Shown piece by piece: positions 1 to 32,349 of a DNA stretch of 32,349 nucleotides. Each line of letters starts with the position of its first letter. The stretch's first letter is position 1. The DNA lies in the NCBI GenBank assembly GCA_050331735.1, contig JBHJGN010000095.1, positions 1 to 32,349 on the forward strand, written 5' to 3'. The position numbers and the translations under genes were made by a program. The stretch is from Cyanophyceae cyanobacterium. GTDB taxonomy: Bacteria > Cyanobacteriota > Cyanobacteriia > Cyanobacteriales > JBHJGN01. The notes below the pieces were generated by a model. The model saw only the letters and a program-made list of their open reading frames with translations. It ran no database searches and had not been told where the DNA came from.

Positions 1-124
1 CCGGAAGACGCAGAATGGCTTTGTCAAAAAACTTTTCGGTTAGAGGAGGAATATCAGAATAATTAATTTCCTCATCCGTCATTGCCTTTAGTGCTTCCCA
101 ATTAGTTCGTGAGGTATTGCTCAA
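1..124 (-). CDS. BrnA-family antitoxin, N-terminal part (runs off the window edge)
   Basis: Manual minus-strand translation from TTG at 124 gives MSNTSRTNWEALKAMTDEEINYSDIPPLTEKFFDKAILRLP. The TxWxxL...DxxIxYSDIPPL pattern is typical of BrnA-type antitoxins, and the gene overlaps the end of a BrnT-like frame. Not in the ORF track. Confidence 0.8.
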   Translation of the reverse strand, partial: MSNTSRTNWEALKAMTDEEINYSDIPPLTEKFFDKAILRLP

Positions 125-225
125 ATCGTTTGCGCTCATATCGGTTTGCCTTTCGTGCTGAAATAATTCGGATGGTAACACCCTGTCGTTCTGTCCAGAC
201 AAGCACCGCTAAGATCATCTCACCA
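102..225 (-). pseudogene. BrnT-family toxin, C-terminal remnant only
   Basis: VLVWTERQGVTIRIISARKANRYERKRFEQYL matches the BrnT C-terminal RIISARKA signature. Upstream sequence is the creatininase 3' end, so the N-terminal half (FEWD..K..N..KHG) is absent. Confidence 0.72.
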
Positions 226-1029
226 AGCAGGCTCTCGATCGAGAACAGATAAAGGCAATCGCTCCAAATCCTGAAGCAGCTCAATCAGGGAGCGGGCGGC
301 ATGATCGATGAGCTTTTCCCCCTTCTGGGCATCGGCATTGAGGGCATTACCACAGGCTCCCAAGGGGTTGAGGTCTTGAGTTTGCCACGCGAGCTTTCCC
401 CCTGAACTCAGAGAAACTCGGCTCGACTCCTCCGCTAAATCTTGGGTAAATGAGTGAAAGTCTTGAGCCTGCTTCATCTGCACCAGCTCTGGAGCTAACT
501 TTAACATCATAGAAGTCTCAATTGCCCCACCATGAATCCCGTGCTGGATCTCATTCTCGTCAAAGAGTCCCTTCGGTAAGCCGAGGGCGAACCAGCTACT
601 AGAAACCACCAACATCTTGTGCTTAATCCGCAGCTCCCGCCCCACAATATCAATTAGCGAAGTCTGTCCGCCGTGACTGTTGAAGAGAACTAACTTGCGA
701 ACTCCTGCTGCTGCTACACAGGCTCCAATCTCTAACCACATCTGCATTAGCGTTTCTGTACTCAGGGTTAGGGTTCCCGGATAGCGACTGTGCTCGTTAC
801 TTTTGCCAATGGCCAAAGTAGGCAGAATCGTTACGGGTAAATCCTCCGGCATCAGCGCGATCGCCCGCTCCAGAATGCCGTCGAGCAAACAGGCATCGAC
901 CACAACGGGCAAATGAGGACCGTGCTGCTCTACAGCCCCTACTGGCATCACGGCAATGGTTTTCTCTCCATCGAGTTGAGAGAATTCTAGGCTGCTCATC
1001 TCACTCCAGTATCGACGCGGGAAAATCAT
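220..1029 (-). CDS. Creatininase/creatinine amidohydrolase family protein
   Basis: Motifs PVGAVEQHGPHLP..D, SNEH..YPGT, NSHGGQ and HGGAIETS. Confidence 0.92.
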   Translation of the reverse strand: MIFPRRYWSEMSSLEFSQLDGEKTIAVMPVGAVEQHGPHLPVVVDACLLDGILERAIALMPEDLPVTILPTLAIGKSNEHSRYPGTLTLSTETLMQMWLEIGACVAAAGVRKLVLFNSHGGQTSLIDIVGRELRIKHKMLVVSSSWFALGLPKGLFDENEIQHGIHGGAIETSMMLKLAPELVQMKQAQDFHSFTQDLAEESSRVSLSSGGKLAWQTQDLNPLGACGNALNADAQKGEKLIDHAARSLIELLQDLERLPLSVLDREPAW

Positions 1030-1063
1030 GTTTCTTTTTTAGTGCTATGCCAATTTTAAGAAT

Positions 1064-1113
1064 GGGGGAAGGGGAAAGCGCCGCAGGCGCAGGGGAAAGG
1101 GAAGGGAAATTTT
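1064..1113 (+). repeat. G-rich heptamer-like tandem repeat (GGGGAAA/GGGAA) with an embedded hairpin GCGCC-GCA-GGCGC
   Basis: gggggaaggggaaa-gcgccgcaggcgc-aggggaaagggaagggaaatttt; related tracts at 12706 and 16230. Confidence 0.75.
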
Positions 1114-1154
1114 AATCGGCAATTAATAATCAACCGATAACACAAATTCTGCCG

Positions 1155-2552
1155 TCATTTAAATAGAACCGTTGAGCGCCGTCCATCGTATTCTGGATTA
1201 TTCCAGGCGATCATCTTGCCGGGATTGAGGAGTCCTTGAGGATCGGCTCGGCGCTTAAAGTTGAGTTGAGCGTGGTCTACCTGTTTCATGCCGCCTTCCT
1301 CGATGGTGTAAGCATGGGGATTGAAAATGGGGACACCGTTGGCTTCGTGGTACTCAATGATCTCCTTCAATCTGCCTTCTGAGGTGAAGCGCACAAGCTG
1401 CAAGCCAAAACAGGCGATCGCCCCCTGGAAACGCACAAACTCTAGGTGCATTGGCACTTCGTCTCCAAAATAGCGGTAGAAATGCTCAACCCGCTCTAAA
1501 TGGTCTCCTGGTGGAAAGAGAGACTGCAAATAGGTGATGTTGCGATCGGTTTTAAGAGCCTGGAGGGTGGTGTGATTCCAGGTAAACTCGTAGATGGGGG
1601 GGAGGCGATCGTCTTGATCTGTGCGTTTGTAAAGAACATTCCCCCCGTGACGATGGGTTAAATCCATAAACGCCTCCTCGGAGTGGGGAGCCACCATTAC
1701 CATGACTAGGCTTTGTCCCTCTGGTAAATAGTCCTTGAGTGGTTTGAAATATTGTTGGCCAACGGGAGCCGCAATCGGCGCAACTAGCTTCTTCAGAATA
1801 CCCGTGTGGGCGCAAAGATCGTGAGCGTAGTGGACGCCGGCCATAAAATCATCGAAACCAATCACAAATTCTCGCCAATCGTAGGCCGGAGCAAGAGGCA
1901 TCTCCACTTCCACAATCACGCCGTTGGTTCCATAGGCATGGGCAACTTTGTTAATTTCGTCTCCTCGCAGGGTTAGTATCTGAGGTTCGGCTTCCATCGT
2001 TACCACCTTAACCCCTAAAACGTTGCCAGGGTCACTAATTAGCCCCCAAGTCACGGAACCAATTCCAGAAGAACCTCCCGCAATGAAGCCGCCAATAGTG
2101 GCCAGTTCGCGGGTAGAGGGGTGCATGCGCTGTTCTTGACCCGAATGAGCCTGAGTCGCGCGATCGAGCTCGAGGATGCGAATACCGGGTTCTGTAACGA
2201 CCCGACCAGGAGCAATAGATTTAATCTTGTTCATCTCGCTCAGATCCAGGACGAGCCCTCCCTGGAGGGGCATTGCCTGACCGTAATTTCCAGTTCCGCC
2301 TGCTCGTACCGTGACGGGAACCTGATGCTGATAGCAGGCTTGGATGGTACTAACGACCTCTTGTTCGGTTTTAGGAACAACAACCAGATCTGCCATCACC
2401 TCATCGAGTTGACGCTTGAGTACTGGGCTATACCAGAAGAAGTCGCGGCTTTTCTGCCGCACAATCGGCGGATGGGTGATCGTTTCAATGTCACCGAGAT
2501 CCTTAATTTCCTGAATTAGGGAGTCGAGATTAATCAAGTCGCTTCGCTCCAA
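1155..2552 (-). CDS. FAD-binding oxidoreductase (FAD_binding_4, VAO/PCMH family)
   Basis: RAGGTGNYGQAMPLQGG, ATIGGFIAGGSSG, AHAYGTNG and C-terminal DPQGLLNPGK. Confidence 0.92.
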   Translation of the reverse strand: MERSDLINLDSLIQEIKDLGDIETITHPPIVRQKSRDFFWYSPVLKRQLDEVMADLVVVPKTEQEVVSTIQACYQHQVPVTVRAGGTGNYGQAMPLQGGLVLDLSEMNKIKSIAPGRVVTEPGIRILELDRATQAHSGQEQRMHPSTRELATIGGFIAGGSSGIGSVTWGLISDPGNVLGVKVVTMEAEPQILTLRGDEINKVAHAYGTNGVIVEVEMPLAPAYDWREFVIGFDDFMAGVHYAHDLCAHTGILKKLVAPIAAPVGQQYFKPLKDYLPEGQSLVMVMVAPHSEEAFMDLTHRHGGNVLYKRTDQDDRLPPIYEFTWNHTTLQALKTDRNITYLQSLFPPGDHLERVEHFYRYFGDEVPMHLEFVRFQGAIACFGLQLVRFTSEGRLKEIIEYHEANGVPIFNPHAYTIEEGGMKQVDHAQLNFKRRADPQGLLNPGKMIAWNNPEYDGRRSTVLFK

Positions 2553-2617
2553 TTAAAAATAATCTGGTTTGCTGTCTCAACAAAGAGGTTCAAATCCCTT
2601 AATGATTAAATGAGAAA

Positions 2618-3097
2618 TTAACTAGCTTGTGTTTCAGTTGAAATTTTTTCTTTCGGAATATAGGCAGTAGCTTCTACCTCAATCATCACTTCAGGAGTGG
2701 GCAGCATTCCAGAAACTTCCACAATCGTACTAGCAGGAGGTTGGTCGGGAAAAAAGAGATTTCGGACGCGGCTATAGAGGGGAAAGTCTCTAAGATCTTT
2801 AAAATACTGCACCAGTTTAAACACATCCTGAAGCTGCCCTCCGGCATCTTCCACGGTCTGCTGAATTTTGTCGAAGATGTACCAACTTTGCACCAAAATA
2901 GGGCCTTCTTTGGCATCTACAGAAAATTCTCCCGTCTCCCCCAACAGCTCACGAGCATGGGAAGGAATATCAGCATAGTCTTGAATTACTTTTCGCTGCC
3001 TGGGATCGACAGCAATCACGCCAGAGAGAAACACCAAGTCTCCAACTCGACGATAAGCCGCATAGCGGGCAAGGGGGTTGGCAATGTCGCGGGACAT
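2618..3097 (-). CDS. RidA/YjgF/YER057c/UK114 family protein
   Basis: Y...RRVGDLVFLSG, RNLFFP.QPPASTIVEV..., IEVEATAY. Confidence 0.9.
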   Translation of the reverse strand: MSRDIANPLARYAAYRRVGDLVFLSGVIAVDPRQRKVIQDYADIPSHARELLGETGEFSVDAKEGPILVQSWYIFDKIQQTVEDAGGQLQDVFKLVQYFKDLRDFPLYSRVRNLFFPDQPPASTIVEVSGMLPTPEVMIEVEATAYIPKEKISTETQAS

Positions 3098-3188
3098 AGG
3101 GAGGAAGCAGGAACCAGTGACCAGTACAGGAGATGAGGAAGTAAAGCTTCCAGCTAACTTCCGACCAGGAAGAGTACTACGACTAATT

Positions 3189-3230
3189 AGGCTACAGAAG
3201 ACGGATGACTTTTTTTGTATTATGAATCAC
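3189..3230 (-). promoter_or_regulatory. Putative NtcA-activated promoter for the ridA-FAD oxidoreductase-creatininase cluster
   Basis: Minus strand GTG-attcataa-TAC (3230-3217), an A-rich flank, exactly 22 nt of spacer, then TAGCCT (3194-3189). This fits GTA-N8-TAC-N22-TAN3T with one mismatch. Confidence 0.65.
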
Positions 3231-3372
3231 TGAATTGGCTAAGGAACTGCCGACGGGAAACTTGGACAGGGAGAGCACAATTAATTCATGACTCGCCTCC
3301 GAGTTGATGCGGAAGCATTGTGACTGGCTCGCCGCTATTCTGCACACTTCATCTGGTTCAGTTTTGAAAAAC

Positions 3373-4833
3373 CTAAGATAGCGTCAGGTTTTTTAAGGTG
3401 AAATAAACCGTGGCTCCCTGACCCAATTGCGATTCAATCCAGATACGTCCTTGATGACGCTCGACAATTTTGCGGCAGATTGCTAAACCAATGCCAATAC
3501 CGGGATAGTCGGTACGGTTGTGTAGCCGCTGGAAAATTTCAAAAATTCGTTCGGCGTACTGGGGCTTCAAGCCGATGCCGTTATCAGCAACGGTCATGAG
3601 CCAATGCTCGGGCTGCTGCTGGGCACGGATGCAAATTTCGGGAGGAGACTGGCTGCGAAACTTGATGGTGTTGTCGATTAAATGAATAAAGAGCTGTTCC
3701 ATCTGTCGCGGATTAGCTGTGACGACTGGGAGAAATTCCGCTGTCACGTGGGCGCGATTCTCGGCAATGGTTTCGCTCATGTGCTCTAAAACGGTTTCTA
3801 GCACCTCCGGCAAAGCAATTGGCTTGACGATCGCCTCTTCTCGCAGAATCCGCCAGTAGTCTAACAGGCCGCTGAGTTGGGCCTGCATTCGCGAGACTCC
3901 CTTGGTCATTGATGCTAGATACTGAACTGCTCGCCCGTCAAGTTTTTCCGAGTATTTTTTGTCGAGTAGATCTGCGTAGAGGCGCACTTTACGCAGCGGT
4001 TCCTGGAGGTCGTGAGAGGAGATAAAAGCAAACTGTTCTAACTCCTGATTCGAGCGCAGCAGTTGAGCGGTTCGTTCTTGGACGCGCTGTTCTAGCTGAG
4101 CATTGAGCTGACTAAGCATGGCCTCTCGCTGCTTTTGGGCCGCAATTTCCGTCATCTTTTCGGTCCAGTTAAGGCGATCGCGCTTGACTCGTTCGCTGTA
4201 GTGCTCGAAAAAGTCTCCTAAACTTGGTTCTTCCTGAATGCTTTGCTGAAGGTAAGCGATCGCTCGCTGGTCGGCTTCGTACTGATAAGCGATCTCTGGA
4301 TGAGCTTCCATCCACTGATGACACATTCTGATGTAGGCAATGAGCGCAATCAAATGTTGGTAGTTGGCTTCCCCGAGCAGACGACGAAGTTGGCTGCGGC
4401 AGTGAGCCCCTTGCTCTCCCGCTAGCGCGATAAACACAGCACAATGGAGTAAACTGTCATCAAAAGCAGTATTGTCGGTAGGGAGAGGGTTTCCTTCAAG
4501 CTGTTGCGCTAATTTTTGAAGATGAGCGCCAATTTCAGTTTCTAAAGGCGGAAACGATTCCAGCAGTTCTAAAATTTCCCGCGCCTGCACTCCAAGAGAC
4601 CGCAACGTGCAGCTATGACAGATCATGCAGTAGGGAACGGCACAGTAGCGCGATAGATAGGCAGACAGCTTCTCTTTAAACACCACTGGCAGGGGATTGT
4701 CCAAATAGGCAGCTACCGTCTGCTGCCACAGGTTTTCCAAGACTTGTGGTGTTGCCAGGGCAGGAGTCAAAAAAACCGGAAAAAAACCTAATTTCGCTTC
4801 AACGCTAGCCCGAATTTCTGCTCCCGTCTGCAC
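3373..4833 (-). CDS. Soluble histidine kinase with an N-terminal AhpD/carboxymuconolactone-decarboxylase-like Cys-rich domain
   Basis: H-box SHDLQEPLRKV, DNGIG, FEIFQRLH, GIGIGLAIC..IVERH. The N-terminus has LGFFP...P..LENLW and KEKLSAYLSRYCAVPYCMICH, resembling an AhpD-like core. No transmembrane segment seen. Confidence 0.88.
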   Translation of the reverse strand: MQTGAEIRASVEAKLGFFPVFLTPALATPQVLENLWQQTVAAYLDNPLPVVFKEKLSAYLSRYCAVPYCMICHSCTLRSLGVQAREILELLESFPPLETEIGAHLQKLAQQLEGNPLPTDNTAFDDSLLHCAVFIALAGEQGAHCRSQLRRLLGEANYQHLIALIAYIRMCHQWMEAHPEIAYQYEADQRAIAYLQQSIQEEPSLGDFFEHYSERVKRDRLNWTEKMTEIAAQKQREAMLSQLNAQLEQRVQERTAQLLRSNQELEQFAFISSHDLQEPLRKVRLYADLLDKKYSEKLDGRAVQYLASMTKGVSRMQAQLSGLLDYWRILREEAIVKPIALPEVLETVLEHMSETIAENRAHVTAEFLPVVTANPRQMEQLFIHLIDNTIKFRSQSPPEICIRAQQQPEHWLMTVADNGIGLKPQYAERIFEIFQRLHNRTDYPGIGIGLAICRKIVERHQGRIWIESQLGQGATVYFTLKNLTLS

Positions 4834-4897
4834 TGCTTCACCATTTCCTGCTCTTTGTTTGTCGAGTAACCACTAGGGTAATTGTGACAACACAGTT

Positions 4898-5587
4898 CTA
4901 AATCGGCAACCGCTGAATATCTCGATTACAGCCAATCACCACCATTTCCATGCCTTTGCGCAAGTATTCCTGCGGCTTCGGATTAATCGTAAACTTTTCT
5001 CCGTTCCCAATCGCCAACACGTTCAAACCGTAGTGACTGCGGAGCTGTAAATCGGCGATGGTTTTGCCGTCAAATTCTGCTGGCACCAATACTTCCACAA
5101 TGCTGTTGTCGGGATCGAGGTCAAAGCGATCGAGAATGGCGGGTTTGGTTAACTTCCGCGCCAAGGCACAGCCCGCCTCATACTCTGGAAACACCACGTG
5201 ATCGGCTCCCACCCGCTCTAACAGCTTGCCGTGAATTTCCGATGACGCTTTAGCCACCACGTGTTCAACCCCCGCTTCCTTTACGTTGAGCGTGGTAATA
5301 ATACTCTCCTGGAGGTAGTTACCAATAGCGACGATGACGGTATCCACCTCAAAAATGCCCGCTTCTTTAAGAGCGGCAGGGTCGGTAGAATCGAGCTGAA
5401 TAGCGTGAGCAGCAATCCTTTCTGTCAGTACGCGGGCCACGAGCTTTTCTTCGATATCGGTTCCTAACACTTCACAGCCCATGCTGTGGAGCGAGGAACA
5501 CACCGCTCGTCCAAAGCGCCCTAAACCAATCACGGCAAACTGGCGATTGTCCTGGCGCAGAGTGGTCAAAAAATTGAGAGTTCGCAC
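4898..5587 (-). CDS. ktrA: Ktr/Trk K+ uptake NAD-binding (RCK) subunit
   Basis: AVIGLGRFG, GADHVVFPE and a TrkA_C domain. A GTG start at 5587 after a purine-rich RBS is preferred over 5617. Confidence 0.93.
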   Translation of the reverse strand: MRTLNFLTTLRQDNRQFAVIGLGRFGRAVCSSLHSMGCEVLGTDIEEKLVARVLTERIAAHAIQLDSTDPAALKEAGIFEVDTVIVAIGNYLQESIITTLNVKEAGVEHVVAKASSEIHGKLLERVGADHVVFPEYEAGCALARKLTKPAILDRFDLDPDNSIVEVLVPAEFDGKTIADLQLRSHYGLNVLAIGNGEKFTINPKPQEYLRKGMEMVVIGCNRDIQRLPI

Positions 5588-5664
5588 GGGCCCCCTTCCT
5601 CTGTGAAACCGTTTCAAGCGTAGACGAGCGGACTCGGTTACTAACGTCTAATGGTTCATTATAG

Positions 5665-6996
5665 CTAACCGACCAGCAGATTTTCTTTCGGATACTGAAT
5701 CAGCGTCGGACGCGGTTCGCCGATAATCGCTGCAATTAGCAAAAGAATGCTGACTCGTCCGGTGTACATCGTCATGACTAAAATTAGCTGAGCGATCGCC
5801 GATAAATCGGCGGTAATTCCGGTTGACAGTCCGACGGTGGCAAAAGCGGAAATCACTTCAAACAGAATTTGCAGCAGGTTTAATTCTGGATTGGCCACAG
5901 AAATCAGAATGGTTGCCAAAATAATCGATGAAGCGGACCCAAACACCACGCCCACCGCTTTTAAGATCAACGGCACCGGCACTTCTCTTTGGTACATGGT
6001 TACTTCATCTTTCCCCCGTAGGACAGAGCGCGTACAGTTAGTTAAAATTCTCAGGGTTGTGGTTTTAATGCCGCCGCCGGTTCCGCTCGGACTCGCGCCC
6101 ACAAACATAAACGCCATCGTGATAAACAGCCCCGCTGTCGTCATTTCGGCAATATCAATCGAGTTGAAGCCCGCTGTTCGCGTTGTCACCGACTGAAACC
6201 AAGCCGCTAACAGCTTGTCAGAGAGAGAGCCATCTAAGGTTCTGGGGTTGTTAAACTCGGTTAAGAAAAAAGCAGCAAATCCCAGGAGGAGGAGAAACAG
6301 AGTGGTGCTGACGACTACCTTAAAATTGAGCGAAAACCCATAGATTTCCCGCCGATGTTTGAGGCGCATTACTGCCCAGGAATACATTTCGATAATCACC
6401 TGATAGCCAATGCCGCCAAAAATAATCAGTGCTGAAATAATCATCGTCATGGTCACTGAAGCCCGATAAGAGACTAAACTATCTTCAAACAGGCTAAAGC
6501 CAGCGTTATTCCAGGCGCTGATGCTGTGAAAAACCGAAAGCCATAGCCCGCTGTTCCAACCGTAGTCGGGGGCAAACACCGCCAGCAGCGCAAAGATCCC
6601 GGTAATCTCGAAAACGAGAGTGGTAGCGACAATGGAGCGGACTAAATTTTGACTGCCTTGTAAAAAAGGGCGATCAAAGGATTCTTGAATGGCAAACTTT
6701 TGCCGGAGATCGAATCGCCGTCCGATGAGCAGCATCAGGAAAGTCGTTGTGGACATATAGCCCAGTCCTCCTACCTGAATCAGCAGCAGGATGATGAGCT
6801 GCCCCCAGAACGAGAAGTAGCTGCCCGTATCCACTACAATCAACCCCGTGACGCAGACGGCGGACGTGGCGGTAAACAGGGCCACAATCGGATTATTCCA
6901 GGTTCCGGTACTGGTGGAAAACGGCAGCAGTAACAGAACCGTGCCCAGCGCAATCAGCGCTAAGAAACCGAGGCAAATTGTGCGGGCAATCGTCAT
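5665..6996 (-). CDS. ktrB: Ktr/TrkH-family K+ uptake membrane subunit
   Basis: Pore loops SAVCVTGL, SAWNNAGF, TTRTAGF and SAFATVGLS; GASPSGTGGGIKTTT. Confidence 0.95.
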   Translation of the reverse strand: MTIARTICLGFLALIALGTVLLLLPFSTSTGTWNNPIVALFTATSAVCVTGLIVVDTGSYFSFWGQLIILLLIQVGGLGYMSTTTFLMLLIGRRFDLRQKFAIQESFDRPFLQGSQNLVRSIVATTLVFEITGIFALLAVFAPDYGWNSGLWLSVFHSISAWNNAGFSLFEDSLVSYRASVTMTMIISALIIFGGIGYQVIIEMYSWAVMRLKHRREIYGFSLNFKVVVSTTLFLLLLGFAAFFLTEFNNPRTLDGSLSDKLLAAWFQSVTTRTAGFNSIDIAEMTTAGLFITMAFMFVGASPSGTGGGIKTTTLRILTNCTRSVLRGKDEVTMYQREVPVPLILKAVGVVFGSASSIILATILISVANPELNLLQILFEVISAFATVGLSTGITADLSAIAQLILVMTMYTGRVSILLLIAAIIGEPRPTLIQYPKENLLVG

Positions 6997-7058
6997 AATC
7001 TCTTTCCCTCGTCGCTCCTTGTCTAGATGATGGGTTCCCTAGGGCAGCAAACCCGTTG

Positions 7059-8198
7059 CTAACGACTCAATTGATACCGCTGCTGTAACACCTCAGCGTA
7101 AAGCTTTTCTAGCTGAGTAATGTTTTGAGCAAGCGTATAGCGCTCTAGCACTCGCGCTCGTCCTCGTCTGCCCAGCACCTTGACCATTTCTGGGTGTTCT
7201 CGCAACAGCGGCAGCAGCGTTTTCAGTTGCGTAAACACTTTTTGGGTATCTAAAACCACCCCGGCTCCGTCTTCTAGGACTTCTCCATCGGCTCCGGCAT
7301 CGGTGGCGACACAGGCAACGCCGCACGCCATCGCTTCGAGGAGAGAGAGCGAAAGTCCTTCGACTAAAGACGGCAAAATAAAGACATCTGCCGCCCGCAA
7401 AATTTCAATTCGCGTTCTCTCATCAGAGACAAAGCCCAGCCAAATCACGTTAGATTCTTTACTATACAAAGTCTGTAGCGAAGCTGCCAGAGGACCATCT
7501 CCAACGATCAGGAGCTTGCTGTCGTTACCGAGGTTAGCAGTCTTCCACGCTTTGAGGAGGGCTTCGACGTTTTTAGCGGTGGCAATGCGCCCCTGATAAA
7601 CAAATAGATGATGAGCATTGAGCTGAAGCTTTAGCTGAGAAGGTCCAGGAGCATATTTTTGCACGTCAACTCCATTGGGGATCACGGCGAGCTTGACGGC
7701 GGGAACTCCCAGCTTGATCAGCAGGTTTCGCTGAGTCCGCGAAAACACCACAACGCGGTCGTAGTGAGCCAAAAAAGGAGCGTAAAGCTGATAAGCGAGC
7801 AGTTGAGTGCTGGATTTGAAATTGCGGATTTTGCTGTCAAAGGGAGGATGAAAGGTGGCAACCAGGGGAATCTGTAGCTCGGCACAAATTTCTGGCAGTC
7901 GAAAATCGAGCGGCGACAGAGTGAGAGAGGCATGAATGAGATCGGGACGCAGTTCCTGGAGCGATCGCGTCAACACTCGGCTGGCTTTTAACGAGGGAAT
8001 GGTATATCCCTGGGACTTATAAACAAAGGGGAGAAAAATCTCGGGGCAGTGGGGCCAGTTTTTGTCGGGGGCTTCTTCTTGAGCAAAGTGCAAAAAGCTG
8101 ATGCGGTATTCCCGCTCTAGCAAGCCATTGGTCACTTCTCTTCCGTAAGTTACATTGCCACAGAATGGTGATTTTTTTCCCAACCAAGCGATATGCAT
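7059..8198 (-). CDS. dgdA: GT4 glycosyltransferase, cyanobacterial digalactosyldiacylglycerol synthase DgdA (KtrE)
   Basis: MHIAWLGKKSPFCGNVTYGRE N-terminus, EGLSLSLLEAMACG GT4 motif, and position directly upstream of ktrB as in other cyanobacteria. Confidence 0.85.
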   Translation of the reverse strand: MHIAWLGKKSPFCGNVTYGREVTNGLLEREYRISFLHFAQEEAPDKNWPHCPEIFLPFVYKSQGYTIPSLKASRVLTRSLQELRPDLIHASLTLSPLDFRLPEICAELQIPLVATFHPPFDSKIRNFKSSTQLLAYQLYAPFLAHYDRVVVFSRTQRNLLIKLGVPAVKLAVIPNGVDVQKYAPGPSQLKLQLNAHHLFVYQGRIATAKNVEALLKAWKTANLGNDSKLLIVGDGPLAASLQTLYSKESNVIWLGFVSDERTRIEILRAADVFILPSLVEGLSLSLLEAMACGVACVATDAGADGEVLEDGAGVVLDTQKVFTQLKTLLPLLREHPEMVKVLGRRGRARVLERYTLAQNITQLEKLYAEVLQQRYQLSR

Positions 8199-8254
8199 TC
8201 AGATGAAATTCGCGCTCTTTTAGAACTGTGCTGCTCTCTAGTCCCTGAGCGTTA

Positions 8255-9628
8255 CTAGCGGCAACCGGACCGCTCGCTCGACGCAGAGACTGGAAAGCCT
8301 GTAGGGGAAATATACCAGGTTAAGATACCTCCCGCTACCGCTAGAACCGCTAAACTCAGCAGGACGGTTCTTAACCCCAGCCAGGTTTCCGCTACGCCGG
8401 CTAGAGCGAGGGGCAACGAAAGCGCAATATTGACCGCATTATTTTGCAGCCCAAATACTTTACCGCGCATCTCGTGGGGAGTTTCTGCCTGGACGGTGGT
8501 CTGCATCGGAACGCCAATCAGAGCGGCAAAGCTTCCCAGCAGCGTCGTCATCAGCAGCGCCAGCCAGAGCTGTTGGGTCAACGCCAGACCCAGCAGCGCT
8601 CCGGCCACTCCAAGCGATCCCCAGAGACTAAGCTGAGTGGGGGGAAACTGCTGTCCCCAGTGTCCGATAAAAGCAGCCCCCACGGCCATGCCGAGACCGC
8701 TTGCCGCTAACAAAAAGCCGAACTGTTCCGCTTCCATCCCCGGAAGAGATTCGGCGAGGCTGACCGCTAACACAGCCAAAGCGGCAAAGACCGAAAATAG
8801 AATCACCAACTGAATCATGGCGTTGCGGACGCGCTTATTTTTCTGGAGATAGAGCACCCCCTCCCAAATATCCCGAAGAACGTGGGGTTGTTGAGCGGGC
8901 TGTGCTTGCTCTTCTGTCTTGAGCCACAGCAGCAGCAGTCCGGCGATCGCATAGGAACCGCCGACAACGAGTTCTTGACCGCCATTCCAGGTCACTCCTA
9001 ACCCGGCCAGGATGCGGTCGGACCACTCCAGGAGCGGCTCCCCAATGGCGAAGCCGACGATCAGCAGCGCCATCATGGTTGTAGTGTAGAGGGAGTTAGC
9101 AGGCAAAAGATGGCGTCGCTTAACGATGAGCGGGATGACGGCTTGTTCAGCCGGAGCGAAAAACTGGGTAAGGGTTGATACCAGTAAGGTCACTCCGAGC
9201 AAAATCCAGAAGCCCATTGGCAGCCCGAACCGGGGTGTTTGGTCCTGAACGAGCCACAGCAGGAGGGGTAAGGCCAGCACCAGCAGTCCCCGCAGTAGAT
9301 TCGAGACCACAAGAACACTTTTTTTTGACCAGCGATCTACATAAACCCCAGCCAGAGAACCAAACAAAACTGCCGGAACGGTAAAAGCCACCATGATTGC
9401 CGAGACCCAGCCGCTCATGGTTTGATGAGCTGACTGAAAGCGATTGGCAATTAAAGCAATCATCAGCACCAAGTAGACTTTATCTGCTAGTTGAGAAAAG
9501 ATTTGTCCGCTCCACAGCAGGAGAAAGCGTCGGTTTTGCAGCACGGGAAGGAACCCTCGTCCTTTCAGCTCTGGCATGGTTTGATGGCTATTCTCAGGAG
9601 CCATAGAGGGGTGATGTTGACTTGGCAT
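8255..9628 (-). CDS. MFS transporter (MFS_3/DHA3-like)
   Basis: FLLLWSGQIFSQLAD, AGVYVDRWSKK, MRGKVFG and about 12 hydrophobic segments. Start moved to ATG 9628 (AGGAGG upstream, avoids overlap with recO). Confidence 0.9.
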   Translation of the reverse strand: MPSQHHPSMAPENSHQTMPELKGRGFLPVLQNRRFLLLWSGQIFSQLADKVYLVLMIALIANRFQSAHQTMSGWVSAIMVAFTVPAVLFGSLAGVYVDRWSKKSVLVVSNLLRGLLVLALPLLLWLVQDQTPRFGLPMGFWILLGVTLLVSTLTQFFAPAEQAVIPLIVKRRHLLPANSLYTTTMMALLIVGFAIGEPLLEWSDRILAGLGVTWNGGQELVVGGSYAIAGLLLLWLKTEEQAQPAQQPHVLRDIWEGVLYLQKNKRVRNAMIQLVILFSVFAALAVLAVSLAESLPGMEAEQFGFLLAASGLGMAVGAAFIGHWGQQFPPTQLSLWGSLGVAGALLGLALTQQLWLALLMTTLLGSFAALIGVPMQTTVQAETPHEMRGKVFGLQNNAVNIALSLPLALAGVAETWLGLRTVLLSLAVLAVAGGILTWYISPTGFPVSASSERSGCR

Positions 9629-9786
9629 TCTAGTCGTTAGTTTCCTCCTGCGTTCTCCAAACATTCCTTCAGGATTCGTTCGAGCTATCAGGTGCGGTGT
9701 TCCTAGCACACCTGCCCCGTCTGGACGCGGTAAACAGGCCCCAGTACCTTTGTCGGGGGGCCAGATACTCAAGCCGTCCATCCAGC

Positions 9787-10620
9787 TCAAAATTCCAGGG
9801 GAGACAAGGCATCTACCAAAGCAGCAGAGCGGAAACACCGACCAAAATGGTGCTGAGTATACTCTCGCAGAACGCGCTCGACTCTGACCCAGGCGGCATC
9901 CAGAGAAATATCGGGTGCCGAAACTTGGGAAGCCGTCGGCAGAAATTGCGCCCCCAGTTTTTGTAGCAAAGTTAACTCTACTGCTCCTATTTTAGTATTG
10001 ATCCGCTCAGAAAAAAGCTGGTGCTCTGTGGTTGGTGAATCTGCTGCGGAACCAGATGCTAAATCGACCAATCCTCCAGCATCAAAACTAAATCCGGCTC
10101 GCCAGTGAGGATCGTTCTCGTTAGCCGTTAGGGGAGCTCCCGTTAAGCAGCACGCCTGTACCTGCGGTCCCACTCCAGCAATGGCTAGCAGGTGAAAGAC
10201 TGCCTGGGCTAGATGAGCATAGACCGGAGCGTTTTTCGGCAGGGCTTCCAGGCGACGGAGATGTTCGGTGAGCAGCTCGTAGAGCTCTATTTGGGGCTGC
10301 TCGCTCAGAGCAAGACCAAGGGTAAGTTCGGCCAAATACTGGCTGGCGGATAGCTTGCCAAGATCTTTGCTCAACCCAGGATAGGATTCGATGGTCTCGA
10401 CCTGAATAATTTTATCGAGCGATCGCCCTTTCACAATCAGCAGTTGATTCACTACAAATAACTCGCAGCGGCCTCTCAGCTTAGACTTCTGCTTCCTGGC
10501 TCCTGGGGCTACCGCGCGAATCAAGCCGTATTCGGCAGTCAGCACCGTGACCAAGCGATCGGCCTCGCCTAGCGGCATTCCTCTCAGATTAATTCCGGTC
10601 GCTTTATAAGTTCGAGACAT
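9787..10620 (-). CDS. recO: DNA repair protein RecO
   Basis: [34 protein letters not shown] and a cysteine segment ACCLTG. Confidence 0.93.
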
Positions 10621-10668
10621 CTTCACTGACTAATGATCAATAACCCGGCACCAAATGAGTTAATTGGT

Positions 10669-11346
10669 TCACGGCTCACTGTGTTTGCTGTCCTGCTGTT
10701 GTACGAGTTCGGGACCGCGGGATGTTCCCAGCCGAGTGGCTCCGGCTTCAATCAGTTCTCTGGCTTGCTCGTAAGAGCGAATTCCGCCAGCGGCTTTGAT
10801 GCCAACTCGTCCTTGAGCAATTTCTTGAAGTAGACGGACATCGGCGACGGTGGCACCGCCAAACCAGCCAGTACTGGTTTTGAGAAAAGCCGCTCCAGCC
10901 TCCATACAGATCTCGGCCGCAATTTTCTTTTCTGACTCGGTTAAAACAGCCATTTCTAAAATGGCTTTCACCGGCTGCCCTTCTTCGCAAATCTGGGCAA
11001 TTTCTTCGTAGATTTCTTCCAAATTTCTCGCTTTCAGCCACCCTAAATTAATCACCACATCCAGCTCTGTAGCTCCGTTATCGATGGCTTCTTGGGCTTC
11101 ATACAGCTTGGTGGCAGTCGTGGTGGCTCCTGTTGGAAACCCAATTACGGTACAGATGCCAGTTCTCCGACCGTGAAGCAGTTCTGCTGCTTGTTTAACA
11201 GCAGCCGGGTAAATACAAACGGAGGCAAAATGATATTGCTCAGCTTGAGCGCAACACTGTTCTAGCTCCTGGAGAGTCGCGCTGGGATTGAGGAGAGCCT
11301 GGTCAATATAGCTGCTAATGTCAACATTTGAATAAGCGGTAACCAT
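10669..11346 (-). CDS. deoC: Deoxyribose-phosphate aldolase
   Basis: [41 protein letters not shown]. Confidence 0.96.
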
Positions 11347-11624
11347 ACTGGGATTGAAAATTGCAGTATCACCTTAATTGTGTCAGAATTTAGAAAAATT
11401 TTGCTGGCGAAGGCAGCAAGCAGACAGACTCTAGCTCAGATGGGGCACGGCTTTCTCTTCGGCGGGCGTTATGGAGTATCATAAATGGCGAGGGGGAGGA
11501 GAAGCGCGATCGCCCGCATCACAGCAGTCTCGCTGGACAAAGTCACAAATTCTCTTTAATTTCGCCGGAGAAATAGGGCACTCTCTAATATTGTTAGTCG
11601 AACCTACTAGTCGAAGCTTTAGCA

Positions 11625-12683
11625 ATGGCTCTTCAACTCTCTCTGAATGAGCGCTATCAACAGATTCTCAAAGCAACAGTACGACATTATATTGCAACAG
11701 TCGAACCAGTTGGCTCAAAAACGCTTGCTCAGGAGTACGACTTTAGCGTGAGTTCGGCGACTATTCGCAATGCCCTCGGTCGTTTAGAAAAAGCTGGCCT
11801 GCTCTATCAGCCCCATCCCTCAGCCGGCAGAATTCCTTCAGACCGAGGCTACCGAATCTATGTCGATCAGCTCATTACTCCTGACGAAACCATTGGTCCG
11901 CAGATTGAGAAGATCTTCGACCAGCAGCTTCAGCGCGATACGTGGAGCTTTGAAGCGATTCTGCAAAGAGCGGCGCAGATTCTCGCCACTCTCAGTGGCT
12001 ATATTGCGCTCATTACCTTGCCTCAGACGGCCAATCAGATTCGGCATCTCCAGTTAGTTCCCGTGTCTGCCGACCAGGTGATGCTGATTATTGTCACTGA
12101 TGCTTATCAAACTCATTCACTCCTGATTAATTTTCCGTCATCAGACGATGATGAGCAGGTCGTTGAGGGAGAACTACAAATCCTCTCAAACTTCCTCAAC
12201 AGCAAGCTGCGAGGACGGACTCTGGCCGAGCTAGTCACTCTAGATTGGGTAGAGCTAGACCGAGAATTTGAACGCTACGCTGATTTTCTCAAGACTCTGC
12301 TCACAGAACTCAGCCTTCGCCTTCAGCCAGCTTCCTCCACCCCAATTCTCATTCAGGGCATTTCTACGGCTCTGCACCAGCCAGAATTTTCCCAGCTCGA
12401 ACAGGTCCAGATGTTGCTGCATCTGTTAGAAGTTGAGCAAGAGCAGCTCTTGCCCCTCATTTTTGACCTCCCGGAATCAAGTGCTAGTAGAGTCAAAATC
12501 ACCATCGGTGCAGAAAACCCTTTAGAATCGATGCGCCCCTGTACGCTTGTTAGCTGTACCTATCGCCAGGGAGAAGTTCCGGTAGGGAGCGTTGGCATCA
12601 TCGGTCCGACGAGGATGCTGTATGAGAGTGCGATTCCACTTGTGGAAACGACAGCGGATTATTTGTCTGAAGCGTTTAGCTGA
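11625..12683 (+). CDS. hrcA: Heat-inducible transcription repressor HrcA
   Basis: YIATVEPVGSK, SSATIRN, QPHPSAGRIPS..GYR.YVD, GIIGPTRM. Confidence 0.97.
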   Translation: MALQLSLNERYQQILKATVRHYIATVEPVGSKTLAQEYDFSVSSATIRNALGRLEKAGLLYQPHPSAGRIPSDRGYRIYVDQLITPDETIGPQIEKIFDQQLQRDTWSFEAILQRAAQILATLSGYIALITLPQTANQIRHLQLVPVSADQVMLIIVTDAYQTHSLLINFPSSDDDEQVVEGELQILSNFLNSKLRGRTLAELVTLDWVELDREFERYADFLKTLLTELSLRLQPASSTPILIQGISTALHQPEFSQLEQVQMLLHLLEVEQEQLLPLIFDLPESSASRVKITIGAENPLESMRPCTLVSCTYRQGEVPVGSVGIIGPTRMLYESAIPLVETTADYLSEAFS

Positions 12684-12705
12684 CAGTTTAGAAGTCAAGG
12701 CTTTT

Positions 12706-12738
12706 GGGGGAAAGGGGAAGGGGAAAAGGGCAATTTTT
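12706..12738 (+). repeat. G-rich heptamer-like tandem repeat downstream of hrcA, with no inserted hairpin
   Basis: gggggaaaggggaaggggaaaagggcaattttt. Confidence 0.7.
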
Positions 12739-12979
12739 CAAATATTAAATAGATTTTTCTAGGCTGACTCAGGAATGTCAACCTCAACAAAACTCGCTCA
12801 AAGGGGTGACTGGCTACTAGCGACTAACAGTCAACTACGCAATCAGCACCGATTGAGCAATGCCCCTTCTCTGTAGACAAAGCGAGTTTAAGATTAGTTA
12901 AGTTGAACAAAACATACAAAATCTGACTTGTCTCCTGGGGCGAGGGCGGTAAACTACCTGTATTGCCCATTACGCTGAA

Positions 12980-15406
12980 TTGGTTGCTAAAGTGGTTTCC
13001 TATCAGTATCAGGTTGGAGGTCGTCTGCCGGTCGAGGCTCCTAGCTATGTGGCTCGGCAAGCGGATGAAGAACTGTATCAGGCGTTGGCAGCCGGGGAGT
13101 TGTGCTACGTACTTAACTGCCGTCAGATGGGAAAGTCTAGTCTGCAAGTGCGAGCCGCGCAGCGACTCCGGGAGAATAACATCGCCTGCGCGTTGGTGGA
13201 TCTTTCTGGAATCGGCAGCCGCCATACGACCCCCGCTCAGTGGTATGCAGATATTATGATGCGGCTCGTGCGGAGCTTTCAACTCAGTAATCGCCTCAAT
13301 CTGCTCCGCTGGTTATCTCAGCGCCAAGTCCTGTCGCCCGTGGGTCGTTTGAGAGAGTTTATCGAGGCAGTTCTACTCCAGCAGATTCCACAGCCGATGG
13401 TGATTTTTTTCGATGAAATCGATGCGACCCTCAGCCTAGATTTCGATACCGATGATTTTTTTGCCCTGCTGCGGTCCTGCTACTCTCCCTACCGCCTGAC
13501 TTTTGCTTTACTCGGGGTGGCCACTCCAGCCGCTCTCGTTACGGATAAAACGCGGACTCCGTTCAATATCGGGCGAGGAATCGCGCTGAGCGGCTTTCAG
13601 CTCCCCGAAGCTCAGCCGCTCGCTCGCGGTTTAGTCGGCAAAGTAGACAACCCGCAAGCGGTGTTAAAAGAGATCCTTTCCTGGACAGGAGGACAGCCGT
13701 TTCTAACGCAAAAGCTGTGTCAGCTTGTGGTTCAAAGTGGCGTGGAGAAGATGACCGACGACCGGATGGGAATGGCTGAGGACTCATCGCCCTTTATCAA
13801 AAAGCTCGTGCGCGAAGCCCTCATTCACCATAGCGCGATCGCCGTTCAGATAGAAACGCTGGTAGAATCTGAGCTGATTGAAAACTGGGTTGCTAAAGAC
13901 GATCCGCCGCACTTGAGAAGCATCAGCGATCGCCTTCTCAGCAACGAACAGCGTGCTGGACATCTGTTAGGAATGTATCAGCAAGTTCTGCACCAGGAAA
14001 TTCCTGTCGATAATTCCCCTGAGCAAATTGAACTCCTGCTCTCGGGTTTGGTCATCAAGCAGCAGGGACGCTTGAGAGTCTCCAACCGCATTTATCAACG
14101 AGTATTCAACCACGACTGGATTGAAAAACAGCTCGCTAAGCTTCGTCCCTACGCTCAGCCGCTTAATGCCTGGGCGACTTCTGGCTACCAAGATGAATCG
14201 CCGCTCCTGCAGGGTCAGGCTCTAGCGGATGCGCAAGCGTGGGCAGCCGGAAAAAGCTTAAGTGTTTTGGACTATCGCTTCTTAGCGGCCAGTGAGGAGC
14301 GAGCCAAGCGAGCGATGCAAAGCGCTTTAGCAGCGGCGGAGCAGGCTAATCAGGTAGGCAACCAGATAAGTCAAGCAGCACTGCAAAAGCAAATCAACTC
14401 CCTCCGTCAGGAACTTACGCTCCTCAAGCAGGAAAAAAACGATTTGGAAATTCTCCTAGAGACGATGACGGAACACTCTGACCTTGTTGAGGAAGAACTG
14501 CATAGCAAGGTGATCACGGCCCGAGAGCAGAGTAAAGAGTGGTTCCAAACGATCGCCGAAGCGACACCGGTGGCGATTCTGCTGTCGAGGGTGGCGGATG
14601 GCAAAATTCTCTACGCCAATGCGACAGCCGGAGTTTTGTTAAGACGTTCCGCTTCAAGACTAATAGGCCGCTGTACGCTAGATTTTTATAGGAACCCTGG
14701 CGATCGCCAGCAGTTAGTCAGTACCGTCACTCGGCATCGATACGTCCACAACTACGAGCTTCAGGTCAAGCGAGCGGACGGGACTTTGATTTGGGTAACG
14801 GCGTCCCTGCGACAGCTAATATTTAACGATGAACCGACTCTGCTAACTGCACTCATCGATGTAACAGACCGCAAACAGGCTCTGGATGCCCTGGGGCGAG
14901 CGGAGGCCAAATACCGCAGTATTTTTGAAAACGCCCTTGAAGGCATTTTTCAAATTACCCCAGAGGGGCAGTATATCAGCGTTAATCCGGCTATGGCAGA
15001 ACTGCTGGGCTACGACTCCCCAGAGCAGATGATTTCGCTGATTAGCGATCATCGTCAAATCGCCGTCAATCCTGCTTGTCGGCATCAGATCCGCCGCCTC
15101 ATCGAGAAACACGGTGAGGTCAAAGGCTTTCAGTATGAAGCCTGTCGGCGGGACGGCAGCCTCCTCTGGATCTCTGAAAGTACGCGGGCCGTTTATGACG
15201 AGGCAACGAGGAAGCTGCTGTACTTTGAGGGCATTGCCGAAGACATCAGCGATCACAAGCGAGAAGAAGCTGCGCTCCGGCGACAGGTGCAGCAAATGCA
15301 GGTCGAAATCGACCAGCGCCAGCGAGATTGCCAAGTCGCTGAAATTACTCAAAGCGACTACTTTCAGGAGCTGCTCCTAGAAGTTGAGCGCCTTCGCTTA
15401 GACTAA
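12980..15406 (+). CDS. AAA_35-type (STAND-like) P-loop NTPase + coiled coil + two PAS domains + helical tail
   Basis: YQVGG.L...APSYVARQAD, Walker A RQMGKSSL, Walker B IFFDEID, TPFNIG, WTGGQPFLTQ. PAS1: IAEATPVAI...YAN...DGTLIWV. PAS2: KYRSIFENALEGIFQ...DGSLLWISE...FEGIAEDISD. Confidence 0.9.
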   Translation: MVAKVVSYQYQVGGRLPVEAPSYVARQADEELYQALAAGELCYVLNCRQMGKSSLQVRAAQRLRENNIACALVDLSGIGSRHTTPAQWYADIMMRLVRSFQLSNRLNLLRWLSQRQVLSPVGRLREFIEAVLLQQIPQPMVIFFDEIDATLSLDFDTDDFFALLRSCYSPYRLTFALLGVATPAALVTDKTRTPFNIGRGIALSGFQLPEAQPLARGLVGKVDNPQAVLKEILSWTGGQPFLTQKLCQLVVQSGVEKMTDDRMGMAEDSSPFIKKLVREALIHHSAIAVQIETLVESELIENWVAKDDPPHLRSISDRLLSNEQRAGHLLGMYQQVLHQEIPVDNSPEQIELLLSGLVIKQQGRLRVSNRIYQRVFNHDWIEKQLAKLRPYAQPLNAWATSGYQDESPLLQGQALADAQAWAAGKSLSVLDYRFLAASEERAKRAMQSALAAAEQANQVGNQISQAALQKQINSLRQELTLLKQEKNDLEILLETMTEHSDLVEEELHSKVITAREQSKEWFQTIAEATPVAILLSRVADGKILYANATAGVLLRRSASRLIGRCTLDFYRNPGDRQQLVSTVTRHRYVHNYELQVKRADGTLIWVTASLRQLIFNDEPTLLTALIDVTDRKQALDALGRAEAKYRSIFENALEGIFQITPEGQYISVNPAMAELLGYDSPEQMISLISDHRQIAVNPACRHQIRRLIEKHGEVKGFQYEACRRDGSLLWISESTRAVYDEATRKLLYFEGIAEDISDHKREEAALRRQVQQMQVEIDQRQRDCQVAEITQSDYFQELLLEVERLRLD

Positions 15407-15460
15407 TGCTGCCAGGATCAGGAGCGTAACCATCAAAATTCAACAGTCGGAATTGGTACA

Positions 15461-16207
15461 ATGCCTAAAATTATTGCGATTCATTCTTATCGCGGGGGAA
15501 CCGGAAAATCGAACTTTACCGCTAATCTGGCGGCGGCGATCGCCCAGCAGGGGCAGCGAGTGGCTGTCGTCGATACCGATCTCCAATCTCCCGGCATTCA
15601 TGCTCTGTTTAACCTCGATGAATCTAGCCTGGGCAAAACCCTCAATGACTATCTTTGGGGACGCAGCCCCATCCTGGAGACAGCTTATGATGTCAGTCCT
15701 CTGCTCAAACAGGATGCTGCTTTGTTCCTCATTCCTGCCAGCATGAATGCGGATGAAATTGCCCGGATTCTGAGCGAAGGCTACAACGTTAGTCAGCTCA
15801 ACGACGGCTTTCGTCAATTAATCAAAGAGCTAGAGCTAGACTATCTGCTCATTGATACCCATCCAGGACTCAGCCGAGAAACGCTACTCTCCCTTGCAAT
15901 TTCTCACACCGTTCTGCTGATTCTGCGACCCGATCGCCAGGACTACCAGGGAACTGCTGTAACCGTTGATGTCGCTCGCCAGCTTAAGGTCCGTCAGATG
16001 ATGTTGGTGATCAACAAAGCCCTCAGCAAAATGGACCACGCCACCCTCCAGCAGAATGTCGAAAAAACCTACAGCCTCCCAGTGGCAGGCATCTTTCCCC
16101 TCTCAGAAGATATGGTGCAGCTTGGCAGTAGCGGACTCTTCTGCCTTCAGTACCCCAACCTTCCCTTTAGCAAAACCCTCGCTCGCGTCGCCCAACAGAT
16201 TCTGTAG
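15461..16207 (+). CDS. MinD/ParA-family ATPase (atypical subfamily)
   Basis: Deviant Walker A HSYRGGTGKSN, VVDTD, Walker B LLIDTHPG, INK. It does not resemble division MinD and no minCE is nearby. Confidence 0.9.
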   Translation: MPKIIAIHSYRGGTGKSNFTANLAAAIAQQGQRVAVVDTDLQSPGIHALFNLDESSLGKTLNDYLWGRSPILETAYDVSPLLKQDAALFLIPASMNADEIARILSEGYNVSQLNDGFRQLIKELELDYLLIDTHPGLSRETLLSLAISHTVLLILRPDRQDYQGTAVTVDVARQLKVRQMMLVINKALSKMDHATLQQNVEKTYSLPVAGIFPLSEDMVQLGSSGLFCLQYPNLPFSKTLARVAQQIL

Positions 16208-16229
16208 ACATTTTTGGCATCAGGAGAGT

Positions 16230-16297
16230 GGGGAAAGGGGGAAATCGTTCCTCCGGAACGGGGAAAGGGAAAAGGGGAAAGGGGAAAGGGAAATTTT
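16230..16297 (+). repeat. G-rich heptamer-like tandem repeat with an embedded hairpin CGTTCC-TCC-GGAACG
   Basis: ggggaaagggggaaat-cgttcctccggaacg-gggaaagggaaaaggggaaaggggaaagggaaatttt. Confidence 0.78.
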
Positions 16298-16471
16298 GCG
16301 GCTGTACTCTCTACTCTAGTCCCACAGAGGTCTATCCTCTCACCCCACTAGTAACTGCAAACGGCATTTGTCTTGAAAAAATAGCAGGAGGCAAACAGCA
16401 ACAATTAAACAGTGGCCCGACTCCTGACCCCGCTCTCCCTCAATCCCTGTTCCAACTAGCCCCTAAAAGCA

Positions 16472-17497
16472 ATGGCAGACAATCACTTTCAATCTCTGGC
16501 AAACTCAATTCAAGCCGTTACTTCCCCGTTCCGCAACTACCTCATTGAGCTGCATCAAAAGTATCAGTCCCTCGATGGGGGGAAAGTAGCCGACTACATT
16601 CCTGAACTAGCGAAGGCTGACCCAGCGTGGTTTGGTATCTGTATTGTGACTCCAAAAGGACAGGTCTACGAGGTGGGAGACTGCCAGCAGCTTTTTACCA
16701 TTCAGTCGATTTCCAAAGCCTTTGTTTACGGCATGGCGCTCGAAGATTGGGGACGAGATTACGTTCTGTCTAAAGTGGGAGTCGAACCGACTGGAGAAGC
16801 CTTTAACGCCATCGTCCTCGACGAACAAACTAACCGTCCCTTCAACCCGATGGTCAACGCCGGAGCGATCGCCACCACTGCTCTGGTTAAAGGAGCAGGG
16901 GCGACCGAGCGACTCCAGCGGCTGCAAGATTTGTTCCGGCGCTATACCGGACGAGATGTGTACCTTGATATGCCCGTGGCTCTTTCTGAGAAAGCCACGG
17001 GCAGCCGCAACCGAGCGATCGCCCACCTGATGCACAACTTCGGCATGATTAGCGACCGGATCGACGAAACCCTCGACCTCTATTTTCAGCAGTGTTCACT
17101 GTTGGTTAACTGCCGCGATTTGGCCGTGATGGGGGCGACCCTGGCCAATGGGGGAGTGAATCCGCTCACGGGCGAGCGGGCGATCGCGAGCGGCTACGTG
17201 CAGGATGTGCTGAGCGTGATGCATACCTGCGGGATGTACGACTATGCCGGGGAATGGGCTTACCGAGTCGGAATTCCTGCTAAAAGCGGCGTCGGCGGAG
17301 GAATTGTCGCCGCTGTCCCTGGGAAATTGGGCATCGGCGTGTTTTCGCCTCCCCTCGACGACAAAGGCAACACGGTGCGGGGCATCAAGGTATGTGAAAA
17401 CCTCTCCCAAACCTTTGGTCTCCACCTTTACAATGCGGCTCGCCCCCAGCGAGATTTAACGGCTTGGATGGAGGAACGGGATGTCGTCGAAAGCTAA
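16472..17497 (+). CDS. glsA: Glutaminase A
   Basis: [12 protein letters not shown], catalytic QSISK (SxxK), [26 protein letters not shown]. Confidence 0.96.
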
Positions 17498-19112
17498 GCT
17501 GAGGACGCTGAGCGCGAATCGGCAACTGCTTCAGCTCCTGACGGCTCGACTATCGAGGCGGATCGTGCTGTGGATCTTTGCCAGCATTATCTTAATTGAG
17601 GCTCTCATCCTCATTCCCTCTGTCCAGCGACGCCAGCGAGAGTTGCTCAATCAAGTGAAGGAAATTTCCTCGGCTAAGGTCGCCTGGATCGCCGCGACCT
17701 ACCCCAACGCCACGCCTGAAGAGTTGCTCGTCTACGCTGAGCAAATGCAGCAGCAGCCAATGATGGAGGTGATTTTGGGCGGCGCTATCTATGATACCAA
17801 CGGCCAACGAGTGGGCACCTTTGGTGCGGCCCCAGAGCTCGTCTATACGGACGTGCTTCGTCAGAGAAACCTCGACTTTCAGGCGATCGCCTACTCCGAC
17901 CCCGAAAACGAGCAGTATGATGTGGCCTGGACCATTCCCTCGGGCAACGACACCTATCTGCTCATGCTGCGGCACGACGTTTCTTCCGTCACCTCAGAGC
18001 TCTATGCCTTCGTGCTGCGGATTGCTGGCCTTGTCGTGATCATCTCTGTTTTTGTTACCGTTGCTACGGTAATTATTTTAGGACCGATGGTCATTTCTCC
18101 CATTTTGCAGCTTCGGCAGGATTTGCTGAGCGCTGGAGTTGCCGTCGTTAACGACCGGCCTCCGCCTCCTCTCTACTCTGCCTCTGTCCAGCGTCGGGAT
18201 GAACTGGGAGAGGTCATCGCGGCGTTTAAGCAGATGTTCCAACAAATTAATCAAGCTATTCGTCAACGCAAGCAGGCCGAACAGCAGCAGGCCCAAACGG
18301 TTGAGCAACTAGCCCAGGCAAACGCTGAAATTAAGCAGCTCAATCAGCGGCTGAGAAGCGAAAATCTGCGCCTCAACGCTGAGCTAGAGGTAACGCGCAA
18401 GCTACAGCAAATGCTGTTGCCAAAGGAGCAAGAGCTCGCTCAGATCGACGGCTTAGAAATTGCTGGCTTTATGGAACCGGCGGCGGAAGTCGGCGGTGAC
18501 TACTACGATGTTATTTCTCAGGATAACGGTGTCAAAATCAGCATCGGCGATGTCACCGGACATGGGTTAGAAAGCGGGGTGCTGATGATTATGGCTCAAA
18601 CCGCGACCCGGACTCTGCTAGCCAACGACGAAACCGACCCGGTGAAGTTTTTGAATGCCCTCAACCAGACGATTTACGATAACGTGCAGCGCATGAACTG
18701 CCACAAATCCCTGACCCTGTCTCTGCTGGACTACCGGGAAGGCCAAGTATATCTCAGCGGTCAACACGAAGAAGTGATTGTTGTCAGAGCCGATGGCTCT
18801 CTGGAGCGGATTGATACGATTGACCTGGGCTTTCCGCTTGGTTTAGAAGCCGATATTGCCAGCTTTGTTGCTCAAACCCACGTTAAGCTGGCAGCCGGAG
18901 ACGGCCTGGTTCTCTATACCGACGGCATTACAGAAGCCGAAGACAAGCAGGGAGAACAGTACGGTTTGGAGCGTCTGTGCGCCGTGGTGCGCCGCCACTG
19001 GAGCGGTTCAGCGCAAGCTGTGCAGCGAGCGGTGATTGAGGATGTCCAGCAGCATATCGGTCAGCAAACGGTTTACGACGACATTACTTTGTTGATTATT
19101 AAGCAAAAGTAA
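17481..19112 (+). CDS. Membrane-bound SpoIIE/RsbU-family PP2C phosphatase with periplasmic and HAMP domains
   Basis: Two TM segments, [15 protein letters not shown], a coiled coil, then [23 protein letters not shown] and DDITL. Confidence 0.93.
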
Positions 19113-19130
19113 GTAGCGCTAAGAATAGTC

Positions 19131-19697
19131 ATGGTAGAAATCTTTGGAGATTTTGACGATTCCCTCCCTCCCAGTCAAGAGTACCTGCATATTCAGTTTT
19201 CGCCGAGTTCTGCTCCTCTTAAGCAACGCTGGCGCAATAATGGTCTCTCGGCTGATTTTATGGGAGATTACTCCACCACGTTTCTCCCCCGCGACAACGA
19301 TGCGTTTGATAGCAAACGAGAGGTGAAGAGTACCATTAGCTTTATTGCGAATGAGCTGCTTGAAAACGCCATGAAGTTTAGCACCGAAGCTTCTCAATAC
19401 CCTGTGAGTCTTACGCTTCACTTGCTCAACGATAAGCTTGTCTTTCTCGCGAAAAACGACATTTCCCCAGCCAATCAGGATAGGCTACAGGCCTTTATTG
19501 CTACCTTGCTCAGCTCAAACCCCGAGGAACTGTATACCGAACAGGTTGAAAAAAGTGTGCTGTCAGCAGAACAGTCTGGACTCGGCATCCTCACTATGAT
19601 TAATGATTATCAGGCCAAGGTAGGCTGGAAATTTGAAACTCTCCAGAAAAACCCTGCTCTTGTGGCTGTTATCACCATGGTACAGCTTGCACTCTAG
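19131..19697 (+). CDS. Anti-sigma-type HATPase Ser/Thr kinase (Slr1658-like/SiaB-like)
   Basis: N-box IANELLENAMKF, G-box SGLGILTM, and RWRNNGLSADF..DY recognised from the Slr1658-like family. Confidence 0.8.
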   Translation: MVEIFGDFDDSLPPSQEYLHIQFSPSSAPLKQRWRNNGLSADFMGDYSTTFLPRDNDAFDSKREVKSTISFIANELLENAMKFSTEASQYPVSLTLHLLNDKLVFLAKNDISPANQDRLQAFIATLLSSNPEELYTEQVEKSVLSAEQSGLGILTMINDYQAKVGWKFETLQKNPALVAVITMVQLAL

Positions 19698-19732
19698 ACG
19701 AGACTGTTCGGAAGACGAATCACGCGACGATC

Positions 19733-20074
19733 ATGAAAATAGAAGCCGAAAACTACTGGATAGAATACAACCCAGCGACCGCCACAGCCAGCTTTGCCGG
19801 TACGCTGCGCTTGAACGGGATGGTAGGGTATGGGCCTATTGTTCGGTTGCTCAACGACATTATTGACCAGACCCCCCCACAAGTCACTCTAGATATACAA
19901 AATCTTCAGTTTCTGAACAGTTCTGGCATTAATGTTCTCTCGAAGTTTGTGATTCAGGCTAGACAAAAACAACTGTCACTGCTGGTGAAAGGGTCTCAGT
20001 CGATTTCCTGGCAAAAAAAGCTCCTAAAAAATCTTCAGCGATTAATGCCCGCTTTACAAGTCGAATTTACCTAA
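19733..20074 (+). CDS. STAS-like anti-anti-sigma protein (Slr1659-like/SiaC-like)
   Basis: LDIQNLQFLNSSGINVL with the STAS phosphoacceptor serine region; WQKK.L.NLQRLMP. Confidence 0.82.
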   Translation: MKIEAENYWIEYNPATATASFAGTLRLNGMVGYGPIVRLLNDIIDQTPPQVTLDIQNLQFLNSSGINVLSKFVIQARQKQLSLLVKGSQSISWQKKLLKNLQRLMPALQVEFT

Positions 20075-20131
20075 AGTAGAGTGCTAGGAACTCACCCGGT
20101 GAAACTTGCCGTGGGAGACGTTGGCACGGTG

Positions 20132-20425
20132 CTACAGCCAGGTAGAAACGGAACGCAATCCTTCAGGAATTGGCGTTTCGGGGGGGAATTCTAAGGTTGT
20201 TTCGCGATCGCCCAAATACCCGGACTCGGTAAAAGCAAGCAGCATCCGCGACAGGGCTACCCACACCTCGCGGTCGAATTCCCAGTCCCCCTCCCGAGGC
20301 GAATAACAGGAAATCGACCGCAACGCCCAAAAGTAGCTGTTGCGCACGACTGACCCGCCTTTTTTGTAGCCAGGAAGATCGTCAGAGTTAATCACAATAA
20401 TGTCGTCTTTGAGAGACACTCTCAT
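20132..20425 (-). CDS. Conserved-looking cyanobacterial hypothetical protein (about 97 aa)
   Basis: MRVSLKDDIIVINSDDLP.YKKGGSVVRNSYFWALRSI...; ATG 20425 avoids the overlap with nlpD that the ORF-track start would create. Confidence 0.7.
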   Translation of the reverse strand: MRVSLKDDIIVINSDDLPGYKKGGSVVRNSYFWALRSISCYSPREGDWEFDREVWVALSRMLLAFTESGYLGDRETTLEFPPETPIPEGLRSVSTWL

Positions 20426-20465
20426 CGCTGCTGAGGCTGGTGGGTAGCGCCTTCGACACTGTTGA

Positions 20466-22283
20466 CTATTCAGGCTTTGGTAAAAACGCCATCGGATTGA
20501 CGGCTCCCTTACCCTCCGGGTGGATTTCAAAATGCAGGTGAGGACCGGTACTATAGCCGCTGTTCCCCATCTCCGCAATGAGCTGCCCTTGCTCAACGTA
20601 CTGACCTTGGCGCACCAAAATTCGGCTATTGTGGGCATACAGCGAGAGGCTGCCGTTGTCGTGCTTCACCTTGACCAGGTTGCCGAAGCCGCCAGAATTC
20701 CAGCCCGCGGAGACAACTTGACCAGCCGCCACCGCCACAATCGGAGTGCCGATGGGACCAGCCACGTCAATGCCCTTGTGCATTCTTCCCCACCGTCTGC
20801 CGTAACCGGATGTTAACACGCCGGCTGCTGGCCAGATATAGCCCGTAAATTGGGTGCCTCGCTCGCTGTCGGGGAGATACGGCTCCGGAGAAGACAGCGG
20901 CGGCAGTTCGGGTTCTACCATCTCTCCGGCTAACGGTTGCAGTCTTGAGTAGTATTCAATCTCTACCGGAGCCGTAGCCGGAGAGCGCCTGGCTTGCTGA
21001 CCGCGAAGGTGACCAAGAGAGCGCCGGGAATATTTTTTCTCGGCGTTCAGGTTTTGAGCAGAGCGAGGGGGGCTAGTTCTTGGCGGCTGAGGAGACTGAG
21101 CGCGATACTCTTGCTGGAGCTTGGCGACATCAGCTCTCAGCTTTTCGGCGTAGGAATCGGCTTCTAGAGGCTGGTTGGTCGGCTGAGCTAAACTGTTAAC
21201 GTTTGAGGTCGTGACTGTCGCAGTACTGGCTCGCTCATGGCGAGGGGATTCAAGCGAGCGAGCTTGCTCAAAGCAGCAGCCAGGGCGCTCGTCGAGTAGG
21301 GTTTCTCCGGCATCTGAGGTATCCGCCATCCGGTAGGAACCTCCAACTGCTCCCCTGGAAGAGGGAATCTGTAATTGCTGATTGACCTGGATCAGATCCG
21401 GATTCTCTAGCCTGTTGGCCGCCGCTAACTGAGGGTAGGTTACCTGATGCCTGTGAGCAATTTCTTGTAGAGTATCCCCCGGCTTCACCCGGTATACCGG
21501 CTCGACGGACAACGTTGGCTGAAAAATCTGAGGTGGGGGCACAACTGTTGCGCCTGTTGCATCCTCAGTCGGCGAGGACGCACTCCGAGCAGCCGCTAGC
21601 GCTGAATGAGCAATGAGCTGTGGTTTCGAGGATGCCTGCTGCGGAGCGGAATCTTGAGACTCTGGTTTCCACAATTGAGTCAAGCTCAGCGAAAGCTGCT
21701 GCTTCTGCTGTCTTAAATTTGCGAGGGCTTGCTCTTGGCGCTGCTGCACCTCGAGAGACGCTTCGCTGAGTGCCAGTTCTGCACTGCGTTCTTCGGGCTG
21801 TAGCTTCAGAACCTTTGCCGGTTCAGAGCTCGTCGGAATTGAGGTTAACGTCCGAGCGGCTGAAATCGCTTCGGGCTGGCTCCGTTCAGCGGCGATGGTC
21901 GGCAGAGGTTGATAACGCTGGGAAATTTCCCACAGCGTTTCTGATCCGGCGACCGAGGAGGGGGGATGCCCGGGGGCTTGCTGAGTCTCTGGTTCTGTTA
22001 AGCGCTCTGGCAGCGACTGAGCGAGGTTGTCCCCTTGATGGGGAGCCGGGATCAATAGAGTCGGCACAGAAATTGAATCAACGGCTATGGCTCGCTCTTG
22101 GTGGGGAATCAGCACACTGCTGAGAGCGCCAACCGAGAGAAGCAGTTTAAATAAGGGGGTTGAGGAGCGGGTTTCTCCCTGATTGACATCTGTAACTTTC
22201 CTGGGAGTGTGGGGGTCTAAGGGAGCAGATTTTGCTGAGTGTAAGGAAATCGCTTTAACCAACGGCATCATTTCGTCTTTCAA
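20466..22283 (-). CDS. nlpD: LysM + M23 peptidoglycan DD-metalloendopeptidase (NlpD-like)
   Basis: LysM YRVKPGDTLQEIA...N.LENPDLI.VNQ.LQIP; M23 HKGIDVA, YAHN, STGPHLHFE. TTG start at 22283 follows GGAGG. Confidence 0.88.
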   Translation of the reverse strand: MKDEMMPLVKAISLHSAKSAPLDPHTPRKVTDVNQGETRSSTPLFKLLLSVGALSSVLIPHQERAIAVDSISVPTLLIPAPHQGDNLAQSLPERLTEPETQQAPGHPPSSVAGSETLWEISQRYQPLPTIAAERSQPEAISAARTLTSIPTSSEPAKVLKLQPEERSAELALSEASLEVQQRQEQALANLRQQKQQLSLSLTQLWKPESQDSAPQQASSKPQLIAHSALAAARSASSPTEDATGATVVPPPQIFQPTLSVEPVYRVKPGDTLQEIAHRHQVTYPQLAAANRLENPDLIQVNQQLQIPSSRGAVGGSYRMADTSDAGETLLDERPGCCFEQARSLESPRHERASTATVTTSNVNSLAQPTNQPLEADSYAEKLRADVAKLQQEYRAQSPQPPRTSPPRSAQNLNAEKKYSRRSLGHLRGQQARRSPATAPVEIEYYSRLQPLAGEMVEPELPPLSSPEPYLPDSERGTQFTGYIWPAAGVLTSGYGRRWGRMHKGIDVAGPIGTPIVAVAAGQVVSAGWNSGGFGNLVKVKHDNGSLSLYAHNSRILVRQGQYVEQGQLIAEMGNSGYSTGPHLHFEIHPEGKGAVNPMAFLPKPE

Positions 22284-22549
22284 GAACAGCCTCCTAACCG
22301 ACAACAAGTTCTTCAGCTCTAGACAGATTGAGGGGTTCAACCGAAAAATCGAGCCTCTTTAATCATTTATCTGAAGTCGGGAAGTCTCGATCTACAGATA
22401 GTTTCCATGCTGTCTAGGAAAGATTAACCTGGTTTTTTATTTTAGACAAGTTCTTTTTGGTCGTAACTTTTGAAATCTGCCCTGTTAGCGATCGCTATTT
22501 GGGGTTAAATCCGCTCGGATGATCAAGCGAGCTCAATAAGGCCCCGCTG

Positions 22550-23032
22550 TTACTTTCCCTTTGGCGGCTGAGAATGGAGATAGCCGAGCTGCCGCCTCGC
22601 TTCAAACAGACCAATCGCCACGCTCACAGAAAGATTTAAACTGCGAACCTGTTTTTGGGTCATGGGAATAAACACGCTCAGGTCACATTTTGATAGCACC
22701 TGTGGCGGTAGACCCGTCGTTTCGCTTCCAAAAAGCAGCCAATCATCTGTCTGAAATTGGCATTCAAGATAGTTACAGCGGCCTGACGCACTAAAGCCGA
22801 TTAAGCGGCCTCCGGCAGCTTGGTAAACCGCCTGAAACTCTTGCAGATGCTGATGGTGGTATACCTTGACGTAGGGCCAGTAATCTAATCCGGCTCGTTT
22901 GAGGTGGCGATCGCTGATTTCAAAGCCCAAGGGACCGACTAAATGAAGCTCTGTTCCCGTCGCTGCACACGTTCTCGCAATGTTTCCCGTATTGGGAGGG
23001 ATCTGCGGCTGAACCAGCACCACTCTAGGCAT
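22550..23032 (-). CDS. trmL: tRNA (cytidine/uridine-34 2'-O)-methyltransferase
   Basis: PQIPPNTGNIARTC, LKRAGLDYW, FGSETTGLP, RSLNLS. Confidence 0.95.
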   Translation of the reverse strand: MPRVVLVQPQIPPNTGNIARTCAATGTELHLVGPLGFEISDRHLKRAGLDYWPYVKVYHHQHLQEFQAVYQAAGGRLIGFSASGRCNYLECQFQTDDWLLFGSETTGLPPQVLSKCDLSVFIPMTQKQVRSLNLSVSVAIGLFEARRQLGYLHSQPPKGK

Positions 23033-23087
23033 CCTTTGTCCTTTTTTCTCTGTCTTTCGGGAGCCCCAATCAATGACTAGTGACGAA

Positions 23088-24224
23088 CTAAGCGACTAAC
23101 GCTTGGCAAAGCTTGTGCTCAAGTTCTTGCTCTTGCTCTGCCATTGTTTGAATCGCCTGAACAATAATTTGCTGGCTACTGAGACCGAGGGCATGAAGCT
23201 GAAGCCACTGCTGAGCGGTGTTGCCTTCTCGCAGAATTTTTTGGACAGGCGATAGAAAACAGCTAAATCCTTGCTGCCTAGCCACCGGCCACACTTCCTG
23301 GTAAATTTCTGCAATCCAATCTCGCGCCGTGATGCTGCTGCCATCTTGCCAGTGTCGTAGTTGAGCATCAAGACTCGATTCGGCGGCTGCCGCTTCGTTG
23401 GCATCGGTGAGAGCGATCAGTTCTTCTGCCTTAAACTGGCTCCGCTCTAGCGGATCGAGACTGGGGTCGGTGATTAACTGGAGCAAACGCGCTTCTAGGA
23501 GAGCCGTCACGGCTAAAAGAGCAATGGGGTCGGCGACCAGGTCACAAATTCTCAGCTCTAGGCGATTGAGGTCGTAGGGGCGGCGCTCGCCATTGGGACG
23601 AACCGATGACCACAAATGTCGTACGCTTTGCAGCACTCCGGTTTGAAGCTGAGCTTCTGTCCAGTCGATGAAGTGGGCATGACTCTCGAAGAAGGGAACG
23701 TGGGCTGGAACTTTGGGAAATAACCCCCAGCGAGTCGAGTGATACCCGGTTGTCTGGCCATCTAGAAAAGGAGAAGAAGCGCTCAAGGCTAAATAGAGCG
23801 GAGCTTCGGCACGAATGAGCCGCACCGCTCTCATCAGGGTTTCTGGGTCGCTGATGCCGACGTTGATATGAATGCTCGCGGTGACAACCTTGCTGCCGTA
23901 GGCATGCTCAATAAAGTCGTGGTAGGGGTTATCCGGACTGGAGCGGTAAAAGCGATCGCTGCCAGAAAGAGATAAAGTGCTGCCTGGGATGAGGGTGTAC
24001 CCTCGACCATTTAAGTAGCTGCGCAGTTGCCGCCGAGGACGCAGGAGGGCACATAACAAGCGCTCATAAGATGATAGAGGCGCAGTGGCGTATTCGACAT
24101 TGCGAGTATCTGGTTCTCTCATGAATCCGTCTAAATCGGCAACGATGCGGTCCGAAAGACCGACAATCTCACCTTGAGACGTACCAGTATACATTTCGAC
24201 TTCAAAGCCTTTGGTTAGGGACAC
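23088..24224 (-). CDS. gshA: Glutamate--cysteine ligase (cyanobacterial GCS2 type)
   Basis: KGFEVEMYTG, EPD.RNVEY, VVTASIHIN, LSASSPF, HLWSSVRPNG, RLELRICD. Confidence 0.9.
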   Translation of the reverse strand: MSLTKGFEVEMYTGTSQGEIVGLSDRIVADLDGFMREPDTRNVEYATAPLSSYERLLCALLRPRRQLRSYLNGRGYTLIPGSTLSLSGSDRFYRSSPDNPYHDFIEHAYGSKVVTASIHINVGISDPETLMRAVRLIRAEAPLYLALSASSPFLDGQTTGYHSTRWGLFPKVPAHVPFFESHAHFIDWTEAQLQTGVLQSVRHLWSSVRPNGERRPYDLNRLELRICDLVADPIALLAVTALLEARLLQLITDPSLDPLERSQFKAEELIALTDANEAAAAESSLDAQLRHWQDGSSITARDWIAEIYQEVWPVARQQGFSCFLSPVQKILREGNTAQQWLQLHALGLSSQQIIVQAIQTMAEQEQELEHKLCQALVA

Positions 24225-24482
24225 GCTTTCTCCTGGGGTAAGCTTGGGCGGGGCTGAGCGCTACTGGCGTCTTTCTCAATCGAGAAGGCAACAGGCACTG
24301 AAATAAGGCACAAATTAAGCTTTTAATTAACTTAATTTTGCTAGTTTACTTATTATATTCGCTCACGATTGGGGTCGATTCATGCTTCTGGAGGTAGAAA
24401 AGCCGCTGAACGAGTTGACGGAATCTTCAGCGGTTTTGAGTTATTATATCTAAGCTTATTGGGTGACGGAGGTAAAGTCATT

Positions 24483-24632
24483 TTGGTCTGCAATTCTACC
24501 GAGAAGCTAATAAAGTATTATCAAGTCGAGCAGCAAGTAAAATATTTGCATCTGCTTTTAGACACTGACGATCTTCTCCAGCAGCTACAAACGCTCAAAG
24601 ACAAGCGAGTACTTGATTACACTCAAAACTGA
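24483..24632 (+). CDS. Small hypothetical protein (about 49 aa) upstream of ycf23
   Basis: GGAGG then TTG at 24483; Y...QQVKYLHL...D.LLQQLQTLK reads as a helical peptide. Confidence 0.55.
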   Translation: MVCNSTEKLIKYYQVEQQVKYLHLLLDTDDLLQQLQTLKDKRVLDYTQN

Positions 24633-24686
24633 TCGCCAAGATGAAGACGGCAGCAGACAACCAGACGATGTAAAGGAACACAACCG

Positions 24687-25427
24687 ATGACTAGATCCCC
24701 TTGGCTAAAGCAATTCGAGCAACGGAACGTTCTCAAAGTCATTAGCGGCTTGAACAATTTCGACCGCGAACGGGTGGCGGCTATTGTAAAGGCGGCGGAA
24801 GCCGGAGGCGCTACTTTTGTAGATATTGCTGCTGCTCCAGACTTGATTCGCTATGTGCGAACTCTGATCGATATTCCTATTTGTGTTTCGGCGGTGGAAC
24901 CGGAAAAATTTGTGCAGGCGGTGCAAGCCGGGGCAGACAGTATCGAAATTGGTAACTTTGATAGTTTCTATGCTCAGGGACGGCGCTTCGAGGGTCCAGA
25001 AGTGCTAGCGCTCACTCTAGCAACCCGGACTCTTTTACCAGATACTCCCCTGTCTGTGACGGTGCCTCATATTTTACCTCTCGACGAGCAGGTGGCGTTA
25101 GCAGAAGCCCTCGTTGCTGCCGGAGCAGACACGATTCAAACCGAAGGCGGCACCAGTAGTCAGCCTACCCATGCGGGGACATTGGGACTGATTGAAAAAG
25201 CGGCGCCGACGCTAGCAGCCGCCCACAGTATTTCCCAGGCTGTATCGGTTCCGGTACTGTGTGCCTCTGGTTTATCAAGTGTAACTGTTCCCATGGCGAT
25301 CGCCGCTGGCGCTTCCGGAGTCGGAGTCGGGTCAGCCGTCAACCAGCTCAATGATGAAGTGGCCATGGTCGCAGCGGTAAAAAGCCTGGTTGAAGCTTTA
25401 AGCAGCCAAGCGCCCGTGGTCGGATAA
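24687..25427 (+). CDS. ycf23: Ycf23 / DUF561 family protein
   Basis: LKVISGLNNFD, GGATFVDIAA, IEIGNFDSFY, LSVTVPH.L.LDEQ, IQTEGG. Confidence 0.92.
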   Translation: MTRSPWLKQFEQRNVLKVISGLNNFDRERVAAIVKAAEAGGATFVDIAAAPDLIRYVRTLIDIPICVSAVEPEKFVQAVQAGADSIEIGNFDSFYAQGRRFEGPEVLALTLATRTLLPDTPLSVTVPHILPLDEQVALAEALVAAGADTIQTEGGTSSQPTHAGTLGLIEKAAPTLAAAHSISQAVSVPVLCASGLSSVTVPMAIAAGASGVGVGSAVNQLNDEVAMVAAVKSLVEALSSQAPVVG

Positions 25428-25443
25428 CAGTGCCACAGGCCAA

Positions 25444-25509
25444 ACTCAAAGTCATTTTTGAGTAACCTCGCCGTCTCCCTGAAGGCCTTCAGGGAGACGG
25501 CGAGTGTTA
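25444..25509. terminator. Hairpin pair between convergent ycf23 and degT, including a 38-bp perfect palindrome (25467-25504); possible bidirectional terminator
   Basis: ctcgccgtctccctgaagg|ccttcagggagacggcgag is self-complementary and is preceded by actcaaa-gtcatt-tttgagt. Confidence 0.65.
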
Positions 25510-26622
25510 GTGTTGCCTAAATTCAATACAGTCTTTAAGACCATAGGCAACCTGCTGCTGCTCTACCGAAGAAAGCTCAGGAAACATCGGCAGAGATAAA
25601 ACCGCGCGGGCTGCTTGCTCAGACTGGGGCAGTTGCCCGCGTTGGTAACCTAACTGTTGATACACTGGCTGGAGAGGCAGCGGGAGCGGATAGTAGACGG
25701 TTGAACCGATACTGAGCTGCTGGAGATGACCGCGGACTCGCTCTCGGTCGGAGAGTAGAACGGTGTACTGGTTCCAAACGCTCCTCGCCAAGGCAGGTTC
25801 TTGAGGCACTCGAATGCCCATCGGCTGAAGGAGCTCGTGGTAGCGAGCGGCAATCTCTCGCCGCTGCTGGTTCCACTCGTCGAGGTAGCGGAGCTTAATC
25901 TGTAAAATGGCGGCTTGAACGGCATCAAGACGACTGTTGACTCCAACAGCCTCGTGAATATAGCGATCGCTTTTTCCATGATCGCCCAATCGTCTGATCT
26001 GAGCCGCAATGTCGGGATCGTTAGTCGTGACGGCTCCACCATCACCGCAGGCTCCCAAATTTTTGGTGGGGTAGAAGCTGAAACAGCCCACCTGCCCGAT
26101 GCTCCCTACCTTTTGGCCAGACCATTCTGCGCCCGTAGCCTGAGCGCAATCTTCCACCACGGCTACTCCGCGCTGGCGGGCCAGGGCCATCAGCTTGGTC
26201 ATCTCCACAGGCTGGCCAAACAAGTGGACAGGGAGAATGGCTTTGGTTTTGGAAGTAATGGCCGCTGCGGCTGCCTCAACGTTTAGATTAAACGTCTTCA
26301 AATCAATATCCACAAAAACTGGCGTTGCGCCTGTCAGGCTAATCGTCTCCGCCGTGGCAATAAAAGAAAACGCTGTGGTGATGACTTCATCCCCTGGTCC
26401 GACGTTGAGCGCTCGCAAAGCGAGATAGAGAGCGTCTGTACCAGAGTTACAGGCCACGCACTCAGATACCCCAATATAGCTGGCAAACTGCTGTTCAAAT
26501 TCTGTGATCGCTGCTCCACCAATATAGCGACCAGAGCTAAGCACGGCCAAAACGGCTGCTTCTGTCTCTTCTCGAATGAGTTGGTATTGTCGCGTCAGCT
26601 CAAAGGGAGGAATAGTGTTCAC
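25507..26622 (-). CDS. DegT/DnrJ/EryC1/StrS PLP-dependent sugar aminotransferase
   Basis: NSGTDAL, PVHLFGQ, VEDCAQA, FSFYPTKNLGACGDGG, NSRLD. Confidence 0.95.
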   Translation of the reverse strand: MNTIPPFELTRQYQLIREETEAAVLAVLSSGRYIGGAAITEFEQQFASYIGVSECVACNSGTDALYLALRALNVGPGDEVITTAFSFIATAETISLTGATPVFVDIDLKTFNLNVEAAAAAITSKTKAILPVHLFGQPVEMTKLMALARQRGVAVVEDCAQATGAEWSGQKVGSIGQVGCFSFYPTKNLGACGDGGAVTTNDPDIAAQIRRLGDHGKSDRYIHEAVGVNSRLDAVQAAILQIKLRYLDEWNQQRREIAARYHELLQPMGIRVPQEPALARSVWNQYTVLLSDRERVRGHLQQLSIGSTVYYPLPLPLQPVYQQLGYQRGQLPQSEQAARAVLSLPMFPELSSVEQQQVAYGLKDCIEFRQH

Positions 26623-26742
26623 TCGTTTCTGCTCACATCTAGTCTTGGATCGTTATACGATTAAACTTGATTCTCTGCTAATTGAACAGCCATCGATTAT
26701 GGGAGAAACGGCTAGAGCCTTTCCCACAGTATCGAATACAGA

Positions 26743-28749
26743 TTAATGGCTGACGGTTTGGGGAGTAGAAAGTTTCTGCTGCTGAGATCTCAACGTCCAC
26801 AACCACCCCAGAAGCAAGGGAAGCCATAGCAGTCCTCTCTCTAAACCAGTCAGTAACAAATAATCGCTGCCCATCGCCATCCGGTGCGGGAGCAGAAAGT
26901 AAACAAAAGCAGAAAGACTAACGAAACGGACTCCCCAATTTTGGGTAGCAACGGCAAAGGGAACGAGCCAGGTAAAGTACCAGGCGTGAATAATTGGGGA
27001 TATTGTTAACAAAGCTAAAAAATAACCTTGCACAAATTGTTGAAAATTGTTTGCTCGACTCAACAGAAATAGCCCGGTTAAAGCGAGCGGCAATAAATAA
27101 TACCAATTGGCCCGACGCGACTCTTCCCAAACGAGGGAGACAAGATAGGGGAGTAATTCAGCACTGCGTCCGTAGGAGACAAACACCGAATCTGTGGGAA
27201 TTAGAGGACAGGCTCCGAATCGACAAAAGGGCATGGCGCTCACGATTAAGGGAAGCAGACCGCAGATAACGACCCCTGCTGTCTGCTGCCAGCTTTCCTT
27301 GCGGTAGGCTTGCCAGACCAGAAAACTTAAAATGGGTAAAGACATCCACTTCACCGCTACGCTAATGCCTAATAGCAAAGCACTGCCAACCCAGCGCCCT
27401 TGACAACCAAAATCAAAGAGCAATCCCGCAGCCACCAGGGGAAGCAGAAACCAGCTATCGTAGTGTGCTCCTCCGGCAAACGAGTAGATGATCAGCGGAT
27501 TCCAAGCGTAGAGAGTCGTTTTTAAATAACCAAAGCGGCGACTGAGCAGCCAGCAAACCAGCACATCGGCCAGAATAAAGGCGAGCTTGTATAAGAGAAC
27601 GCTCGGAGCGATCACAGCGAGTCCTCGAAAGCCCAATTGGGCGATGGGCGGATAGATAGCAGAAACGTTCAGGTGATTAATCATTCCCCACCATTCCGGA
27701 CGCAGAGGCACGAGTTCCGGCGCATCTGGAGCAAAATGATAGGGACTAAACCCAAAGTTTTGAATGTATCCTTCCCAGAGATAGCGCCAGACATCGCTTC
27801 CTGGAAACATGGGCAATAGGACGAGCCGAGTCAGCAGAGTAATGGCCCAAAATCGAGCACCGTCGAGCGTCTCGAGCCTCCAGGATAGGATGAACCCCAC
27901 GCTCATCACTCCGATGCCTAACCAAAATTGAGGCACAGATCCGGTATGAAAATCGCCGTGGGGAAACGTTAAGAGAGCGCCGAACAGGAGAAACAGAGCG
28001 CTTCCCCACTCAGCAATGCTAAATTGCCACCGCCGCAGATACAGTTTCATGAGAGTGCTGAGAATAATTGTTCCGGCTTGAAAGCTGCCCGAGAGAGTCC
28101 CGGAGATTTTAGAATAACCGCCCTGCCGCGAACGGTAGCCCACCGGCAATTCACAGATCCGCAGACAAGCTTCAACGGCTTTGACCTGCATCTCCACAGT
28201 CCAGCCGAAGCCGCGATCGCGCATCTGAAGTTGCTCTAACGCTCGACGACGAACGAGACGCAAAGGCCCGAGATCGTGGTACTGGTGTCCCCACCCCCAG
28301 CGAATCAGAAAGCTCGCTAACCGATTGCCAAAGTTTTGAGCGGGAGTCAGCGCTTGGCGACCAGCGAGGGTGGCGCGGCGGTTACCAATGATCAGATCGA
28401 CGCTGGGAGCAACGGCCCAAAACTGAGGAAGCTGAGCCAGATCGTCACTGCCATCTCCATCGCAGAATAAAATCCACTCGATACCGGGAGGCAGGTTCTG
28501 CAACCCCCGCCAGCAGGCTCGACCATAGCCAGGGACAGGCTCACACACCACTTCTGCCCCCGCCGCTTTGGCTTGATACGCGCTGCCATCGGTGCTGCCG
28601 TTATCCACCACTCGTATTTTGGTCAATCCCTGGGACTGTAAAGCCTGAATCACCCCGACTAAGGTGGTGGCTTCATTGCGGACAGGAATAATGACGAGAA
28701 CCTGGTCAATGACTCTTGAACCAGTATTAGCCTGTTGACCAGTTTCCAT
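26743..28749 (-). CDS. GT2 glycosyltransferase fused to a polytopic GT-C-like (GT87/DUF2029-like) membrane domain
   Basis: IIPVRNE, VDNGSTD, FCDGDGSD, FGWTVEMQ; then SDVWRYLWEG, AIYPP, YAWNPL, HAWY and many TM segments. Confidence 0.85.
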   Translation of the reverse strand: METGQQANTGSRVIDQVLVIIPVRNEATTLVGVIQALQSQGLTKIRVVDNGSTDGSAYQAKAAGAEVVCEPVPGYGRACWRGLQNLPPGIEWILFCDGDGSDDLAQLPQFWAVAPSVDLIIGNRRATLAGRQALTPAQNFGNRLASFLIRWGWGHQYHDLGPLRLVRRRALEQLQMRDRGFGWTVEMQVKAVEACLRICELPVGYRSRQGGYSKISGTLSGSFQAGTIILSTLMKLYLRRWQFSIAEWGSALFLLFGALLTFPHGDFHTGSVPQFWLGIGVMSVGFILSWRLETLDGARFWAITLLTRLVLLPMFPGSDVWRYLWEGYIQNFGFSPYHFAPDAPELVPLRPEWWGMINHLNVSAIYPPIAQLGFRGLAVIAPSVLLYKLAFILADVLVCWLLSRRFGYLKTTLYAWNPLIIYSFAGGAHYDSWFLLPLVAAGLLFDFGCQGRWVGSALLLGISVAVKWMSLPILSFLVWQAYRKESWQQTAGVVICGLLPLIVSAMPFCRFGACPLIPTDSVFVSYGRSAELLPYLVSLVWEESRRANWYYLLPLALTGLFLLSRANNFQQFVQGYFLALLTISPIIHAWYFTWLVPFAVATQNWGVRFVSLSAFVYFLLPHRMAMGSDYLLLTGLERGLLWLPLLLGWLWTLRSQQQKLSTPQTVSH

Positions 28750-28963
28750 CTGAGATCGAAAGGTTGCTAAAACTGTAGAGAGGTTGTCTGGGAGCCGTGA
28801 GGACGAGAGGCGGAAGCGTTTTAGTTAACTCTGGGTGTTCGCCCTCGACTGGAGACAGTGAGGTTTAAAGTTGTTTTGGCAAGACAGACTTGCTTATTTT
28901 GGCTCAGATTTCTGAGAAAAAGCTGAAATTGCCATGATTTTTACTGAGAGTAGCCAGCGGTTT

Positions 28964-30189
28964 TCAGCTTCTGCTGAGTCGAACGGTGAAGCAAGTGCCA
29001 ATTCCAAGCTGACTGGTAACGGCGATCGCCCCGCTATGCTGGTGAATAATTGCCTGGGCAATGGCTAATCCTAAACCCGCTCCTCCAGCCGAGTAGGAAC
29101 GAGACGGATTCGCTTGCCAAAATCGCTCAAAAATCTTATCCAAATGTTCTGGCGCAATTCCAATGCCGGTGTCTTCTATTTTGATCTGAATAGAAGCATT
29201 CTGGTAAGCTTTTACGGACACTTGACCGCCTGAAGACGTATACTGAAGCGCATTTTGAACTATATTGGCCAAGGATCGCTCTAGAGCGGTTTTATCACCC
29301 CAAAAAGTTAAATTGTCGTTAATTTGAGCTTCAAGGGCAATTTTTTGTCAAGTGCTAAGGGTTCGTATAATGCGACTAACTCTCTAAGCATCACGGTTAA
29401 ATTGACTCTTGTCCGGTCAGATTTAGCACTGCGATCATTTCGTGCCAACAGCAGCAAATCTTCAGTTAGTTGAGTCATTTGATTCGTGGCAGAGGCGATC
29501 GCGCTGAATTTCTCTCGATCCGTTTCCCGCATGCCGTGGGGATACTTCAGCGCAACAGCGGCATTGCTTTTAATTGCCATGAGCGGATTGCGTAATTCGT
29601 GAGACGCATCGGCTGTAAACTGCTTCAGTCGCTCAAAGCTTTCCTCGATAGGCTGCATCGCCTGGCGAGTCAGCCAAATTCCTCCCAGTCCACTCAAGCT
29701 CAACGCCATCACAACACCAACTCCAAGTCCTCGGTCTAGGCTACGGAGAGTGTTATTAAGATCTTGAGTTGACAAGCTGACGCGCGTGTAGCCCACAAAC
29801 TTGCCAGTGTCATAATCGTTCGTAGGAATCATTAGGCTTTTTGCTGGAAGAGGACTACTCTGGGTCTGAATGGCTTGGTCTGGATCGAAGGGAAGCATTA
29901 AAGCATAGTCTCCCTGTTCTTCGATGAGGTTCCCCTCTGTATCAAACCATTGAATGACTTGATTTGCCGCAATTAACTCTTCTTGTTCGTCATCGACCTC
30001 TACCTCTCCGTTATCTTCAATCTCCAAATTAAGAGCAGCCGCTTTCGCAAGGGTTTCTAGTCTATTCATCAGTTGTTGATCAAGGCTGCGAGTAAAAACA
30101 ATCCGAACGGCGATCGCAAACGTTGTGAGAATCACTGTTAGCACCGCCAGGTAAGAAAACACTAATCGATAGCGAATTTGCTGAAACAC
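28964..30189 (-). pseudogene. Membrane sensor histidine kinase split by a 1-bp frameshift (pseudogene or sequencing error)
   Basis: ORF 30189-29308 has two TMs and the H-box FTADASHELRNPL. ORF 29272-28964 has the HATPase (NALQY, DTGIGI, GAGLGLAI). Adding one A to the A6 run at 29341-29346 gives continuous DKKIALEAQINDNLTFWGDKTALERSLANIV. Confidence 0.88.
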
Positions 30190-31457
30190 TAAAACTCAAG
30201 GGTTGTTCTAACGGTAAAGAGAAAAATATCGGGGTTACTGTTGTCGTGGTTGGGGGCTGTCACCCAAACTAAACCCGGCGTTACGGCAATTTGCTCTGAC
30301 AAAAAACTGCGGTAGAAAGCCTCAACGTGGAAAGAGGTATCCGGATCGCTTGTGCGATCGTCGATTTCAAATTCGCTGTTGGTTAAGCGCGGTTCTTGAC
30401 CAATGACAAATCCGAGGATGTTATTTTCCTGCCCGACATCAAGCAGGGCAAGAGTGAAAGCGTAGTTCCAGACATTGGCATCTCCTAGATCAATAACGCT
30501 AGCGTTTGTCCATCCAACCCATCCGCCAACTGCTACCTTTGAGCTAGGCAAGAACGAAGCAGATACTCCATAGGAGTTGCCGATAACGGGACGGTCGAGG
30601 TCGATCTGCGATCGCAGACTGCCTGTGTCTGTCTCTAGGCTGGAGTCGTTATAGGTTTGAACGTAGGTTAGTCCAATTGAAATGCGATCGCTCGGTTCAA
30701 ATTCTAGCTGTGCGAAGGCGCTATAGTTTCCGTTAAACAAACCCGCTCCTGAGTCAGGTTCGTTGGCGTCGTCGCTGAAGTATCCTAAGCTAATTTCAAT
30801 ATCATCTGTTAGCTCATACTCTAGCTGAAGTCCGTAGTCTTCCAGCAGATTGTTGATCGGGTTTTCTGCCCCAAATTCAGAAACAGCATCATCCGTAACC
30901 GAATTAAAGTCATTGATGTCGTCGCCAGTGGTTGAGATATAGAGACTAGCGCGATCGCTAATCGGAAACGTATAGCTCAGTTCATCTAGCTCAAAGCGAC
31001 CGCTATCGGTATCGCTAGGAGAATCTAGCCTGCCCTCAAAGGTAATATCGCCAACATACGACAGCTCCCCTGAATTTCCCCCCTCTAGTCCGATTTGCAA
31101 AACATCTTCTCCGGTAAAGCTCGTATTGAAGCTAAGTTCAACACTCGACTGAAGCACAGTAGAGTCATTCAAATCTCTTCCAACAGCCCCGGTCAACCCT
31201 AACACGACCTCTCCTTCTAAAAAAACGGTCGGAGCAAATTGCTGCTCTTCTACAGTAGAAACGCGATTTTCTAGCGTTTGGAGACGGTTGCGGAGGGTGT
31301 TCTGTTCTTCTGTAAGCTGCTCCACCTGTTTCTGAATTTGATAAACAGGAACAATCTGTGTTACCGGTTTCAGTTGATCGACTGTGGAGGTGAAATTACT
31401 TTGAGCCACGACCCACTCTTGAATTAGAACAGAAGCCAAGCAGCTCAAGACCATCAT
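30189..31457 (-). CDS. Cyanobacterial outer-membrane porin (OprB-like/iron-uptake-porin family), SLH domain not evident
   Basis: Coiled coil ending EEQQF, L.GEVV, FNTSFTGEDVL, L.YTFP, HVEAFYR, VTPGLVW..APNH and terminal RTTLEF. Confidence 0.88.
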   Translation of the reverse strand: MMVLSCLASVLIQEWVVAQSNFTSTVDQLKPVTQIVPVYQIQKQVEQLTEEQNTLRNRLQTLENRVSTVEEQQFAPTVFLEGEVVLGLTGAVGRDLNDSTVLQSSVELSFNTSFTGEDVLQIGLEGGNSGELSYVGDITFEGRLDSPSDTDSGRFELDELSYTFPISDRASLYISTTGDDINDFNSVTDDAVSEFGAENPINNLLEDYGLQLEYELTDDIEISLGYFSDDANEPDSGAGLFNGNYSAFAQLEFEPSDRISIGLTYVQTYNDSSLETDTGSLRSQIDLDRPVIGNSYGVSASFLPSSKVAVGGWVGWTNASVIDLGDANVWNYAFTLALLDVGQENNILGFVIGQEPRLTNSEFEIDDRTSDPDTSFHVEAFYRSFLSEQIAVTPGLVWVTAPNHDNSNPDIFLFTVRTTLEF

Positions 31458-31670
31458 TATCTCTCCTATTGATTGCCTTTGGCATTATATATTGACAAGG
31501 AAAGGTAAATACTCTAGTAATCATCAGACATCTAGTAGTGGCGCTGTCTTAGCCATGATTGAGAAACATCCCAGCTTCTCACTGGGATTTAGCATGAGGA
31601 TAAACGGAAGGTAGCTAGCAGCTAATCGGTAGCAAAAACTAACCACTAGCAACGAATTATTTTTGCTCAG

Positions 31671-31943
31671 CGGGCGTTGCTGAATCAAGATATGAGACGA
31701 GGAGGAACAGGAACATCCCTAAATTTAAGATAGTGAATTAGCAGGCGAATTGAGTGTTGCAGCATAGTTTGAGATCTCGAATAACACAAGGTCTTGCGAT
31801 GTAGTCGTGCTAGATGGTGTCGGAGGCGAGTAGTTTCACTTTCGCTCGCGTGTCATAAATGTTCTCTTCGTCTTCTCCTTCACTATCTCAAGTTCAACTT
31901 GGTTGCCATTAGTGCCTAAGACATTATTATTCAGCAACGCCCG
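31671..31943. mobile_element. Putative MITE (non-autonomous IS derivative), about 273 bp
   Basis: Perfect 15-bp inverted termini CGGGCGTTGCTGAAT (31671-31685) and ATTCAGCAACGCCCG (31929-31943); intergenic, with no ORF of 60 aa or more. Confidence 0.7.
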
Positions 31944-31982
31944 GTATTTTGGCGATCGCAGCGCAATTTCTCGGTTTTTACT

Positions 31983-32349
31983 TCACAAATAGTGATAGGG
32001 AGCCTTTGAGCCTTCGGCACTCTCTTCATCCCCCATTGCCACGCAAAGGAGTGCAATTGGCATCACAGGCATTTCAATCTCCATCACGGTAAGGGCTAGA
32101 GAAAGTAACACGAATGTTAAGAGGCAAACAGGCGGTTTACGGCAAGAGTCTCGATAGATGTACCAAATGAGAGATAGCCAAAACGTCAGGAAAATCAGAG
32201 TTCCTATAACTCCTGAGCGGTATAGCAATGTGCCTAGCCAGAAGCTATGAGAGCCTATTCGTGCTGGATCGTAACCGGTAAGCACAGTCTTTCCGGTCGT
32301 GACGTAGCCCAACAAGAATTGTCGATTAGAACTTTGAGCAATGCCATCT
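31983..32349 (-). CDS. O-antigen ligase/Wzy-like membrane protein, C-terminal part (starts outside the window)
   Basis: Frame is open to the window edge; LLGY...IGSHSFWLGTLLYRSGVIG resembles the O-antigen ligase H-motif followed by TM helices. Confidence 0.65.
   Translation of the reverse strand, partial: DGIAQSSNRQFLLGYVTTGKTVLTGYDPARIGSHSFWLGTLLYRSGVIGTLIFLTFWLSLIWYIYRDSCRKPPVCLLTFVLLSLALTVMEIEMPVMPIALLCVAMGDEESAEGSKAPYHYL

Follow-up and report, generated by a model that had tools for sequence, protein, structure and literature searches.

Partner-switching systems such as SiaABCD of Pseudomonas aeruginosa and RsbU/V/W and SpoIIE/AA/AB of Bacillus encode together a PP2C phosphatase, a small GHKL-fold kinase or anti-factor, and a STAS phosphoprotein. 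Slr1658 of Synechocystis sp. PCC 6803 is a regulator (Zer et al. 2018, Plant J) associated with impaired recovery from iron starvation and pgr5 over-expression, as summarized in PMC7555055 and PMC6525291, where disruption of slr1658 is given as raising pgr5 transcripts ∼thousand-fold through a signaling chain. In MinD-MinE, ParA-ParB, McdA-McdB, PpfA-TlpT, and ParC-ParP, a ParA/MinD ATPase is switched by a short helix of its partner, and FleN acts on FleQ; the cassette described below resembles these in having a deviant-Walker-A ATPase, a partner with a short conserved helical module, and a candidate client. ParA/MinD cargos named in a 2024 review include the chromosome, carboxysome, divisome, flagella, chemoreceptor arrays, and secretion machines, and no metabolic enzyme is among these (PMC11407121). 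GlsA/YbaS-type glutaminases include two of Anabaena (Zhou et al. 2008, as cited in PMC12052932), and the regulation of cyanobacterial glsA described in the literature searched is transcriptional, in contrast to what is proposed below.

Organization of the cassette

Six co-oriented ORFs (g1 to g6), all on the + strand, occupy positions 12980-20074 of the 32-kb window (the whole stretch of cyanobacterial DNA analyzed, 32,349 nucleotides), with intergenic gaps, in order, of 54, 264, −17, 18, and 35 nt. They are flanked upstream by hrcA (11625-12683; TIGR00331, 271 bits) and downstream by an NlpD-like LysM/M23 gene on the − strand (20466-22340). This layout agrees to the exact coordinate with an earlier sequence-only reading, whose domain calls for all six genes were confirmed using Pfam and NCBIfam. 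The cassette is a composite of two units, g1, g2, and glsA (g3) constituting unit 1 and g4 to g6 constituting unit 2. Within unit 1, g2 and glsA are separated by a 264-nt spacer (16208-16471; no strand assigned), which counts against a link between the two in the window. No Rfam family matched the spacer, which contains a (GGGGAAA)n heptamer array (16255-16290); since 147 perfect dimers of the heptamer are dispersed genome-wide, the array is unlikely to be a feature of this locus alone.

The MinD-like ATPase and the sensor tail

The product of g2 (15461-16207; 248 aa) falls in the ParA/MinD superfamily, matching PF10609 (69 bits), PF01656 (CobQ/CobB/MinD/ParA nucleotide-binding; 57 bits), and PF13614. 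It scored under the family cut-offs for bacterial MinD (51 versus 212.9), archaeal MinD (88 versus 201.75), and the KGGVGR variant (85 versus 90 bits), and its match to DTBS-like AAA_26 was weak (25.3 bits; cut-off, 27). The P-loop is intact, and residues H8, S9, R11, G12, G13, G15, K16, and S17 (HS.RGGTGKS) were invariant in 86 sequences, all of which carry Arg where known MinD/ParA ATPases have their signature Lys. The nearest solved structure was archaeal MinD 1hyq (E value, 5e−17), with FleN also among the closest. From these features, g2 is a predicted member of a distinct, highly conserved family of MinD/ParA-superfamily ATPases. That g2 is the MinD of the cell was considered and rejected, as the true MinD, encoded at C4, scored 403 bits compared with 49.5 bits for g2. 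Of the 87 g2-family genes examined, 65 have neither glsA nor the switch as a neighbor, and other clients must therefore exist for the ATPase.

Upstream of g2, g1 (12980-15406; TTG start, 808 aa) matched AAA_35 (93 bits) and two PAS domains in Pfam and NCBIfam. It comprises a STAND-like AAA_35 NTPase (residues ∼14 to 440; Walker A RQMGKSS and Walker B FFDEID, as read from the translation), a coiled coil, PAS1 (530 to 630), PAS2 (644 to 755), and a tail. Its counterparts in loci L005 and L006 are two separate ORFs, an AAA_35 protein and a PAS-PAS-tail protein, and g1 is thus a fusion of proteins encoded apart in those loci. The sequence-only reading had g1 lacking an effector, which was incorrect, as residues 758 to 806 (15251-15397, + strand), the last 49 residues, form a conserved module shared with ATPase-linked loci. 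The tail consensus is ..REE.LK.Q..E[ML].IEID..K....VAEIT.[TS]DYFQ.L..E...LR., with a predicted long helix (757 to 790) followed by a short helix (793 to 807) and pLDDT values of 72 to 75 in the AF2 model. No Pfam or NCBIfam family covers these 49 residues. Using an HMM of the tail built in this analysis, 54 C-terminal matches were identified in a set of 1,675 ORFs from the loci retrieved, and in the genome carrying the window only two ORFs matched, each ≤6 kb from one of its two g2-family genes. At an E value of ≤1e−3 the HMM matched 2,277 representative proteins; among the 150 best of these, the tail ends sensor-type proteins with HAMP (54), PAS (∼45), dCache (19), or receiver (9) domains.

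Conservation of the sensor-tail, ATPase, and GlsA module

The 80 closest GlsA loci from 185,579 species genomes were surveyed. A g2-family gene (50 to 73% identity) was found on the same strand and ≤1.2 kb from glsA in 33 of them, from Planctomycetota (23), Acidobacteriota (4), Cyanobacteriota (3), Burkholderiales (1), a 'Deltaproteobacteria' MAG (1), and another MAG (1); in two, the order was reversed to glsA, GAF-tail, g2. Tail-bearing ORFs were present in 28 of the 33 loci with the ATPase versus 0 of the 47 without it, and thus the supposedly effector-less g1 has an output module. The 16 tail ORFs scanned were of FHA-tail (12), GAF-tail (2), HAMP-tail (1), and phosphorelay-PAS-tail (1) types. 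The co-occurrence anticipated for glsA, RGGTGKS-type MinD, and PAS-tail proteins was therefore recovered in several phyla, with FHA-tail proteins the most frequent form. Unlike known ParA/MinD systems, the g2 family is partnered by sensors (PAS, HAMP, dCache, FHA, GAF, and receiver) and has a soluble metabolic enzyme as its candidate client. Within the order of the window's host, 4 of the 18 genomes that have the ATPase pair it with glsA. The three closest GlsA orthologues in 60 same-order genomes (72 to 74% identity) and one copy with 44% identity all adjoin g2; none of nine fetched full-length single-domain GlsA from these genomes (60 to 68% identity) does so. Slr1658/Slr1659 proteins were absent from 30 of the 33 linked loci, all 30 outside the cyanobacteria, where the ATPase is accompanied usually by a tail protein. 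The conserved core is the sensor-tail/ATPase/GlsA set and not the partner switch.

The glsA gene itself (g3; 16472-17497; 341 aa) encodes a glutaminase A of the same family as the GlsA/YbaS-type enzymes (TIGR03814, 370 bits; cut-off, 255) with an intact SxxK motif (QSISK). Compared with typical GlsA/YbaS, it carries additional N-terminal and C-terminal (..DLTAWME..) segments that, on alignment, co-occur with the ATPase; alignments extended to residue ≤9 of the window GlsA for 32 of 33 ATPase-linked copies versus 8 of 47 unlinked copies. The linked GlsA in G038 has lost Ser-x-x-Lys (NLGN in place of SISK), with changes in other active-site stretches, and is still found in a g2-glsA-sensor module, and thus catalysis is not always what the module needs. 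Such a degenerate copy would suit GlsA serving as an input that informs the ATPase node about glutamine (nitrogen status), with the output located elsewhere, e.g., gene expression via the switch, as would the ∼thousand-fold rise in pgr5 transcripts after slr1658 disruption (PMC6525291, PMC7555055). This role is unlikely, given that the Q[ST]xSK motif is retained in 30 of 33 linked GlsA and in the window, and that the three-gene operons outside the cyanobacteria conserve no other candidate output.

Ammonia is supplied to an ATP-using synthetase in CobQ/CobB and CTP synthase, and the g2-glsA pair, tight across phyla, could on this precedent form a two-subunit glutamine-dependent amidoligase in which GlsA gives ammonia to a SIMIBI-class synthetase and the tail protein is a regulator or substrate. 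Matches of g2 to PF01656 and, weakly, to AAA_26 (57 and 25.3 bits, as above) fit this scheme, but among solved structures g2 is nearest to archaeal MinD proteins rather than to synthetases, glsA is missing next to 73 of the 87 g2-family genes examined, and we know of no beta-lactamase-fold GlsA that acts as an amidotransferase subunit. We consider an amidoligase highly improbable.

The partner switch and its association with the ATPase

The first gene of unit 2, g4 (17481-19112; 543 aa), overlaps the stop of glsA by 17 nt, an arrangement compatible with translational coupling. Its product matched PP2C/SpoIIE (145 bits) and, weakly and under the cut-off, HAMP (19 bits). Two hydrophobic segments (residues 24 to 50 and 169 to 212), assigned as transmembrane, enclose a ∼118-residue loop and are followed by a HAMP-like segment, a coiled coil, and PP2C (348 to 541). 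In L064, the tail replaces PP2C as the fusion partner of the N-terminal sensor half of g4 (45% identity over 271 aa), and tblastn identified a similar HAMP-tail protein in L127, with 42% identity to g4 residues 1 to 256 within that ORF. The g5 product (19131-19697; 188 aa) belongs to the same NCBIfam family as Synechocystis Slr1658 (slr1658_cyano, 257 bits; cut-off, 200). Its predicted structure (pLDDT 84) resembles the SpoIIAB/RsbW/SiaB-like GHKL fold, with SpoIIAB, UsfX, RsbW, and SiaB the top Foldseek matches (E values, 5e−5 to 7e−4). The N-box (NELLENAMK) and G2 box (GLG.L) are conserved; however, in contrast to the SiaABCD, Rsb, and SpoII kinases, motif inspection recognized no DxGxG G1 box (ATP lid) in g5 or other Slr1658 proteins, and kinase activity is therefore not assured. 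The g6 product (19733-20074; 113 aa) matched the slr1659 superfamily (146 bits; cut-off, 100) and STAS (23.4 bits; cut-off, 22.6), and we take its invariant loop L61 N62 S63 S64 G65 to correspond in position to the phospho-serine loop (DSSG) of SpoIIAA. Judged by family and motif, g4 to g6 are assigned as a PP2C/Slr1658/Slr1659 partner switch. Slr1658 and Slr1659 are curated separately from the Sia families, for which scores here were low (SiaB, 21.5 bits with a cut-off of 85; SiaA, 73.5 with a cut-off of 700).

Unlike SiaABCD, Rsb, and SpoII, this switch adjoins a MinD-like ATPase, a tail sensor, and GlsA, with no sigma factor or diguanylate cyclase gene nearby. As had been claimed, a search of the ORFs of ≥80 aa across the full 32-kb window turned up no gene for a sigma factor, GGDEF protein, or cyclase. 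Slr1658/9 switches in other loci adjoin cyclases, GGDEF proteins, or MscS-like channels, and thus the missing canonical output is real.

The pair adjoins the tail/ATPase unit in eight loci (the window, L005, L006, L047, L048, L050, L057, and L074) in at least three gene orders; L006 has the tail sensor and no g2. The full six-part set occurs in two further genomes, one with a different gene order. A wider association of Slr1658/9 pairs with glsA and MinD, as anticipated by the sequence-only reading, was recovered in part: switches with a g4-type PP2C recur beside the tail/ATPase unit, but of 25 pairs sampled none had glsA and one had the ATPase as a neighbor. Among the 80 closest g2 loci, six carry a switch, and in the 60 same-order genomes no switch adjoins the ATPase or glsA. 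Every such case is from Leptolyngbya-like or unplaced cyanobacteria, and inherited synteny could therefore explain part of the pattern. In the Slr1658 tree, six proteins from tail/ATPase-linked loci form one clade (99% SH-aLRT), apart from those with MscS-like-channel (100%), GGDEF, and cyclase neighbors; well-supported branches are compatible with a single origin of the link.

The rarity of the switch link (0/60) and the 264-nt spacer before glsA are what would be expected if g1-g2, glsA, and g4 to g6 were functionally unconnected neighbors. Such an explanation is very unlikely, as it leaves unaccounted for the adjacency of g2 and glsA in several phyla and two gene orders, the tail ORFs in 28 of 33 loci with g2 versus 0 of 47 without, the GlsA sequence features tied to linkage, the dedicated Slr1658 clade, and the sensor domain that g4 has in common with tail proteins.

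In the wiring first suggested, the switch itself acts on GlsA, either through activation by Slr1659 or sequestration by Slr1658, and the ATPase only positions the complex. The 17-nt glsA overlap is in keeping with this, as are the absence of a canonical output gene from the window, the single effector proteins adjoining Slr1658/9 switches elsewhere, and the recurrence of glsA followed by a g4-type PP2C gene, in the same order, in L057/L131 and the short contig L129. However, glsA is absent, within the fetched flanks, from five of the eight switch-plus-tail/ATPase loci, and glutaminase therefore cannot be the obligatory output of the switch; moreover, the 30 noncyanobacterial ATPase-linked GlsA loci carry no Slr1658/9 at all. 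Direct action of the switch on GlsA is thus doubtful, and of the coupling first suggested, the co-occurrence of ATPase, glsA, and tail across phyla stands, whereas a general tie of the switch to glutamine hydrolysis does not.

A model for the composite cassette

The reading we favor, at a probability of about 0.5, is that two signaling units join at the MinD-like ATPase, with sensors acting via the ATPase on glutaminase and the switch providing a lineage-specific second input. It builds on observed gene content, conserved adjacency, family-specific sequence features, and folds. The tail of the unit 1 sensor, which in the window is the cytoplasmic NTPase-PAS-PAS protein, would dock on the ATPase and set its ATP-dependent dimer state or turnover, like the helices of MinE, ParB, and McdB. 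The ATPase would then bind GlsA via the N- and C-terminal extensions of the latter, such that glutamine hydrolysis is turned on or off or GlsA assembly or location is controlled. Unit 2, comprising the membrane PP2C, the SpoIIAB-like kinase or anti-factor, and the STAS phosphoprotein, would in this lineage have lost its usual cyclase, GGDEF, or channel neighbor and most probably delivers an additional input of extracytoplasmic origin to this ATPase/sensor node, with the free STAS or kinase component binding g2 or g1. All physical contacts, the direction of signaling, and the effect on glutaminase activity are what we infer from this arrangement. A literature search found nothing in print describing a tail-sensor/ATPase/GlsA module or its joining to a switch. 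The cassette suggests that bacteria control glutamine breakdown by a signaling route not yet described.

Organization and surroundings of the cassette

ORF calling returned the six genes exactly where the sequence-only reading had placed them, on the + strand at 12980 to 20074 with gaps of 54, 264, −17, 18, and 35 nt, and family scans upheld its domain calls. In order, they encode an AAA_35 NTPase-PAS-PAS-tail sensor (g1), a MinD-like ATPase (g2), the glutaminase GlsA (g3), a membrane PP2C (g4), and Slr1658- and Slr1659-family proteins (g5 and g6), the last three making up a partner switch. The cassette is flanked on one side by hrcA and on the other by an NlpD-like gene that reads in the opposite direction. 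As had been proposed, no canonical switch output is encoded: a scan of all ORFs of ≥80 aa across the 32-kb window found no gene for a sigma factor, GGDEF protein, or cyclase, and thus no sigma factor or diguanylate cyclase gene accompanies g4 to g6, whereas relatives elsewhere do adjoin an output gene.

Rfam scanning of the whole window gave no family at the gathering score. Consensus scans yielded no usable promoter 5′ of g1 or glsA, and terminator-like sites appeared only at the level expected by chance. Arrays of the heptamer GGGGAAA were present at 12707 to 12730 (3.4 copies, in the spacer before g1) and at 16255 to 16290 (5.1 copies, before glsA); with 147 perfect dimers of this unit in the genome, it is a dispersed repeat. 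The family scan also identified gshA_cyano in the window (676 bits), which together with slr1658_cyano marks the contig as cyanobacterial. On the − strand, a histidine kinase at 28964 to 30189 is seemingly split into a HisKA ORF (293 aa) and a HATPase_c ORF (102 aa) 35 nt apart, and a 168-aa ORF at 20132 to 20638, which lacks any family match and extends into the 3′ end of the NlpD-like gene, is unlikely to be a true gene.

A C-terminal tail shared by diverse sensors

The g1 sensor (808 aa) ends in a helical module of ~49 residues (758 to 806), termed the tail, that matched the tail HMM built in this study with an E value of 7e−21; g2 lies directly downstream. The AF2 model gives the tail two helices, the first (34 residues) running on from the PAS domain and the second 15 residues long; residues 775 to 808 of g1 are outside the coverage of Pfam and NCBIfam. 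The tail profile, seeded from g1 residues 746 to 808, matched 54 of the 1,675 ORFs in the fetched relative loci (designated L). Nearly all matches lay no more than about 10 residues from the C-terminus and five lay 28 to 40 residues from it; the tails were placed behind PAS, HAMP, dCache-HAMP, or almost nothing, mostly directly upstream of a g2 gene. From 40,765 six-frame ORFs of the window's own genome (G000), only two were matched, g1 and a 265-aa protein on contig C59. Searching 1.84 billion representative proteins identified 2,277 at an E value of ≤1e−3, with 1,198 at ≤1e−10. The sensor that the sequence-only reading had described as lacking a catalytic effector therefore carries a conserved C-terminal tail common to 2,277 representative proteins, and these comparisons identify the tail as the predicted output module of g1.

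Domains found in the best 150 of the 2,277 tail proteins were HAMP (54), PAS (∼45), dCache_1 (19), receiver (9), HisKA (5), GAF (4), and ammonium transporter (1). The g1-type NTPase occurred only in g1's own cluster within this set, and profiles for g2, Slr1658, Slr1659, and GlsA had no match among the same 150. A STAS protein sharing tail features (score, 0.88; bar, 0.9) was rejected, as none of these 150 representatives matched the Slr1659 profile. The set includes one ammonium transporter, one nSTAND1, and one WD40 representative, which would be unusual inputs for the tail.

The NTPase and PAS-PAS-tail portions, fused in the window, are separate ORFs in loci L005 and L006. The idea that the g1 NTPase forms the N-terminal module of all flanking NTPase-WD40 proteins was ruled out for L047 (BLASTP E value, 0.73), and likeness to it in WD40 proteins was confined to L064 and L069 (tblastn, 64 to 65% identity).

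The MinD-like ATPase carries an arginine-variant P-loop

The g2 protein belongs to the ParA/MinD (SIMIBI) superfamily, with matches to PF10609 (69.1 bits; cutoff, 27.1), PF13614 (63.4 bits; cutoff, 27), and PF01656 (57 bits; cutoff, 25.4). Its P-loop is intact, with G15, K16, and S17 invariant. It scored far below the cutoff for septum-site MinD (TIGR01968; 51.3/49.5 bits versus 212.9), the true MinD of the genome being encoded on contig C4 (403 bits versus 49.5 for g2), and was also below the archaeal MinD cutoff. The KGGVGR-variant AAA ATPase family (NF047398) was missed more narrowly (85 bits versus a cutoff of 90), the loop in g2 being RGGTGKS instead. MinD/ParA proteins carry a signature lysine in KGG..GK[ST]. 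Across 86 g2-family sequences, H S. R G G. G K S was invariant, placing an arginine where the signature lysine of MinD/ParA would be.

Neighborhoods were surveyed for the best 80 of 192 g2 relatives, and family members from Cyanobacteriota, Chloroflexota, and Pseudomonadota shared 52 to 75% identity. In a tree of 87 rows, two sister clades were recovered, each with SH-aLRT support of 98. The first comprised 16 rows, 10 of them beside glsA. The second comprised 34 rows, with the window, the switch-linked loci L050, L005, L057, L047, and L048, and also L064, which has no Slr1658/Slr1659 pair, at its base; 23 Nostocales-type loci with a canonical AAA_35 protein after g2 were included in it. This distribution puts glsA adjacency in both clades.

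L051 to L067 and other Nostocales loci displayed a module variant that has neither glsA nor a partner switch and reads, in a conserved order, WD40 NTPase (− strand), GST, PNPOx-like, small tail protein (∼135 to 165 aa), g2, and canonical AAA_35 (∼470 aa). The window's own genome encodes a second g2-family ATPase within the region 16458 to 22696 of contig C59; this ATPase is 275 aa long and starts MTTMISIHSYRGGTGKS, and its gene shares a 4-nt overlap with the end of one for a tail-less 610-aa protein. The 265-aa protein of this region, with a divergent tail (VEIDRSRQAREVANIVQADSF), is encoded on the other strand ∼5 kb from the ATPase gene. A winged-helix-type small partner was also sought, using as the one query family the 108-aa protein found 3′ of g2 in L089, L090, and L094; no relative was identified in the window's genome (phmmer, E value of ≤0.01).

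Glutaminase genes travel with the ATPase and the tail in several phyla

The g3 product is predicted to be a glutaminase A on the basis of TIGR03814 (369.8 bits; cutoff, 255.4) and PF04960 (420 bits), and QSISK (Ser-x-x-Lys) is present. Across 60 same-order genomes (designated G), the three closest GlsA proteins (72 to 74% identity; G044, G036, and G024) and a 44% identical copy in G038 had g2 directly upstream. A sensor-PAS-tail gene lay within 0 to 3 kb for three of these four; the 12 kb retrieved for G036 contained no ORF matching the tail. Nine fetched full-length single-domain GlsA at 60 to 68% identity had neither g2 nor a tail gene adjoining.

From the g2 side, glsA adjoined g2 in 8 of the 80 loci surveyed (best 80 of 192 relatives). 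Starting from GlsA (best 80 of 587 relatives), 33 of 80 loci had a g2-family gene no more than 1.2 kb from glsA and in the same orientation, spread over Planctomycetota (23), Acidobacteriota (4), Cyanobacteriota (3), Burkholderiales (1), a "Deltaproteobacteria" MAG (1), and one other. All 28 tail ORFs identified in this survey were within the 33 g2-linked loci, and none was found in the 47 loci without g2. Gene neighborhoods in several phyla thus bore out two suggestions of the sequence-only reading, that MinD-like and glsA genes co-occur and that a PAS-tail-type protein accompanies the pair. In 2 of the 33 loci the order was glsA, GAF-tail, g2, and of 16 tail ORFs scanned, 12 were FHA-tail, two GAF-tail, one HAMP-tail, and one HisKA-receiver-PAS-tail.

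The linked enzymes also share features at their termini. As strict regular-expression matching of the N-terminal GlsA motif failed outside cyanobacteria, alignment reach was used, and alignments extended to residue 9 or earlier of the window GlsA for 32 of 33 g2-linked copies versus 8 of 47 unlinked copies. The g2-linked cyanobacterial GlsA share SLA.SI.AV.SPFR.YL and DL..W segments, and in the "glsA-type" g2 clade both GlsA and the sensor tails terminate in acidic-aromatic motifs (D.W and LDEFW). In the GlsA tree, g2-linked copies form a grade, from within which eight unlinked copies branch as one clade (SH-aLRT, 100). A predicted complex of g2 and GlsA, made with separate alignments per protein, scored 0.01 against a mark of 0.32, an uncalibrated value that weighs on neither side of the binding question.

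Judged by their gene neighborhoods, the sensor-tail, the ATPase, and GlsA constitute the conserved core. As the sole enzyme encoded in the three-gene operons, GlsA is the most likely output of the module. Between g2 and a HAMP-PAS-tail gene in G038 (L046, 2381 to 3412) lies a GlsA homologue with NLGN in place of SISK and changes in other active-site stretches, which is probably a pseudo-enzyme. That a degenerate copy stays in the module leaves room for the alternative in which GlsA would act as a sensor of glutamine instead of an output.

Further glutaminase arrangements were observed. Contig C29 of the window's genome (228068 to 230197) carries a ∼710-aa ORF with a tandem pair of glutaminase domains (59% and 54% identity with the window GlsA), and this double form was also found in the same-order genomes G056 (C115) and G029 (C457). 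In G044 (L030, 8701 to 9965), glsA is separated from the PAS-tail gene by a gene for an LCIB-type beta-carbonic anhydrase and by a 123-aa ORF; a LysR regulator gene adjoins these two.

The partner switch and its usual neighbors

The g4 product is a PP2C-family phosphatase (PF07228 SpoIIE, 145 bits; cutoff, 25; residues 348 to 541) with two hydrophobic stretches and a weakly matching HAMP region N-terminal to the PP2C domain. For g5, the candidate GHKL-fold serine kinase/anti-factor, the nearest folds to the AF2 model (pLDDT, 84) were SpoIIAB, UsfX, RsbW, and SiaB. Across 28 g5-family sequences, both an N-box (ENAMK) and a G2 box (GLG.L) were conserved, and a DxGxG G1 box was not found. The g6 product matched STAS PF01740 at 23.4 bits (cutoff, 22.6), and the Slr1659 loop L61 N62 S63 S64 G65, invariant in 26 sequences, includes a predicted phosphorylatable serine, as in a STAS antagonist. 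The NCBIfam cutoffs for Slr1658/Slr1659 were all passed (NF052618, 257 bits [cutoff, 200]; NF047703, 231.5 bits [100]; and NF047705, 146 bits [100]).

With g5 as the query, 25 loci were examined, one genome per species. An Slr1659 homologue adjoined the Slr1658 homologue in all 25, and a PP2C domain was within the flanks in 23. The sequence-only reading had proposed surveying such pairs for co-occurrence with glsA and a MinD-like gene; glsA was beside the pair in none of the 25 loci and a g2-type ATPase in one (L005). The neighbors were instead a PAS-class III cyclase in L007, L010, L012, and L013; an MscS-like channel in the second triad of the window's genome (contig C41) and in L014, L015, L019, and L020; GGDEF in L017, L022, and L024; and GGDEF-EAL in L018. 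Cyclase, GGDEF, and MscS-like genes are the kind expected of outputs. In the Slr1658 tree, sequences grouped by neighbor type, with a six-member clade (SH-aLRT, 99) of proteins encoded beside the tail/ATPase unit, that of the window included, an MscS-linked clade (SH-aLRT, 100; link present in five of six rows), and separate GGDEF and cyclase groups. The Slr1658 proteins of L050 and L074, also tail/ATPase neighbors, fell outside the six-member clade, and the well-supported branches can be reconciled with a single origin.

The second pair in the window's genome (C41; L004, 7676 to 14913, − strand) is preceded by two tandem dCache-HAMP-PP2C genes and followed by the MscS-like channel gene; upstream lies a gene whose 460-aa product faintly matches GATase.

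Junctions between the switch and the tail/ATPase unit

Three gene orders place an Slr1658/Slr1659 pair beside the tail/ATPase unit. The window, L057, L047, L048, and L005 have tail sensor, g2, (glsA), PP2C, 1658, 1659; L050 has dCache-PP2C, 1658, 1659, PAS-tail, g2, glsA, second g2; and L074 has g2, 1658, 1659, PAS-tail. L006 repeats the L005 order without g2. The proposed co-occurrence of all six parts was partly upheld: the full set recurs, although only in L057 and L050 besides the window, whereas in the 60 same-order genomes g2 (present in 18) and Slr1658 (present in 30) were never close together, making the junction rare and lineage specific.

In L129 (Kovacikia sp., short contig; GlsA 80% identical), glsA is followed by a g4-type PP2C gene. 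The N-terminal sensor half of g4 shares 45% identity over 271 residues with an L064 protein that ends in HAMP plus tail, not PP2C, and g4 residues 1 to 256 share 42% identity with a HAMP-tail protein of L127 (tblastn, inside the ORF). Our preferred reading is that, in a few Leptolyngbya-like cyanobacteria, the partner switch supplies the sensor-ATPase-GlsA node with one more input. In L050, a MAG locus, a PLP-dependent decarboxylase gene (3264 to 5039) sits shortly before the switch-tail-g2-glsA cluster, on its upstream side, which brings to mind the glutaminase/glutamate-decarboxylase pairing in acid resistance of E. coli.

Proposed mechanism and significance

In our tentative reading, to which we assign a probability of roughly 0.35, diverse sensors with a common tail would, in several phyla, act on an Arg-variant MinD-like ATPase with GlsA as its client, and the partner switch would be wired in here. 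We infer every contact and the direction of signal flow among tail, ATPase, GlsA, and switch. PAS, HAMP/Cache, FHA, GAF, and receiver sensors would share a helical tail driving a dedicated ATPase rather than a kinase or cyclase. GlsA would be one direct client of the ATPase, which may switch its activity or assembly state; human glutaminase, which is activated by filament formation, offers a model for the latter. The result would be post-translational, signal-gated control of glutamine catabolism, and in the window's cyanobacterium a Ser/Thr partner switch would feed the same node. FHA domains bind phospho-threonine, and given the frequent FHA-tail inputs in other loci, phospho-dependent control of the module would be a recurring theme.

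Excerpts of the literature touch on single components. Disruption of slr1658 in Synechocystis is described as giving poorer recovery from iron limitation and a roughly thousand-fold rise in pgr5 transcripts (excerpts of PMC7555055 and PMC6525291), Slr1861 and PmgA are cited as verified RsbW-like kinases of Synechocystis (excerpt of PMC11863333), glsA1 of Anabaena is covered at the transcript level only in the excerpted part of PMC12052932, and the ParA/MinD cargo list, as excerpted from PMC11407121, has none like the GlsA module. No description of the gene combination was found in a literature search that covered main texts.

Glutamine is a hub of nitrogen metabolism, and to our knowledge essentially nothing is established on post-translational control of bacterial glutaminases. 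The GlsA-sensor-ATPase operon of Planctomycetota, Acidobacteriota, Cyanobacteriota, and Proteobacteria provides a testable handle on such control, and GlsA is a concrete, assayable candidate client for the pairing of tail and MinD-like ATPase. The seemingly output-less NTPase-PAS sensor would be explained by its tail, an output module that recurs in the 2,277 representatives, and the Slr1658 family, with its strong, unexplained phenotype in Synechocystis, is now set in a defined protein neighborhood.
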